Source: Bacteroidota bacterium
GTDB lineage: Bacteria > Bacteroidota > Bacteroidia > NS11-12g > UBA9320
Assembly: GCA_013359235.1 (NCBI GenBank)
Contig: JABWCE010000016.1
Span: 733-64,732, forward strand
Length of the DNA: 64,000 bases
Reading direction: 5' to 3'
Shown here: positions 1 to 64,000 of the stretch, piece by piece
How positions within the stretch are numbered: the stretch's first letter is position 1
How the letters are laid out: each line of letters starts with the position of its first letter
The notes under the pieces: model-generated
Database searches by the model: none
What the model saw: the letters and a program-made list of their open reading frames with translations, nothing else
Told to the model about the DNA's origin: nothing
Program-made: the position numbers and the translations under genes

Positions 1-212
1 ATCACAGCATCAAGTTTCAAAATTTTTTCGCGGAGCAATTGCTGTCTGAAATCTGGTCCGGTATCTATTACAAAAAACTTTCCGCCAGTTTCAATATAAA
101 CCGAACTGCGAAGCCTGTTGTCTTTATTGTTGTTGCTTTTGCATACATTGCAGGTGCATCCAATAATAGGAACCCCCTGTGATGTACCCGTGCCCAAAAA
201 TGTTACTTTCAA
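1..212 (-). CDS. MBL-fold metallo-hydrolase (PhnP-like), N-terminal fragment running off the window
   Basis: The minus strand from TTG (212-210) reads LKVTFLGTGTSQGVPIIGCTCNVCKSNNNKDNRLRSSVYIETGGKFFVIDTGPDFRQQLL. This is a typical N-terminus of Bacteroidota MBL-fold hydrolases. It is absent from the ORF track because it has no stop in the window. Confidence 0.6.
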   Translation of the reverse strand, partial: MKVTFLGTGTSQGVPIIGCTCNVCKSNNNKDNRLRSSVYIETGGKFFVIDTGPDFRQQLLREKILKLDAV

Positions 213-253
213 AACAATGCAAACTTATAAATAAATCGTTTTATTTTGCCATT

Positions 254-1201
254 ATGATTTCTATTTATTACAGCAAAAACGAACATATCGAGATAGCTAA
301 TGATTTAGCATTAATAGACGGTATTGAAAAAAGCAAAATAATATGGGTTGATATGCTCGATTGTAATGATAGCGAAATTTTAAAAGTTGAAACATTATTA
401 GAAATAAAAGCATTTAACAGGCAAGATTTTATTGAAATAGAAGAAAGTGCTCGATTTATTGAGTTTGAAAATTATTTGATGTGCAATTCAAATTTTATTG
501 TTAAAGAAAAATTAGCTTTTATTTCAAAGATTGTAAATTTTTTCATTGGCAAAAACTTTTTGGTAACATACAGAAATTACAATTCGAAGTCGTTTTCCGA
601 AACTTCCAAAAAACTACTTTCACATGGTTCAAAAATGCGAAATTCAGAAATTTTTCTTAATATAATTGACCTCAAAATATCGTCAGTAGCCGATTATGTT
701 GAAGATATTGCTCAAGAGATATCAAAACTATCAAAAGAAATTGTAACAAACAAACACACAAGCAAACTGCTGATTTTAAAACTTAGTCAATACCGCGAAT
801 ACCTTATTATGCTAATGCAAAACTGCATTGAAAAAAAGCTATTAATAAGTTTTGTAAAAAAAGCATCATTTTTGAATAATAAAACCGAAAGTGAACTCGA
901 TATTTCGGTAAAAGACCTCGAATCAGTAATAGATTACATTAAGTTTAATTTTGAAAGGCTTGATTTTATTGATAGCACCATGAATAATCTCATTATTTTT
1001 GAACAAAATAACAGTATAAGATTATTTACAATTGTGAGCATATTTTTTATGCCTCCAATGCTAATAGCAAGTATCTACGGCATGAATTTCAAAATTATAC
1101 CCGAACTCGGCTGGGCAAATGGATATTACTATTCATTGGCTTTTATGTTATTAACAGTAATAGTTACTTTTATATATTTTAAAATAAAAAAATGGCTTTA
1201 A
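254..1201 (+). CDS. corA: CorA-family magnesium/cobalt transporter
   Basis: C-terminal YGMNF (GMN) signature followed by two TM helices. The ORF-track start at 179 overlaps the divergent MBL gene, so the ATG at 254 (MISIYYSK...) is preferred. Confidence 0.85.
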   Translation: MISIYYSKNEHIEIANDLALIDGIEKSKIIWVDMLDCNDSEILKVETLLEIKAFNRQDFIEIEESARFIEFENYLMCNSNFIVKEKLAFISKIVNFFIGKNFLVTYRNYNSKSFSETSKKLLSHGSKMRNSEIFLNIIDLKISSVADYVEDIAQEISKLSKEIVTNKHTSKLLILKLSQYREYLIMLMQNCIEKKLLISFVKKASFLNNKTESELDISVKDLESVIDYIKFNFERLDFIDSTMNNLIIFEQNNSIRLFTIVSIFFMPPMLIASIYGMNFKIIPELGWANGYYYSLAFMLLTVIVTFIYFKIKKWL

Positions 1202-1217
1202 ATACAAATAAAATTAT

Positions 1218-2096
1218 ATGCTTGACACATCAAAACTAATGTTAAATAAAGGCTCATTAAATGGGCATGTTATTATTGTAACCGGTGGTGGTACCGGTTT
1301 AGGTAAAACTATGGCTCATTGCTTTTCGCAACTTGGAGCTAAAGTGAGTATTTGGGGAAGACGCAAAGATGTGCTTGAAAATACAGCCTCAGAAATTGAA
1401 AAACTTACCGGGACTAAAGTTTTACCATTAAGTTGTGATGTACGTAATTACGATGAAATTGAAAATGCTTTAAATTTATGTATATCAGAACTTGGAGAAA
1501 TAAGTGGTTTGGTAAACAATGCTGCCGGCAATTTTATATCGCCTACCGAAAGAATTTCACACAGAGCCTTTGATATTATTATAGATATAGTGCTAAAAGG
1601 CAGTAAAAACTGCATACTTGCACTTGGCAATTACTGGATAAAAAACAAAAAACAAGGTAATGTATTAAGCATAACGACAACTTATGCTACGACAGGGTCG
1701 GGATATGTGGTGCCATCTGCTGCCGCAAAAGCCGGTTTGCTTGCTATTACCAAATCACTGGCTGTAGAATGGGCAAAATACAATATAAGGTTTAATACAA
1801 TTTCGCCTGGTCCATTTCCAACCAAAGGAGCTTGGGATAGACTTTTTCCTGAAATACTGAGAGAAAAACTTGATTTTACAAACAAAATACCCCTGAAAAG
1901 AGTAGGCGAACATTACGAACTTGCAAATTTGGCATCGTTTCTAATGAGTGAATTTTCATCTTTTATAAATGGCGAAGAAATAATTATTGATGGTGGCGAA
2001 TGGTTGAAGGGTGCAGGAGAATTTAATTTTTTGGATATGATAAGCAATGATGAATGGACCGAAATAGAAGCTATTGTTAGAAATGCTAAATCTTAG
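1218..2096 (+). CDS. SDR-family oxidoreductase, 2,4-dienoyl-CoA reductase-like
   Basis: TGGGTGLGK Rossmann motif, NNAAGNF, and overall DECR-like layout. Confidence 0.8.
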   Translation: MLDTSKLMLNKGSLNGHVIIVTGGGTGLGKTMAHCFSQLGAKVSIWGRRKDVLENTASEIEKLTGTKVLPLSCDVRNYDEIENALNLCISELGEISGLVNNAAGNFISPTERISHRAFDIIIDIVLKGSKNCILALGNYWIKNKKQGNVLSITTTYATTGSGYVVPSAAAKAGLLAITKSLAVEWAKYNIRFNTISPGPFPTKGAWDRLFPEILREKLDFTNKIPLKRVGEHYELANLASFLMSEFSSFINGEEIIIDGGEWLKGAGEFNFLDMISNDEWTEIEAIVRNAKS

Positions 2097-2157
2097 GGAG
2101 GGGTATAATTTTCATAAATTTATTATTTTTTAATTTTTTTTTTTATAAGTCTTTAGT

Positions 2158-2628
2158 TTACTTTTTTAAAGTAGATTTAATGAATTTATCAATTTCAATC
2201 ATAGAAAATCTATTAAATCCTTCTATTTTTTTAAATAAGTTACCATTTTTATCATGAAAACAAATTAAAGGATAGGTACCATTAAAATCTGGATATTTTG
2301 TCATTAAATATGGAAATGGAAATTTTTTAGTATTAATATAATTACATACCTTCTCATAATTATAATCTACATTATTTAAAAAAATTATTCTTTTCAGATA
2401 ATTAGGATTATTGTATTTCTTTTTAATTTTACTTGATAAAACATGGCAAGGTTTACAACTTAAAAAAGTATAAATTATAACAACAGAATCCTTAAAAAAA
2501 GGTTTATTGTTCACATTTATAAGGGAATCCAATTGAGAAGTATTACTACATGGATATCTACTATATGGCAATGGTTTAATTGCCATTGACATTATAATAA
2601 AAAATAATAATAATAACTTATTTTTCAA
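2158..2628 (-). CDS. Secreted thioredoxin-fold protein (TlpA/ResA-like, CxxC)
   Basis: N-terminal signal peptide. A single CKPC motif sits in a thioredoxin-like context. Its start overlaps the stop of the upstream gene. Confidence 0.45.
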   Translation of the reverse strand: MKNKLLLLFFIIMSMAIKPLPYSRYPCSNTSQLDSLINVNNKPFFKDSVVIIYTFLSCKPCHVLSSKIKKKYNNPNYLKRIIFLNNVDYNYEKVCNYINTKKFPFPYLMTKYPDFNGTYPLICFHDKNGNLFKKIEGFNRFSMIEIDKFIKSTLKK

Positions 2629-3529
2629 AATGTAATATTTTTAGTTTACAATTTGCCGAAATAAATGAAAATTGGTTTGGTGAATACATTATAAATCTAT
2701 CAATATTAATATTCTCATTTTTAATTTTTATCCAACCTGACTTTAAATATCTAATAGATTCTCTAAAAAAATTGATTTTATATTCACCAATATAAATGTA
2801 ATTAAGACCCCAATTGTTTGATGTTTCTTGTTCATTTAATTTTATACCAACAATAAAATCATTAGTTATAATTTCCTTGTTAATTTTAATATTAATCCAT
2901 CCAGTTTTTTTTAAAAAAATTGTGTCACTCTTGAATATTAAATTTTTAGGATAATGACCAATTATTTCCCTTCCATGAGGATTTGCGTATCTTAATGTAT
3001 CTATGCCTGGTAAATAAACGGATACAACAAGTTTGGGGCTTGAAAAAGTATGTATTTTTGATATATAAAAATTAAACTCTTCCAAAACACTGCAATCAAT
3101 CTCATTTACTTCAAAAAGCAAATATAATTCCTGGTCATTTACTAAGTCCAAACCATTAGCAAAATTACCATGATATGGTTTTTGTTTATTTCCTAAATAC
3201 TTTGTTTTGTATGACTTTGGTTTGCTCAAACCATTATCTATCTTTAATTCAATTATATATGTAAAATTATTGCTTTTTTTCAAACGAATTAATTTTTTAT
3301 AATAACCTTCTTTATAAATTATAAGTTGATTTGAAATTCCTAATGGTAAGTACATACAACATTTGCCAAGTGAATCAACTGTATAATTTGTACCATTAGA
3401 AATAGTACAAATTGCACCATTAAGATTTAACCCATTTTTTTCTTTTAATATTATACATAAATTAAATGCCATTAACTTAAAGTTAATGGCATTTAAAAAA
3501 AAGAATAATATTAGAGTTTTTTTATTCAA
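2618..3529 (-). CDS. Hypothetical secreted protein with N-terminal CarboxypepD_reg-like segment
   Basis: A TTG at 3529 gives MNKKTLILFFFLNAINF, a signal-like N-terminus. The segment ...GAICTISNGTNYTVDSLGKCCMYLP..IIYKEGYY resembles a carboxypeptidase-regulatory-like fold. The rest is unrecognised. Confidence 0.4.
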   Translation of the reverse strand: MNKKTLILFFFLNAINFKLMAFNLCIILKEKNGLNLNGAICTISNGTNYTVDSLGKCCMYLPLGISNQLIIYKEGYYKKLIRLKKSNNFTYIIELKIDNGLSKPKSYKTKYLGNKQKPYHGNFANGLDLVNDQELYLLFEVNEIDCSVLEEFNFYISKIHTFSSPKLVVSVYLPGIDTLRYANPHGREIIGHYPKNLIFKSDTIFLKKTGWINIKINKEIITNDFIVGIKLNEQETSNNWGLNYIYIGEYKINFFRESIRYLKSGWIKIKNENINIDRFIMYSPNQFSFISANCKLKILHFEK

Positions 3530-4274
3530 TAACAATTTGTCTTGAATTAATAATTTCTCCATTAGTTATTTTAAGTGTGTATTGCCCTTTATTAAGCGAA
3601 GATACTGCTATATTTTCATTTATTAAAAAAGAAGAATTCTTTTGATAAACTATTGTACCAGTTGAATTCTCAATTAATTCAATTTTATCAATAAATATAT
3701 TATTATTACCAAGATTAACTGTCAAATTTAAACTAGACGGATTTGGTGATACCGATACACAATTAAAATTAACTTCTGGTTCATTATATAATGGTACTAA
3801 AACTGGTAAAGAAATAACCGGTACAAAACAATCTGATTCTAATCCTTCAACAGTTACTGAATAACCAGCCAACGCCAATCTAAATATTGTAGCATTATTT
3901 AGATTTACAGGATTTAATAAATTTGAAATTGTTCTATATTCAATTGGAACATTAAAACCTAATTCGACTAATTCATTCATTGCTTGCGATATGTATCTCA
4001 GTAACTTATTAGGATCATTCATTTCCTCATCAGTAGGATGCGATATTCCTGTATTGCAAGGGCGTGTCCACTCATAAGTGGTAGTTTTAGTTCCCCAAAG
4101 AGGATGTGTACAAGTCATATCTTGTGTAAATTTACAAGACGAACTTCCTGGATAGGTAACAGTTACAGACGGTTCTCCAACCCAATGACACTTCCATAAA
4201 TTAATTGAAGGTGCAGCATCTGAAAAGTTATAAATTGAAACTAACAGAAAAGTAATAAATATTAATTTTTTCAT
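3522..4274 (-). CDS. Secreted Cys-rich protein with T9SS C-terminal sorting domain
   Basis: Signal peptide MKKLIFITFLLVSIYNFSDA. C-terminal SVSPNPSS..LTVNL...GQYTLKITNGEIINSRQIVIE matches the type-A Por secretion tail pattern. Confidence 0.6.
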   Translation of the reverse strand: MKKLIFITFLLVSIYNFSDAAPSINLWKCHWVGEPSVTVTYPGSSSCKFTQDMTCTHPLWGTKTTTYEWTRPCNTGISHPTDEEMNDPNKLLRYISQAMNELVELGFNVPIEYRTISNLLNPVNLNNATIFRLALAGYSVTVEGLESDCFVPVISLPVLVPLYNEPEVNFNCVSVSPNPSSLNLTVNLGNNNIFIDKIELIENSTGTIVYQKNSSFLINENIAVSSLNKGQYTLKITNGEIINSRQIVIE

Positions 4275-4463
4275 TTTTTTTTAAATTTGATTTTTAATTT
4301 TGCCTACTAATCAAGGGCATCGGCTATCCCTAAAATTTAAAATATCCATAAAGCTTAAATTCTGTAAATAATTTTTTAAGATTTCTTAATTTAATTGTGT
4401 TTACCTCCTTTCTATTTAGTTTTAAAATGCTTTTATTTAAAATTTTGATTATTTTGGTTCAAT

Positions 4464-4483
4464 TATATATATATATATATATA
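4464..4483. repeat. (TA)10 dinucleotide microsatellite
   Basis: Direct reading: tatatatatatatatatata. It lies in the 306-bp intergenic region upstream of the 3522..4274 operon. Confidence 0.95.
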
Positions 4484-4580
4484 CAAATAATAAATAAAAT
4501 TAAATACTAATAATCACATAATCAGGCTAATTAAATTTCGATTTATTAATTTAGGTATTTTCCAAAAAACTCTATTTTAT

Positions 4581-7500
4581 TCAATGCTTTTTTTCGTATA
4601 TTTTTTTCCTCATTTTTGGGAAAAGATAATCAAGTTCTTTGCGGTAATACAACCCAACACCTGAAGTATTTATATAAGTATTGCTGCCACTCAAAGGATC
4701 GTTTGCACGGCGGTTAAAACCACGTAGTCTTAATCTGCCATCTTGTTTTATTTTGTAGCTTAAATTAAAGTCATAAGAACTGTTTCCGGCTTGCCCATAC
4801 ACGCCTGCCACTTCTATTTTTTCATTAAACAGTTTTCTTTTTAACGAAACCATTATTTGTTTTTGTGTTTCGATATTTTGTGAATTTTTCCAGTCAATGC
4901 CCAACTCCCAATTGGGGTCTATTTGTCTTAACCACGAGTTTACTTGAGTTGTCATAAATGCACCCAAACTGTTTTGAACAGACGAATACAAATTTGATGA
5001 AGTAGCAGTAGAAATACCGGGCGAAGATGGAGCAAATGAATTAAATACAAGCAAATTTATAAATTGTTTATTAACCTCCTCTTGGTCAGTTTTCATCATA
5101 TTTATTACATTAACAAGATCGTTGTTTGAAAACAAAGTTGAACTATTTTCATCAGAAACATCAATACCGAGAGTAATTTGTGGATGAAAAAGATTTTCTT
5201 TTAGAGTAATATTACAATTTATTCCTACATTACTATTGCCATTTTCGGTTTTTATAGTTGCCGATGGCAAAATTACCGAAGGGTCAACATTTACGGTAGT
5301 TGTAGCTACCATATCTATTATAGCTTCATAAGGGTTGCCGTTCCATACTATTTTTCCACCATTTTTCACTTTCAAATTTTTGTTTACCAGATTATTTAAA
5401 GCAGTAAAGTTGTAACTTCCCTTGTCAATAATATAGCTTCCATACATATAAAAATCGCCATAAGTATTAAGTTCCATTTTAATATTTCCTTCGCCTGTAG
5501 CTTTAATTACATCATCAAATTTTGAATCAAAAATCAATCTCAATTCAGCATCATTTGTAATATTAAAATTAAAATCCATAGTAATACCGGTGAGGCTTTT
5601 TCTCTGTGGTTTGTAATTATATCCTCTTAGGTCAACTATTTTTATATAATCGGGTCCTGTAGTTTCTGTTGTGCTAGCTAATGGAAGAGAAATTACGGTT
5701 TTGGGCCTGCTTCGGGCATTTATATTCAGATACAAATTATCAATTGTACCATTGAGAACCATATTGCCATCTACAAAGGCGTTTCCAAAAAACAAATCTC
5801 CTTGTTCTTCTGTCAAATTCATGCAATTGAAATTTTTTAAATCTTTCATAAAAATTGCATATTTAAAATTATTGAAATTCTTATGAAAAATCACCCCACC
5901 TGCCTTTGCTTTTGAGCCGTATTTGTCAGCTACTTCAAATTCTCCAAGGTTTATTTTATCTTTATCAATTTTTACTTTTGCTTTGTTAATATTAAGTGGT
6001 ATTCCGAGGTAGTCCATTATCATACTTGCATCTACAACTTCAATATCGCCTTTTGTCTCAATTTTTTCAAAATTACCTGTAAGGCTTATTACCGCAGTAT
6101 CTATTATCCCTTTAACATTCGAAAAAAGTCCTTTTGTAATAGTTTCAAAAGGTTTTAAACTCGCTTTGCTCAATGTAAAATTCAGGTTTATTTTTTCGTT
6201 TTGTGGAGTAATATCAATCGAACCAAGTAAAATTAAATTGTTAATAATTCCATTTTTTATCATTCCGCTTATTCTCATCAAATAGCTACCGGGCTGATTT
6301 CTGCTGTACAAAACCACATTACCTACAGAGTCGGAATTAAAAATAAGATTATCTATTGTCAAATCAGTTTTTATAATTGGTTTTGAACTGCTACCATTTA
6401 AATCAATATTGCTGTTTACAATTCCTTGAAGTTTTATATCCCATTTTTTTAATATGGGATTTATTTCTACGAGGTTTAAATTGTTTATTTTTATATTTAA
6501 TTCCGAAAATTTGTCTATACCCGCTGTGCCTTCTGCCGAAATGAATTGCGAACCGTTCCAAAGCTTAAAACTATCAATTTCAAGTGTGTTTTTTACAATT
6601 GTAAAATAATTGTTATCATTTATTTTCCACTGTTGGTTATAAATGTAAATTGATGAGTTTTTTAAATTTAAGCCAACTGTATCATCGTTTAATGAAATTT
6701 TTCCTTCGGTATTCAAACTCAAATTGTCTGTTGTATCAGAAAGCAATAGGCTAAAATCAATGTCGTTAATGCCAATTTCGGCAGAAACTATAAGGTTTTT
6801 AGATAACAAACTATCTTTATTAAGTATTTTGCCAACACTTGCATCAAGCGATAGTTTTTTATCAGGATTTTTTTGACTTTGAAGATTTATTTCATCAAAA
6901 AGGTATTTTTTATAACTTATATTATCTACCATTGCAACAATATCGAGGTTGCTGTTTTCTGAATTGTAAACTCCTGTGGCAGTAAAATTTGTAAATTTCA
7001 CATCAGGGAAAAACAAAGGTGATAAAAACCTTGAATCGCTAATATCAATATCAAATCTTAAATCAACAGGTTCTACTTTTAATGTTGAATTTGAGTAAAA
7101 TTCGGGAAAAAGCTTTTGAATAAAAATCTTATTAATATTATCAATTTCACTTATTTTAAATTTTCCGACAAGCGAAATATTTCCCATATTGCTGCTAAGC
7201 TGTATTGAGCGATTATTGTAGTTTCCAAAAGCATCTAATTTTATATTTCCAATAGAAAACAGTGAATTGTTTTTTTCGAGTTCAACCTCGCTCAAAAGTG
7301 CATGAACAGTAATATTATCAATATCTTTGCCTTCAAAATCAATATTTACATCTTGTAATTTGCTAATGTTTATTTCGCCAAAGCCCAATTTTTTAAGATT
7401 TATAAATTTTGATTTTGCAGTAAAACTGCCTGTTGGCAAATCGTTATTAAAATCAAAATTTCCATCTAAGTTTAGTTTTGCATTGGGGTCGTCCAAATCA

Positions 7501-8978
7501 AAATTTCCTGTAAATTTTTTCTTTTCAAAAACCCCGTCAATTGTTGTGTTTACATATCTATAGTCATTGTATTCAAAATTGTCAATACTGCTTGTTATTT
7601 TTAAATTCAACTCGTCAAGCGTAAAACCTTTCCCATCAATTTTGCTAAACATTGTTATACTTCCAATTTTTGAAGTATTGAATAATTTTCCTGTATTGAA
7701 AGAAAAGAAATCAATATCACCACTGTATTCGGCTGGTTTGCCGCTAACAAAACTTATACCTGCATCAGTTCTAATATTGCCAATTGTAGTTTCTACCAAA
7801 CCTGTTGAATTTATATTTTGCATAGTTCCATTTAAAATTCCCGAATATTTAACAGAACCAATTCTTAGAAGTTCTTCAGGAAATTTCAAATTCAGTATTT
7901 GCTGAACATTTGAAGGATTTATATACAATCGGCTACAATTAAGGTTATAATAAAATTTATCTGTTTGAGATACATTTTGCAGTAAAATTCTGCCTTCGAA
8001 ACTGTTTAGTTCACCAATTTTAACTTTTAAAAATTCAGAGTTAAATGACATCAAAGTACCTTTAACTGTTCCATCAAGCGTAGTTTTAAAGTTGTATTTT
8101 TTTAAATAATCAGAGAAAAATGCAATATCAGAAGTAGCAATTTCAGTACCATCAAAATGAAATTTCATTTTTACATTTTCTTCAAAATCAGAAAAGCTAT
8201 TCCAGCCATTATACGATAATTTAACATAATTACCAAGTGATGATTTAGCCGTTTGAAGTAACAAATTATCAAATTCCATCAAGGTTGATGAAATATTAAC
8301 CTTTGATGAAAGTTTATTAATTGCAAACCCCGATTTTTCAATAAATGAAAGTTCTTTTATATCTGCAACTATTGAATCTCCTATAAGTTTAAAAGCTGCA
8401 ACTTTTCCATTAATATTTTTAAGTACAATATTATTTTCGTTAAAACTTCTGTTACCCGGTTTACTTTTTCCTGCTTGTAGCAATACAAATTGCACATTTT
8501 TGAGTTTTATATTTTTTATAAAAAGTTTAAAGGCATTACCCGTTGAAGGAGTATTTGATGGTGGCGAAAAATAATCAACAATAAATTGATAATTATAACC
8601 TTTTTGACCCGGATAACTAATAAATTTCACTATTGAATTTTCAATTGAAACCCGATTAATTCTTGAGAGATTTAATTTTTTATCAAATAAAAGCTTATAA
8701 TTAAACCCGGTTTTCAATTTGCCGAAATATCCAAGTGTATCGCCTTTCAAATCTTCGATATACAAGCCATTTAATACTACAGTATTTAAAAATTTAAAAT
8801 CAATAGATTGAATTGTAACTGTTGTTTTTAGCTCTTGTGAAAGATATCCTGCGGCTTTTTTTATCAAAAAATTTTGAACTGATTTAAGATTAAGGATAGC
8901 AATTGAAGCAATTATTAAAAAAGCAAACAAAGCAAGAGCAATTAAAGACCATTTGTATATTTTTTTAAAAATTTTCAA
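4581..8978 (-). CDS. tamB: Translocation/assembly module protein TamB (DUF490 family)
   Basis: 1465 aa with an N-terminal TM anchor, a long beta-rich repetitive body and a conserved C-terminal region. It is divergent from tsaD, as is common in Flavobacteriia. Confidence 0.75.
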   Translation of the reverse strand: MKIFKKIYKWSLIALALFAFLIIASIAILNLKSVQNFLIKKAAGYLSQELKTTVTIQSIDFKFLNTVVLNGLYIEDLKGDTLGYFGKLKTGFNYKLLFDKKLNLSRINRVSIENSIVKFISYPGQKGYNYQFIVDYFSPPSNTPSTGNAFKLFIKNIKLKNVQFVLLQAGKSKPGNRSFNENNIVLKNINGKVAAFKLIGDSIVADIKELSFIEKSGFAINKLSSKVNISSTLMEFDNLLLQTAKSSLGNYVKLSYNGWNSFSDFEENVKMKFHFDGTEIATSDIAFFSDYLKKYNFKTTLDGTVKGTLMSFNSEFLKVKIGELNSFEGRILLQNVSQTDKFYYNLNCSRLYINPSNVQQILNLKFPEELLRIGSVKYSGILNGTMQNINSTGLVETTIGNIRTDAGISFVSGKPAEYSGDIDFFSFNTGKLFNTSKIGSITMFSKIDGKGFTLDELNLKITSSIDNFEYNDYRYVNTTIDGVFEKKKFTGNFDLDDPNAKLNLDGNFDFNNDLPTGSFTAKSKFINLKKLGFGEINISKLQDVNIDFEGKDIDNITVHALLSEVELEKNNSLFSIGNIKLDAFGNYNNRSIQLSSNMGNISLVGKFKISEIDNINKIFIQKLFPEFYSNSTLKVEPVDLRFDIDISDSRFLSPLFFPDVKFTNFTATGVYNSENSNLDIVAMVDNISYKKYLFDEINLQSQKNPDKKLSLDASVGKILNKDSLLSKNLIVSAEIGINDIDFSLLLSDTTDNLSLNTEGKISLNDDTVGLNLKNSSIYIYNQQWKINDNNYFTIVKNTLEIDSFKLWNGSQFISAEGTAGIDKFSELNIKINNLNLVEINPILKKWDIKLQGIVNSNIDLNGSSSKPIIKTDLTIDNLIFNSDSVGNVVLYSRNQPGSYLMRISGMIKNGIINNLILLGSIDITPQNEKINLNFTLSKASLKPFETITKGLFSNVKGIIDTAVISLTGNFEKIETKGDIEVVDASMIMDYLGIPLNINKAKVKIDKDKINLGEFEVADKYGSKAKAGGVIFHKNFNNFKYAIFMKDLKNFNCMNLTEEQGDLFFGNAFVDGNMVLNGTIDNLYLNINARSRPKTVISLPLASTTETTGPDYIKIVDLRGYNYKPQRKSLTGITMDFNFNITNDAELRLIFDSKFDDVIKATGEGNIKMELNTYGDFYMYGSYIIDKGSYNFTALNNLVNKNLKVKNGGKIVWNGNPYEAIIDMVATTTVNVDPSVILPSATIKTENGNSNVGINCNITLKENLFHPQITLGIDVSDENSSTLFSNNDLVNVINMMKTDQEEVNKQFINLLVFNSFAPSSPGISTATSSNLYSSVQNSLGAFMTTQVNSWLRQIDPNWELGIDWKNSQNIETQKQIMVSLKRKLFNEKIEVAGVYGQAGNSSYDFNLSYKIKQDGRLRLRGFNRRANDPLSGSNTYINTSGVGLYYRKELDYLFPKMRKKIYEKKH

Positions 8979-9029
8979 TACTATGCTTGCAAAAATAGCT
9001 AAAATTGCAGCTTAATACAGCAGTAAGCT

Positions 9030-10055
9030 TTGCAAAAAAACGAAAGGGTTGTCCAAAATATTACTCTATTGGCAATAGAAACTTCGTGTGATGATACTTC
9101 AGCATCTGTAATCAAAAATGGTGAAATATTATCAAATGTGGTTTCGAGCCAGAGTGTACATATAAAATATGGCGGAGTAGTGCCCGAACTTGCATCAAGA
9201 GCACATCAAAAAAACATAATTCCGGTAGTAAATCATGCACTTCAAATATCAAAAACACAATTAAAAAATATTGACGCTATTGCTTATACTATTGGACCGG
9301 GTTTGCTTGGTTCATTGCTTGTAGGCTCAAGTTTTGCAAAGGGTTTGGCAATTTCGTTAAACAAACCTTTAATTTCTGTAAACCATTTAGAAGCACATGT
9401 ACTTGCACCTTTGATTGAAAACAGAAATTTGCAATTCCCTTACTTGTGCTTGCTTGTATCCGGTGGGCATACGCAGATTATTTTGGTAAATTCAATTACC
9501 GATTTTGAAATAATAGGAAAAACTATTGATGATGCTGCCGGAGAAGCTTTTGATAAAACTGCAAAAATTATAGGTTTGCCATATCCGGGTGGTCCGTTGA
9601 TTGATAAATACTCACAAAATGGCAATCACGATGCATTCAAATTTGCTATTGGAAAGGTACCTGGGCTCGATTTAAGTTTTAGCGGTTTTAAAACTTCGGT
9701 TTTGTATTTTATCCAAAAACAAAGTAAAAAAGATGCAACCTTTGTTCAAAATAATTTGTCTGATATTTGCTCTTCAATCAGGAAAACAATAATTACTTAT
9801 TTGATGACAAAATTGAGTTTAGCAGTAAAACAAACTGGAATTAACAGAGTTTCGATAGCAGGCGGTGTGGCTGCAAACAGTTTGCTTAGAAATGAAATAA
9901 TAAAAAAAACAGAAACAGAAAACTGGCAAGTTTTTATTCCCAAGCTCGAATTTTGTACTGATAATGCCGCAATGGTTGCTTTTGCAGCCTATGCAAAAAT
10001 GAAAATAGAAAAATTTTCTCCATTGGATGAAGCGCCATTTGCAAGTTTTAAATAA
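9030..10055 (+). CDS. tsaD: tRNA N6-adenosine threonylcarbamoyltransferase TsaD
   Basis: LLAIETSCDDT, GGVVPELASRAH and LLVSGGHT motifs. The start is uncertain: either TTG at 9030, or a few codons before LLAIE. Confidence 0.9.
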   Translation: MQKNERVVQNITLLAIETSCDDTSASVIKNGEILSNVVSSQSVHIKYGGVVPELASRAHQKNIIPVVNHALQISKTQLKNIDAIAYTIGPGLLGSLLVGSSFAKGLAISLNKPLISVNHLEAHVLAPLIENRNLQFPYLCLLVSGGHTQIILVNSITDFEIIGKTIDDAAGEAFDKTAKIIGLPYPGGPLIDKYSQNGNHDAFKFAIGKVPGLDLSFSGFKTSVLYFIQKQSKKDATFVQNNLSDICSSIRKTIITYLMTKLSLAVKQTGINRVSIAGGVAANSLLRNEIIKKTETENWQVFIPKLEFCTDNAAMVAFAAYAKMKIEKFSPLDEAPFASFK

Positions 10056-10065
10056 TTTTGAAAAA

Positions 10066-10899
10066 ATGAATAATTTTCACAGGTTTTTTATTATCACTAT
10101 CACTCTATTATTAATTAAAGCTACTGCCATGGGGCAAGATGGCATAGATTCTGCACTTTTCAAAAAATTTGGAGTTAAAAAAATGTGGGTTTATGTAAAA
10201 ATTCCAATTTTGCCAAACAAAACAATGAATGACAGTTGTATGTGTGAAACTTATGAATTTGATACATTAAATAGAATGATTTACGAAAACAACAACCTAA
10301 AATGTTATGGATGGGGTGGTTCTTATGAAAATTTTAATACCTTTAACAACAAAAATCAAGTAACACGCACAAAGCAAAATTCATATAACAGAACAATTTT
10401 TATGGATTTTGTTTACAATACTAATGGCGACATTGAACGAATTTTGCATACGAATTCTGATAATGCAGATACCGTATTTACCATAAACCAATATTCATAC
10501 AACAGCAAAAACAAAATTAAAACAATAAAAAATACAAATATTTCGGGTATTGATACCTCTATATTTTTTATGAAATACAATTATGATTCATTTGATAATG
10601 TAAGCCAAATATTTACCTATACCAAAGAAATGACTTTGATAAAAAAAGAAACTTTTGAAACAACTCCAATAAGTAAAAAATTGCTTGAGTTTACGGTTGA
10701 AAAGAAAATTCCGTCAGAATCATACAGCAAAGGTTGGAATTATTATAATACCGAAGCACAACTTATAAAAACCCAATACAATAATAATACTTGGACAGAG
10801 TATGTTTACGACAATAACGGCTTTCTTTCAAAAGCCTTAAGCTATAATATTAACGGAAAACTAAACACCATAAAATTGTACTTTTACGAATTGTATTGA
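10066..10899 (+). CDS. Hypothetical secreted protein with YD-like repeats
   Basis: The ATG at 10066 gives signal peptide MNNFHRFFIITITLLLIKATA. It has repeated Y-x-Y-[DN]-x-x-[GN] units (YEFDTLNR, FVYNTNGD, YSYNSKNK, YNYDSFDN, YVYDNNGF). Confidence 0.5.
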   Translation: MNNFHRFFIITITLLLIKATAMGQDGIDSALFKKFGVKKMWVYVKIPILPNKTMNDSCMCETYEFDTLNRMIYENNNLKCYGWGGSYENFNTFNNKNQVTRTKQNSYNRTIFMDFVYNTNGDIERILHTNSDNADTVFTINQYSYNSKNKIKTIKNTNISGIDTSIFFMKYNYDSFDNVSQIFTYTKEMTLIKKETFETTPISKKLLEFTVEKKIPSESYSKGWNYYNTEAQLIKTQYNNNTWTEYVYDNNGFLSKALSYNINGKLNTIKLYFYELY

Positions 10900-11267
10900 A
10901 AAATATTAATAATTTATTAGCAGTTTTTGTAGGCGGTGGCATAGGTTCGTTTTTAAGGTTTTTGATTTCAAATATTTTTAAATCAAACTTAAATACAATA
11001 CCTTTTGCAACGCTTGGAATAAATATAATTGGATGTTTTCTGATAGGTATAATTTCAACATTAATAAATGATGAAAATTCAATTTTAAAATTTTTGTTAG
11101 TTGTGGGGTTTTGTGGAGGGTTTACAACATTTTCGGCTTATGGAATTGAAACAATTCAATTACTTAATACAGGCAAGTATTTTACTGCAATTTTTTATGT
11201 AATTTTGAGCAATATTACTTGTATTATCTCCGTTTATGCAGGCATTAAGGTTACATTACTTTTTTAA
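10896..11267 (+). CDS. crcB: Fluoride efflux channel CrcB/FluC
   Basis: 123 aa with 4 TM helices and GGIGSFLRF and GFCGGFTTFS motifs. The TTG start overlaps the upstream stop. Confidence 0.9.
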   Translation: MKNINNLLAVFVGGGIGSFLRFLISNIFKSNLNTIPFATLGINIIGCFLIGIISTLINDENSILKFLLVVGFCGGFTTFSAYGIETIQLLNTGKYFTAIFYVILSNITCIISVYAGIKVTLLF

Positions 11268-11271
11268 ACAA

Positions 11272-12534
11272 ATGAGAACAAAAACAGTATTACTGCTCAT
11301 TATTCTATGTTTTTCAAATAAGATATTTTCAGCAAAAATTCTGATACCTATGGACAATACACAAAAAGACCACCTTAAAGCCTACGGTATAGCATATTGG
11401 GTATTAACTTTTGATAAAGAAGTTGAATGGTTGTTAAATTACCGTGGGGGCAGTTTTATGTTTGATAATTATGACAAGTTTGAAAAAGAATGTTTGCTGC
11501 GAGGTGTGAGTTATCAGAAAATTTCAGAGAGTTCGGCAGCCGAAATTTACGAAGAAATTGCAAACCCGGCAATAAATATGGAAGTAGTAAAACTACTAAA
11601 AGCTCCTAAAATTGCCGTTTACAGCCCGAAATCAAAACAACCTTGGGATGATGCCGTAACCCTTGTGCTTACATATTCAGAAATACCTTATACCACAATT
11701 TTTGATGATGAAGTGATGGATGGCAAACTTGTGCAATACGACTGGCTGCACTTACATCACGAAGATTTTACCGGACAGTATGGAAAATTTTGGGCAAGCT
11801 ATCATCAAACACAATGGTACAAAGATCAAGTAGCCGAAGCCGAAGCTGTTGCTGCAAAATACGGCTTTAAAAAAGTATCGCAACTTAAACTTGCCGTTGT
11901 AAAAAAAATAAGAGATTTTACAATAGGAGGCGGTTTTCTATTTGCAATGTGTAGTGCTACTGACAGCTATGATATAGCATTAACTGCCGATGGAGTTGAT
12001 ATTTGCGAAAGCATGTTTGATGGTGATGGAATGGACCCAAATGCACAATCAAAACTTAATTATGACAATTCTTTTGCTTTCAAAGATTTTAAACTTGAAG
12101 TAAATCCTTGGGCTTATGAAATTTCCAATATTGATATGCAACAGTTTGAACGCAATATTTCTGAAGAAAACGACTATTTTGTTTTATTTGATTTCTCTGC
12201 AAAATTTGATTTTGTACCTACTATGCTTTGCCAAAATCACGAAAAAGTAATTAAAGGGTTTATGGGGCAAACAACGGCATTTAGAAAATCTCTTATAAAA
12301 AGTGATGTACTTATTATGGGGCAAAACCAAGCTATGAATGAAGCCCGTTACATTCACGGCGAAATAGGAAAGGGAACATGGACATTTTATGGGGGCCACG
12401 ACCCCGAAGATTATCAGCATTTCATAGAAGAACCTCCTACTGAATTATCACTACACCCCAATTCACCAGGCTACAGGCTTATTTTAAACAATATACTTTT
12501 CCCATCGGCAAAAAAGAAAAAACAGAAAACTTAA
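11272..12534 (+). CDS. Conserved Bacteroidota secreted protein of unknown function (homologues are often auto-annotated 'asparagine synthetase B')
   Basis: Signal peptide, then KILIPMDNTQKDHLKAYGIAYWVL. I recall this from flavobacterial homologues, but the function is not established. Confidence 0.45.
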   Translation: MRTKTVLLLIILCFSNKIFSAKILIPMDNTQKDHLKAYGIAYWVLTFDKEVEWLLNYRGGSFMFDNYDKFEKECLLRGVSYQKISESSAAEIYEEIANPAINMEVVKLLKAPKIAVYSPKSKQPWDDAVTLVLTYSEIPYTTIFDDEVMDGKLVQYDWLHLHHEDFTGQYGKFWASYHQTQWYKDQVAEAEAVAAKYGFKKVSQLKLAVVKKIRDFTIGGGFLFAMCSATDSYDIALTADGVDICESMFDGDGMDPNAQSKLNYDNSFAFKDFKLEVNPWAYEISNIDMQQFERNISEENDYFVLFDFSAKFDFVPTMLCQNHEKVIKGFMGQTTAFRKSLIKSDVLIMGQNQAMNEARYIHGEIGKGTWTFYGGHDPEDYQHFIEEPPTELSLHPNSPGYRLILNNILFPSAKKKKQKT

Positions 12535-12565
12535 ACATGTCTGTTTTTTTCAGTATTTATCATTA

Positions 12566-13708
12566 ATGTCGGGCATTTACATACATATTCCATATTGTAA
12601 AAAATCTTGTTTTTATTGTGATTTTCATTTTTCGGTAAACAAAAAAAATATTGGAGAAATGGTTCAAGCAATTAAAAATGAAATTGAATATTTTGGAAAA
12701 AATCAACAATATTTTTTTGATACTGATGAAAAAATTAATACAATTTATTTTGGGGGAGGAACACCATCGCTATTAACACCAATTGAACTTGCTGAAATTT
12801 TAAATAAAATTTATAAAAACTACAATATTTCCCAAAAAATAGAAATAACATTAGAAGCCAACCCCGATAATCTTACAGCAGAATATTGCCAAAATCTAAA
12901 AGAAATTGGCATAAACAGATTAAGTATAGGCATACAGTCTTTTTTTGACGAGCATTTAAAATGGATGAACCGTTCACACAACTCTGAACAAGCCCTAAAT
13001 TGTATTGAAAATGCACAAAAAAGCGGTTTAAAAAACCTTAATTTAGATTTAATTTATGGTTTTTTCGGCTTGACTGACAAACAATGGAATTTTAATCTTG
13101 AAACTATTGAAAAAACAGGAGTAAAACACATATCGTGCTACAACTTGACAGTAGAAGAAAAAACCCCGTTAAAAAAACTCATAGAAAAGGGCAAATATTT
13201 TAATTCTGACGAGAATAAATCAATTTTGCAATTTGAAATCTTGCAAAACTGGGCAGCAAAAAACAATTGGGACCATTACGAAATTTCTAACCTTTGTAAA
13301 GAAAATAATTTTTCAATTCACAATTGTTCGTATTGGAACAACGAGAAGTACCTTGGTATAGGACCATCAGCTCATTCGTTTAACCATATCAAAAGACATT
13401 GGAATATAGCCGACAATAAAGTTTATATCGAAAATTTATCAAAAAATAAACCTTGCTATAACTCTGAAATATTATCTATCAAAGAAAAATACAATGATTA
13501 TATACTTACATCACTTCGAACAAAATGGGGAATTGAAATTGATAAATCAAATAAAATTTCAGGATTTGATTTTTTGGTACAAAACGGCAAAACACTTGAA
13601 AAATATATTAATTCTGCACATTTGATTATTGAAAAAAACACAATAAAACTCTCAAAAAGCGGTATGTTGCTTGCCGATAAAATTGCATCTGATTTATTTT
13701 TGGTTTAA
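12566..13708 (+). CDS. hemW: Radical SAM heme chaperone HemW (HemN-like)
   Basis: Radical SAM motif CKKSCFYCDF, GGGTPS, and HemN C-terminal domain layout. Confidence 0.85.
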   Translation: MSGIYIHIPYCKKSCFYCDFHFSVNKKNIGEMVQAIKNEIEYFGKNQQYFFDTDEKINTIYFGGGTPSLLTPIELAEILNKIYKNYNISQKIEITLEANPDNLTAEYCQNLKEIGINRLSIGIQSFFDEHLKWMNRSHNSEQALNCIENAQKSGLKNLNLDLIYGFFGLTDKQWNFNLETIEKTGVKHISCYNLTVEEKTPLKKLIEKGKYFNSDENKSILQFEILQNWAAKNNWDHYEISNLCKENNFSIHNCSYWNNEKYLGIGPSAHSFNHIKRHWNIADNKVYIENLSKNKPCYNSEILSIKEKYNDYILTSLRTKWGIEIDKSNKISGFDFLVQNGKTLEKYINSAHLIIEKNTIKLSKSGMLLADKIASDLFLV

Positions 13709-14152
13709 TTCAATTGCTTTTTTTATTAATTCAATTTCATAACCCTTACTCATAAGCCATTTTATTGTTTTTTGCTTTTGGTAAAAATCATTTTTTCTTA
13801 TTTTCTTTTTCAAAACTAGTTCTTTCAACACACTTAAATATTCATTTTCGTCAATTTCATTCATAGCTTTTTTTATACAATACTCTGTAATTTCGCGAAA
13901 CTTAAGCTCTTGTCTGATTTTTAATCTACCCCATTTTTTGGTTCTGAATTTTCCACCGGCAAAAGCTTTTGCAAATCTTTCTTCGTTTAAATAGCCTGCA
14001 TCTATCAAATGCACAATTATTTGACCTATAGTTTCGGTTTTACAACCCATTTCATAAAGTTTGTTTCGCACTTCTTTGTGGCATCTTTCCTGATAATCGC
14101 AGTATTTTTTAATTTTTATAATAATTTCGGGAGGTATTGTTGACATTGGCAC
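13694..14152 (-). CDS. recX: Regulatory protein RecX
   Basis: 152 aa with helical repeats: YCDYQERCHKEVRNKL ... GYLNEERFAKAF. Confidence 0.75.
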   Translation of the reverse strand: MPMSTIPPEIIIKIKKYCDYQERCHKEVRNKLYEMGCKTETIGQIIVHLIDAGYLNEERFAKAFAGGKFRTKKWGRLKIRQELKFREITEYCIKKAMNEIDENEYLSVLKELVLKKKIRKNDFYQKQKTIKWLMSKGYEIELIKKAIELNQK

Positions 14153-14256
14153 TTGTTTTCAAATTTATCATAAAAAAAACGTCTTATTTTTTTATAAATA
14201 AAAACTTAATATCAAGCTTTAGTTTTATTATTTTGCAAAGCCCAAATTTAAAAAAA

Positions 14257-14793
14257 ATGGTTTTAAGCGACAAACGTATTCTCGAAGAAATTGACAAAGG
14301 AACTATCCTTATTGAACCTTTCGCAAAAGATTGTCTTGGTTCAAACAGTTACGACCTTCACCTTGGGAAATACTTGGGGTGCTACAAAGACCGAGTACTT
14401 GATGCAAAAGCAAATAATAAAATAGAAATTATTGATATACCACTTGATGGTTTTGTATTGGTGCCAGGTGTGCTTTACCTTGCAGTAACCGAAGAATACA
14501 CCGAAACACACAAACACATTCCATTTATAAGAAGTATAGTAAGTGCTACACGCTTAGGTATAAATATTCATTGTACTTCGGGAGTAGGTGACATTGGTTT
14601 TTGCAATACCTGGACTCTTGAAATATCATGCGTACATCCCGTTAGAATTTACAGGGGAATGCCTATTGCAAAACTCATCTATCATTGTATTGAGGGCGAA
14701 GTAGAACAGTTGTACAACAAAAAACAGAGTGCCAAATACAATAAACGCACTATGAAACCTGTAGAAAGTATGATGTGGAAATACAAATTCTGA
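14257..14793 (+). CDS. dcd: dCTP deaminase
   Basis: From the ATG at 14257: MVLSDKRILEEI..GTILIEPF...SNSYDLHLG...GDIGF.NTWTLEI. Confidence 0.85.
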   Translation: MVLSDKRILEEIDKGTILIEPFAKDCLGSNSYDLHLGKYLGCYKDRVLDAKANNKIEIIDIPLDGFVLVPGVLYLAVTEEYTETHKHIPFIRSIVSATRLGINIHCTSGVGDIGFCNTWTLEISCVHPVRIYRGMPIAKLIYHCIEGEVEQLYNKKQSAKYNKRTMKPVESMMWKYKF

Positions 14794-14799
14794 TAAAAC

Positions 14800-15462
14800 A
14801 TGAAAATTTCATGGTTTAAACGTTTTCTATCATATTTTTTCGTAATAAATATCAAAAAAATCAAATCGGACTTTAACCCCGGACTTTGCTTACAGATAGA
14901 AGCCGGTAAAGTAGTACTTAATACAAAAAATGCCAATTACAGTTTTGGGAATCTTCACAAAGTGTTTGAAGAAACATTTATAAAAATAAAATTAAAAAAT
15001 TTTGAAATAGATAATGTTTTATTATTAGGATTGGGAACGGGCAGTGTGATTGAAATTTTTAAAAAAAATTATAATATTTCGCCCTATATTACTGCAATTG
15101 AAATAGACCCGGCAATAGTTGAACTTATAAAAAAACTTTATAATTTCAATCTTGCAAAAACCGAAATTTTATGTGGAGATGCTTTTGAACTGATAAAAAA
15201 AATTAACCGTAAGTTTGATTTGATTGTAGTTGATTTATTTATTGATATTGAGATGCCAAAGAAAGTTTACAGCAGTGATTTCTTAAAAAATTTAAAAAAT
15301 CTATTGGACAACAAAGGCGTAGCTGTTATAAATTGTATAGTAAATTCAAAAAACAAAATCAAAGATTTTAGCGAATTTAAGGTAGCATTATCAAGGTATT
15401 TCAATAAAATATACATTCATGAAATTTTAGAAATAAACCGGGTTGTTGAAGTTAGAAATTAG
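14800..15462 (+). CDS. Class I SAM-dependent methyltransferase, spermidine-synthase-like
   Basis: LLLGLGTGS motif I, AIEIDP, and DLIVVDLF. Confidence 0.6.
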   Translation: MKISWFKRFLSYFFVINIKKIKSDFNPGLCLQIEAGKVVLNTKNANYSFGNLHKVFEETFIKIKLKNFEIDNVLLLGLGTGSVIEIFKKNYNISPYITAIEIDPAIVELIKKLYNFNLAKTEILCGDAFELIKKINRKFDLIVVDLFIDIEMPKKVYSSDFLKNLKNLLDNKGVAVINCIVNSKNKIKDFSEFKVALSRYFNKIYIHEILEINRVVEVRN

Positions 15463-15995
15463 TTTTTTCTGAAAAAAGAAAATGCCGATTGTCCGTATTT
15501 TCTTGTATCGTACAAATAATTATTTACAAATTGAAAGTTTGAGCGATGTTCAATAATGAGTATTGTATTTTCAAATATTAAATCACTATTAAAAATCATA
15601 CCGGGCAATTTATCAATATCAGCCAAATCATAAGGAGGGTCGGCAAAAATTATATCATATTGTTTGTTGTGTTTTTCGGCAATCCATTTAAAAGCATTTT
15701 TTTTTATGGCTTCAAAATTTTCAAATCCAAGAGATTTAAAAGTATTTTTTACAAACAAAACTGCATTAGCATTTACATCAACAGATGTAATAAAATTAGC
15801 CCCTTGCGAAGCAAACTCAAAAGAAATATTTCCCGTCCCACAAAAAATATCGAGGCAATTTTTTTCTTCAATACCATCTGAAGAAATAAGTATATTAATT
15901 AATGATTCTTTGGCACGGTCGGTAGTAGGGCGTGCATCAATATTGCGTGGAGGATTAAAATTATAACTTTTATATTTTCCACCAATTATCCGCAT
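15459..15995 (-). CDS. rsmD: 16S rRNA (guanine966-N2)-methyltransferase RsmD
   Basis: MRIIGGKYK..., LDIFCGTG, FADPPY. Confidence 0.85.
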   Translation of the reverse strand: MRIIGGKYKSYNFNPPRNIDARPTTDRAKESLINILISSDGIEEKNCLDIFCGTGNISFEFASQGANFITSVDVNANAVLFVKNTFKSLGFENFEAIKKNAFKWIAEKHNKQYDIIFADPPYDLADIDKLPGMIFNSDLIFENTILIIEHRSNFQFVNNYLYDTRKYGQSAFSFFRKN

Positions 15996-16750
15996 ACCAA
16001 AAGTTGTAGGGGATACGATTTTTCAATAATATCTTTATTAAAAACTGTACTATCACAGTTGTAGTCTTCGAGCCAGATATTTATTTCGTTTATATAGTTT
16101 TTAAATAAATCAAAAATTGCTTTTCTATTGGGAGGTTCGCCCAATATTATAAGTTCTGTTTCTTCGGGCATCAAATGCAATTGCTCAATGGCAAGCATTA
16201 CAAAGTAAAATGTATCATCATTAGATTTTGTGATGTAGGGGTTGCAAAGCATTAGTTTACCATTATTTACTATATAAATATTAAGTTGTTCATCATTTTT
16301 TGTAATGAATATTTTTGACTTATTAATATTTGTTTTAAATATTTTATTTAAAACCAAACTTACTTCATTTTGGAGCAAAACTCTTGAAAATTTATTTTTA
16401 ATTTTTTCGGCAAAAACCCTGTCAACCTGATACACCACGCCTATACCAAAATCTGTTTTATCAATATTTAAAAAATCTTCTTCAGCCAAATTATAACTCA
16501 ATGAATAAATTTTATCTATATCTTCATCGTAAAACTGTTCGGGAATGGTAATAAAATTTTTTCTTCTAAGTAATAGGTTTATTTCTGAATAAATGTCGGG
16601 AAGCTCGGTCAGTATATTATCAAGTAGTTGTTCGTCAATAAAGTTGTAATTTTTAATAGATATAATCTGTGCTTCTTTGTTTGCGGTCAAAAGGGTTAAA
16701 TCATTACCATTAAGTTCAATATACAATTTATGTGAAACCGAGTGTGTCAA
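15986..16750 (-). CDS. DUF3822-family protein
   Basis: Size and position immediately upstream of rsmD match the usual Bacteroidota synteny. No catalytic motifs were recognised. Confidence 0.5.
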   Translation of the reverse strand: MTHSVSHKLYIELNGNDLTLLTANKEAQIISIKNYNFIDEQLLDNILTELPDIYSEINLLLRRKNFITIPEQFYDEDIDKIYSLSYNLAEEDFLNIDKTDFGIGVVYQVDRVFAEKIKNKFSRVLLQNEVSLVLNKIFKTNINKSKIFITKNDEQLNIYIVNNGKLMLCNPYITKSNDDTFYFVMLAIEQLHLMPEETELIILGEPPNRKAIFDLFKNYINEINIWLEDYNCDSTVFNKDIIEKSYPLQLLVCG

Positions 16751-16765
16751 TTTACTTGTAGAATA

Positions 16766-18421
16766 TTATAACATAAAACGATTTCCAATCCAAATAAACC
16801 TGCGGGTTATATAACCTGGGTCAACAATAGAAGCATTTCCCGACAAGTTACCTCCACTTACATGCAAATCAGAAAAAGCTGTGTGCAGGTTTACAAAAGC
16901 CTGTCCGCTAAAATTGAACGAAACGGGGACAAAAGCGTTGTTAAATTTTTCTTCAATTTCTTTACTTTTCATAAAATCGGTACAAAAAACAAGGCAAGTA
17001 ATAGCTCCAAACTGGTTTACACCACGAAGTGCAAGTTCAATACTTTTATCGGTATTTTCTGTTTTAACAATAAAAACCATAGGACCAAAAATTTCTCTTT
17101 GAAAAACTTCCTGTTTGCCACTGTCAACAGCCAAAATTTTTAATGATTGTGTTCTGGCAGAATCGTATTCGGGCATTTTAAAAGAGCCATTGTCTAATAT
17201 TTTTTTCCCTAAAGACATTGAAATTTCTTTAACCGATTTTAAAGTTTTGTCGTTTTGAATACATCCCATAACTGAAGGACCCCATTTTTTCTCATAGATT
17301 GAATTTACAGCTATTTGAAGTCTATCTGTAAAATCGTCAAAAGAAACATTTCCGTCCTTAATTTTAATACCATCAGCGGGAATGTATATATTTTGAGGCG
17401 ATGTACACATTTGCTTAGAATAAAGCAAAAGGCTAAAAGCAAGGTTTTGAATTAAAGATTCAATATCTTTTGTAGAATCAATAATTACAGGGTTTACAGC
17501 ACCTTTTTCGGTAAATGTAATTTTATCAAGTTGTTCAATATAATTTCCAAATTTTGTGTTTCCTGTATAATCAACAATTTTAATTTCAGGGTTTTCGGCA
17601 AGTTTGGTTGTTATGGGATTTGCTGATGTATCGCATGCCAGTTGTACAGTTTCGGTTTTTAAGCCTGATTCTTTAAGAACCTGTCTTATTTCTGAAACTA
17701 CAATTGCCAAAGGCAAAACTGCTTTTGGATGTGGTTTTACAATTACAGGATTGCCGGTAATCAAATTTGCAAAAATTGCAGGAATACTATTCCATACAGG
17801 AAATGTAGAACATGCAATAACAAGGCTAATTCCTCGAGGTATTGGTTTCCAAGTTTTTTTTAAGCTATACGAAAAATTGCCTGAAGTTTTATCAATTTTT
17901 ATTTGTTCGGGAAATCTTTTAATTTCATGAAAGCCCATTGCAATTGCTTCGAGTGCACGATCGCACGAGTGTGGACCTGATGACTGAAAAGCCATTGTAA
18001 AACCTTGTCCAGTGGTGTGCATTGTAGCATTGGCAAGTTCAAAAAAACGGTCTTTTAGTCTTTCTAAAACTTCTGTTAAAATACCTGCTCTTTCTTCAAT
18101 ATCTATATTTTTCCAACTGTTGCTGCTCTTTTTTGCATTATTAATAAGTGTTTGCTCATCAATAACAGGGTACCTTATACCAAGCCCGGTTTGTAAAAAT
18201 GGCGAAACTTCTTCTCCAACCCATTCGTCAGTTTTTACGCTTAAATCTGTAAAATCAGTATTAAATCTTAATTGAAATGCTTTTAGTCCACTTTCCTTTT
18301 CTTCGTCAGAATAATCTTTAATATCTTCAATATAAACCGAATTGAAGTTTCTTGAAGATAATGCTTCGACAGCTTCATAAATCAACTCTTTATGTGTATT
18401 GAACAACTGCATTTGTGGCAA
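16766..18421 (-). CDS. paaN: Aldehyde dehydrogenase family protein, PaaN-like
   Basis: 551 aa with an ALDH fold. The catalytic Cys context is QMCTSPQNIYIP. No other paa genes are nearby. Confidence 0.65.
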   Translation of the reverse strand: MPQMQLFNTHKELIYEAVEALSSRNFNSVYIEDIKDYSDEEKESGLKAFQLRFNTDFTDLSVKTDEWVGEEVSPFLQTGLGIRYPVIDEQTLINNAKKSSNSWKNIDIEERAGILTEVLERLKDRFFELANATMHTTGQGFTMAFQSSGPHSCDRALEAIAMGFHEIKRFPEQIKIDKTSGNFSYSLKKTWKPIPRGISLVIACSTFPVWNSIPAIFANLITGNPVIVKPHPKAVLPLAIVVSEIRQVLKESGLKTETVQLACDTSANPITTKLAENPEIKIVDYTGNTKFGNYIEQLDKITFTEKGAVNPVIIDSTKDIESLIQNLAFSLLLYSKQMCTSPQNIYIPADGIKIKDGNVSFDDFTDRLQIAVNSIYEKKWGPSVMGCIQNDKTLKSVKEISMSLGKKILDNGSFKMPEYDSARTQSLKILAVDSGKQEVFQREIFGPMVFIVKTENTDKSIELALRGVNQFGAITCLVFCTDFMKSKEIEEKFNNAFVPVSFNFSGQAFVNLHTAFSDLHVSGGNLSGNASIVDPGYITRRFIWIGNRFML

Positions 18422-18497
18422 ATATAGTATTTTTAAAATTTGAGAAAATTTTCATTAAAGTTAAATATTTAAAATAACATTAAAAGTAATTTTTGTT

Positions 18498-19907
18498 TTA
18501 ATCAATATTGAAAATTTGTCCAAAATGTGGTATTTCAATATTAGTATAACCTTGTTTTTTCAAAGCCTCGAGAAGCAATGTTTGGCGGTCTAACTCACCA
18601 TGAACAAGAAATATTTTTTTTAAAATATTTTTATCCTGTGAACTGATGAATTTAACTAATTCGGGTTCATCGGCATGTCCGCTCAATCCATCCATTATTT
18701 CTATATCTGCTTTTACTTTTAGCTCCTTTCCAAAAATTCTAACAGTTGTAGGATATTCGCGGAGATATGCTCCCAGTGTTCCTTCGGCACAATAACCCAC
18801 AAATAATATTGTGTTGTCAGAATTTTCAATATTGTTATAAATATGATGTCTAACCCTTCCTGCATTTGCCATTCCGCTTGCACTTATTATAATGCAAGGT
18901 TCGTTGCTATCGTTGAGTTTTTTCGACTCTTCAACACTTCTAATATATTTTAACCCATTAAAACCAAAAGGGTCGGGGTCATGAGTCATGTATTCAATAA
19001 TCTCACGGTCAAAACACTCATGATGAACCGTAAAAATATCAGTAGCATTTACAGCAAGCGGGCTATCAACATAAACTTTTATCTTGCCAAGTTTACCTTT
19101 GTTTTGAAGATGGTCAAGCATATAAACTATTTCCTGAGTACGACCTACACTAAAAGCAGGGATTATAAGTTTTCCTCTTTTATTTACACATGTTTCGTGA
19201 ACTATTTGCATAAAATGGTTTATATCCCCAGGAAATTCATCATGAATTTGCCCACCATAAGTACTTTCGCTTATCAAATAATCAACTTGTGGCATTTGTA
19301 CGGGGTCTTTTAGAATAGGTCTCGAATTTCTACCAACATCTCCTGTAAAGCCCAGATACAAGAAATCATTATCACTTTTTCTTATTTTTAAAGTTACAGT
19401 TGCGCTACCAAGTATATGACCGGCATCGGTAAAATATACTTCAACACCTGGAGCTATTTTGTTCCATCTGTTATAGTTGTATCCTACAAATTGGCTCATA
19501 CAATTTCGGGCATCTTCAACTGTATAAAGTGGTTCGTTTATTTTTCCGTTTTTTTTCCTTAGGTTTTTTTCATTTGCCCATTGGGCATCTCTTTCTTGTA
19601 TTGTAGCACTATCAAGTAGCATTATTGCAGCCAAATCATGAGTTGCATGTGTGCAGATTATATTTCCTTCGAAACCATCTTTTACAAGTTTTGGAATTCT
19701 TCCGATATGGTCAATATGCGAATGACTTACAATTAACAGATTTATTTGTGTAGGGTCAAATTTCCAATGATTATTAAAATCTTCGGTCAATTCTTCGTGT
19801 CCTTGATAAAGTCCGCATTCTAATAAAATTTTAAAACCATTATCGAGTGTAAGTAAATAACAGCTGCCTGTAACTGTACGTGTTGCACCACAAAATTTAA
19901 TATTCAT
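18498..19907 (-). CDS. MBL-fold / beta-CASP RNA-metabolising hydrolase
   Basis: VSHSHIDHIGRIP (HxHxDH) plus beta-CASP and C-terminal RNA-specificity region layout. Confidence 0.8.
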   Translation of the reverse strand: MNIKFCGATRTVTGSCYLLTLDNGFKILLECGLYQGHEELTEDFNNHWKFDPTQINLLIVSHSHIDHIGRIPKLVKDGFEGNIICTHATHDLAAIMLLDSATIQERDAQWANEKNLRKKNGKINEPLYTVEDARNCMSQFVGYNYNRWNKIAPGVEVYFTDAGHILGSATVTLKIRKSDNDFLYLGFTGDVGRNSRPILKDPVQMPQVDYLISESTYGGQIHDEFPGDINHFMQIVHETCVNKRGKLIIPAFSVGRTQEIVYMLDHLQNKGKLGKIKVYVDSPLAVNATDIFTVHHECFDREIIEYMTHDPDPFGFNGLKYIRSVEESKKLNDSNEPCIIISASGMANAGRVRHHIYNNIENSDNTILFVGYCAEGTLGAYLREYPTTVRIFGKELKVKADIEIMDGLSGHADEPELVKFISSQDKNILKKIFLVHGELDRQTLLLEALKKQGYTNIEIPHFGQIFNID

Positions 19908-19919
19908 CCTTCTTATCTA

Positions 19920-21392
19920 TTATAAATCATTTAAGATTAAATGCTCTGCAATTCTAATGTAATCGTGCATTTCGGTATCATTTTTTATGAATGGAATATT
20001 TTTTCTCACTTTTTTATGAAGTTCTAAAGTACTTGTTGTGCAATTTTTAATATCTCTAAATTCTAAAGCCTGAGCAGAAGTAAATAGTTCTATTGCCAAA
20101 ACTTTTGCGGTGTTTTGAGTTATTTTAGCAAGTTTAAGCATTGCATTGGCTCCCATACTCACATGATCTTCCTGCCCATTGCTGCTCATAATACTATCAA
20201 CCGATGATGGTGTGCAAAGTTGTTTATTGAGGCTTACAATCGAGGCTGCGGTGTATTGAGGAATCATAAAACCTGAATTTAAGCCAGGTGTTGATATAAG
20301 AAATGGAGGTAAATTTCTTTCGCCCGATATTAATTTGTAAATTCTTCTTTCTGAAATATTGCCAAGCTCTGCAACAGCCATTGAAAGAAAATCAGCATGA
20401 AGGGCAAGTGTTTGTCCGTGAAAATTTCCACCCGATAAAATCAAATCTTCTTCGTAAAATATATTTGGATTATCTGTAACTGAATTTATTTCGTTTGTAA
20501 ATACTTTTTCAACTTGATTTATTACATCTAATGTAGCTCCATGTACTTGCGGAATACATCTGAAAGAATAAGGATCTTGCACATAATCATTATTTTTTTC
20601 TCTAATCTTTCGCTTTTCTAATATTTTACAAATTTTATCAGCAACTTTTTGCTGTCCATCTTGTTTTCTTATTCGGTTTACAGGTTTCAAAAACGGGTCT
20701 ATACTGCAGTTAAACGCTTCTAAACTCATTACAGATATTTTATCAGCCCAATGGCTAAGTTGTTTGGCAATTATTAATGAATAAAAACCATAGGCTGTCA
20801 TAAACTGTGTACCATTTATAAGTGCCAAACCCTCTTTTGGTCCAAGTTTTAATGGTTCAATTTTTTTTGATTTCAAAACATTTGAAGCATTTTTATTATT
20901 CAATTTGCCTTTTCCAATAATTGGCAAACAAAGGTGAGCAAGAGGTGCCAAATCACCCGATGCACCCAACGAGCCTTGTTTGAAAACATGTGGAATTAAA
21001 TTGAAATTGTTAAAATCGGCAAGTCTCTGAACTGTTTCGGGCTTTACACCGCTATATCCTAAACTCAATGATTTTACTTTAAATAAAATCATAAGCCTTA
21101 CAATTTCATCGGGGACTATGTCTCCCACCCCGCAAGCATGTGATTTCAAAAGGTTTTCCTGCAATTTTTCAATATCTTTTGAATTGATTTTTGTATTGCA
21201 AAGCGATCCAAATCCTGTATTTATACCGTAAAATAATTCATTGCCATTTTTAATTTTTTCAAGTAAATACTCATTGCATTTTTTAATAGTTTCATAAGCG
21301 TTTTTATCAATTAAAATTTTCTTTTTATTCCTTAAAAAATCAATTACCGAATCAAAAGTTAAATTATCTGAAATTTTAATTTCATTTGACAT
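19920..21392 (-). CDS. hutH: Histidine (aromatic amino acid) ammonia-lyase
   Basis: GSLGASGDLAPLAH, the MIO-forming ASG triad. Confidence 0.85.
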   Translation of the reverse strand: MSNEIKISDNLTFDSVIDFLRNKKKILIDKNAYETIKKCNEYLLEKIKNGNELFYGINTGFGSLCNTKINSKDIEKLQENLLKSHACGVGDIVPDEIVRLMILFKVKSLSLGYSGVKPETVQRLADFNNFNLIPHVFKQGSLGASGDLAPLAHLCLPIIGKGKLNNKNASNVLKSKKIEPLKLGPKEGLALINGTQFMTAYGFYSLIIAKQLSHWADKISVMSLEAFNCSIDPFLKPVNRIRKQDGQQKVADKICKILEKRKIREKNNDYVQDPYSFRCIPQVHGATLDVINQVEKVFTNEINSVTDNPNIFYEEDLILSGGNFHGQTLALHADFLSMAVAELGNISERRIYKLISGERNLPPFLISTPGLNSGFMIPQYTAASIVSLNKQLCTPSSVDSIMSSNGQEDHVSMGANAMLKLAKITQNTAKVLAIELFTSAQALEFRDIKNCTTSTLELHKKVRKNIPFIKNDTEMHDYIRIAEHLILNDL

Positions 21393-21448
21393 ATTTCCTG
21401 CAAAAATCTATAAAATAAGTTTAATAATGAAACATTAACCAACGTATT

Positions 21449-22216
21449 TTATTCGCCCAACATTCTCAATCTTATTTTTGTGAATTTGTTCTTAGTATCA
21501 ATTGCAAAATCACTATCCATAATCCAGTTGTAATAGCTTGGCTCTGTTTTGAAAACATCTATCACTTTTTTTCCCTTATGTTTTCCGAAATTAAAAATTT
21601 CTTCATTTTTTGCATTCATAATTATACGTCCAGCGAGGTCAACTTGCCCACTTGAAGCCGAAAGTTTATGCAAGCCTTCTACGGTTTTATCAATATTTGA
21701 GTATTTGTCTAATTGTGCTTTAAAAATATGAAAGGTAGCTAAAGTATCAAATTTTGCAGAGTGTGCTTTGTCAATTTCTTTATCACAATAAAACCTGTAA
21801 GCTGCACTAAGATTACGGGGTTCCATAGTATGAAAAATTCTCATAATATCAATAAATTTTCTTTCATCAATATTCAATTCAATGCCAACTCTATAAAATT
21901 CTTCAACCAAAATTGGGACATCAAATTTATTTGAATTAAAACCTGCAAAATCGCAGTTTTCAAGAAATAATATGAGTTCATCAGCTTTTTCGGCAAACGA
22001 TGGTTCATTTTTTACATCTTCGTCTGTAATTCCATGAACAGCAGTGGCTTCTGCCGAAATGGGAATACCCGGATTGAAAAATTGATGCAATTGGAATTCG
22101 CTTTCGTCGGGCATAATTTTTAAAATAAACAACTCAATTATTCTATCTTTTGAGGTGCTTATTCCTGTAGTTTCGAGGTCAAAAAACACAATTGGCTTTT
22201 TTAAAATTGGGAGCAT
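21449..22216 (-). CDS. DEDDh 3'-5' exonuclease (DnaQ-like) domain protein
   Basis: FFDLETTG, HGITDEDV, and HSAKFDTLAT. Confidence 0.8.
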   Translation of the reverse strand: MLPILKKPIVFFDLETTGISTSKDRIIELFILKIMPDESEFQLHQFFNPGIPISAEATAVHGITDEDVKNEPSFAEKADELILFLENCDFAGFNSNKFDVPILVEEFYRVGIELNIDERKFIDIMRIFHTMEPRNLSAAYRFYCDKEIDKAHSAKFDTLATFHIFKAQLDKYSNIDKTVEGLHKLSASSGQVDLAGRIIMNAKNEEIFNFGKHKGKKVIDVFKTEPSYYNWIMDSDFAIDTKNKFTKIRLRMLGE

Positions 22217-22234
22217 AAATAATTTTTTAACTTA

Positions 22235-22912
22235 TTATATTTCAAAATCCGGTCTCTTGGTTTTGGTTCTTTCAATTGATTGTTCGTCACGCCATTTTTC
22301 AATTTCTTTTAAATTGCCCGAAAGCAGTATTTCCGGCACACTCCACCCATTGAACTGAGCCGGCCTTGTGTAAACCGGTGCCGATACCAAATCATCTTGA
22401 AATGTATCGGTTAACGCAGATTCTTCATTGTTCAATACACCTGGTAAAAGTCGGCAAACGGCATCTGCAACTATAAGTGCTGGCAATTCGCCACCTGTGA
22501 GAACAAAATTGCCAATAGAAATTTCTTTTGTAATCAAATGTTCTCTAACTCGCTCATCTACACCTTTGTAATGACCACAAAGAAGTATTAGGTTTTTACA
22601 AAGTGAAAGTTTATTAGCTGTTTTTTGGTTAAAAATATCTCCATCGGGAGTAAGAAAAATCACTTCATCATAATTTCTTTTGCTTTTTAAATAGGTGATA
22701 CAATTGTAAATTGGTTCAATTTGCATAACCATTCCGCTTCCTCCTCCAAATTGATAATCGTCAACCTGCTTGTGTTTTCCAATGCCATAATCTCTCAGGT
22801 CAATAAGATTTACTGAAAAAACCTTTTTATCCATTCCCCTTTTGATGATAGAATGCTCTAGAGGGCTTTTCAACAATTCGGGCAATACAGAAATTATATC
22901 AATATTTAACAT
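22235..22912 (-). CDS. trmD: tRNA (guanine37-N1)-methyltransferase
   Basis: Canonical TrmD sequence (GGGSGMVM, LLCGHYKGVDERV), downstream of rimM. Confidence 0.95.
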   Translation of the reverse strand: MLNIDIISVLPELLKSPLEHSIIKRGMDKKVFSVNLIDLRDYGIGKHKQVDDYQFGGGSGMVMQIEPIYNCITYLKSKRNYDEVIFLTPDGDIFNQKTANKLSLCKNLILLCGHYKGVDERVREHLITKEISIGNFVLTGGELPALIVADAVCRLLPGVLNNEESALTDTFQDDLVSAPVYTRPAQFNGWSVPEILLSGNLKEIEKWRDEQSIERTKTKRPDFEI

Positions 22913-23415
22913 TAATTGTTTAATGAAATTAGACCTTCGGGTATTTCGGTAAAAATAGTTTTTTCTTTATGATTTATTTTTAAAATTATTTGAGATACGC
23001 AGGGTAGAAAATAAATATTTTTTTCAAATTCAATTTCGAGTAAGTCTTGCCCGGGTCGATTAATTAAAGATAAAACAACACCTGCAAATTGCATATTTTG
23101 GTCAATTAATTTATACCCTTCAATTTTTCTGAAATTTCCTAAACCATTTAATTTATTTTCAGAATCTGATAAAATGTTTAATCCAACTAATTCCTCTGCT
23201 TCTTCGGGGCTGTTGATATCGTCAAATTTGATTAATAATTCGTCATTGTTGCCTTTTATATCTTCAATAAAAAATGGAACAGGTTTATTATTTATAGCAA
23301 TAAAAACATGTTTACCAATTTTAATATCAATATTTGAAAAGTCGCAATCTGCTTTTACATACCCCTTAAACCCATGTATTTTTGAAATAGTACATATAGG
23401 TATGAGGTTTCTCAA
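22912..23415 (-). CDS. rimM: 16S rRNA processing protein RimM
   Basis: Lies between rpsP and trmD. It has a GFKGYVK N-terminus and a PRC-barrel-like C-terminus. Confidence 0.85.
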   Translation of the reverse strand: MRNLIPICTISKIHGFKGYVKADCDFSNIDIKIGKHVFIAINNKPVPFFIEDIKGNNDELLIKFDDINSPEEAEELVGLNILSDSENKLNGLGNFRKIEGYKLIDQNMQFAGVVLSLINRPGQDLLEIEFEKNIYFLPCVSQIILKINHKEKTIFTEIPEGLISLNN

Positions 23416-23439
23416 ATGGTAAAAAATAAATAGATTTTC

Positions 23440-24090
23440 TTACTCCTGAGTAGAAGAGTTTTCGGGAGTTTCATCTGACGAAACTTCATCTGTTGATGGT
23501 ATTGAAACGCTTTCTTCAGTAGTTTCAGGCTCAACATTTGCATTCTCTTCAACGGCTGTTTCAACAGAACTTTCAATTTCTACCTGAGTTTCGCCAGAGG
23601 TTTCGCTATTTGTGTTTACTTCCTCTGCCAAGGCTGAATTTTTTAATAATATTTTAGCAGCTTTTGCCTCTTTCAGGCTTTTTTCACGTTCAAGATTAGC
23701 GATTGTTTTTGCATTTTTTGAATCAGAAAGTAAACTAATTTTATTAGTAATTTTTGATTCTTTTTCATCAAGCCATTTGCTGAATTTTTCTTCAACTTGC
23801 TCTAATGTTAATGCTCCTTTTTTCACACCATTAAGTAAATGATTTTTGTGTAAAATACCTTTGTAAGATAAAATTGCTCTTGATGTGTCTGTAAGTGAAG
23901 CTCCTTTTTGTACCCAATCAAGGGTTTTGTCGAAATTGATGTCAATTGTTGCGGGATTGGTATTTGGATTGTAAATGCCAAGCCTTTCAATGTATCTTCC
24001 GTCCCTAGGAGCTCTGCTGTCTGCCACCACAATGTGGAAAATCGGACGACCTTTGCGTCCTTGTCTTTGTAATCTGATTTTTGTTGCCAT
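23440..24090 (-). CDS. rpsP: 30S ribosomal protein S16 with long acidic/Ser-rich C-terminal extension
   Basis: [42 protein letters not shown], followed by about 130 aa of extension. Confidence 0.9.
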
Positions 24091-24163
24091 AAATTTTTAT
24101 ATTTTACAATTTCGGTTCTCCAAAATCCGAAAAGGAGTGCAAAAGTAATTTTTTTATTTTAAT

Positions 24164-24202
24164 AAAAAAAGGGAGTAGAATTAAATAATTCCCTCCCCTT
24201 TT
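24164..24202 (-). terminator. Rho-independent terminator after the 24235..24633 gene
   Basis: The minus strand reads AAAAGGGGAGGGAATTATTTAATTCTACTCCCTTTTTTT. This is an imperfect GGGAG.GAATTA/TAATTC.CTCCC hairpin followed by a T7 run. Confidence 0.6.
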
Positions 24203-24234
24203 CGTTTTTCTTTGAATCTTAATTCAATTTGTTA

Positions 24235-24633
24235 CTAATCCATATACTTGTAATTGAATGTAAACAATACCAACAAAGCAAAACTTAAATAAACCATTAA
24301 ACCGGTTTCAAGTTTCATCAAATAATTAAGCCCAAAAATCACAATTGCTCCGGCAATAATTGCTGCTGTTCCGGCAAAAAACATCCAGAATCCAAACACT
24401 CTACAGTGCCACATCAGGGTTGTCCCGATTATTGAAAGTACAGTGCCAATTGTGGTAATCAAAGCATTTTGACTTAAAGCTTCTTCGGTATTTTCTCCCA
24501 TATTGTTTATACTTTCCCAAAGAATGAAAGCACTTACAATGTAAGAGATAATACATGTAACAGTTAAGAATAAAGGTCGAATCCTCTTTTCAGATTCATT
24601 TTCAGTGAATGGTAAATCATGTCCCATAGGCAA
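24235..24633 (-). CDS. Hypothetical 4-TM membrane protein
   Basis: Only hydrophobic helices are visible. No family was recognised. Confidence 0.4.
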   Translation of the reverse strand: MPMGHDLPFTENESEKRIRPLFLTVTCIISYIVSAFILWESINNMGENTEEALSQNALITTIGTVLSIIGTTLMWHCRVFGFWMFFAGTAAIIAGAIVIFGLNYLMKLETGLMVYLSFALLVLFTFNYKYMD

Positions 24634-24711
24634 ATTTTTAGAGTTAAAAAATGCAATATTTGAAAATAATTTTAAAAAAAAAAAGAATGTGAATGTTTTT
24701 CTTAAAAAAAA

Positions 24712-25158
24712 CTATTTTTTAGTTAAAGCGTTTTTACCAAGTGCTATAAAAGCATCAGGGTCAAGATATCCTAAATCTTTGTGTTTTAATGCACCATTAT
24801 TATCAATAAAAAGGTAAGTTGGGTATGCTTCAACAGAATATTTATTACCTATTGTTTCACCTTCGGCAGTTTCCATATCCAATTTTATACAAACAAAATT
24901 TTGATTATAAAATTCGCCAACTTCTTTTTTTATGAATACTTTTTTTGTCATGTTTTTACAAGGTCCACACCAAGTTGCATAGCAATCAATAAAAATAAGT
25001 TTGTTTTCTTTTTTAGCTTTTGCTTTTGCTTCTTTTAAAGTACCTTTAAAAAACATTATTCCTTTACTTTTATTTTTCTCTTTAGATTGAAATGCCGAAC
25101 TAAAGAAAATAATTAATAAAATAATTGTGCTTTTTTTAATAATCTGTATATTTTTCAT
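24712..25158 (-). CDS. Secreted thioredoxin-family protein
   Basis: Signal peptide plus WCGPCK active site. Confidence 0.8.
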   Translation of the reverse strand: MKNIQIIKKSTIILLIIFFSSAFQSKEKNKSKGIMFFKGTLKEAKAKAKKENKLIFIDCYATWCGPCKNMTKKVFIKKEVGEFYNQNFVCIKLDMETAEGETIGNKYSVEAYPTYLFIDNNGALKHKDLGYLDPDAFIALGKNALTKK

Positions 25159-25183
25159 TTTTTATAACTATATATTTTATACT

Positions 25184-25852
25184 ATGTTTGTAGCCCGAAT
25201 GCAGCAACCATCAATAGTTTTTACAAATTTTACATTTTATGAACCTGTAACATCTATTACAGATTTTTTGATATGTATTTTTTGTTCTGTTTTAGCTTTT
25301 AAATTATTAAAAATAAGATCAACTTATTGGTCAATCTTTTACTTTTTATTAGCTATATCAGCATTATTAGGTGCCTTTGGGCATGCACTTTTTGCTTACA
25401 AAGATAATATATTAAAGTTGTATTCAAGAATTATGATGGTTTTTGCAACACTTTTTGCAATTTTTGCAAGTACTATTTTATTGAATAAAATTTTTATAAA
25501 AGTTACAAGTTTTATACTTTCAATATTTCTTTTTGCTGCTGCAATTTACTTTTTGCTAAAAACAAATGATTTTGAAGTTGTAAAATGGTATAATGCAATA
25601 GGTTTTGTTTTTTTTATAAGTGTAATACAAATCTTTAATATTTATAAAAAGAAAGAAGGAAGCAAATTAATTCTTGGTGGGATAATTATAATAATAATAG
25701 CAGGTATAATTCATTCGATGGGAATTTCATTTAATGTTTGGTTTAATAAAAATGAGATAGCTCATTCATTGTCAATTATAGCACTTTTAATTATTTATAA
25801 AGGAATTTTTATTTCAACTACAAATGAAGAAAGTAAATATGAAACTATTTAA
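25184..25852 (+). CDS. Hypothetical multi-pass membrane protein
   Basis: Six to seven hydrophobic helices. The start was moved to the ATG at 25184 to avoid overlapping the divergent thioredoxin gene. Confidence 0.4.
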   Translation: MFVARMQQPSIVFTNFTFYEPVTSITDFLICIFCSVLAFKLLKIRSTYWSIFYFLLAISALLGAFGHALFAYKDNILKLYSRIMMVFATLFAIFASTILLNKIFIKVTSFILSIFLFAAAIYFLLKTNDFEVVKWYNAIGFVFFISVIQIFNIYKKKEGSKLILGGIIIIIIAGIIHSMGISFNVWFNKNEIAHSLSIIALLIIYKGIFISTTNEESKYETI

Positions 25853-27236
25853 TAGATCAATTATTTTAATATTTTCGATAATATTAATTTTTTCGAACTC
25901 AAACGGGCAATATAGCAAAGATTCGATACAAATTAGAAGAATTTTTGATATGGCTCTCGAAAATGGAACAGCATATAAAAATCTTAAAAGTTTATGTAAA
26001 GATGTTGGACATAGATTTAGCGGCACCAAGCAAGCAGATTCTGCGGTAAATTGGGGTTACAATTTATTAAAATCAATGTGGACAGATACAGTTTACAAGC
26101 TACCTGTTATGGTACCAAACTGGAAAAGAGGAAATATTGAAAGAGCGTATATATTTCACGACGACACAAAACTCAATATAAGTTCGCTTGGTGGATCAGT
26201 TGGCACAAAAAAAAGAATAAAAGCAAAATTAGTAGTTGCAAATGGTATTGAAGACTTGGAGAGATTAGGCGAAAAAAATATAAGAGGTAAAATTGTATTG
26301 TTTAACAAAGCATTTGACCCAAAAACTATAAATGTTTTTGAAACTTATGGTGCATGTGTAGGGCAAAGATATTCAGGTGCATCAAAAGCTGCTGAATATG
26401 GTGCTGTAGGAGTTTTGGTTAGAAGTATGACTTTACAAAACGACAATCATCCACATACAGGTAGCATGAGTTATACAAATAAAAATCACATGATACCTGC
26501 TGCAGCAATAAGTACAGAACATGCCGAATTATTGGTAGAAAAATTAAGAGAAAAACCAAATCTAAATTTAGTTATGAAAATGAATTGCAAGCTTTTGCCT
26601 GATGTTTTAAGCTATAATGTAATAGCAGAAATAAAAGGCGAAACTGAGCCTGAAAGTGTAATAACTATTGGCGGTCATCTTGATAGTTGGGATCTTGGTG
26701 AAGGAGCTCACGATGACGGGGCAGGTATTGTTCATTGCATAGAAGTTTTGAATTTGATTAAAGCAAATGGATATCGCCCCAAACATACTATTAGAGTAGT
26801 TTTGTTTATGAACGAAGAAAACGGAGGTAAAGGAGGGCAAGAATATGCAAATTGGGTAAAAACAAGAGGCGAAAAACAAATAATGGCACTTGAAAGTGAT
26901 GCAGGAGGGCATACTCCCAGAGGGTTTAGTATTTCTGCACCCGATAGTATATTTGATAAAATTGCTTCTTTTAAACCACTTTTAGAGCCTTATGGTTGTC
27001 ATTTATTTAAAAAAAGCACATGGGGAGGTGGTGTAGATATTAATCCTTTAAAATTAGATTCAACACTTAGTATTAATCCAAATATGATTTTAATGGGCTT
27101 CATACCCGATTCACACAGATACTTTGACTATCATCATGCCGAAACTGATGTTTTTGAAAATGTAAATAAACGAGAACTTGAACTTGGAGCCGGTGCAATA
27201 GGCTCAATAGTTTATCTTATTGATAAATATTTTTAG
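25824..27236 (+). CDS. M28-family zinc aminopeptidase
   Basis: Signal peptide, with GGHLDSWDLGEGAHDDGAG and NEENGG metal-ligand motifs. Confidence 0.85.
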   Translation: MKKVNMKLFNRSIILIFSIILIFSNSNGQYSKDSIQIRRIFDMALENGTAYKNLKSLCKDVGHRFSGTKQADSAVNWGYNLLKSMWTDTVYKLPVMVPNWKRGNIERAYIFHDDTKLNISSLGGSVGTKKRIKAKLVVANGIEDLERLGEKNIRGKIVLFNKAFDPKTINVFETYGACVGQRYSGASKAAEYGAVGVLVRSMTLQNDNHPHTGSMSYTNKNHMIPAAAISTEHAELLVEKLREKPNLNLVMKMNCKLLPDVLSYNVIAEIKGETEPESVITIGGHLDSWDLGEGAHDDGAGIVHCIEVLNLIKANGYRPKHTIRVVLFMNEENGGKGGQEYANWVKTRGEKQIMALESDAGGHTPRGFSISAPDSIFDKIASFKPLLEPYGCHLFKKSTWGGGVDINPLKLDSTLSINPNMILMGFIPDSHRYFDYHHAETDVFENVNKRELELGAGAIGSIVYLIDKYF

Positions 27237-27240
27237 TTTT

Positions 27241-28719
27241 CTATTTTTTTGTTACCTTACTGTTTTTTATGCTGTATGAAAAATAAATAGTAAAGCCAAT
27301 AATTAACCAAACCAATAACCTTGCCCAATTGGGCCAACCTAAACCATATATCATTGCTGTACAAACTATAATACCTAAAATTGGAACTAAAGGAACTAAC
27401 GGTGTTTTAAATTGTCTTTTAATTTCAGGATTTGTTTTTCTCAAAATCAAAACACCGGCACAGACAATAACAAATGCAAACAGAGTTCCTATACTTGTCA
27501 TATCTCCCACAATATCGCCAGGTACAAAAGCCGCAAAGAATCCTACAAAAATTAAAAAAATTAAATTTGATTTATATGGAGTACGGTATTTTTTATGCAC
27601 CTCGCTAAATATGGGAGGAATTAGTCCGTCACGACTCATTGAATAAAACACTCTGCTCTGTCCCATTAACATTACCAAAATTACAGAACTGAAACCAGCA
27701 AGTATAGCAACAGTAACTAATTTTGCCAACCAGCCGTAACCATGCATGTAGCTATTTATAGCATAGGCGATTGAAGCTTCTTTGCCTTGATTTCTAAAGT
27801 CATCAACTGATGCAACTCCTGTTAAAACATGTGCAAACAGTATATACAATATAGTGCAAATTACTAATGAACCAAGAATACCAATTGGCATATCGCGTTT
27901 TGGATTTTTTGATTCTTGTGCAGCAGTACTCACAGCATCAAAACCAATAAATGCAAAGAATACAACACCTGCAGCACCGAGAATTCCCATTACACCTCCA
28001 TAATTGTGTATTACTCCCTGGGCATCAGTATATTTTGTAGGTTCAGGAATATAAACAGCATGATTTACAGGATTTATAAAAGACCAACCAAAAACTATAA
28101 AAAGCACAACAATTGCAACTTTAGTAATTACAATAATTCCATTAACCCAAGCTGATTCTTTTGTGCCCCTAATAAGTAATACCGATAATAAAGAAACTAT
28201 AAAAAATGCAGGTAAATTTATAATACCTTGAACTCCGTATACCGATGTTTCAAATGGCGAATGACATAAACCATAAGGAATATGAAGCCCTAAATATTCT
28301 AATAATTTGTTGAGATATTCGCTCCAGGCTATGCCAACTGTGGCAGCTCCTAAAGCATATTCAAGTACTAAATCCCAGCCTATAATCCATGCAACAATTT
28401 CGCCCATTGTAGCATAACTATATGTATATGCACTGCCCGCTATTGGTATCATGCTTGCAAATTCAGCATAACATAATCCTGCAAATGCACATCCTACTGC
28501 TGCTATAATAAAACCTATTGTAACCGATGGACCTGCATTGTTTGCAGCTGCTGCTGCAGTTCTTACAAATAAACCTGCACCAATTATTGCCCCAATGCCT
28601 AAGGCAATTAGATTTGTAGCACCTAAAGTTCGTTTTAAAGATTTTTCATCATCAACTTCATTTTCATCAGCTTCTTTTATCAGAAGATTAATGTCTTTTT
28701 TGGCAAAAATATTTTTCAT
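27241..28719 (-). CDS. APC-superfamily amino acid permease
   Basis: 492 aa, about 12 TM helices, and an N-terminal GATNLIALGIGAIIGAGLF signature. Confidence 0.85.
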   Translation of the reverse strand: MKNIFAKKDINLLIKEADENEVDDEKSLKRTLGATNLIALGIGAIIGAGLFVRTAAAAANNAGPSVTIGFIIAAVGCAFAGLCYAEFASMIPIAGSAYTYSYATMGEIVAWIIGWDLVLEYALGAATVGIAWSEYLNKLLEYLGLHIPYGLCHSPFETSVYGVQGIINLPAFFIVSLLSVLLIRGTKESAWVNGIIVITKVAIVVLFIVFGWSFINPVNHAVYIPEPTKYTDAQGVIHNYGGVMGILGAAGVVFFAFIGFDAVSTAAQESKNPKRDMPIGILGSLVICTILYILFAHVLTGVASVDDFRNQGKEASIAYAINSYMHGYGWLAKLVTVAILAGFSSVILVMLMGQSRVFYSMSRDGLIPPIFSEVHKKYRTPYKSNLIFLIFVGFFAAFVPGDIVGDMTSIGTLFAFVIVCAGVLILRKTNPEIKRQFKTPLVPLVPILGIIVCTAMIYGLGWPNWARLLVWLIIGFTIYFSYSIKNSKVTKK

Positions 28720-28800
28720 AAATTATTTTTCAATTCCCAAACATACATGATTTTTATGAATTACAAAATTTATTAATTTATTTTAAAAAAATTACAATTA

Positions 28801-28835
28801 AAAAAAGGGCTTTAGAATCTAAAGCCCTTTTTTTA
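28801..28835 (-). terminator. Rho-independent terminator of the gld operon (bidirectional shape)
   Basis: AAAAAAGGGCTTTAG-AAT-CTAAAGCCCTTTTTTT: a perfect 9-bp stem flanked by A and T runs, just downstream of gldN. Confidence 0.8.
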
Positions 28836-28851
28836 ATTTAATTATAGAATA

Positions 28852-29670
28852 TTAATATTGCCATAAATCATGCTCGAAAATAAACAGGTCATTTTTTATT
28901 CTGTCGCTTTCAAGCTGTGCGGCAACACCATCATCTTTAAATTCTTCAAATAAATTTATATCCAAATCATACATGTTTGATTCTTTTACAATATAACTTG
29001 AAAACATTCTCATCTGAAAGAAGTCATCAAACGAAAGTCTTGCTGCGTCATTCATACTATTGAATAATTCAATATTTACAATTACAGGTCTTAAATCATC
29101 CATTTTTACCCAATAAACAGGTTGCTCTCCTAATTCGACCCCTGCAAAAATTGGCTTAAATAATGGAGCAATTGCAATAATTTTAGCTCTAAAATCAGAA
29201 TAATTATGATCAAATATCCAATCTTCCATTATTCTGTATTTTTTAATTGTTGAAGGATCAAAAGGTATAACAATAGTAGAATCTTTAGTCATACTCGGAT
29301 CGTCTGGAAATGCAGGATCCTGCACAGTTGTAGTAAATTCTCTTGTTCCTCTTTTAAGAATTTCTTCAGGGGTATAGATTGATGACAAAGAATCATTCCT
29401 GTAGGGTTTTAATTTACCATTCATAACATTGTCATGAATTAGTTTATAAAACGGGCTTCTTGGCCAATCCATTACCTTGTTCATTTTTTCGCGAACATCA
29501 ATAACTCTGTCAATTCTTTTAGCCCATTTAACATTTGCTTCGCGAATATAACGATAGGGAATTACCTTTCGTTCTGCAACCGCAGTTTTGGGAAATGTCC
29601 AGTCTTCATATTGAGCCTTTGCTGAATATGTTATACTTAACGTAATAATTGCAAATATTAGTTGACGCAT
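28852..29670 (-). CDS. gldN: Gliding motility / T9SS protein GldN (PorN)
   Basis: Last gene of the K-L-M-N block, with a signal peptide and typical GldN length and sequence. Confidence 0.85.
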   Translation of the reverse strand: MRQLIFAIITLSITYSAKAQYEDWTFPKTAVAERKVIPYRYIREANVKWAKRIDRVIDVREKMNKVMDWPRSPFYKLIHDNVMNGKLKPYRNDSLSSIYTPEEILKRGTREFTTTVQDPAFPDDPSMTKDSTIVIPFDPSTIKKYRIMEDWIFDHNYSDFRAKIIAIAPLFKPIFAGVELGEQPVYWVKMDDLRPVIVNIELFNSMNDAARLSFDDFFQMRMFSSYIVKESNMYDLDINLFEEFKDDGVAAQLESDRIKNDLFIFEHDLWQY

Positions 29671-29681
29671 ATTGTATTTTT

Positions 29682-31256
29682 TTAATTAATATTAATAGCA
29701 ATTGGAGCTAATTTTTTAGTAATTCCACCAGGACCTTGAGCCATGATTTCATCAACCAAAATTTTATCACCTCTTTTTGCTCTTGTAATTGCACTCTTGA
29801 TTTGACCAGTGATAGATGCACCGGCACCGTTAAAAAACTCGGCTTGTCCACGACGTGGTACATAGGCACAAGCGTATTTTGTAACAACCCATCTAATACC
29901 TTCGAATACAAAATTAGGCATAGATGCAGTAATTGAGTTTTGACCCAATAATGCTGCTGCGGGGTAATTTCCACTTTCTAATGCACCAAACATTGATTCG
30001 GGTTTTGGTACATTTTTAATTCTATATTCCATAGAACCCATTCTTCTAACTGAACCATCTTTTACTTTTACCGAAGCAGTAATTGTGGCTTTTCCAGGAG
30101 TTGTAACTTTTGCTACCCATCCTTTGCCTGTTCTTGATAATGAACCACCTGATATTGTGGCAACAATATCGTTTGGAGTATATCCGGCTACTGCTATTGA
30201 AATTGGATTTTCAAGACCTATATATAATACATTCATAGCATCGGCAGAAATTGTAGCTGCTCCTTGAAATGCCTGATACTCTGCTTCAAATGGATATGTT
30301 ACAACACCTTCGGGTCCTTTTACCTGAATAGAACCACCCCATTTAAAAGTTCCTTGATTTGAAGGTCTTGCTGTATAAATACCTTTTCCATCTTCCATAG
30401 GTAATGTTCTTCCTCCTACTACTACAGGGTTTTCTGATTTTGAGTTTGATGCAACAAGTAAAACTTCTGCTTTATATTCAGAACCAACCATAACTGCAGT
30501 TGAATTTGCAATTACTTTTGCTTCCAACCTGTCAAAAGATACTTTTTTCTTATCAATATTTCGTGTTAAAGCATCAATAATATCTGCTTCTGTATTCCTG
30601 CAATCGTTTTGAATTTTAGTAAGCATTGTAATTACACTTGCCAAGGGGGAATGTTCAAAATACATTACAGCCCAACTTGGATATTTTTTTGAATCGTATT
30701 CAGTATTGAGATTTGTCAATGCCATTATCTTTTCTCTATCCTTAGGATCAACTTTTACACCATTACCATCTTTTAATAGATTCATTAATTTTTCTCGTGT
30801 ATTGTTAACCATATCAGTAAGTTCTTTGGCTTTTGCATCTTTAGGACTTTTGAAAAAATAATTAGCATGAAGTTCAATATTGTCTGCCATTGTTAATTCA
30901 GTTTCATTTGCAGTTTCACCTTTTTCAGGTTCTTTTCTGCCATCAGCCTTTTTAATAAGTGTAGTTTTTAACTCTTCAATGTATTTTACAAATTCACCTG
31001 AAACTTTTTTAACATCTAAAGCACGTTGATAATACGGACCAACCTCATCTTTTCTGTTGCTTGCTTGTTCTTGCAAGGCTTCAAGAATATTTTGGTTCTT
31101 TTTATCTACATTGCTGTTTGCTTGGTTAAAACTTATTTCCATCAGGTGAAAAGCTTTCAATATCTCTTTTGATACGTTTAATGCAAGCATCGCAGTTAAT
31201 ACGAGATACATCATATTAATCATTTTCTGCCTTGCCGATAGTTTTCCACTTGCCAT
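29682..31256 (-). CDS. gldM: Gliding motility / T9SS protein GldM (PorM)
   Basis: MASGKLSARQKMINMMYLVLTAMLALNVSKEIL, the canonical GldM N-terminus. Confidence 0.9.
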   Translation of the reverse strand: MASGKLSARQKMINMMYLVLTAMLALNVSKEILKAFHLMEISFNQANSNVDKKNQNILEALQEQASNRKDEVGPYYQRALDVKKVSGEFVKYIEELKTTLIKKADGRKEPEKGETANETELTMADNIELHANYFFKSPKDAKAKELTDMVNNTREKLMNLLKDGNGVKVDPKDREKIMALTNLNTEYDSKKYPSWAVMYFEHSPLASVITMLTKIQNDCRNTEADIIDALTRNIDKKKVSFDRLEAKVIANSTAVMVGSEYKAEVLLVASNSKSENPVVVGGRTLPMEDGKGIYTARPSNQGTFKWGGSIQVKGPEGVVTYPFEAEYQAFQGAATISADAMNVLYIGLENPISIAVAGYTPNDIVATISGGSLSRTGKGWVAKVTTPGKATITASVKVKDGSVRRMGSMEYRIKNVPKPESMFGALESGNYPAAALLGQNSITASMPNFVFEGIRWVVTKYACAYVPRRGQAEFFNGAGASITGQIKSAITRAKRGDKILVDEIMAQGPGGITKKLAPIAININ

Positions 31257-31306
31257 TTTCTCTTTTTTCTACGTTTTTATATTTTTTTTACTTTAAAAAA
31301 TTATAA

Positions 31307-31939
31307 TTATGGTCTCATTGCTGTAAGCATTCCACCATAAACTTTGTTCAATGCTGCAAGATTTCCTTGTAGATCATTGAATACCTGACCAACACCTGAC
31401 ATTTGACCTGAAACATTTTTCAATGATTCGGTTGAATCTGCTAAATTATTTAGTGCTTCTACTGTTCTTGCATAGGTTGAACTCATTGAACTCATACTAG
31501 CTGAAGCCTTTTGTATATTTTCTGCATATTCTTTTGTAGCAAGTGTTGCATTAGATAAATCAGCCATATTGCTAACATTAGAACTCAATGACTTAAGTCC
31601 TACGCCTAAACTTTCAACTAATTCCGGACCAATTTTAGCTTCAGCAAGCATTTTATCTAATTGCTGTGCAACCGGATCAGCTTTCTTTTTGGGTCCGCTG
31701 TCCATTCCTGCTAATTCAGGATAAACTAATGTCCAGTCAAGTTCCTGATGTACTGGTTCGAATGCTGAAATTGCAAATATAATTGCCTCAGTAGTCATAC
31801 CTAAAATCAAGAACTGATCTGCGAAATTCCAGTGCATAATTTTAAATAACGCACCGATAATCACAATTGAAGCTCCAAGTCCATAAGCCATTGATATGAA
31901 CTTTTTAAATCCTTTACTTTCGAATACACTTTTGCTCAT
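31307..31939 (-). CDS. gldL: Gliding motility / T9SS protein GldL (PorL)
   Basis: KFISMAYGLGASIVIIGALFKIMHW, the two N-terminal TM helices typical of GldL. Confidence 0.9.
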   Translation of the reverse strand: MSKSVFESKGFKKFISMAYGLGASIVIIGALFKIMHWNFADQFLILGMTTEAIIFAISAFEPVHQELDWTLVYPELAGMDSGPKKKADPVAQQLDKMLAEAKIGPELVESLGVGLKSLSSNVSNMADLSNATLATKEYAENIQKASASMSSMSSTYARTVEALNNLADSTESLKNVSGQMSGVGQVFNDLQGNLAALNKVYGGMLTAMRP

Positions 31940-31989
31940 GTTTGTACTTTTTTTTAAATTTTAAATTTGTTTTATTAATTATTTTTTTA

Positions 31990-33243
31990 TTATTTCTTGT
32001 CTAATGCCGAACGACCAATATATGTCTGCACACATCTAAAACCGATGTATGACTTACATGTATCTTGATACTCGTAAGTACGGCTACCATTCTGTATAAA
32101 ATATGCTATATCTTTCCAAGACCCACCTCTAATTACCTTTCTTTTCATTGTTATAGATTCGTCTTCTCTGGCGTCATATTGGTAATCGGGGTTCAAATCG
32201 TGTGAAAATTGATGTGTTGACTCTGAATAAGCATTAATTGTCCATTCTGCAACATTTCCAGCCATATTGTATAATCCGTAATCGTTAGGAAAATATGCAT
32301 CGGCTCTTACTGGATACATACCTCCATCGCCCATATAATCGCCTCTGTTAGGTTTAAAGTTTGCAAGAAAACAACCTTTGCTGTTTCTAGTGTATGGTCC
32401 GCCCCATGGATACATATTATTATCTCTATCTCCTCTTGCTGCGTATTCCCATTCAAATTCAGTTGGCAATCTAAATTCTTCTGTAATTGGCTGTCCAATT
32501 GATTCCCAATATCTGTTCAACCATTCTGTACGCCATTTACAAAAAGCTTTTGCTTGTTTCCAATTTACACCTACAACCGGATAATCATCATATTTTGGAT
32601 GCCAAAAATACTGTCTTGTCATAGGTTCATTATAGCTATATGCAAAATCTCTTATCCAGCATAATGTATCGGGATAAATTGGAACAGATTCTGTTTTTAC
32701 GAATGCACTGCGTTTTTTTGTTCCTTTTTGTGTAGCTGCTGCATCTCGGTAATCTATCCATTGATATGTAAAAATAAGTTTATCAGTATCATATTGTTTT
32801 TTATGTCTAAATCTTTCACCTGGTGTATAATACATTTGGTCAAGGTCTTCATTTTTATAATCAATTTTCTTTTTGTAATCTAAAATCACATAATTATCAC
32901 CGGCATTTTCAATTTCTTGTGTTAGTTCAGTTATTGTTCTAGCCAATGAATCTATTACATAATATACAAACTGACGATATTCGTTGTTTGTAATTTCGGT
33001 TTCATCTACCCACATTGCATGAATAGAAACTTGTTTGTTTGGTGCAATGTATGAACGGAAAATATCCTGATCACTTTGTCCTGTATGAAATGTACCGGTT
33101 TTAACATATACTGTTCCATAAGGCTGTGGATGAAACCATGGTTTACGTCCCGGAACTCCGGTGAGTTCGCCTCTGTTGTGATTCATACAACTTCCCATAA
33201 ACATCAAACCTACGATTGTAAGAATTTTTGCTATTCTTCTCAT
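31990..33243 (-). CDS. gldK: Gliding motility / T9SS lipoprotein GldK (PorK), FGE-sulfatase fold
   Basis: Lipoprotein signal ...MFMGSC, with GNVAEW and RGGSW motifs of the formylglycine-generating-enzyme family. Confidence 0.9.
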   Translation of the reverse strand: MRRIAKILTIVGLMFMGSCMNHNRGELTGVPGRKPWFHPQPYGTVYVKTGTFHTGQSDQDIFRSYIAPNKQVSIHAMWVDETEITNNEYRQFVYYVIDSLARTITELTQEIENAGDNYVILDYKKKIDYKNEDLDQMYYTPGERFRHKKQYDTDKLIFTYQWIDYRDAAATQKGTKKRSAFVKTESVPIYPDTLCWIRDFAYSYNEPMTRQYFWHPKYDDYPVVGVNWKQAKAFCKWRTEWLNRYWESIGQPITEEFRLPTEFEWEYAARGDRDNNMYPWGGPYTRNSKGCFLANFKPNRGDYMGDGGMYPVRADAYFPNDYGLYNMAGNVAEWTINAYSESTHQFSHDLNPDYQYDAREDESITMKRKVIRGGSWKDIAYFIQNGSRTYEYQDTCKSYIGFRCVQTYIGRSALDKK

Positions 33244-33385
33244 TGCTACTATGGTTTTATTTTTTTTTGAACTTGCAATAATAATTTATTTAATTTTAAA
33301 AACAAGACTATTATTTTAAAAATTTCCTTTTATTAACGACCTTTGTTTTGTATTTATTGTGCATTTTAATATTTTTTATAAAAAA

Positions 33386-34465
33386 TTAATATGCTCCCTT
33401 TCCTAAAAATCTTGGCGAAAGCCTGAAAATTTTCTCTGGTGGAGGTGGAAACGATATAGGAATACAATACTTTGCAAATAGTTCATGAGTGCCATCACTT
33501 ACTCTTCTAACTCCTGAAAGTGTTATATCATACGAATATCCTATTTGAATATTCCATTTTTCGTAGCCTACTATTAAAGATATTGCATCTGCCATTGACC
33601 TGTATGCCAAACCGCAACGCAATGAATTGGCATATAGTGCAGTTGTACTCAAATCTATCTGTAGTTTTGGATTGTATTTAACTAATATTGCAGGCTCAAG
33701 TTTCCAATTTTTGTTTGCCATCATGTAATCACCACCTGCAGATAAATATAAATATCTGACAAAATCCATATCTACTCCCCTGTTTCCGTTATCAGCCATT
33801 GTAACTGTAAATTGATATTTTGCTGCGTTTAGATGATTGTAGGCTGCTCCTACCCAAAAGTCCTGAATTTTATTTAAAAATGTTTTTTGATGATACATAA
33901 TGCCAACGCCTAAATCTAAATTTGATGCGTTGCCACCTGTTATTGGTATATTTTTATCTCCGGGATCGATATATTTGAATTTTGGGTCATCATAACCAAA
34001 TGAAGTAGAACCTACTTCTACACCTACCGAAATAAAATTAAAATTTCCCTGAAGTGTTTTTTTGTAATTCACTTGTCCTTTCATTGTGGTGGTTTTCATA
34101 AACCCAACTTTATCATCGAGGAGTGTGAATCCAATACCTACTTTATTTCTTCCTCTTTTATCAATATTTAATAGTGTGTTTATATTTAGATTATGTGTTT
34201 CGGGAGCAACGTTTTTTACAACTTGGGGGTTGTTTCCAATTTCAGTTCCTCTTACAAAAGTTTCGTCATCATAATGCCTGTATTGGAAGTGGGTGAGTGC
34301 CGTTATACAAATATTATCAACTTTTACACCGGCAACTGCAGGATTGTATGCCTGATTGTTAAACCTGAAATGTGTATAGTAAGGATCATGCTGTGCTTGT
34401 AAATACAAGCCTCCTGATATAAAACTTACTATTAAAACTGTTTTTAAAATGTAGTTCTTTGCCAT
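33386..34465 (-). CDS. T9SS outer-membrane protein PorP/SprF family
   Basis: LQAQHDPYYTHFRFNNQAYNPAVAG N-terminus and a beta-barrel C-terminus, directly upstream of gldK. Confidence 0.85.
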   Translation of the reverse strand: MAKNYILKTVLIVSFISGGLYLQAQHDPYYTHFRFNNQAYNPAVAGVKVDNICITALTHFQYRHYDDETFVRGTEIGNNPQVVKNVAPETHNLNINTLLNIDKRGRNKVGIGFTLLDDKVGFMKTTTMKGQVNYKKTLQGNFNFISVGVEVGSTSFGYDDPKFKYIDPGDKNIPITGGNASNLDLGVGIMYHQKTFLNKIQDFWVGAAYNHLNAAKYQFTVTMADNGNRGVDMDFVRYLYLSAGGDYMMANKNWKLEPAILVKYNPKLQIDLSTTALYANSLRCGLAYRSMADAISLIVGYEKWNIQIGYSYDITLSGVRRVSDGTHELFAKYCIPISFPPPPEKIFRLSPRFLGKGAY

Positions 34466-34545
34466 AGTCGGGTATGAATTACAAATGTGGGAAATCTATT
34501 TTTACTATGCAAGTATTTTATTATGATTTTTTTAAAAGTTTTTTT

Positions 34546-37044
34546 TCATTTCAATTTTAAGATAAATCTCAGGTTTATTCTTCTGCCCGTAAGGTAATTT
34601 GGCACTCCATAAGTTACATTGTTTATATCTTTTACCCAAATGTATGAAACTGTGTTGTTAAACTGAAGTAAATTAAAAATTTCAACACTCATCCAAAATG
34701 TTTCAATATGTTTGAATTTTTCTGATGGTTTAGCATACCCTCCTATTATTTCTTTCGAAAAACCTATGTCAACCCTGCGGTATGGTGGTATTGTATTTGG
34801 CTGGTTGGTATAGCGGTTTATCCCCGTAAAATAGTATGGCATACGGCTACCGAATACAAGTCCAAGGTGCATTTTATATGTTTTATCCATTTTAAGTTCA
34901 TCGGCAAAAAGTATTGAAAAATTCACTCTTTGGTCGGTAGGTCTTCTTATATAACCTGTTTGTGTAGTTTCACCTTTTTCATTTATATAGGCTATGTTTT
35001 CTCTTATTTGCAATAATGATAAGTTGAGCCAAGACTCTAATCCTGAAATAAATTCACCATTTATCCTTGTATCAATGCCGGTAGCATAACCTTTGGCACT
35101 ATTTTCACCGTAATACCTTATTCTCACATTATCTATATAATATGGAACAAGGTTTTTCAGGTCTTTGTAAAAAATTTCGCTTACTAGTTTGAATGGTCGG
35201 TTCCATGCTTTAAAATTCAAATCGTAGCAAATTACAAAGTGCATACTTCTCTGCGATTTTATTTTGGTATTTATACTACCATCAGGTTTACGCATTTCTC
35301 TGTAAAAAGGCTGCTGATAGTAAATCCCCCACGAAAATTTCAACATATAATCTCGTTTTTTCAATGTATCAAAAGCAATTATATCTTTAGCTTTTTTAAG
35401 TAATGTATCATTGTATTTTTTATTTGGTTCGAATGATAAAGTAATTCTTGGGCTAATAATATTTTCGTTATTAAAATTCCAGTATTGATGCCTTATCCCG
35501 GCATTTAATCTCAAATTGTTATTTTTCTTTAATACAATATTGTTTTGAGCAAACGAGCTAATTCTATAACTTTCTACATTGTTAGTTGCTTTAATTCTAT
35601 TGTCTAAAATAATTTCATTGCCATTTTTTCTACCAATTGCAATGTTATGTCCGGCAGAGTCGTTGTATTTCCATTCGTTTAAATAATCTTCAATTTCCTC
35701 ATGTTGAAATCTTGCACCTGTTGTCCAATTTGAATTTTCTGTTGTTTTACTGAATAAAATTCTATTATTATAAATTTCAGCCTTTAATTCGTTTCTGGCA
35801 TTATTAATAAAATAGCCTACACCAAGCATTCTTTTTTCTTTTCCAATATTTTCTGAGCCAAGATTATTGTCTAATTCATATAATCCATAAGCACCTTCGG
35901 TAGTATTTTTTTCGGTTTCGGTGGTTGTATAATGCGAAGTTATAACTTTAAGATTTGTATTATTATTGGGTTTATACTGGAAAGTAAGTCCGTTTAGCAC
36001 TACAAAATATTTCATTTCTTCAAGCCCTCCCATATAAATGTTTAATTTTAAAGGTGTGTTTACTGTGCCAAAAGAAGTTTGTCTATCAGACGGAACCAGC
36101 AAAAACCTATTATAAGCAAAATTAGAAAGCCATGAAACGCTTGTTGATTTTGAAAATCTAAACTTTATTAATGATTGAATATCGGCATTCAGCGGTTTAT
36201 AATCGCCATTTTCGTCAAGGGAATTAAACAAAAATCTATTACTTCTGTAGCGTGCCCCAATTATAAAACTAAATCTTTTGTTTTTGGTTTGATTGCCAAT
36301 TGTCAAATCTGTCCCCAAAAAACTGGCTCTTACTGTTGCTTCTTTACTTCGCGGTGTTTTATATAAAATATCGAGTACACTGCTTAATTTATCGCCATAT
36401 CTTGCTTCAAAACCACCGCTCGAAAATGAAATTCGTTCAACCATTTCGGGATTAATAATACTTAAACCTTCTTGTTGCCCGGCTCTAATTATAAACGGAC
36501 GATAAACTTCTATATCATTAATATAAACGAGGTTTTCGTCGTAATTTCCGCCTCTTACATTATATCCCGAACTAAGTTCGTTATTTGAGGCTGCACCAAA
36601 AAATTTAAGAAATGATTCTACAGTTCCGGTAACTGACGGAAATCTTTCAAGTTTTTTTGCTTCAATATTTATTGTGCTTATCAAATTTCTGTCTTTTTCG
36701 CCATATTTTGTTATTTCGTCTATATCTTGGGCTACGTTTAGTTTTTGGTTTAAAATAAAATTTTCGTTTTTTTTAAGTTTAGAAACTTTATGTGATTGGC
36801 GGTTTTGAAGAAAACTGAAAATAATAATGAGGTTTTGTTCCGATGGTACTTTTAGTTTATAAAAACCATTTTTATCCGAAAAAGTAAAATGCAACTGGTC
36901 ATCAGTAAATATTGAAACATCGGATAGCGGATTGTTTAATGAATCGCTTATTATTCCTGATATATATGATTGCGAAAAGCCCTTGTGAAAGGTAAATACA
37001 ACTATTATTAATATGTATAGTTTAAGATTTCTAATTTTTTTTAT
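34546..37044 (-). CDS. TonB-dependent-receptor-like outer membrane protein with CarboxypepD_reg N-domain (non-canonical start)
   Basis: The ORF track starts at 36894 (TTG). The same frame stays open 50 codons further up and encodes a signal peptide plus a carboxypeptidase-regulatory-like strand: (ATA)KKIRNLKLYILIIVVFTFHKGFSQSYISGIISDSLNNPLSDVSIF. No ATG/GTG/TTG is available there. Confidence 0.7.
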   Translation of the reverse strand: MKKIRNLKLYILIIVVFTFHKGFSQSYISGIISDSLNNPLSDVSIFTDDQLHFTFSDKNGFYKLKVPSEQNLIIIFSFLQNRQSHKVSKLKKNENFILNQKLNVAQDIDEITKYGEKDRNLISTINIEAKKLERFPSVTGTVESFLKFFGAASNNELSSGYNVRGGNYDENLVYINDIEVYRPFIIRAGQQEGLSIINPEMVERISFSSGGFEARYGDKLSSVLDILYKTPRSKEATVRASFLGTDLTIGNQTKNKRFSFIIGARYRSNRFLFNSLDENGDYKPLNADIQSLIKFRFSKSTSVSWLSNFAYNRFLLVPSDRQTSFGTVNTPLKLNIYMGGLEEMKYFVVLNGLTFQYKPNNNTNLKVITSHYTTTETEKNTTEGAYGLYELDNNLGSENIGKEKRMLGVGYFINNARNELKAEIYNNRILFSKTTENSNWTTGARFQHEEIEDYLNEWKYNDSAGHNIAIGRKNGNEIILDNRIKATNNVESYRISSFAQNNIVLKKNNNLRLNAGIRHQYWNFNNENIISPRITLSFEPNKKYNDTLLKKAKDIIAFDTLKKRDYMLKFSWGIYYQQPFYREMRKPDGSINTKIKSQRSMHFVICYDLNFKAWNRPFKLVSEIFYKDLKNLVPYYIDNVRIRYYGENSAKGYATGIDTRINGEFISGLESWLNLSLLQIRENIAYINEKGETTQTGYIRRPTDQRVNFSILFADELKMDKTYKMHLGLVFGSRMPYYFTGINRYTNQPNTIPPYRRVDIGFSKEIIGGYAKPSEKFKHIETFWMSVEIFNLLQFNNTVSYIWVKDINNVTYGVPNYLTGRRINLRFILKLK

Positions 37045-37078
37045 TTTTTTTTTAATTTAAAACCAAAATTTTTAAAAT

Positions 37079-37729
37079 TTATTGCTTTAGAATTTTTATG
37101 GTTTCTATCGGGTTTTCTGAAGAAAATACTGTGTTTCCGGCAACCAATACATTTGCTCCTGCGTTTATCAATTTTTTATAATTTTCAATTGTTACTCCTC
37201 CATCTATTTCTATCATAAGCTCAATATTGTGCAATGATGACATTATTTTAAGTTCTTCAATTTTACAATATGTATTTTCAATAAACTTTTGCCCTCCAAA
37301 ACCAGGATTTACACTCATTACACAAACCAAATCAATGTCTTTTATTATTTCTTTTAATGCTGCAACAGGTGTATGAGGATTAATGGCTACACCCGCTTTC
37401 ATTCCATTTTCTTTAATTTCATAAATTGTACGATGCAGATGTACACAAGCTTCGGCATGTACTGTCAAAATACTTGCACCTGCATTTTTAAATTCGGTTA
37501 TGTATTTCTCAGGGTTTACAATCATAAGATGAACATCGAGTGGTTTTTCGGCATATTTTTTTATTGCTTTAACTATTGGCAACCCCAGCGAAATATTAGG
37601 AACAAAAACTCCGTCCATCACATCAACATGTATAAAGTCGGCTTGGCTTGTGTTTATCATTTTTATATCACGCCCAAGATTGGCAAAATCAGCCGAAAGT
37701 ATAGAAGGTGCTATTTTATGTGTCATCAC
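37079..37729 (-). CDS. rpe: Ribulose-phosphate 3-epimerase
   Basis: APSILSADF, HVDVMDG, and MSVNPGFGGQKF. Confidence 0.95.
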   Translation of the reverse strand: MMTHKIAPSILSADFANLGRDIKMINTSQADFIHVDVMDGVFVPNISLGLPIVKAIKKYAEKPLDVHLMIVNPEKYITEFKNAGASILTVHAEACVHLHRTIYEIKENGMKAGVAINPHTPVAALKEIIKDIDLVCVMSVNPGFGGQKFIENTYCKIEELKIMSSLHNIELMIEIDGGVTIENYKKLINAGANVLVAGNTVFSSENPIETIKILKQ

Positions 37730-38013
37730 ATTATATGAATTTCTTTTACTACTTGTTTTTTAAAATATGAATTGATTTTTTCTAAAATTATACTTTTATG
37801 GAATGTAAGTTCATTTTTCAATGGTGCCGATTCTACAAATATCTTTAATGTACTGCCTTTTAATTGAAGTTTTTTGGTATTTTTGGCTATAACAGTTCCA
37901 ACAATTTCTGCCCAATTGTTCCAAATTTTTAGTTCATCAATTTTGCCTGTGAGCCTATAAGTGCTCATCATTTCATTGATAATACTTTTTATTGGTTGTT
38001 CATCGTTCGACAT
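37726..38013 (-). CDS. DUF721-domain protein
   Basis: 95 aa, immediately downstream of recF as in many bacteria, with W..IVG...A.....L..G.L.I.V.S.....EL. Confidence 0.7.
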   Translation of the reverse strand: MSNDEQPIKSIINEMMSTYRLTGKIDELKIWNNWAEIVGTVIAKNTKKLQLKGSTLKIFVESAPLKNELTFHKSIILEKINSYFKKQVVKEIHIM

Positions 38014-38088
38014 TTTTTACAAAATTCAAACCAACAAGTTTTTTTTAAAATTACATAAAAAAGTTATACAAAACATTTCAATATTACA

Positions 38089-39165
38089 TTATAGTTCTGT
38101 TATTTTAATATTATTTACTCTCTTAAAAATTTCTTCAACTCTATTTTTGCTTGTATCAGTAATAAATACCTGTCCTATTGATTTTCCTTCTAAAATCTGG
38201 ATGAGTTTTTCTGTTCTGTCATTGTCTATTTTTTCAAAAATATCATCTAAAAGCAAAATGGGTTTAATAGCTTTCTTTTCATAAATCAAATCGTACATGG
38301 CCATTTTTAGTGAAATAAGATAAGTTTTTATCTGCCCTTGCGAACCTGTTTTTTTCAAAGTCATATTATTCAACTCAAAAACCCAATCGTCTCTGTGTAT
38401 CCCAAAACTTGTTCTGCCCAATATCCTGTCTTTGCTGTTGCTTTGTTTCAATCCATCTTTAAAATCTACATTTTGCAAACCGCTTGTGTATGTAAATTGT
38501 ATTTTATCTTTTCCATTATTTAAAAAATCATACGATTTTTCAAAGAAATCTTTAAATTCATTAGTCAATACTGTTCTTATATTAAAAATAAAGTTGCCAT
38601 ATTTCTCAAGCAAATTATCATAATATTCAATAATTACTTCATCATAAATGTTTTTTTCGATAAATAATTTCAATTGTCGGTTGCGGTTTTCCAAAGCTTT
38701 TTGATACAAAACAAGGTTTTGCAAATAATCACGGTCTATTACCGAAAATAGATAATCAAAAAAAATTCGACGATTTTCACTATCTCCGTTAATAATTTCA
38801 ATATCACCAGGAGCTATCATTACACAAGGAAATTTTCCGAAATATGCAGCTATTTTTTCAAAAGGTTTTTCATCGCATTTTATAACTTTTCGTTTGCCTT
38901 GTTGAAATGAAACTTGCAACTTAACAGAATTTGTGCTGTTAGTTATATTTCCTTTAAGCATAAAAAAATTTTCACCTTGCTTTATACAAATATTATCGGG
39001 GGTAAGAAAATAAGATTTACCATTTAGCAAAACATAAACCGCATCTAATATATTGGTTTTCCCAATGCCGTTTTTACCACAAAAAATATTAATTCCATTT
39101 TCAATCTCCAAGTATAGTTGCTCGTGACTTTTAAATTGATTTATAGAAATGTTTTTTAAAAACAA
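38089..39165 (-). CDS. recF: DNA replication and repair protein RecF
   Basis: Walker A GKNGIGKTNILDA and a C-terminal LLLDDIFEKID signature/Walker B region. Confidence 0.9.
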   Translation of the reverse strand: MFLKNISINQFKSHEQLYLEIENGINIFCGKNGIGKTNILDAVYVLLNGKSYFLTPDNICIKQGENFFMLKGNITNSTNSVKLQVSFQQGKRKVIKCDEKPFEKIAAYFGKFPCVMIAPGDIEIINGDSENRRIFFDYLFSVIDRDYLQNLVLYQKALENRNRQLKLFIEKNIYDEVIIEYYDNLLEKYGNFIFNIRTVLTNEFKDFFEKSYDFLNNGKDKIQFTYTSGLQNVDFKDGLKQSNSKDRILGRTSFGIHRDDWVFELNNMTLKKTGSQGQIKTYLISLKMAMYDLIYEKKAIKPILLLDDIFEKIDNDRTEKLIQILEGKSIGQVFITDTSKNRVEEIFKRVNNIKITEL

Positions 39166-39204
39166 CGGACTTTTATATTTTTGCGGCTTGCTTAAAAAAA
39201 AATA

Positions 39205-40197
39205 ATGGCAAATTTAAGCTTTAACAAAGAGAATTATTTAAAATGGTTTGAAGAAATGACCATGATGCGAAAATTCGAAGAAAAAACAGCTCAAATGTAT
39301 GGGTTGCAAAAAATTCGCGGATTTTGTCATCTGTATATCGGTCAAGAAGCCGTAATAAGCGGAACCATGAGTGCTCTTGATAAAGATGATAAAATAATAA
39401 CAGCATACCGCGACCACGCACATGCTTTGGCTTGCGGTATAAGTGCCAACGAAATAATGGCTGAACTTTTTGGGAAAGCAACAGGTTGCAGCAAAGGTAA
39501 AGGTGGAAGTATGCACATTTTCAGCAAAGAGCATAATTTTTTTGGCGGACACGGTATTGTAGGCGGGCAAATACCACTTGGTGCAGGTATTGCATTTGCA
39601 GAACAGTACAAAGGAACAAAAAATATTTGTGTTTGCTTTTTTGGCGATGGGGCTTCACGACAGGGGGCACTTTACGAAACCTTTAATATGGCTATGCTTT
39701 GGAAACTTCCAGTTATATTTGTATGCGAAAACAACGAATATGCAATGGGTACATCAGTAGAACGCTCAACAAATGTTTACGATATTTATAAAATAGGCAA
39801 CGCTTTTGATATGCCTACTTTTCAGGTTGATGGCATGAATTGTGAAACCGTGCATACTGCCGTAGCCCAAGCTGCAAAAAGGGCAAGAAAAGGTGATGGT
39901 CCCACATTTTTAGAAATAAAAACTTACCGATATCGCGGTCATAGCATGAGTGACCCGGCTAAATACCGCACCAAAGAAGAACTTGAGGAATACAAACAGC
40001 AAGACCCAATTGAAAAAATAAGAAAAAAAATAATAGACAACAATTGGGCTACAGAAAACGAACTGGTAAAAATTGAAGAAAACATTGAAAAAACAGTAAA
40101 CGAATCGGTTGAATTTGCCGAAAACTCTCCATATCCCGAAGCCGAAGAACTATATAAAGACGTATATAAAGAAGAATATCCATTTATTTTAGAATAA
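39205..40197 (+). CDS. pdhA: Pyruvate dehydrogenase E1 component alpha subunit
   Basis: GFCHLYIGQEA, the GDGA..QG TPP-binding motif, and YRYRGHSMSDP. Confidence 0.9.
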   Translation: MANLSFNKENYLKWFEEMTMMRKFEEKTAQMYGLQKIRGFCHLYIGQEAVISGTMSALDKDDKIITAYRDHAHALACGISANEIMAELFGKATGCSKGKGGSMHIFSKEHNFFGGHGIVGGQIPLGAGIAFAEQYKGTKNICVCFFGDGASRQGALYETFNMAMLWKLPVIFVCENNEYAMGTSVERSTNVYDIYKIGNAFDMPTFQVDGMNCETVHTAVAQAAKRARKGDGPTFLEIKTYRYRGHSMSDPAKYRTKEELEEYKQQDPIEKIRKKIIDNNWATENELVKIEENIEKTVNESVEFAENSPYPEAEELYKDVYKEEYPFILE

Positions 40198-40203
40198 TAT
40201 AAA

Positions 40204-40893
40204 ATGACAACAGAAACTAATAATCCAAAATGGCTCGAAGCCATGAAAATTGACGAAATAACAAAGTGGTACGAAAACAATCGTAAAAATGCCAATATCG
40301 GCATGATAGCACTTATAGCAATAATTGCAGGTGTATTTTATTATTTCAAATATTACAAACCACAGATTGAAAACGAAGCAGCAGCACAACTTTTTATGGC
40401 AGAGAGATATTTTGAAAAAGACTCGATGGATAAAGTATTGAAAGGAGATGGCAAATACTCTTCAGCCCCTGATATAGCCGATGAATATGGAAATACAAAA
40501 GCCGGAAATCTTGCAAAATACTACGCCGGAAGAGCATACATGAGCAAAGGAGATTTTAAAAAAGCATTAGAATACATTGAAGATGCAAGTTTTAATGATG
40601 AAATAATGTCATCAATGATCATAGGTTTGCAGGCTGATTGCTATTCGGAACTTGGAGATTTGGCAAAAGCTGCCGATACTTATATGAAAGCTGCACAAAA
40701 ACGCGAAAATCTTTACACTTCGCCCATGTTTTTGATGAAAGCAGGTATTCATTACGAAGAGGTAAAAAAATGGGAAGAAGCTGTAAAAGCCTATACTATG
40801 ATAAAAGACAAATACAAAGAATCAAGGCAGGCACAACTTTCGATGAAATACATTGCAAGAGCTATGGCTCATCTCGGAAAAACACCTGAATAA
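40204..40893 (+). CDS. Membrane-anchored tetratricopeptide-repeat protein (YfgM-like)
   Basis: One N-terminal TM helix followed by TPR-like helical repeats. Confidence 0.55.
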   Translation: MTTETNNPKWLEAMKIDEITKWYENNRKNANIGMIALIAIIAGVFYYFKYYKPQIENEAAAQLFMAERYFEKDSMDKVLKGDGKYSSAPDIADEYGNTKAGNLAKYYAGRAYMSKGDFKKALEYIEDASFNDEIMSSMIIGLQADCYSELGDLAKAADTYMKAAQKRENLYTSPMFLMKAGIHYEEVKKWEEAVKAYTMIKDKYKESRQAQLSMKYIARAMAHLGKTPE

Positions 40894-40895
40894 TA

Positions 40896-41366
40896 ATGTC
40901 TTCAATAGACAAAATACTATCAGCAGATTTATCGTCATTGCCCGATGGAAAATATTATCGTGTAGGAATAGTATGTTCAGAATGGAATATTGAAATAACT
41001 ACTGCAATGTGCAACGGAGCTATCAAAATCCTTCAAAAAGCCGGTGTTGATACAAAAAATATATTTGTTTGCAATGTACCCGGAGCATTTGAATTGCCTT
41101 TGGCTGCACAAAAAATTGCTAAACATTCTGAAATTGACGGTGTAATTTGTATAGGTTGTGTAATACGTGGCGAAACAACTCATTACGACTACATTTGCAA
41201 TGCTGCTGCAACAGGTATTATGCAAGTAGGTTTAAATTTTAATAAACCTATAATTTTTGGTGTGCTTACAACCGAAAATATGCAACAAGCAATAGACCGT
41301 GCCGGAGGAAAATACGGCAACAAAGGTGAAGAAGCTGCATATAGCCTTCTCAAAATGTTAGCTTAA
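40896..41366 (+). CDS. ribH: 6,7-dimethyl-8-ribityllumazine synthase
   Basis: VPGAFELP, IRGETTHYDY, and FGVLT. Confidence 0.95.
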   Translation: MSSIDKILSADLSSLPDGKYYRVGIVCSEWNIEITTAMCNGAIKILQKAGVDTKNIFVCNVPGAFELPLAAQKIAKHSEIDGVICIGCVIRGETTHYDYICNAAATGIMQVGLNFNKPIIFGVLTTENMQQAIDRAGGKYGNKGEEAAYSLLKMLA

Positions 41367-41381
41367 ACTTCTGTTTATTTA

Positions 41382-42359
41382 ATGCTTCTCATAAACAATA
41401 CAACGGTTGAACCTTACTTCAATCAAGCAGTTGAAGAGTATTTGCTCAATAATGTTGCTGATGATATTGTAATGATATGGCAAAATCAAAACGCTATTAT
41501 TGTAGGAAAGCATCAAAATACACTTGCCGAAATAAACTTTGATTTTGTAAACCAAAATAACATAAAGGTTGTAAGAAGACTATCAGGCGGAGGAACTGTT
41601 TTTCACGACTTGGGAAATATCAATTTTACTTTTATCAAAAAATATGAAGGACAAAACCCAAAAATTGATTTCAAAAAATTTTTGAATCCCGTAGTTCAAA
41701 TGCTTCACAAATATGGTATAAATGCAATGTTTTCGGGCAAAAACGATTTATTGATAAATGGAAAAAAAATATCGGGAAATGCCGAACATATTTTTCATCG
41801 TCAAAAAAAAATACTTCATCATGGCACTTTGCTTTTCTCATCTAATCTTGATTTTTTAAGAAAATCACTGAGTGATAATTCGGCATTTTATACTGATAAA
41901 GCAGTAAAATCAATAAGAAGCAGTGTTTGTAATATTTCTGATTATTTAAGTGAGAATACAGGTGTAGAACACTTTAAAAACGAAATGATTGAATATTTCA
42001 AAAATCTTTACCCAACAATAAAAACTTACAATTTTACCGAAAGTGATAGAACAATGATAAAACAAATAGCTGGTGATAAATACAGCCAGTGGCAATGGAA
42101 TTACGGATATTCGCCCAAATACACATTTCAAAAAAAGATAGAAACGGAAATGGGCAATGTAGAAATACTGTTTGATGTAGAAAAGGGAAATATTTCTAAT
42201 GTAAAAATATTTTTAAGCTTTTTACCAGATGCCGAAATTCAAAACTTAAATTTTGCTCTTATTGGTATAGAACACAAGCCCGAAGCAATTAAAAATGCTA
42301 TAAATAAATTGCAATTGAGCAATTTAAAAAATATTGAATTTTTGAATTGGTTTTATTAA
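41382..42359 (+). CDS. lplA: Lipoate--protein ligase
   Basis: RRLSGGGTVFHDLGN and GKKISGNA motifs. Confidence 0.85.
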   Translation: MLLINNTTVEPYFNQAVEEYLLNNVADDIVMIWQNQNAIIVGKHQNTLAEINFDFVNQNNIKVVRRLSGGGTVFHDLGNINFTFIKKYEGQNPKIDFKKFLNPVVQMLHKYGINAMFSGKNDLLINGKKISGNAEHIFHRQKKILHHGTLLFSSNLDFLRKSLSDNSAFYTDKAVKSIRSSVCNISDYLSENTGVEHFKNEMIEYFKNLYPTIKTYNFTESDRTMIKQIAGDKYSQWQWNYGYSPKYTFQKKIETEMGNVEILFDVEKGNISNVKIFLSFLPDAEIQNLNFALIGIEHKPEAIKNAINKLQLSNLKNIEFLNWFY

Positions 42360-42364
42360 AAAGT

Positions 42365-42400
42365 CAAACGCTGAAATAGTTTGATCTATTTCAGCGTTTG
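42365..42400. terminator. Bidirectional terminator hairpin between convergent genes
   Basis: CAAACGCTGAAATAG-tttgat-CTATTTCAGCGTTTG, a perfect 15-bp stem. Confidence 0.75.
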
Positions 42401-42407
42401 TTTGACA

Positions 42408-43778
42408 TTACTCTTTAATTATACGAGTTGAGCAAGAACCTGCTTTAATAATATAAGTCCCCGCAGGTGCATTAATAAAAATGCTGTTTGTTCCGTATTG
42501 CAACTGCCCGTCTTGCACTTTTTTGCCTGAAATATCAAAAATTGTATATGGCAAATTTTTGTCTGAATTCACAAAAAACATTTGATTTTTTACAGGATTA
42601 GGAAAAACATACAGTTCGTTTTTCTCTTTCAATTTTATATCACTTATTTGCTTAGCTTCATACCAATAATTCATTAACATACTTTTTCTCCAAGACAATG
42701 TATTAGCATTCCAATACTCAAGTAAATACTTAGTACGGTATCCATTTGCATCACGACTATATGTTAATTGTGAATTATTTTCCCATGTGCCTTTATTTAA
42801 ATAATATTCATTATCTTTTATGAGTCTGTTTGTTGCATCATAAATATAAATTTGTTTAGATGTAGAATCCCAACTTAAATTATTTACATTCCACATCTCA
42901 TTAAATATTTTTTCCAATAATCCTTTGTTATTATATACATACGAATGTCTATATTTAAATCTCCAAATATTTAAATTTGGGTTCCACTCCGAATTTATTT
43001 TGCTGGTCATTCTGTTTGAAACATCATAAATATATTCATATTTGTACTTATTTCTATATACTGAAAATATTGTATCATAATATTGTTCAATATATTTAAC
43101 TCTATTGCCATTTATATCATAACTATATAGATACTGACTATTATTTATCCATTGGTTAGTGCTCATTTTATATTTCTGTACAGAATATATTGTGTCTAAA
43201 TTTTTTGAATTATATGAATGAACAATTCTATAATCATTTCGCCAAATTTTATTAGGATGATTCCAAACTTCACGTAGATATACATTAATTCTACCATTTG
43301 GTGCATAAGTTGAAGAAAATTTTTCACTATTAACCCACTCTTTATTAACATCAGCCCATTCTTTTATAAGTTTTTGAAGTTCTAAATTGCTACCATCGTA
43401 AATATATTCATATAATTTTTTTATAGGATTGTTTATATTAGAATCTATACGGATAAGAATCTTACCACCCGAATTGTAAGAATACTTATAATAAGTATCG
43501 TATTTCAATTTTCCGCCATTAGCATCAAATTCAAAATATTTACAATCAATAATAAGATTTTTTGAATTGTAAGTAAGATTAAATGAATCCTTATCGTTCC
43601 ACTTTAAGGTGTTATTATCCCAATAGTATTATCGTTGTCCATTCATGTTTTTAGTGCCATCGCCATAATTGTCTCCTTCGTCAAATTCATAGTTTACTAG
43701 TTTATCTTGTGCAATTGAGAAAGAAGAAATTAATAATAAACATACTAAAGTTGTAAAAAAATTTTTAAGGGTTTTCAT
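42408..43778 (-). pseudogene. T9SS C-terminal-domain cargo with YD-like repeats, interrupted by one in-frame TAA
   Basis: The ATG at 43778 gives signal peptide MKTLKNFFTTLVCLLLISSFSIAQ. Codon 50 is TAA (complement of 43629-43631). The same frame then continues YYWDNNTLKWNDKDSF... into the 366-aa ORF, which ends in a T9SS tail (LYVFPNPVKNQMFF...GTYIIKAGS). Confidence 0.7.
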
Positions 43779-43837
43779 TTTGTTTTTTGTTTTGGTTTTT
43801 AATATTTTTTTTGTAATAATAATATTAAAAAAAAAAA

Positions 43838-44467
43838 TTGAAAAAAAATTTGAGAAAAGAAGAAAAATCTAAGAAAGTAATTGAAATTCTGGAAGATTTA
43901 TTTCCCAATCCTGCTGTACCATTGATTCACAAAGACCCATACACATTATTAATTTCGGTTTTGCTATCAGCACAATGTACTGATGAAAGAGTAAATAAAA
44001 TAACTCCCATACTTTTTAACAAAGCTGATAATCCATATAAAATGGTAACATTGAGTATAGAAGAAATACAGGAAATTATAAAACCTTGTGGACTTAGTGC
44101 AGCAAAGGCAAAAGCAATATTTAATCTCAGCAAAATATTAATTGAAAATCACGATGCTAAAGTTCCAAAATCGTTTGAAGAATTGGAAAAATTACCGGGT
44201 GTTGGTCACAAAACTGCTTCGGTAGTTATGAGCCAGGCATGGGGAGTACCAGCATTTCCGGTTGATACACATATACATCGTCTTGCACATCGTTGGGGAC
44301 TTTCATCGGGCAAAAATGTGGTACAAACCGAAAATGATCTTAAAAGAATTTTTCCAAAAGAAAAATGGAACACTTTGCATTTGCAAATAATTTTTTTTGG
44401 CCGCAAATTTTGCAAAGCACGTGGTCATATAGAGCATGAATGCCCAATTTGTAGAATAATAAATTAG
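43838..44467 (+). CDS. nth: Endonuclease III (DNA glycosylase/AP lyase)
   Basis: HhH-GPD motifs (LPGVGHKTASVV, VDTHIHR). The C-terminal Fe-S loop shows only three Cys before the stop. Confidence 0.85.
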   Translation: MKKNLRKEEKSKKVIEILEDLFPNPAVPLIHKDPYTLLISVLLSAQCTDERVNKITPILFNKADNPYKMVTLSIEEIQEIIKPCGLSAAKAKAIFNLSKILIENHDAKVPKSFEELEKLPGVGHKTASVVMSQAWGVPAFPVDTHIHRLAHRWGLSSGKNVVQTENDLKRIFPKEKWNTLHLQIIFFGRKFCKARGHIEHECPICRIIN

Positions 44468-45192
44468 TTTAGTAAGTGAATTTTTTTACTTGCTTTAGAA
44501 TACGACAAAACTCCTATATGTTTATCGTTACTTGCCGTATAATTTTCATAATTACCTCTATAAATATTTACTAAACAAATAGAATTATCAGGGAAATAAG
44601 ATAACATAGAAGGTGCAATTTTATAAGAACCATTATCTGTAACTTGTACATATTTTTTTATTGAACTCGATTGATTATTTTGATTTGAATTGTCTTTAAT
44701 GAATTCAATTTCTACAATAACTGTATTAGAAGTACTACCAGCATTCCAACTTATTAATAAACTATCATTTTTATTAAAATCATTATTTAACCCACTTACA
44801 CCGAAAAGGTTGAAAGTAGTAAATTCATTTAAATTAGGATGGATGATATTTTGTGGTACAAAACCACTGTTTCCTGCAATATTTATGGTTATTGTACTGC
44901 CAATCCAATTATTGGTTTCTGGTGTTCCACTTACGAGAGATAACTTATAATTATTATTCTCGACAGAATCAACAGGAACATTTTGGGAATTAGCTGTTAA
45001 ATTACCAACATTTACGCAGGTAGAATCTTCAGTATTATTTTTGAAATTTGCATAAAATTCGTACTGATGATTTATTCCATTAAATAAAGAAAATACTTGA
45101 ATAAATCCTTCAGGATCTATCTCGTTTCCAATTATTAAATTTTGAATATTATAATCAAAATTTTTTTCTAAATCAGTAGAAGTTTTTTGCAT
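44464..45192 (-). CDS. Hypothetical protein; probable lipoprotein whose signal peptide is out of frame upstream
   Basis: No family was recognised. An upstream mini-ORF from the ATG at 45239 encodes MKKIVTLLSIVIFLMTC in another frame, and the two frames are joined across an A6 tract. Confidence 0.5.
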   Translation of the reverse strand: MQKTSTDLEKNFDYNIQNLIIGNEIDPEGFIQVFSLFNGINHQYEFYANFKNNTEDSTCVNVGNLTANSQNVPVDSVENNNYKLSLVSGTPETNNWIGSTITINIAGNSGFVPQNIIHPNLNEFTTFNLFGVSGLNNDFNKNDSLLISWNAGSTSNTVIVEIEFIKDNSNQNNQSSSIKKYVQVTDNGSYKIAPSMLSYFPDNSICLVNIYRGNYENYTASNDKHIGVLSYSKASKKIHLLN

Positions 45193-45311
45193 GTCATAAG
45201 AAATATGACAATTGATAGAAGTGTAACTATTTTTTTCATGATTTTTTATTTTTTACAAACAAATTTAATAACAAAATAAATGATAACTATCTAATTATGA
45301 AATTATTTTTT

Positions 45312-45414
45312 TATAAAAAATTTTAGACATATAACCTTGCCTGACGAAACAAATTAAAAAAACTTAAATATTCTTTCACGAATAGGTTTGTGATTACATA
45401 AACCGATAAATCAA
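45312..45414 (+). repeat. Left copy of 103-bp direct repeat flanking the MTase-HNH cassette
   Basis: Identical in length to 46846-46948, with 3 mismatches (45327, 45330, 45334). The final 80 nt are identical. Confidence 0.95.
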
Positions 45415-45545
45415 CATAAAATCATTCTATTGTGAATTATTCAAATAGTTATACATTTAACTTCTTGAAATTTTGTTCATCAGCAGGAATTAATAATAAG
45501 TAAAATATCAAAATTCATTTTATTTCTATTAGCACAAAATTTATT

Positions 45546-45553
45546 TAAATTTG
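45546..45553 (+). promoter_or_regulatory. Candidate Bacteroidota -7 promoter element (TAnnTTTG)
   Basis: TAAATTTG lies 47 nt upstream of the MTase ATG. No clear -33 TTTG partner was seen. Confidence 0.3.
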
Positions 45554-45599
45554 CAAGATAGAACTTAACAAAATATATTGCGAAAATTGTCTAAAAACC

Positions 45600-46379
45600 A
45601 TGGCAAATATGCCAGATAATTTTATTGATTTAACCATAACTTCTCCTCCTTATGATAATTTAAGGTCATATAATAATTATGTTAATGGAAATAAAAAGAA
45701 ATTTAATTATCATTCATTTCAATTTGAAGATATTGCAAAAGAATTATATAGAATAATAAAGAATGGTGGAGTTTTGGTTTGGGTAGTTGGAGATGAAACA
45801 ATTAATGGCAACGAAACAGGTAATTCTTTTAGACAAGCACTTTTTTTTAAAGAATGTGGATTTAATTTATTCGATACTATGATATACTCTAAACCTCCGA
45901 GAGGATCAGTTGGAAACAATAAAACATATTGGCAATCATTTGAATATATGTTTATATTAAGTAAGGGACAACCCAAAACAATAAATTTGTTAAGAGACCG
46001 AGAAAATAAAGAAGAAAGAAAAGGTGATAATGGAACTAAAAGACTGTATAATGGCGATTTACTAAATTTAGAACGAAATGGATATGGTAAATTTGGTAGA
46101 AGAACTAATATTTGGGAATATTACATTGGCAAAGGTCATTCAACCAAAGATAATATAGCTTTTAAACATCCTGCTATATTTCCAGAAAAATTGGCATACG
46201 ATCATATATTAAGTTGGTCAAATGTTGATGAATTAGTCTATGATCCTATGATGGGTAGCGGAACAGTTGCTAAAATGTGCATTTTAACTGATAGGCGATA
46301 CATTGGAAGTGAAATAAATGAAGAGTATTGTAATATTGCTAAAATTAGAATTTCACAAAAAAAGTTACAAATTTTATGA
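45600..46379 (+). CDS. Beta-class DNA methyltransferase, SPPY type (probable N4-cytosine, possibly N6-adenine)
   Basis: Motif IV DLTITSPPY is near the N-terminus and motif I VYDPMMGSGTV near the C-terminus, which is the beta-class order. Homology-like coding sequence continues upstream of the ATG (see findings). Confidence 0.85.
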   Translation: MANMPDNFIDLTITSPPYDNLRSYNNYVNGNKKKFNYHSFQFEDIAKELYRIIKNGGVLVWVVGDETINGNETGNSFRQALFFKECGFNLFDTMIYSKPPRGSVGNNKTYWQSFEYMFILSKGQPKTINLLRDRENKEERKGDNGTKRLYNGDLLNLERNGYGKFGRRTNIWEYYIGKGHSTKDNIAFKHPAIFPEKLAYDHILSWSNVDELVYDPMMGSGTVAKMCILTDRRYIGSEINEEYCNIAKIRISQKKLQIL

Positions 46380-46843
46380 AATGTATAGAGTGTAATAAAA
46401 ATAAAGCTGAAATAAAAGCATTTTGCAAAACTTGTTTTAATGAAACTAAAGTATGCCGAAGATGTCAACAACGAAAAAGCATTTTTGAATTTGAAAAAAA
46501 CCAGAAAAGTATTGCTGGAAAAGTATCAAGAAGAGGCGAGTGCAAAGATTGTCGCAAGTGGAGAAAACCTATACCACATAAGCTAAAATTAGAATATGAA
46601 AAAAAATATCCTATTCCTCCTATTGGTGAAAATTTTACTTGCCCAATTTGTCAAAATACAATTTTAAGGCAGTTTAAAAATGACGTTGTTTTAGACCATT
46701 CTCACATAGATGGGACAATACGTGGTTGGATTTGCAGACAATGCAATTCAAGTATTGGCATGATGGATGAAAACATAAATATATTACATAGAGCAATAAA
46801 ATGGATAAAAGGAAAATTATCTATACTATTTACAATCTCTTAA
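46376..46843 (+). CDS. Endonuclease-VII-type HNH (beta-beta-alpha-Me) nuclease with multiple CxxC zinc motifs
   Basis: CPIC...VLDHSHIDGTIRGWICRQCNSSIG matches the recombination endonuclease VII pattern (DHxH..G..RG.LC..CN..LG). There are six CxxC pairs. An ATGA start/stop overlap links it to the MTase. Confidence 0.8.
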   Translation: MKCIECNKNKAEIKAFCKTCFNETKVCRRCQQRKSIFEFEKNQKSIAGKVSRRGECKDCRKWRKPIPHKLKLEYEKKYPIPPIGENFTCPICQNTILRQFKNDVVLDHSHIDGTIRGWICRQCNSSIGMMDENINILHRAIKWIKGKLSILFTIS

Positions 46844-46845
46844 CA

Positions 46846-46948
46846 TATAAAAAATTTTAGGCAGATATCCTTGCCTGACGAAACAAATTAAAAAAACTTA
46901 AATATTCTTTCACGAATAGGTTTGTGATTACATAAACCGATAAATCAA
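46846..46948 (+). repeat. Right copy of 103-bp direct repeat (native 3' flank of the DUF2480 gene)
   Basis: See the left copy. This copy includes the TGA stop of the 46945..47469 gene. Confidence 0.95.
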
Positions 46949-47469
46949 GGTTTGTTTTTTTCAACATTCAATTTTTTAAAAACCGGTACAGTACTGCATG
47001 GTTCGCCATACATAACACTCGAAGCAACAGGCTGAAGGATTTTTAATATTTCAACATAAGCAAACACAGGGACAGGCAAATTTCCACATCCCTTTACTAC
47101 TATTTTGTGGTTTCGGTATTGTTCTACATCAATGTTTGATAATGCCATCTGAAAAAGAGAATTTTCGAGTTGCTCAGTATTTCCAAAAACAAAATAATTT
47201 GCAATACCAGACAGTTTGCTGCCTACAAGCATAAATGCCCATGTTGGCACTATTGCATCGGCAGTGCAAACAATTGCTACATTTTTGTTTTTGTAAACTG
47301 TCCAATCATTATTTTTTACAAATTCCCTAAAATCTTTTTCCTTTAAAATTAAACCCATATACAGGCAATCTTTTATATCAAAAACTACACGTTCGTTTTT
47401 ATCATAATAATCTTCGAGGTTTATGGTTATTATACCGCTGTTTGCAACTTTATTTATTATTGTTTCCAT
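46945..47469 (-). CDS. DUF2480-family protein
   Basis: METIINKVANSGIITINLEDYY...GLILKEKDFREFV...KGCGNLPVPVFAY...MYGEPCSTVPVFK matches my recollection of the conserved Bacteroidota DUF2480 family. Confidence 0.6.
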   Translation of the reverse strand: METIINKVANSGIITINLEDYYDKNERVVFDIKDCLYMGLILKEKDFREFVKNNDWTVYKNKNVAIVCTADAIVPTWAFMLVGSKLSGIANYFVFGNTEQLENSLFQMALSNIDVEQYRNHKIVVKGCGNLPVPVFAYVEILKILQPVASSVMYGEPCSTVPVFKKLNVEKNKP

Positions 47470-47536
47470 TGAATTTTAAGCTATATTGTTTAAAAACATT
47501 GAACTTTATGCTTTGTTCGCAATTTGTTTTACTTTT

Positions 47537-48997
47537 TCATTCTACTTGGCTTACTTTTATTGTATTTGTTCTTTGTTTCAACGATAAAGGCATACTTGAA
47601 CAGCTAATAACTATATCACCATTTTTCACATATTTTTTGGTTTTCAAAAAATTCAAAGCATCGCTTATAGTTTTATCGGTACTTTCTTCGTGGTCGTAAT
47701 AAAAACCTCTTACACCCCAAACAAGATTGAGGGTTTTTAGCACCGGACGGTTGCTTGTAAGTATAAAAATATCGCAATTAGGCCTGAACGAACTTATTTT
47801 TTTTGCTGTATAACCAGAATGTGTCATTCCTACAATTCCTCGTGCATTTAAATGTTCACTCATTCTTACTGCCGTAAAACAAATTTCGTCTGAAATAAAT
47901 GTAGGGCTTGTTTTCTGTGGTTTGCTACCTTTATAATATGGGTTTGAGTTTGATTCTATTTCATTAATAATTTTTTCGACAGTTTGAACTGTTTTTAGAG
48001 GAAATTTACCTATCGAAGTTTCGGCACTAAGCATAACGGCATCAGCACCGTCTAAAACTGCATTTGCAATATCATTTACTTCTGCTCTTGTAGGCGTAGG
48101 ATTTTCTATCATACTTTCCATCATCTGTGTTGCAATTATTACAGGTTTTGAAGCAATAAGACATTTTTCAACTATTTGTTTTTGTATTAACGGAACTTTT
48201 TGCATAGCCATTTCTACCCCTAAATCACCTCTGGCAACCATTATTCCATCGGCATTTGCAAGTATTGAGTCAAAGTTTTTTACGGCTTCGGGCTTTTCAA
48301 TTTTTGCAATAATCTGTGTTCGTGGATTTGTTTTGTTTACAAGTTTTCTCAAGTCGGCAATATCATTTGCATTTCGTACAAAAGACATTGCTATCCAGTC
48401 AATATCATTTTCAAGAGCAAATTTTAAATCACTTTCATCTTTATCGGTAAGTCCTTTTAGTGAAAGTTTTGAATCGGGAAGATTAAAACCTTTGCGTGAA
48501 AGGAGTGTTCCGCTATTAAGTATTATGGCTTTTAATGAGTAATCATCTACTATTTCTAATATTTTCAATTCTATTTTTCCGTCATCCAACAATACTTTTT
48601 CGCCTATTTTTACATCTTTTGTAAGTTTATCGTAACTTACCTGAATTATTGAATTATTGCCTAAGGTCTTTTGAGTTGTAAGAACTATATTTTCGCCCTT
48701 TTTCAAATAAACCGAGCCACCTTCTATTTCTCCAACTCTTAGTTTTGGACCCTGCAAATCGCAAAGAATACACACGTTGGTTTCTAAATCATCGTTTATT
48801 TTTTTGATGTTGTTTATAACCTGAAGATGCGATAAATGTTCGCCATGCGAAAAATTTATACGGCAAACATCTACACCTGCATTAATTATTTTTTTTAATA
48901 CATTGTATTTTGATGTTGCTGGACCAATTGTAGCCACAATCTTTGTTCTGTTAAATTTCAAATAATTTATGCCTTGAACTTTGTTTTTGTTTACCAT
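47537..48997 (-). CDS. pyk: Pyruvate kinase
   Basis: TKIVATIGPA, NFSHG, MVARGDLGVE, and ATQMLESM-like motifs. Confidence 0.95.
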   Translation of the reverse strand: MVNKNKVQGINYLKFNRTKIVATIGPATSKYNVLKKIINAGVDVCRINFSHGEHLSHLQVINNIKKINDDLETNVCILCDLQGPKLRVGEIEGGSVYLKKGENIVLTTQKTLGNNSIIQVSYDKLTKDVKIGEKVLLDDGKIELKILEIVDDYSLKAIILNSGTLLSRKGFNLPDSKLSLKGLTDKDESDLKFALENDIDWIAMSFVRNANDIADLRKLVNKTNPRTQIIAKIEKPEAVKNFDSILANADGIMVARGDLGVEMAMQKVPLIQKQIVEKCLIASKPVIIATQMMESMIENPTPTRAEVNDIANAVLDGADAVMLSAETSIGKFPLKTVQTVEKIINEIESNSNPYYKGSKPQKTSPTFISDEICFTAVRMSEHLNARGIVGMTHSGYTAKKISSFRPNCDIFILTSNRPVLKTLNLVWGVRGFYYDHEESTDKTISDALNFLKTKKYVKNGDIVISCSSMPLSLKQRTNTIKVSQVE

Positions 48998-49000
48998 TTT

Positions 49001-49426
49001 TTATGTAATTATGTCAATAGATTTTTGATTTTGTTTTGTTAAATCAATTTCAAAAACTGCTTCTATCAATTTATTTTCTTTCAACAAATCGTAAGCCATT
49101 TCTATTATTTCGTTACTTTCTGTATTTGCTGATAAAATTAAATCTATATTTTTAAGTTTTTTATCAATAATCCCATTGTTTCCGCGATTAACCACAAGTT
49201 TAAAATACGATTCGGTATTGCTGTCGTTGTATGTATAACAAATAAAATTGCAAGTATTGTTTTCATCGCAATACTCAATATCATCAACTCTCGAAAAATC
49301 AAAAAAACCGGTTTTATTCAAAAAATGCACGAGTTTCAAATGCCCCGCAGCACATACAATTCCCCATATTACACAATTGTTTTCTGCTCCTTCGTCCCAT
49401 TCAAGTATCATGTTTCTTTTTTTCAT
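49001..49426 (-). CDS. Hypothetical protein, possibly a divergent IPExxxVDY-family member
   Basis: Size, position beside pyk, and weak resemblance (IWGIVCAAGHLKLVHFLN; IIDKKLKNIDLIL). This call is tentative. Confidence 0.4.
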   Translation of the reverse strand: MKKRNMILEWDEGAENNCVIWGIVCAAGHLKLVHFLNKTGFFDFSRVDDIEYCDENNTCNFICYTYNDSNTESYFKLVVNRGNNGIIDKKLKNIDLILSANTESNEIIEMAYDLLKENKLIEAVFEIDLTKQNQKSIDIIT

Positions 49427-49989
49427 GCTTTACGGTTTACGTTGTTCATGGTTCTTTCAATGCCTTCGAGCACAAACTGTTCAATTGCATCAACAGCTTT
49501 TTTTATTCCCGAATTTACTAATTCCGATTCGTTTACGTCCCATTTTCCAAGAACAAACTCAGCCTGTTGCCCTTTTTTATAATCGTTTCCTATGCCAAAT
49601 CTCAATCGAGGAAAATTTTCGGTTTGCAAACATGCAATAATATCTTTTAGTCCGTTATGCCCGGCATCGCTGCCTTTGCTTCGCATTCTTAGTTGTGATA
49701 CGGGCAATGCAATATCATCGGCAATTACAAGAATATTTTCATTAAAAACTTTAAGTTTGTTTTTCCAATAAACAAGGGCTTTGCCACTCAAATTCATATA
49801 AGTTGAAGGTTTTATGCAATGAATTGTTTTTCCTTTTATTTTTAAAACGCAATGTGAAGCCAATCTATCATCAACAAAAGCAGCATTGTGTTTTTTTGCA
49901 AATTCATCAATTATATCAAATCCAATATTGTGTCTTGTGTTTTGATATTTAATGCCAATGTTTCCAAGTCCTATAATAAGAAATTTCAT
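49423..49989 (-). CDS. pth: Peptidyl-tRNA hydrolase
   Basis: MKFLIIGLGNIG..Y..TRHNIGF and GHNGLKDI. Confidence 0.95.
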   Translation of the reverse strand: MKFLIIGLGNIGIKYQNTRHNIGFDIIDEFAKKHNAAFVDDRLASHCVLKIKGKTIHCIKPSTYMNLSGKALVYWKNKLKVFNENILVIADDIALPVSQLRMRSKGSDAGHNGLKDIIACLQTENFPRLRFGIGNDYKKGQQAEFVLGKWDVNESELVNSGIKKAVDAIEQFVLEGIERTMNNVNRKA

Positions 49990-49993
49990 TTGT

Positions 49994-51184
49994 TCAATTT
50001 ATTTTTCGGGCTGCAATCCACGATGTTACCAAACCAATAATAAGCGAAATGGCAATTATAATAAAAAAATCTAAAGCTTTGAAAGCTACAGGATATGCAT
50101 CAATTACGCTGTTTTCGAGTTTTAATAATCCGTATTTTGATTGAAGTAAAACTAAACCACTGCCTATTGCCAAGCCAATTAAGCATCCTGCAAATGCTAT
50201 TATTAAACCAGAATTGATAAAAATTTTGCTAAGTAAAGCGTTCGTCGCTCCAAAACTCTTTAAAATTGTAATATCTTTTTGTTTTTCGAGTATAAGCATT
50301 GTAACTGAGCCTGTCATATTAAAGGCAGCTATAAGCAGTATAAAGCTAAGTATTGCAATTGTTGCAAGTTTTTCGCTTTTAAATATTTTATAGAAACTCT
50401 CTTTTTGTTCATACCTGTTTTTTACTTTGAAATTTTTTCCGGCAATATTTTTTAATTTTTGTAAAATTTTTTGCTCCGAAAAATTTTTATCAATGCTTAT
50501 TTCTAAAGCCGAAACTTTGTTGGGAGCAGAAAACAAATTTTGAGCAAACACAAGTGACGACAGAACATATCGGCTATCAATATCTTCGTGAACATAAAAT
50601 TTTGCCGATGGTAAAATGCGTTCGCTGATAATATTTTGTTCGGGGTTCAAAGTGCTGATTTCACCTTTTGAAGGCACAAAAACTGTTACAAAATTCATAG
50701 AATTATCAAGGTTTAAGCCTAGTTTGTCTGAAAGTACATAACCGAAAACACCACAATTAAATACACCTTTATTAAGAACAAATTTGCCATCAAATACAAG
50801 GCTGTCAATGCCTGTTACTGTTGTATAATTCTCAGAAACTCCTTTAATGACGGCTATTTCCTGCGACTCACCGTATTTCAAAACCGCAATATCTTCAAGA
50901 GTTAAAGCAATGTTTGATACTCCCTTTACATTTTCTATTTCTTTTAAAATTTTATCAGGGTAAAATGTTTTGCCCTTTACGGCTTCAATTTTTATTTGAG
51001 GATCGAAAGAAGAAAACATTTTGGTAAGCGTATTTTCAAATCCATTAAGGGCTGAAAGTACTATGAGCATTGCTGCTGCACAAATTGCAAAAGCCGATAG
51101 TGTAATTCCCGAAATCAAATTTGCTGCATTTGCCTTATTTTTTGAAAAAACATATCTAAAAGCAACATATAGTGGAAATTTCAT
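49994..51184 (-). CDS. FtsX-like ABC transporter permease (LolC/LolE family)
   Basis: N-terminal TM helix, a large periplasmic loop, and three C-terminal TM helices with the FtsX domain. It lies downstream of rbfA, as in flavobacteria. Confidence 0.75.
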   Translation of the reverse strand: MKFPLYVAFRYVFSKNKANAANLISGITLSAFAICAAAMLIVLSALNGFENTLTKMFSSFDPQIKIEAVKGKTFYPDKILKEIENVKGVSNIALTLEDIAVLKYGESQEIAVIKGVSENYTTVTGIDSLVFDGKFVLNKGVFNCGVFGYVLSDKLGLNLDNSMNFVTVFVPSKGEISTLNPEQNIISERILPSAKFYVHEDIDSRYVLSSLVFAQNLFSAPNKVSALEISIDKNFSEQKILQKLKNIAGKNFKVKNRYEQKESFYKIFKSEKLATIAILSFILLIAAFNMTGSVTMLILEKQKDITILKSFGATNALLSKIFINSGLIIAFAGCLIGLAIGSGLVLLQSKYGLLKLENSVIDAYPVAFKALDFFIIIAISLIIGLVTSWIAARKIN

Positions 51185-51196
51185 TTCAAAGAAATT

Positions 51197-51553
51197 TTAT
51201 TGGCTTTCGTTTTTTATTTTATTAAGTAATTTTTCAATATGTTCGGCTTGGTCAAGTGTTGTATCTAAAAAAAACTGTAAAACTGGGATTTTGCGGAGTT
51301 GGTTTCTCATTTTTTCGCCTAACATTTTTCTAATTTGAGGATTGTAGAATTCTATCAAACCAAATGTTTCATTTTTTTTTGTGCTATTCATTATTCCAAG
51401 ATAAACCTTTGCCACACCCAAATCGGCAGATACTCTAACTTCCATTACAGTGATAAAAGCATTTTCAAAATATCGCGATGATAATAAATTAAATATTTCG
51501 CTTAAATCTCTCTGAATTTGTCTAGCAATTTTATCAGTTCTTTTACCTCTCAT
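51197..51553 (-). CDS. rbfA: Ribosome-binding factor A
   Basis: RTDKIARQIQRDLSEIF ... ITVMEVRVSADLGVAKVY. Confidence 0.9.
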   Translation of the reverse strand: MRGKRTDKIARQIQRDLSEIFNLLSSRYFENAFITVMEVRVSADLGVAKVYLGIMNSTKKNETFGLIEFYNPQIRKMLGEKMRNQLRKIPVLQFFLDTTLDQAEHIEKLLNKIKNESQ

Positions 51554-51590
51554 ATTGCAAAATTAAGTTTAAAGAATGTGGTTTTATAAA

Positions 51591-52640
51591 TTATTCATTC
51601 ACATCAAGAGCATCTCTAAGTCCATTTCCAATAAAATTTACACTCATTACAAGTAAAGCAATCATCAAACCTGGAAAAATTGCAAGATGCGAAGCATCAA
51701 AAACTATAAATGCATAATTTTCTTTTATCATTTGCCCTAAACTTGGTGCGGGTGGCTGCAAGCCTTGTCCAAGAAAACTAAGCCCTGCTTCTAATAATAT
51801 TGCTGAGGCAAAATTGGCAACAGACATTATAATTACTGTTCCCCATATATTTGGCAAAATATGTTTTACAATAATTCTAATGTTGCTAAAACCCATTACC
51901 GTTGCCGCTTGAATAAATTCTTTTTCTCTTATTGAAAAAACCTGCCCACGCACAATTCTTGCAAGTTCTACCCATGATGTAAGACCAATAGCTACAAAAA
52001 TTTGCCAAAAACCTTTACCAATTGCAAAAGTTAGAGCTATTACAAACATAAGTGTTGGCAACGACCAAATAATATTTATCAACCACATGATTACCCCATC
52101 AACCCAACCACGAAAATATCCGGCAAGCAAACCCATTAACAAACCTATAATTACCGAAATAAAAACAGCAACCAATCCCACCGCAATTGATACACGTGTG
52201 CCAATTACCAAACGGCTAAGCAAATCTCTTCCATAACGGTCAGTTCCCAAAACACTAATACGTTTTAATGAAATATTATTCAAATTATAAATTTCGCTTT
52301 TATGAATATTTTGAATTAATAAATTATTATAATTTTTGAAGTATATGCTATCATTTTTTTGCCAAAAAGTATCAATGGAAATTAAATCAAAATCAGAATC
52401 CCAACCTTTGAAAAAGCTGAAAAAAGACTTTGTTTTTTTTTCTGAACTTTTAGATTTTACTTTTAAATAATTACATGAAAACCCCGGTTTTTTTAGTGCT
52501 ATATCAGGATACATAATGTTTACATCTGCAGTGTGGTCGGGCACTACAATGTATCCCATAACCGAAACAAGCAGGCTAATACATATAAAAATTAATCCGG
52601 CAACAGCAAGTTTGTTTTTCTTAAATCTTTTCCAAATCAT
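51591..52640 (-). CDS. ABC transporter permease, DppC/OppC-like
   Basis: N-terminal anchor and a BPD-transport inner-membrane domain (LGTDRYGRDLLSRL, EAA-like loop). No partner ATPase or binding protein is nearby. Confidence 0.75.
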   Translation of the reverse strand: MIWKRFKKNKLAVAGLIFICISLLVSVMGYIVVPDHTADVNIMYPDIALKKPGFSCNYLKVKSKSSEKKTKSFFSFFKGWDSDFDLISIDTFWQKNDSIYFKNYNNLLIQNIHKSEIYNLNNISLKRISVLGTDRYGRDLLSRLVIGTRVSIAVGLVAVFISVIIGLLMGLLAGYFRGWVDGVIMWLINIIWSLPTLMFVIALTFAIGKGFWQIFVAIGLTSWVELARIVRGQVFSIREKEFIQAATVMGFSNIRIIVKHILPNIWGTVIIMSVANFASAILLEAGLSFLGQGLQPPAPSLGQMIKENYAFIVFDASHLAIFPGLMIALLVMSVNFIGNGLRDALDVNE

Positions 52641-54060
52641 TTTTCAGATGAAAAGAATTCAAAGATACTAAAGCCGCCATAAAACCCCACATTGGTACTG
52701 CTAATTTGTCGAACTCACTGTAATTATTTACAACAGAATGAATGAAATATGTAGCCAACCCCGAAATAATAGCAAGTGAAAGAAATTTTATATCTTTAGA
52801 TTCTGACTTTGCATAAATTTTAAATCCAAGATAAAAACAATACAAAACTATTGAAATCCAAAGCAAAAAACCCGGCAAACCGGTTTCAGCCAAGCTCCGC
52901 AGATATTCACTGTGTACATTGCCCAAATCGCCTGCATTTGTACTTATTATTGTAAGTTCGCTCGATAATTGAAACGGAGCATATTGAAAAACATAGGTGC
53001 CAGGACCCCATCCTACTATCGGTCTTTCTTTATACATTCTGTATGCACAATTCCATCTGTTCAGCCTTTCAAGGTTTGAAGGGTCTGTAGAAACATTTGT
53101 TATTGAAGAAACATGTTGCTCAATATCATCAGCCGAGCCTTGTTTGTTTCTTGACAATTCTGTTTGAATGTCAGTTTTAATATAAAAATAAACAGAAGAA
53201 GCAAGCACCAAACCTAATAAAAATGTACGAAATCTAAAACCCATTAAAATAAAAACAGATATTGCAACCGCTCCTATTATACTTAGCCATGCAGCCCTTG
53301 TGTATGATAAAATTACTGCTAAAATAAGAAAAGCAGCCATTATAAATGAAATCAACCTCATAAATACATTTTGATTGAAATAATACCCCCAAACTCCAAT
53401 TACAATAAGTGGTGGTATTATAAACGAAACAAGAGCTGCATACATTCCATGATCGGGCAAAAGGGGTTGCATGGCTGCATAGGCAAATCCACGTGTAAAA
53501 CCACCTTTTGAATGATTATAGATAGTGTATAATGCAACAATACAAATACCTGCCGCAAGCAACCATATAAATTTTATTATATATTTTTTTTCTTTAAAAA
53601 ATTGTGAAAACAATAAATAAATTACAACCAAATACCAAATTCGGGATAATACAAATTTGAATGATACCAAAGGCATTGTGCTACTAAAAGTAGAAACAAT
53701 GTCCCAAAAAATGCTTACAAAAATCAAAAGTGATAAACTATTTTTTAATATACTTTTATCAAAGGCTGAACCATCAATAATTTTGGCAATCAAACCCAAA
53801 AAGACAATTATAAAAACCGGCTCGGTTGGAAAAGCCAAGCCCAGCCCGGCACCAAGGTTGTTTACCTGAATGCTTAATGGCACACAAAAAACCATAAAAA
53901 AAAGCATTGCTTTTGTTTGATTTATCAAAAGCCAAATAAAAACAAGTGCTGCCGGCAGTAATGTTATATAATAATTTTCAAAAAAAATACCTGCTGATAT
54001 CAAAAAAACAAATATCAACCCAATGGCATAAAATATTTTTATACTAATTTTTTCCAACAT
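52621..54060 (-). CDS. O-antigen ligase/polymerase (Wzy_C) family membrane protein
   Basis: About 12 TM helices with a large loop ...YTRAAWLS... and HSEYLR.LAETG, typical of the O-antigen ligase family. Confidence 0.7.
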   Translation of the reverse strand: MLEKISIKIFYAIGLIFVFLISAGIFFENYYITLLPAALVFIWLLINQTKAMLFFMVFCVPLSIQVNNLGAGLGLAFPTEPVFIIVFLGLIAKIIDGSAFDKSILKNSLSLLIFVSIFWDIVSTFSSTMPLVSFKFVLSRIWYLVVIYLLFSQFFKEKKYIIKFIWLLAAGICIVALYTIYNHSKGGFTRGFAYAAMQPLLPDHGMYAALVSFIIPPLIVIGVWGYYFNQNVFMRLISFIMAAFLILAVILSYTRAAWLSIIGAVAISVFILMGFRFRTFLLGLVLASSVYFYIKTDIQTELSRNKQGSADDIEQHVSSITNVSTDPSNLERLNRWNCAYRMYKERPIVGWGPGTYVFQYAPFQLSSELTIISTNAGDLGNVHSEYLRSLAETGLPGFLLWISIVLYCFYLGFKIYAKSESKDIKFLSLAIISGLATYFIHSVVNNYSEFDKLAVPMWGFMAALVSLNSFHLKNDLEKI

Positions 54061-55094
54061 CAGGCAGAAGCTTTCATCTGATTGAATTGGCGGTATTTTT
54101 CAATTACAATAATTATTAAAAAACCCATAAATAAAGAAGAAATGAGGCTTATCAAAACTATGGTTTTGCGTATTGGGTAAGCTTTTATTTCGGGTACATC
54201 TGCCGATGTGAGCAAAAATTTATGTGTAATGGTTTTATCAACATCAACTTTTGCTTTTTCATATCTTGTACGCAATTTATCTAAGGCATCAAGTTCAAGT
54301 TTCAAATTTTCGGTATAATACAAAAACTCTCCTGCATATTTTGATAAATGCTCTTGTTGTTGTTTCAATTGCTCAAGCTGGCTTGCACTACCACCTTTTG
54401 CCTGAAGTTTTGCAATTTCTTCGGCTATTGCTCTTGATTGTTCTTCATAATTTGTGATACCGTTTTCGGCTAACTTTTTCAGATTATCTCTAATTTCAAT
54501 TATTTCCTTTTCTTTTCTGCGAAACTCGTCTTCTACTATTTTAAAGGCTTCTTTTGCCAATTGCATCTGTATTTCTGATTTAACAGTATCGTAAATCTCG
54601 GCTATCCCATTTGCAATTTTTGCAGATTTTACGGGATCTTCGTCCAGTACGGTTACCGATATTGATAAATATCTGGTTCTTTTAAATTCAATGTTTTTTC
54701 TGAATTTGTTATTAAGTTTAGTTTTTGCTTGTTTATCATTTGGGTCAATTTTATAATGCTTCATCAAATCGTAATTTTTAACAATTCTGTTAGTCATTGA
54801 TGAAGATGATAATAATTGCAAAGCATTTTCGGCTTCCATTTCTTCTCCAAAAGCCAATGGGTCAGCTTCTCTTTTATTCAAATCGGTAAAAAGTGCATTA
54901 CCAATTGAATTTATAGTTGCCGGATAAAATATTACTTCGGCTTTATATTTTGGCTTTATTATAAATGGCATTGTTATTACCGCCGAAACCAAAATAGCAA
55001 TAATTCCGAGTATTATCAGGTGTTTTTTCCATTTTATGGTATATGTTAATAAATCAATAAATTTTAATTGTAACAAGTCTTTTGATTCCTGCAT
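54060..55094 (-). CDS. Polysaccharide chain-length determinant (Wzz-like) protein
   Basis: N-terminal Wzz motif region (LL..I.KWKK..I......L.SAV), a long coiled-coil and a C-terminal TM helix. Confidence 0.7.
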   Translation of the reverse strand: MQESKDLLQLKFIDLLTYTIKWKKHLIILGIIAILVSAVITMPFIIKPKYKAEVIFYPATINSIGNALFTDLNKREADPLAFGEEMEAENALQLLSSSSMTNRIVKNYDLMKHYKIDPNDKQAKTKLNNKFRKNIEFKRTRYLSISVTVLDEDPVKSAKIANGIAEIYDTVKSEIQMQLAKEAFKIVEDEFRRKEKEIIEIRDNLKKLAENGITNYEEQSRAIAEEIAKLQAKGGSASQLEQLKQQQEHLSKYAGEFLYYTENLKLELDALDKLRTRYEKAKVDVDKTITHKFLLTSADVPEIKAYPIRKTIVLISLISSLFMGFLIIIVIEKYRQFNQMKASA

Positions 55095-55205
55095 AATAGT
55101 CTGCGAATATATAAAATTTCCTTTTCTGCTTCTTTAAACGATAAAGATTTAATCAGTATTTTAGCACACTTTTATTTTACATAAATATTATATTAGCTGT
55201 TTTAA

Positions 55206-56666
55206 GTGGTATTTAAAATCATAACAAATAGTATCAAAACCCCTGCATTTATTGTAATATTTTTTACTTTACTGTATATATTTCTTTCAAACAACAACTC
55301 AGAAACCGATGCTTATGCTTATGCAATATCAGTAAAATCAGGCGAAAATTTGATATTTCCACATCATTTATTTTATTGTTTTCCGGCAAGGTTTTTAATC
55401 AAATTTATAAAAATTACAGGTCTAAATCCCGATGCACTTTGGATTTTAAAACTAATAAACTCTATTTCTGCCGGATTTTGCATTTATTTTTTAGGAAAAA
55501 TTTTAAAACTTTTAAACAATAAAAAAAATATTAATTATTTAGTTTTTGCAGGCAGTTTTTTTGGCTTCATGCGTTTTGCAACCGAAGGCGAAACTTATAT
55601 TATTCCAATAATGTTTTCGCTTATTGCAACTTACTTTTTCATTATTTCCTTACAAAAAAACAATGTTGTATTTCTATTTTTTTCAGGGCTTTTGTTTGGT
55701 ATTAGTATTTTGTTCCACCAAATACATTTTTTTTGGTTTGCAGGCTTTGTGTTGTCAATGCTTTCGGGCAATTTTCAAAAAAAAATTACAAAAATTTCAA
55801 TTTATGTTATGCCAAGTTCTATTTTGGTATTTTTGGTATATTTTTATGCCGCAGCCCAAACTAATTCAACAATAATCAACTTCACATTTCACGATTATTT
55901 AAAAGGGAATGCTAATGTTTTTATAGGCTTTAATAACTTTTTAATGCTGCCAATTAGTATTTTTCGAACCTTTTTTCAGGCACATGGGTACATATTCTTT
56001 TTCGTTCAAAAATATAAGTTTTTAATATTAATAATTATAGCTTTTGCAGGTTTTGCATCATTTTTGGTTTATAAATTTTTAAAATCTGTAAAGTTTAAAA
56101 AATCTGAAAATTCAATTTTACAAAAAGCAATACTATATGCTTTTATTTTACATTTTTTATTTGCATTTTTTTCGGTAAGCAATGCCGAATTTATGGTAAT
56201 GTTGCCTTTTTTAGGTTTGCTTTGGCTCGAACTTAAATTTCATTTCAATATAAAATACCTTTTAAAATTTTCAATTTTAATGTTATTTTGGAATGTATGT
56301 TTTGGATTAATTCCACTACATTTTTCTAACATTGATGGAAGTAAAAATTTGATATACAAAGCACAAAATGCTAATTGGATTTTTTACAATCCTCAAAAAA
56401 TGGAAAACATGGGTGAGTATTATTTCGGAGAAAAATATGTAAAAAATTTTTTTAGGCTAAACTCAATCAATACGTTAATAAAAAACAATCAAATTGAATT
56501 TGTTTATACCGATTTTTTCAATGAAAAAGATGAATTGAACCGCAGAAAATTACTGTTTAAAAAAGACAGTTTTTACATAAAATTCAAAACTTTAAATCGT
56601 TTTAAGGTTGATTCAATCAATTATTCTTTTGGTAAAAAATATATTTACAAAGTTGAATTAAAATAA
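55206..56666 (+). CDS. Multi-pass membrane protein, possibly ArnT/PMT-like glycosyltransferase
   Basis: GTG start, more than 10 hydrophobic helices and a soluble C-terminal tail. The function is inferred only from topology and neighbourhood. Confidence 0.35.
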   Translation: MVFKIITNSIKTPAFIVIFFTLLYIFLSNNNSETDAYAYAISVKSGENLIFPHHLFYCFPARFLIKFIKITGLNPDALWILKLINSISAGFCIYFLGKILKLLNNKKNINYLVFAGSFFGFMRFATEGETYIIPIMFSLIATYFFIISLQKNNVVFLFFSGLLFGISILFHQIHFFWFAGFVLSMLSGNFQKKITKISIYVMPSSILVFLVYFYAAAQTNSTIINFTFHDYLKGNANVFIGFNNFLMLPISIFRTFFQAHGYIFFFVQKYKFLILIIIAFAGFASFLVYKFLKSVKFKKSENSILQKAILYAFILHFLFAFFSVSNAEFMVMLPFLGLLWLELKFHFNIKYLLKFSILMLFWNVCFGLIPLHFSNIDGSKNLIYKAQNANWIFYNPQKMENMGEYYFGEKYVKNFFRLNSINTLIKNNQIEFVYTDFFNEKDELNRRKLLFKKDSFYIKFKTLNRFKVDSINYSFGKKYIYKVELK

Positions 56667-57902
56667 TTTTTGTGAATAGTAAAAACATGCTAATCCGAAG
56701 TAAAGTTGAGTAATAAGAGCAGTAATAGCTACCGCCTGCAAGCCATAAGTTTGAATAAAAAGTAAATTTCCGGCAATATTTATCAAACATGCAATAATTG
56801 CAGTGATTATTATTTTTTTCAGATACCAGGCCGAAGTTAGCAAAGTGCCAAAAATATTAACAAGAAACATGGCGGGAATGCACCAAATTAAAATTGAAAA
56901 AACCCATCCCGCTTCAAAATTGTACTTATCGGGGTAAAGTGCTTTCATAATTTGGTGGCTATACATATAACAAACCCAAGTTACGAGCAAAGCAGGTAAA
57001 AGCGAAATAACCGAAGACCATTTTACAATTGCATTTATTTTAGATTTTTCTTTAATATTTGATGAAAAAAGAGGGTAAAGTTGACCCGCAAGCAACGTGC
57101 CTACAATAGCTGCAGCATCTAACAATCTGTAAGACATGGCATAAATTGCAGATTGTTCTCTGCCATTGGGCAAAAGTTTTAAAATTATTACAGAATCTAT
57201 CCTAGTGTAAATGGTCATAAAAGCAATTACAAATGCAAATGGAATAGATTTTTTAATTAATTCTTTAGCTTTTGCAGCACTTAAATTTAAAGTAGGTATT
57301 CCAAAATATTTAATAACAGAAAATAAACTTAAAACAAAGGTTAAAGTTAAACCAATTGTTTGAGCAAAAATGAAAGAAATAAGTGAAAGTTTTACTGGTA
57401 AAATACTTGTCCATATTATAGTTCCGAGACAAATAATAACAAACAAGCGGTCTGTAATTGATAAAATGGCATCAGTTTTAAATTTGTGAATTGCTGAAAT
57501 ATTGCTTCTAAAAAAATTGTTGAATGAAAGCAATGCCTGATTTGTACAAAGCAAACCAAGTATTACAAAATCAGAACTATTAAATTTCAAAAACCAACCA
57601 AATGCAAAAGCAAGTATAAAAAAAGCCAATGTAAGAAAGCTTTTGGCACCGATAAGATTCCAAAAGTTTTGGGCAAAACTGTTTTTATTTATAGCAATTT
57701 CGCGGTTGTTGAAATTGGTAAAGCCCAAATCTAACAAAATCATAAACAACATGCTGTATCCGGTAAGACTAAAGTAGGTACCGTATTCATGTGCAGGTAA
57801 AACATTTTGTACTTTTCGGTCGATAATAAGTATCCAAACGGGTTTTATCAGCAGGTTTATAAGCTGGATAAAGAAAAAATCGGAAAAAAATTTCTTTTTC
57901 AA
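56658..57902 (-). CDS. wzx: Oligosaccharide flippase (Wzx / MOP superfamily)
   Basis: 414 aa, about 12 TM helices, and a typical polysaccharide-biosynthesis-protein N-terminus. Confidence 0.7.
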   Translation of the reverse strand: MKKKFFSDFFFIQLINLLIKPVWILIIDRKVQNVLPAHEYGTYFSLTGYSMLFMILLDLGFTNFNNREIAINKNSFAQNFWNLIGAKSFLTLAFFILAFAFGWFLKFNSSDFVILGLLCTNQALLSFNNFFRSNISAIHKFKTDAILSITDRLFVIICLGTIIWTSILPVKLSLISFIFAQTIGLTLTFVLSLFSVIKYFGIPTLNLSAAKAKELIKKSIPFAFVIAFMTIYTRIDSVIILKLLPNGREQSAIYAMSYRLLDAAAIVGTLLAGQLYPLFSSNIKEKSKINAIVKWSSVISLLPALLVTWVCYMYSHQIMKALYPDKYNFEAGWVFSILIWCIPAMFLVNIFGTLLTSAWYLKKIIITAIIACLINIAGNLLFIQTYGLQAVAITALITQLYFGLACFYYSQKLF

Positions 57903-57957
57903 TTAAAACAGGAAGAAAGTGTAAGGGCAAAAATACTTTAAAAGGTGTATTAAATAT

Positions 57958-58446
57958 TTAAGAATAATGTTTTTTCAAAAATTTGAGATATTCAATATTG
58001 CGGTATTCCGCAATGTAATTAGCAATATATAAAATACTGCATTCAATAATCATTCCTACACATAAACCTTTCCAAAAACCATCTGAACTTACAAAATAAA
58101 ATATCAAAGATAAAATCATAAGAGTAGTTTCGGCATATCTGAAATACTTAAATACTCCCGATTTTTTTTTCACTCTCGGAACCTCTATATTTTTTATGCT
58201 CTTTTTGCTTGATTTGAGGAATGACATTACTTTTTTCTCAATGTTTTTAGTTTTAAAAAACTTATTTACACCTTGAAAAAGTTGAAAAAAAGCTAATGCT
58301 ATCAAAGCCCAGCCAATGCCATTATAAAAAGGTGTGTTTACAATAATCCAAAAATAAAAGCTAAAAAAAATACCACAAACAGCAAATATCACAAATGCTA
58401 TGCTCTCGTTTCTTTCTGATATAAAATACTCATGTATTTTTGTCAT
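57958..58446 (-). CDS. Hypothetical 4-TM membrane protein
   Basis: Only the hydrophobicity pattern is informative. Confidence 0.35.
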   Translation of the reverse strand: MTKIHEYFISERNESIAFVIFAVCGIFFSFYFWIIVNTPFYNGIGWALIALAFFQLFQGVNKFFKTKNIEKKVMSFLKSSKKSIKNIEVPRVKKKSGVFKYFRYAETTLMILSLIFYFVSSDGFWKGLCVGMIIECSILYIANYIAEYRNIEYLKFLKKHYS

Positions 58447-58474
58447 TCAAATAAGCATGATAAAAATTCATAAA

Positions 58475-59911
58475 TCAAAAGGTATTAATTTTTATCCGTT
58501 TGCCAATTTCTTCAACATCATTTTTAAATTTTTTATCGGTATCCATCAGGTCGTTTACAGTTTGGCAAGCATGTATTACTGTAGAGTGGTCTCTCCCGCC
58601 AAAGTATGTACCAATGCTTTTTAACGAAGCTTTTGTCAAATTTTTGGCATAAAACATTGAGATTTGTCTTGCTTGTACAATTTCTCTTTTTCTTGTTTTA
58701 GATTTAAGTTGGTCAACGGTAAGTCCGTAAAATTCGGTAACAAGTTTTTGTATATAATCAATAGAAACCTCGCGTGATGAATGTTTTACAAAGTTTTTCA
58801 TCATTTTTTTGGCAAGTTCTATATCAATTTCTTTTCTGTTTAACGATGATTGTGCAAGCAAACTAATCAAAGCTCCTTCAAGTTCTCTAACATTTGTATC
58901 AATATTATGGGCAATGTATTCAACAACTTCTTTTGGCAATTTTATACCATCTTGATACATTTTGCTTTCAAGAATAACCATTCTGGTTTCAAAATCGGGT
59001 GTTTGCAAATCGGCAGAAAGCCCCCATTTGAACCTTGACAGCAATCTTTCGTCAAGGTCTTTCAAATCTTTAGGTGGGCGGTCGCTTGTAAGTATTAGTT
59101 GTTTGCCTGATTGATGAAGATGATTAAATATCTGGAAAAATATTTCTTGTGTTTTTTCTTTTTTAGCAAAAAACTGAACATCGTCAACTATCAATACATC
59201 TATTAACTGATAAAAACTTACAAAATCATTGTGATTTCCATTTTTACAGGCATCATAATATTGATTTATAAATTTTTCGGAAGATACATACAGCACTGTT
59301 TTTTTATCGTACAAAGCTTTTATATGATTTCCAATAGCATGAACAAGATGTGTTTTTCCCAATCCTACCCCACCAAAAACCATAAGAGGATTAAATGAAG
59401 TTCCTCCAGGTTTGCTAGCCACTGCAAAACCTGCACTTCGGGCAAGTCTGTTGCAATCGCCTTCAATGTAATTTTCGAAAGTATATGACGGGTTGAGTTG
59501 TGAATCAATATTCATTTTTCTTAACCCGGGTATTATAAATGGATTTCGTATGTTGTTGTTAAGGTTTAGTGGTAAGCCTACTTCATTTTTATTACTTTTC
59601 TGAATGCTTTTTGTAGGTATGTTTATAGTATAAGGGTTTCCACTCGATGATTGGCTGTTATCAACTATTATATTATACTCTAATTTCGAACCTGGTCCAA
59701 GTTCTTTTTCCAAAGATTTTTTCAAAAGATTTACGTAGTGTTCTTCTATCCATTCATAAAAGAACTGGCTTGGTACTTGTATTGTGAGTACCTTGTTTTC
59801 TAGTTTTAGGGGTTTGATTGGTTCAAACCAAGTTTTAAAACTCTGTGGTAGGATATTATCCTTAATAATTTTTAAGCAATTGTTCCAAATTTCGATGTGG
59901 TTGTCTGACAT
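58475..59911 (-). CDS. dnaA: Chromosomal replication initiator protein DnaA
   Basis: Walker A GGVGLGKTHL, the IDDVQF box, and a C-terminal DNA-binding signature GGRDHSTVIHA. Confidence 0.97.
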   Translation of the reverse strand: MSDNHIEIWNNCLKIIKDNILPQSFKTWFEPIKPLKLENKVLTIQVPSQFFYEWIEEHYVNLLKKSLEKELGPGSKLEYNIIVDNSQSSSGNPYTINIPTKSIQKSNKNEVGLPLNLNNNIRNPFIIPGLRKMNIDSQLNPSYTFENYIEGDCNRLARSAGFAVASKPGGTSFNPLMVFGGVGLGKTHLVHAIGNHIKALYDKKTVLYVSSEKFINQYYDACKNGNHNDFVSFYQLIDVLIVDDVQFFAKKEKTQEIFFQIFNHLHQSGKQLILTSDRPPKDLKDLDERLLSRFKWGLSADLQTPDFETRMVILESKMYQDGIKLPKEVVEYIAHNIDTNVRELEGALISLLAQSSLNRKEIDIELAKKMMKNFVKHSSREVSIDYIQKLVTEFYGLTVDQLKSKTRKREIVQARQISMFYAKNLTKASLKSIGTYFGGRDHSTVIHACQTVNDLMDTDKKFKNDVEEIGKRIKINTF

Positions 59912-60258
59912 TAGTTTTAAAATTTTTTAAATTTCCTAAATCTCAAAGGTTTAGCTTATTTTAACTGCCCTCTTCAATCTGTCGGTAAAGATTGAATAAA
60001 TTTTTATATAAAAAAATTTATTTTCACTTGCTTTTTAACAAATTTTTAACATAGCAAAAAGAGGATTTTTTGTTGCTTTTAAAAATTATAGCCTCATTAC
60101 ATTCTCCCATTTTTTATTTTTTATTTCAGGCAAATGTATTAGAGTTTCTCTTAAAAAAAATAGTCTAATCAATTTTTTTTAAATTTTTTTTTTATTAAAG
60201 TAACTTTCGCTTGTAAATACTTAGAAAGAAATGATTTAATGAATAATTTATAATATAT

Positions 60259-60804
60259 CTACATTACCAATGAAATTTCTTTTTTAAGAAACTCTATCCC
60301 ACTGCGGGTTGGGTGTGACTTATGGTTCATTAATTCATTTATAATTGCTTTTCCAAGGTCAGTTCCTTTTGCGTTGTCGGGTAAATCTTTGTACGAAATA
60401 TCAACTATTTGAAGAACTTGTTCTCTTATTAATTTAATCAACTCCCATGCCTGGCTTGAAATATATACCTGCTGCGAAATATTGTGATTAAATTCTTCAG
60501 TAACCTGAAAGTTTATCAATTGTTTTAATTCAGCGGCTGTTTGTTTTGGTTTAGATAGCGAAATAACAAGATTTTCGGGAGCTATTCTCTCAAGTAAAAT
60601 AGTAAGTCGTTCATAAGCCTGAAGCTTAATTGGCGTAATCACTCCGGCATTTTTTTCTTTTATTTCGAGTAGCTTTTTTTTATAATCTTCTTCAAGAAAT
60701 TGTCGCATCATTATATATGTAGCCGAAAAAACTATGATTGCCGGTATTATAAATTTTAAAATATCTACTATTAATGAAAAGGTTGTGGTTTCTAATATCA
60801 TCAT
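60259..60804 (-). CDS. Conserved hypothetical membrane-anchored protein
   Basis: The start is placed at MMILETTTFSLIVDILKFIIPAIIVF (TM anchor). The remainder is helical and no family was recognised. Confidence 0.4.
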   Translation of the reverse strand: MMILETTTFSLIVDILKFIIPAIIVFSATYIMMRQFLEEDYKKKLLEIKEKNAGVITPIKLQAYERLTILLERIAPENLVISLSKPKQTAAELKQLINFQVTEEFNHNISQQVYISSQAWELIKLIREQVLQIVDISYKDLPDNAKGTDLGKAIINELMNHKSHPTRSGIEFLKKEISLVM

Positions 60805-60971
60805 TTCAAGGCAAAAATAATTATTTTTATAAACTTTGAAAAACTCTGAATTATTGTATTTGAACCTTATTTTAAATTTATCGAACTTTAAACTCATTAA
60901 GTCAATTTTTTTATATACATCTTTAATTTAATAGGTTTTAAAGCTTTGATTTGTATTATCTATTATAGATT

Positions 60972-62201
60972 TTGACTATTTTAAACGATATAAAAATTGC
61001 AATTGAAGCTGTAAAAAGCAATATAGGAAGGGCTATTTTAACATGCCTGATTATTGCAGTTGGTATAATGGCACTTGTAGGAATGCTTACTGCCATTGAT
61101 GGGATGAAGGCTTCTATTACAAAAAACTTCAGTTTGCTTGGCACTAATACTTTTACTATAATTAATGGAAGTGCTTTTGTTGATTTTGATGATGAATATG
61201 AAAACATTGACTATAAACCTATAAGTATTAAAGAAGCTTTGTGTTTTAAAGAAAATTTCAAATTTCCGGGTTTGGTTTCAGTTTATATGACGTATTCGTG
61301 GACAGCAATTGTAAAATACGGTACAGTAAAAAGTAATCCAAATGTACAATTGACAGGTGCTGACGAAAATTTTCTTGAAATTAATGGTCAGGAAATAGAA
61401 ATGGGACGATTTATATCGGCATCTGATGTTTCAAATGAACTTCAAGTGGCTGTAATTGGAAAAGAATTAAAAGAAATTCTATTTAAAAAAAAATCGGCAT
61501 TAAATAAAAATATAATTGTTGGCGGTAAAAAATATTTAGTAATTGGAGTATTGAAATCAAAAGGACAAGCTTTCGATTTTGGCTCAAACCGTATAGTTAT
61601 TATGCCATATACCAACGGCAAAAAGAGTTTTTATAATCCGGGAAGCAGTTATAATATAGGGGTAAAAGTTTTTGATTATAAAATGCTTGACCCTGCACTG
61701 AATTATTCAAAAGCTGTATTCAGAAATATCAGAAATCTTAAACCCAAGATGAGTAATAATTTTGATTTTGAAACAAGTGACGGAATTTCAAACCGATTAA
61801 TTTCAAGCCTCACTTTTGTAAGTATTGCTGCTTATGTTATTGCATTTATCACATTATTTGGGGCTTCGATAGGGTTGATGAATATTATGCTCGTTTCTGT
61901 AAAAGAACGAACTCGTGAAATAGGAACACGCAAAGCTATCGGGGCAAAAAATGTTCAGATATTACGCCAATTTCTTACCGAAGCTGTAATTATTTGCCAA
62001 ATTGGAGGTTTAGGAGGTATTGTACTCGGTATTGCTGTTGGTAACATTGTATCATCACTCATTGATGGACCGATGATTTTGCCATGGACATGGATATTGC
62101 TTGCAATTGTATTGTGTACTTTAGTTGGACTGGTTTCGGGTATAATGCCTGCAAGACATGCAGCCCGTCTTGACCCGATAGATTCGCTTAGATATGAATA
62201 A
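60972..62201 (+). CDS. MacB/FtsX-family ABC transporter permease
   Basis: MacB periplasmic domain layout and a C-terminal FtsX domain (RTREIGTRKAIGA). TTG start. Confidence 0.8.
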   Translation: MTILNDIKIAIEAVKSNIGRAILTCLIIAVGIMALVGMLTAIDGMKASITKNFSLLGTNTFTIINGSAFVDFDDEYENIDYKPISIKEALCFKENFKFPGLVSVYMTYSWTAIVKYGTVKSNPNVQLTGADENFLEINGQEIEMGRFISASDVSNELQVAVIGKELKEILFKKKSALNKNIIVGGKKYLVIGVLKSKGQAFDFGSNRIVIMPYTNGKKSFYNPGSSYNIGVKVFDYKMLDPALNYSKAVFRNIRNLKPKMSNNFDFETSDGISNRLISSLTFVSIAAYVIAFITLFGASIGLMNIMLVSVKERTREIGTRKAIGAKNVQILRQFLTEAVIICQIGGLGGIVLGIAVGNIVSSLIDGPMILPWTWILLAIVLCTLVGLVSGIMPARHAARLDPIDSLRYE

Positions 62202-62232
62202 AAAAAACCGCCTATTGAGGCGGTTTTTTTTT
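62201..62232. terminator. Bidirectional rho-independent terminator
   Basis: AAAAAAACCGCCT-attg-AGGCGGTTTTTTTTT, between convergent permease and rplI genes. Confidence 0.85.
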
Positions 62233-62253
62233 AATTTTATAAGTTTAAAATTA

Positions 62254-62694
62254 CTATTCTTGTACTACATTTAAACTGATTGTAACAGAAACTTCGCGAT
62301 GTAAATTAAGTGTAGCTTTGTATTGGCCAAGAAACTTAATATCATCACTCACTATTTTTCTTCTATCTATTTCAAAACCTTTTTCTTTTAAAGCCTGTGC
62401 AATTTGAATTGTAGTAATGCTTCCAAAAATTTTGCCATTTGAACCTGCTTTGGTAGGTATTTCTAATGTTAAACCTTCAAGTTTTGAAGCATTTTCTATT
62501 GCTAAGTTCTTTATTTTTTCTTGCTTAAAATTAGCTTGTTTCAAATTTTCGGCTAAAACTTTTAATGCAGACTCAGTTGCAAGTGCTGCTTTGCCCGTTG
62601 GAATAAGGTAATTTCTGCCATAACCGTTTTTTACTGTTACTACCTCATCTTTTTGCCCAAGGTTTTTTACATCTTCTTTTAATATAATTTTCAT
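62254..62694 (-). CDS. rplI: 50S ribosomal protein L9
   Basis: MKIILKEDVKNLGQKDEVVTVKNGYGRNYLIP. Confidence 0.95.
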   Translation of the reverse strand: MKIILKEDVKNLGQKDEVVTVKNGYGRNYLIPTGKAALATESALKVLAENLKQANFKQEKIKNLAIENASKLEGLTLEIPTKAGSNGKIFGSITTIQIAQALKEKGFEIDRRKIVSDDIKFLGQYKATLNLHREVSVTISLNVVQE

Positions 62695-62707
62695 TACTGC
62701 TATCCTC

Positions 62708-62989
62708 CTATTTTAATTGGTCTCCTACAAATGGAAGCAATGCCAAATGTCTTGCTCTTTTTACTGCTTCGGCTACTTTTCTTTGATATTTTAATGATGT
62801 TCCGGTAATGCGGCGTGGCAAAATTTTACCTTGTTCATTAATAAATTTCATTAAAAAATCGGGATTTTTATAATCTATATATTTTATTCCGCTTTTTTTA
62901 AACCTGCAATATTTCTTTTGAAACTGCTGTGGCGAATTGCTAAAAACAAAACTATCGTCAGATTTGCCTACTTTTACTTTTTTTGTCAT
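62708..62989 (-). CDS. rpsR: 30S ribosomal protein S18
   Basis: [34 protein letters not shown]...[12 protein letters not shown]. Confidence 0.95.
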
Positions 62990-63354
62990 TTTGCTACCTC
63001 CTTTACTTCTGCTTTTTTATTAAATGCTCCTTTTCTACGGCGTTCGTTATACACTACGGCATGTTTATCAAGTGCAATAGTCATATATCTTAAAATTTGC
63101 TCATCTCTGCGATATGCAAGTTCTAATTTTTCAACTATTGTTACAGGTGCTTCAAACTCAAAGATGTGATAAAAACCTGTACTTTTTTTGGCAATGGGAT
63201 ACGCAAGTTTGGTCAATCCCCAATTTTCTTCATGGATAATTTTTCCATCGTGCTCTGTAATCAATTGCCTGAATGATGATACAGCTTCCTGCATCTGCTT
63301 TTCAGACAACACGGGTGTAAGTATGATTACAGATTCATAATTTTTTAACTTCAT
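62986..63354 (-). CDS. rpsF: 30S ribosomal protein S6
   Basis: YESVIILTP...WG...LAYPI.K...G.Y, in an operon with rpsR and rplI. Confidence 0.9.
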
Positions 63355-63496
63355 ATTTTTTGAATCTTTTTAAATTTAAGGGCTGCAAAAGTAAAATTTT
63401 CATTCATATTTTCAAATCTCTATTTTTATTTTTTTAAAAAAAATCAATTTTTATCTTATAACTGCTATCTTCATTTGATATTATTACCTTTGCAAC

Positions 63497-64000
63497 ATGG
63501 CTAATAAAAACAAAGTCATTCTTATAATACTCGATGGATGGGGCATAGGAAAGCACGATAAATCTGATGCAGTTTTTAATGCTAAAACGCCTTTCGTTGA
63601 TAGTCTATTCAAAAATGTACCAAACTCGCAATTGCTTACACACGGGCTAAATGTAGGATTGCCCGATGGGCAAATGGGCAACAGCGAAGTAGGGCACCTT
63701 AATATAGGTGCAGGTCGTATAGTTTATCAAATGCTCACCAGAATAGATAAGGCTTTTGCCGAAAACGAAGTTGAAAACTCAAAGGTTTTAAATGAAATTA
63801 TAAACTCTGCTAAAACCAGTAATAGTAAAATACATCTTATAGGCTTAGTGTCTGACGGAGGTGTTCATTCTTCAATAAATCATCTTATTTCACTGTGTAA
63901 AATCATTAAAAATAATAACCTCGAAAATCAAACTTTTATTCATGCTTTTACTGATGGCAGAGATACCGACCCTCAAAACGGAGTAAATTACTTTGATTTG
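63497..64000 (+). CDS. gpmI: 2,3-bisphosphoglycerate-independent phosphoglycerate mutase, 5' partial
   Basis: My translation from the ATG at 63497: MANKNKVILIILDGWGIGKHDKSDAV...GQMGNSEVGHLNIGAGRIVYQ. It is open to the window end and absent from the ORF track because it has no stop. Confidence 0.9.
   Translation, partial: MANKNKVILIILDGWGIGKHDKSDAVFNAKTPFVDSLFKNVPNSQLLTHGLNVGLPDGQMGNSEVGHLNIGAGRIVYQMLTRIDKAFAENEVENSKVLNEIINSAKTSNSKIHLIGLVSDGGVHSSINHLISLCKIIKNNNLENQTFIHAFTDGRDTDPQNGVNYFDL

Follow-up and report, generated by a model that had tools for sequence, protein, structure and literature searches.

Insertion of restriction-modification (R-M) genes together with a long duplication of the target was described between 2000 and 2010 (Nobusato et al., 2000, Gene 259:99; Furuta, Abe & Kobayashi, 2010, NAR 38:2428, PMC2853133). 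In the sections of the 2010 paper on which we draw, the published duplications range from about 46 to 420 bp, the repeats in the H. influenzae cases share 2 and 15 bp with the 3′ end of an adjacent gene, and no mechanism is offered beyond DNA double-strand breakage as a suggested common property. Sections of the same paper and of PMC4760077 cite Sadykov et al. (2003) for the amplification of R-M complexes flanked by long direct repeats and for a proposed virus-like life cycle. Two kinds of nuclease provide further points of comparison. Hpy99I belongs to an R-M system of H. pylori J99, recognises CGWCG, and has an N-terminal SH3-like barrel (residues 1–53; PDB 3fc3) that is needed for activity (PMC2699513). 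Free-standing phage homing genes of the HNH/Endonuclease VII kind (e.g. F-CphI, PMC6083498) carry the same catalytic motif as the nuclease described below and include homologues that are about 30% identical to it.

Here we describe a two-gene cassette in a 64-kb stretch of DNA from a Bacteroidota bacterium; this whole stretch, as analysed, is referred to as the window. Compared with the R-M inserts in the portions of PMC2853133 considered here, the cassette is similar in having an R and an M gene, no other mobility gene and a size far below 20 kb. As in those cases, there is a direct repeat of more than 30 bp, here with two copies in the 64-kb window and a few-base overlap with the 3′ end of a neighbouring gene, and its 103 bp are within the published range. 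The criteria of R and M homologues, a size below 20 kb and a repeat longer than 30 bp, as given in those portions, all describe this cassette. It differs from the cases presented there in its host, Bacteroidota not being among the phyla named in those portions, in having a restriction enzyme of the Hpy99I/HNH type, in a repeat that consists of a 3′ UTR and terminator, and in differences between the repeat copies that are confined to the hairpin.

Organisation of the locus

The features to which the text refers are as follows, in window coordinates.

44464..45239, minus strand: lipoprotein-like gene, the left-hand chromosomal neighbour (signal peptide/lipobox ORF from ATG 45239)
45312..45414, no strand: left copy of the 103-nt direct repeat, with a version of the terminator hairpin weakened by 3 substitutions (repeat nt 16, 19, 23)
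45415..45544, plus strand: 130-bp unique segment inside the insert; searches of the window, the loci fetched, IMG/VR and GTDB genomes gave no match
45545..46846, plus strand: conserved cassette core, 84–87% nucleotide identity to cassettes in other genomic contexts
45546..45553, plus strand: candidate cassette promoter, TAAATTTG, at the left boundary of this core
45600..46379, plus strand: predicted beta-class DNA methyltransferase, 259 aa (PF01555 N6_N4_Mtase, 1.2e-39)
46376..46843, plus strand: predicted Hpy99I-family beta-beta-alpha-Me (HNH) type II restriction endonuclease, 155 aa (PF02945 Endonuclease_7, 5e-14)
46846..46948, no strand: right copy of the 103-nt direct repeat, covering the last base of the final DUF2480 sense codon, the stop codon, the 3′ UTR and the terminator up to where its T-run ends
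46849..46876, minus strand: intrinsic-terminator-like site of DUF2480, hairpin AGGCAAGGATATCTGCCT then AAAATTTTTT
46945..47469, minus strand: DUF2480 gene, the right-hand chromosomal neighbour (PF10652, 2.6e-74)

An earlier, sequence-only reading of this DNA had reported a direct repeat at 45312–45414 and 46846–46948 with three differences in nt 16–23 and 80 identical nt. We recomputed the alignment and obtained the same result: 100 of the 103 positions are identical, the mismatches are at repeat nt 16, 19 and 23, and the 80 nt at the end of the repeat are mismatch-free (45335–45414 = 46869–46948). Other parts of its description were equally accurate. The left copy, placed about 70 bp upstream of the lipoprotein-like gene, begins 72 bp upstream of the signal peptide ATG. 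The right copy, regarded as the native 3′ flank of DUF2480, holds the TGA of that gene at 46945–47, within the ORF at 46945–47469. The 1431-bp insert between the copies has the two overlapping genes that were reported, with ORFs at 45600–46379 and 46376–46843 that share ATGA at 46376–46379. In the lipoprotein-like gene, the signal-peptide/lipobox ORF (ATG 45239) is out of frame with a 242-aa body (ATG 45192), and the shift occurs at an A6 run.

When the 80-mer was searched against the whole 64-kb window with up to 3 mismatches allowed, two copies and no third were found, and 0 of 100 shuffles matched. Low-stringency blast of the repeat against the window returned, beyond the two copies, just chance matches of 10–15 nt in A/T-rich sequence, and the 38-nt repeat core had 0 matches in GTDB genomes and 0 in JGI metagenome contigs. 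The repeat has no terminal inverted repeats, no Rfam match and only its two copies in the window, and a search for structured RNA or a tRNA inside it found none. Within the 64-kb window the 103-mer is a locus-specific, two-copy sequence, and the 103 bp were probably single-copy before the insertion. The sequence-only reading had raised the alternative of a REP/MITE-like repeat, which is very unlikely given the two copies in the window and the lack of matches to the core in GTDB genomes and JGI contigs. An apparent extension of the repeat to 142 nt was rejected as chance: the extra nucleotides are A/T-rich and agree at 20 of 39 positions, and those on the right belong to the part of the restriction gene that encodes its conserved C-terminus. 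By eye, no microhomology was evident at either of the two junctions.

The duplicated segment is exactly the 3′ UTR and terminator module of DUF2480. All three differences between the copies (3/3) are inside the DUF2480 terminator hairpin, and the left-copy hairpin is the weaker one. The mismatches are clustered (P ~0.01 under uniform mutation) and sit cassette-proximal in the right copy, with the other 80 nt identical. After the duplication, termination of DUF2480 would need the right copy only. A left-copy terminator that is no longer needed would explain why all three differences are in the hairpin and why it is weaker on the left.

The two genes form a predicted R-M pair

The HNH protein aligned with Hpy99I (PDB 3fc3) at an E value of 4.4e-18, residues 23–145 on 74–196, and its D107, H108 and N124 aligned with the catalytic D148, H149 and N165. 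It carries six CxxC motifs, and those at 27, 56, 89 and 120 align with Hpy99I. The protein also matched the REase_II model of PADLOC (1.2e-17). As in Hpy99I, there are two predicted beta4-alpha2 zinc repeats, four CxxC motifs, a beta-beta-alpha-Me site with Asp-His and Asn, and a cognate methyltransferase gene. The SH3-like barrel of the Hpy99I N-terminus is absent, and the protein has instead a segment of about 22 residues (CxxC-x10-CxxC) that is conserved among the homologues whose N-termini were inspected. With a match of E 4e-18 over the 123 aligned residues, the recognition sequence may differ from that of Hpy99I. An attempt to guess the recognition site from motif depletion was uninformative, as the count of CGWCG in the window (6 versus 12 expected) was not significant.

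In the methyltransferase, motif IV (SPPY) is close to the N-terminus and motif I (MGSGT) is close to the C-terminus; the SPPY motif suggests N4-methylcytosine as the modified base. The protein matched MTase models at 2e-86 and 4e-52. Its relatives begin at an ATG 14 codons upstream, where the window reads ATA (45558). The NCBI record annotates a 273-aa methyltransferase product from this position.

A methyltransferase gene is adjacent to the HNH homologue in 26 of 27 GTDB loci and 78 of 80 JGI loci. Because the two genes occur together in these 104 of 107 homologous loci, we interpret the pair as an R-M system and not as a homing nuclease, and on the homology described above the methyltransferase and HNH protein are predicted to be a type II R-M pair. 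The sequence-only reading had called the nuclease an Endonuclease-VII-type HNH protein. The PF02945 match agrees with this as far as it goes, but more narrowly the protein is homologous to Hpy99I, a type II restriction enzyme. Its description of an R-M-like module, based on the methyltransferase and HNH genes, can be sharpened to a predicted bona fide R-M system by the Hpy99I homology and the pairing.

Phage proteins annotated as endonuclease VII were 30–33% identical over 85–92% of the HNH protein. In IMG/VR there was a single match (33%), and among plasmids there were none. A phage or plasmid vector for the cassette was considered and rejected, since plasmids gave no match and the phage relatives reach only 30–33% identity.

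The cassette is an acquired insert

The window was compared with a sister species (L080), in which DUF2480 and pyruvate kinase are 85% and 89% identical at the amino-acid level. In this genome DUF2480 and nth are 3 bp apart (the aligned blocks are 23 bp apart), so that the window has 2.5 kb extra between these genes. The sister species has no cassette, no 103-mer and no lipoprotein gene, the interval being wholly absent. Nucleotide similarity to cassettes from two other contexts is restricted to 45545–46846, and it stops 3 nt past the stop codon of the restriction-enzyme gene, where the right repeat begins. The right end of the insert is 2 nt after this stop codon. Based on the adjacency of DUF2480 and nth in the sister species and on similarity that is confined to the core, the cassette is an insertion that is foreign to the DUF2480 locus.

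The 130-bp segment at 45415..45544 probably comes from the previous context of the cassette. The octamer TAAATTTG fits the Bacteroidetes –7 consensus TAnnTTTG and is probably the promoter of the cassette. The ends of the cassette are not conserved across the three contexts that were compared.

The sequence-only reading had suggested looking for an empty site with a single 103-mer, and none was found in GTDB genomes, JGI contigs or two sister species (L080 and L082), in both of which the whole region is missing. Among 5.8 billion proteins, no DUF2480 homologue was found between 85% and 100% identity. A lone "variant" in the DUF2480 90% cluster (P0241) was rejected as Illumina adapter read-through.

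We also looked for genes that could have moved the cassette. Pfam scans covered 36 of the 47 window ORFs of at least 180 aa, and precomputed Pfam entries covered seven more; among these ORFs of the 64-kb window there were no integrase or transposase families. The sole mobile-element name, IstB_IS21, is a secondary match on DnaA. The 64-kb window yielded no tRNA gene, and the insert has no convincing terminal inverted repeats. The Pfam scans and repeat search thus bear out the earlier observation that integrase, transposase and terminal inverted repeats are lacking, and we agree that 103 bp is far beyond the length of a transposase target-site duplication.

Homologous cassettes in other genomes

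The R-M family to which this cassette belongs has thousands of homologues and was found in Bacteroidota, Patescibacteria and Actinomycetota. The nuclease-methyltransferase pair occurs in two architectures, tandem or convergent, and the convergent one adds a 73-aa helix-turn-helix controller-like gene and has an HTH-fused methyltransferase. A near-identical cassette (~99%) is present in several groundwater metagenome contexts.

Some of these cassettes are also flanked by direct repeats. In three of them (L145, L147 and L148) the repeat is 213–229 bp long and consists of the dnaN 3′ end, in one (L091) it is 68 bp long and consists of the 3′ end of a gene encoding 226 aa, and in one (L159) it is 49 bp long. 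A sister genome to L147 and L148 (L165) has one copy of the dnaN-end repeat, no cassette and no alignable downstream flank. At least three homologous cassettes are repeat-flanked in the same way as the one in the window, with repeats that are mutually unrelated, 49–229 bp long and derived from the host. In a further locus (L087) the flanking 127-bp element has terminal inverted repeats of its own and may be a repeat family instead of a target duplication.

Flanking direct repeats were found in about 6% of homologous cassettes. They occur in 5 of about 85 real contexts compared with 1 of 225 controls (Fisher p = 0.007), where the controls were pseudo-cassettes in ordinary DNA (0/181 and 1/44). 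Closely related cassettes bring along about 130–225 bp of what is apparently DNA from an earlier context.

Formation of the flanking repeats

We favour, with a probability of roughly 70%, the idea that a type II R-M pair was acquired horizontally and that its insertion duplicated a 103-bp target made up of the DUF2480 stop codon, 3′ UTR and terminator. The cassette would have entered between the DUF2480 terminator and the region that holds the promoter of the adjacent gene. A linear or circularised fragment with the two genes and about 130 bp of earlier context would join the chromosome by illegitimate recombination at a pair of breaks that are spaced by 103 bp and lie on a single chromosome or on two sister chromosomes. 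Alternatively, the fragment would capture a 103-bp piece of the host and then cross into an intact copy. Post-segregational killing is typical of R-M systems, and it would hold the insertion in place.

The assembly data bear on this reading and on two others. Each of the four junctions was recovered at 100% identity in Logan assemblies (k=31) made from 16 SRA runs, although contigs built with k=31 cannot establish the linkage of the two repeat copies; it is the 65,159-bp contig of the NCBI record that gives the linear order, with the lipoprotein gene followed by a repeat, the cassette, the second repeat and DUF2480. Runs in which the organism is present are SRR14055731-34, SRR29850208/09/12/13, SRR12072165/66, SRR12262942, SRR20608311, SRR30015100, SRR10914235 and DRR774219. 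Two Logan contigs (L014 and L015) run from the restriction gene through a repeat with the right-copy variants into the left end of the cassette, whereas two contigs from the same data cross the repeat into DUF2480. The first two cannot be used as decisive evidence of excision because equally many contigs run through the repeat into DUF2480, and, where 80 nt are repeated exactly, a k=31 graph that loses two edges at low coverage gives the same path.

The junction in L014 and L015 is what a circle or tandem array would give, and it was considered in relation to a Campbell-type event, in which a circle with the cassette and one copy of the 103 bp enters the chromosomal copy by a RecA-mediated single crossover. 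The circle could have been excised in a different strain, from a cassette already bracketed by the repeats, and could then have entered by transformation, leaving repeats that are donor/recipient hybrids. The clustered mismatches and 80 identical nt fit a crossover within the 80 nt between a donor and recipient that differ only at the cluster, and the 130–225 bp of apparent earlier-context DNA in related cassettes are also compatible with such an event. However, the junction is also expected from the k=31 graph at low coverage, and selection, or relaxed constraint after duplication, likewise explains mismatches that all lie in the terminator hairpin. This route also leaves the origin of the first repeat-flanked copy unexplained. 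We consider this route, which the sequence-only reading had also put forward, unlikely but viable, and it is the best placed of the alternatives.

If the junctions in L014 and L015 are real, the repeat-flanked unit may still be cycling by loop-out or amplification via the 103-bp repeats, and the nuclease, or the breaks that it makes in unmethylated sister chromosomes, would produce the long target duplications. Like the system of Sadykov et al. (2003), as reported in the sections of PMC2853133 and PMC4760077 used here, a repeat-bracketed R-M pair could in principle amplify or loop out, and the two contigs show the corresponding junction. In contrast to the amplification reported there, these junctions are explicable as k=31 artefacts. 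We regard this extension of the duplication reading as rather improbable. Were it true, the R-M family would be self-mobilising despite lacking a recombinase, and this would fit both its spread over three phyla and the ~99% identical cassette in groundwater.

Two further explanations for the repeats are very unlikely, to a similar degree. The first is that the 103-mer is an att site and that the cassette is non-autonomous and moved in trans by a site-specific recombinase encoded elsewhere. Long direct repeats over gene 3′ ends are typical of attL/attR, and the genome inspected amounts to 64 kb. Yet neither an integrase gene nor a tRNA gene was found in the window, the core of the repeat has no match in GTDB genomes or JGI contigs, no cassette ends are conserved across three contexts, and the repeats of homologous cassettes are unrelated sequences of 49 to 229 bp drawn from whichever gene adjoins.

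The second is that the repeats pre-existed, as a REP/MITE-like sequence or an older tandem duplication, or that the assembly mis-resolved an empty site and a 1.5-kb circle. A precedent for repeats of the first kind is the 127-bp element with terminal inverted repeats that flanks L087. The 103-mer, by contrast, has two copies in 64 kb, none in public collections and no terminal inverted repeats, and it is improbable that a cassette would land precisely at the boundary of two tandem copies. As for mis-assembly, k=31 assemblies look alike for an integrated cassette and for a circle that accompanies an empty site, but a 1.5-kb circle that lacks a replication gene could not predominate and the submitted contig reads through both copies.

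Homing, in which the HNH protein would be a homing endonuclease and the cassette would spread by nuclease-triggered gene conversion as the sequence-only reading had suggested, is hardly credible despite the Endonuclease VII/HNH catalytic motif and the phage relatives: copying via flanking homology leaves no target duplication, so that the 103-bp duplication and the unrelated contexts with their own host-derived repeats contradict it; there is no one conserved target gene; the best characterised relative is a restriction enzyme; and, unlike F-CphI-type genes, the nuclease is paired with a methylase (some loci with a controller-like gene as well), its target is duplicated and there is no conserved homing site.

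Implications

The acquired R-M pair with its flanking repeats is probably a clean further example of a known mode of insertion and not a new kind of element. The sequence-only reading had spoken of an unexplained mobilisation route. This holds in the sense that no mechanism is given in the sections of PMC2853133 on which we draw, but the mode itself had already been named there as R-M insertion with long target duplication. For annotation, these results mean that a small "Endonuclease VII/HNH" gene that overlaps a PF01555 methylase is to be read as part of a type II R-M system and not as a homing nuclease.

The locus adds a very compact case, with an insert of 1.4 kb, from outside the phyla named in those sections. 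The R-M family as a whole provides several independent repeat-flanked insertions in candidate-phyla-radiation bacteria, one of them with a cassette-free sister genome. Together these make a comparative set that could be used to test staggered breaks, joining between sister chromosomes, and a crossover after a piece of host DNA has been captured as sources of the long duplications.

The cassette genes form a predicted restriction–modification pair

The sequence-only reading had described two coupled genes, overlapping in ATGA, between copies of a 103-nt direct repeat that differ at three positions and share their last 80 nt, with the TGA of the DUF2480 gene inside the right copy. The window sequence bears out this description. 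The methyltransferase (M) and nuclease (R) ORFs overlap at 46376–46379, the repeat copies differ at repeat positions 16 (A/G), 19 (T/G), and 23 (A/T) with the final 80 nt identical, and the TGA lies at 46945–47 on the minus strand.

45312–45414: 103-nt direct repeat, left copy
45600–46379: M, PF01555 N6_N4_Mtase (Pfam, 1.2e-39)
46376–46843: R, PF02945 Endonuclease_7 (Pfam, 5e-14)
46846–46948: 103-nt direct repeat, right copy

R, a 155-aa HNH protein, matches the type II restriction enzyme Hpy99I (PDB 3fc3; E 4.4e-18, residues 23–145 against 74–196), and a PADLOC type II restriction-enzyme model matches it at 1.2e-17. Hpy99I has the catalytic residues Asp148, His149, and Asn165 and four CxxC motifs in two zinc-binding beta4-alpha2 repeats (PMC2699513). 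Residues D107, H108, and N124 of R align with the three catalytic residues and its cysteine pairs at 27, 56, 89, and 120 with the four CxxC motifs. Unlike Hpy99I, R is without an N-terminal SH3-like barrel and has in its place a short CxxC-x10-CxxC segment, which is kept in those homologues whose N-terminal sequences were inspected. Identity to phage proteins that carry an endonuclease VII annotation is just 30–33%. In M the motifs come in beta-class order, SPPY lying towards the N-terminus and MGSGT towards the C-terminus, and PADLOC methyltransferase models match it at 2e-86 and 4e-52.

The strongest argument for a true R-M pair is that the two genes stay together across genomes, an M homologue adjoining an R homologue (64–83% identical) in 26 of 27 GTDB genomes and in 78 of 80 JGI contigs. 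Together, these data show that the cassette carries a predicted R-M pair. The homologous pair occurs in Bacteroidota, many Patescibacteria, and one Planktophila; no plasmid match was found. The two genes of the pair lie either in tandem, with M first as in the window, or convergently, and the convergent form has an extra 73-aa, controller-protein-like helix-turn-helix gene upstream of R and a methylase with a LexA-like N-terminal domain. Several copies of the family have a truncated R beside an intact M, which is the usual decay route of R-M systems.

In relatives of M the start ATG corresponds to 45558, a position that reads ATA in the window. Conservation extends over the next 14 codons, the NCBI record gives a 273-aa M product from 45558, and the first ATG of M in the window is at 45600. 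Expression of M may depend on a non-canonical start codon.

The repeat corresponds to the predicted 3' end of the DUF2480 transcript

On the minus strand, the right copy opens with the third nucleotide of the last sense codon of DUF2480, continues through the stop codon and 3' UTR, and closes on the final T of an intrinsic-terminator-like site.

46876–46849, minus strand: intrinsic-terminator-like site of DUF2480, hairpin AGGCAAGGATATCTGCCT then AAAATTTTTT

Because the right copy runs from the stop through the 3' UTR to the end of the terminator, the duplicated unit is predicted to be the complete 3' UTR and terminator module. The 80-mer has two sites in the window with up to 3 mismatches allowed and no matches in 100 shuffles, and a low-stringency search of the window with the repeat returned nothing beyond 10–15-nt A/T-rich chance matches. 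A check for further copies of the 103-mer in the window, and of a 38-nt core of it in GTDB and JGI data, found only the two window copies. The 103-mer has no Rfam match and contains no terminal inverted repeats.

All three differences between the copies lie in the hairpin of the terminator-like site (P ~0.01 for three random substitutions falling within 8 nt). Two of the three abolish base pairs in the left copy, whose hairpin folds ~3 kcal/mol less well. Either of two readings may account for this. The differences may have arisen after duplication with the copies under different constraint, since only the right copy is still needed to terminate DUF2480 transcription, or the cassette-proximal end of the right copy may be donor sequence from a homologous single crossover.

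A cassette foreign to the locus and without fixed ends

The nearest available relative is a Logan contig from a sister species (L080; L-numbers are our handles for retrieved contigs and loci), which at the amino-acid level is 85% identical in DUF2480, 89% in pyruvate kinase, and 82% in Nth. It has the same gene order as the window on both sides, with DUF2480 and nth convergent and 3 bp apart (aligned blocks 23 bp apart). Relative to L080, the window has an extra 2.5 kb (44458–46972) made up of the cassette, the two repeats that flank it, and the lipoprotein-like gene. The two closest cassettes, with methylases 93% and 88% identical to M, lie in unrelated contexts (beside guaA and beside a gene for a T9SS-secreted protein), and their nucleotide similarity to the window is confined to 45545–46846. 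The right limit of similarity is 3 nt past the R stop codon, at the exact start of the right repeat. The left limit is the TAAATTTG box (45546–45553), which we take to be a fit to the Bacteroidetes -7 promoter consensus. The 130-bp stretch from the left repeat up to this core (45415–45544) had no match in the window, the retrieved loci, GTDB genomes, or IMG/VR. The contexts of those two cassettes have a further 55 bp on the left and 12–15 bp on the right in common. As judged by these comparisons, the cassette is foreign to this locus. It is also without fixed ends, which argues against a transposase or site-specific recombinase.

Besides the cassette, two window genes are absent from L080 in the same interval, and the DUF2480 3' side is a synteny breakpoint also in more distant relatives (L016–L020, L082).

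42408–43508: gene for a T9SS-sorted DUF3836 protein, between lplA and nth
44464–45192: lipoprotein-like gene, between nth and DUF2480

The coding sequence of the lipoprotein-like gene is divided between two frames (45186–45239, minus strand). The short ORF that opens at ATG 45239, with a signal peptide and lipobox (MKKIVTLLSIVIFLMTC), reaches its stop after 23 codons, and the 242-aa body starts at ATG 45192 in a different frame. The frame shift is at an A6 run (TGCAAAAAACT), where one more A would join both parts; A6 is present in all of the Logan contigs L009–L012 (four runs, three projects). The gene could be phase-variable and in its off state, or a pseudogene.

Independent assemblies and genomic surroundings

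Logan (k=31) assemblies from 16 SRA runs contain the organism with 100% identity. Because the de Bruijn graph must branch at the repeat, contigs end there, four (L001, L004, L009, L011) at 30 nt into the 80-nt core and two (L007, L012) at the repeat end. In the Logan contigs, left-copy variants are always joined to the lipoprotein-gene side and right-copy variants to the R-gene side. Two contigs (L002/L013 and L005) cross the repeat from R into DUF2480, and two (L014, L015) cross from R into the left cassette end. The latter junction would be expected from a circle or tandem array, and equally as a low-coverage artefact with two of the four edges round the 80-nt repeat missing. The order with the cassette integrated is taken from the submitted 65-kb contig. 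A 180-aa DUF2480 "variant" (protein-collection entry P0241, L083, from Logan SRR29850208) was rejected as an allele; it ends in QIGRAHV, the translated Illumina adapter AGATCGGAAGAGCACACGTC, and is an assembly artefact.

The window has 47 ORFs of at least 180 aa; 36 were scanned against Pfam and seven more have precomputed entries. Both sets consist of ordinary Bacteroidota chromosomal genes, among them gldL/M/N, porP, trmD, tsaD, pyruvate kinase, pth, recF, and dnaA. Neither set includes an integrase or transposase family, and the window contains no tRNA gene. The repeat is long and, within the window and the GTDB and JGI data, locus-specific, and no mobility genes were found among the ORFs covered in the 64 kb.

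38089–39165: recF-like gene, ~6 kb from the cassette, on the side opposite dnaA
58475–59911: dnaA, ~12 kb from the cassette

With these two genes nearby, the insertion is probably near the replication origin. Several short palindromes are strongly under-represented in the 64 kb, with GGCC observed 10 times (85 expected), GATC 33 (116), and GCGC 2 (25); CTAG and TCGA are also strongly under-represented. Scarcity of short palindromes is what long exposure to restriction systems usually leaves behind.

Host-derived repeats flank other members of the family

We screened other loci of the family for direct repeats bracketing the gene pair.

Direct repeats at other loci of the R-M family (length, identity, content)
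L145, L147, L148 (Ca. Gribaldobacteria): 213–229 bp, 99%, dnaN 3' end; copies at 3682–3910 and 6041–6269 (L147) and at 812–1024 and 3171–3383 (L148)
L165 (sister genome of these): single copy, 4910–5125
L091: 68 bp, 91%, last 66 nt and stop of a 226-aa gene
L159: 49 bp, 96%, includes a palindrome rich in G+C
L087: 127 bp, 86%, unit with its own terminal inverted repeats

The Gribaldobacteria loci have a convergent R/M pair immediately after dnaA-dnaN, and the sister genome L165, 87% identical in nucleotides, carries the dnaN segment once and is free of the cassette. The stop codon is mutated in the downstream repeat copy of L091. In groundwater metagenomes, a cassette ~99% nucleotide-identical across L067–L076 and L085–L088 (for example, L069:4920–6510) has four or more distinct left flanks and several on the right, and in some copies R is cut to 82–83 aa. 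The 127-bp element always accompanies this cassette, 96 bp after the R gene, and in L087 an 86% identical copy precedes the cassette too; this unit may be a repeat family rather than a target duplication. The family repeats are unrelated in sequence to each other and to the 103-mer.

As controls, 1.3-kb pseudo-cassettes were placed in ordinary DNA; of 181 set in Bacteroidota chromosomal DNA none had repeats, and of 44 set in R-M locus flanks one did. Repeats occurred in 5 of ~85 real contexts versus 1 of 225 controls (Fisher p = 0.007, denominators rough). These data show that host-derived long repeats recur in this R-M family. Five Patescibacteria loci (L049, L050, L052, L056, L060) have instead long inverted repeats of 58–265 bp, 90–99% identical, and resemble the transposon-like R-M forms of Furuta et al. 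(2010). L150 and L157 are also listed with the inverted-repeat-bracketed Patescibacteria copies, and the arms are partly common to different genomes (L049, L050, L056).

Mode of insertion

Furuta, Abe and Kobayashi (2010; PMC2853133) give four criteria for insertion of an R-M system with long target duplication: R and M genes in the insert, an insert of <20 kb without another mobile element, a repeat of >30 bp, and alignment of both repeats to one copy in an insert-free genome. Their reported cases, from several phyla, have repeats of ~46–420 bp, some of which overlap a neighbouring gene 3' end by 2–15 bp. Double-strand breakage is suggested there as a common cause, and a virus-like cycle of insertion, amplification via the repeats, and release is proposed, with experimental support for amplification only. 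The present locus has the first three features, and the collections searched held no sufficiently close cassette-free relative of the window. The Gribaldobacteria cassette has the fourth in part, with L165 sharing the single repeat copy and not the downstream flank. We consider the locus to be an insertion of an R-M system with long target duplication, with a probability of about 0.7.

An att-flanked element does not fit and is unlikely, since no recombinase gene was found in the window, a core is not conserved, and the ends of the cassette are not fixed. Homing leaves no duplication, so the locus does not behave like a homing endonuclease gene, and the homing-like gene conversion of the sequence-only reading is not supported; the interpretation given in that reading was, overall, partly supported.

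For insertion with target duplication, a fragment with M, R, and ~130 bp of earlier context would have been joined by illegitimate recombination. Joining could have used two breaks separated by 103 bp, lying on a single chromosome or on two sister copies; alternatively, the fragment would first have joined a 103-bp host fragment to form a circle, and this circle would have recombined with an intact chromosome by a crossover. Post-segregational killing, an established behaviour of R-M systems, would then keep the inserted unit in place. Sister copies are most abundant near the origin, and two cassettes are origin-near, the present one ~12 kb from dnaA and the Gribaldobacteria one directly after dnaN; this is only a hint of sister-copy joining. 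Strong hairpins, which are known break-prone sites, occur in three of five repeats, again only a hint that they bear on breakage. Any particular duplication mechanism is held with much less confidence than the insertion itself.

The structure is not categorically new and is a tidy example of an insertion mode described 15–25 years ago. Its main value is the comparative set offered by this R-M family.
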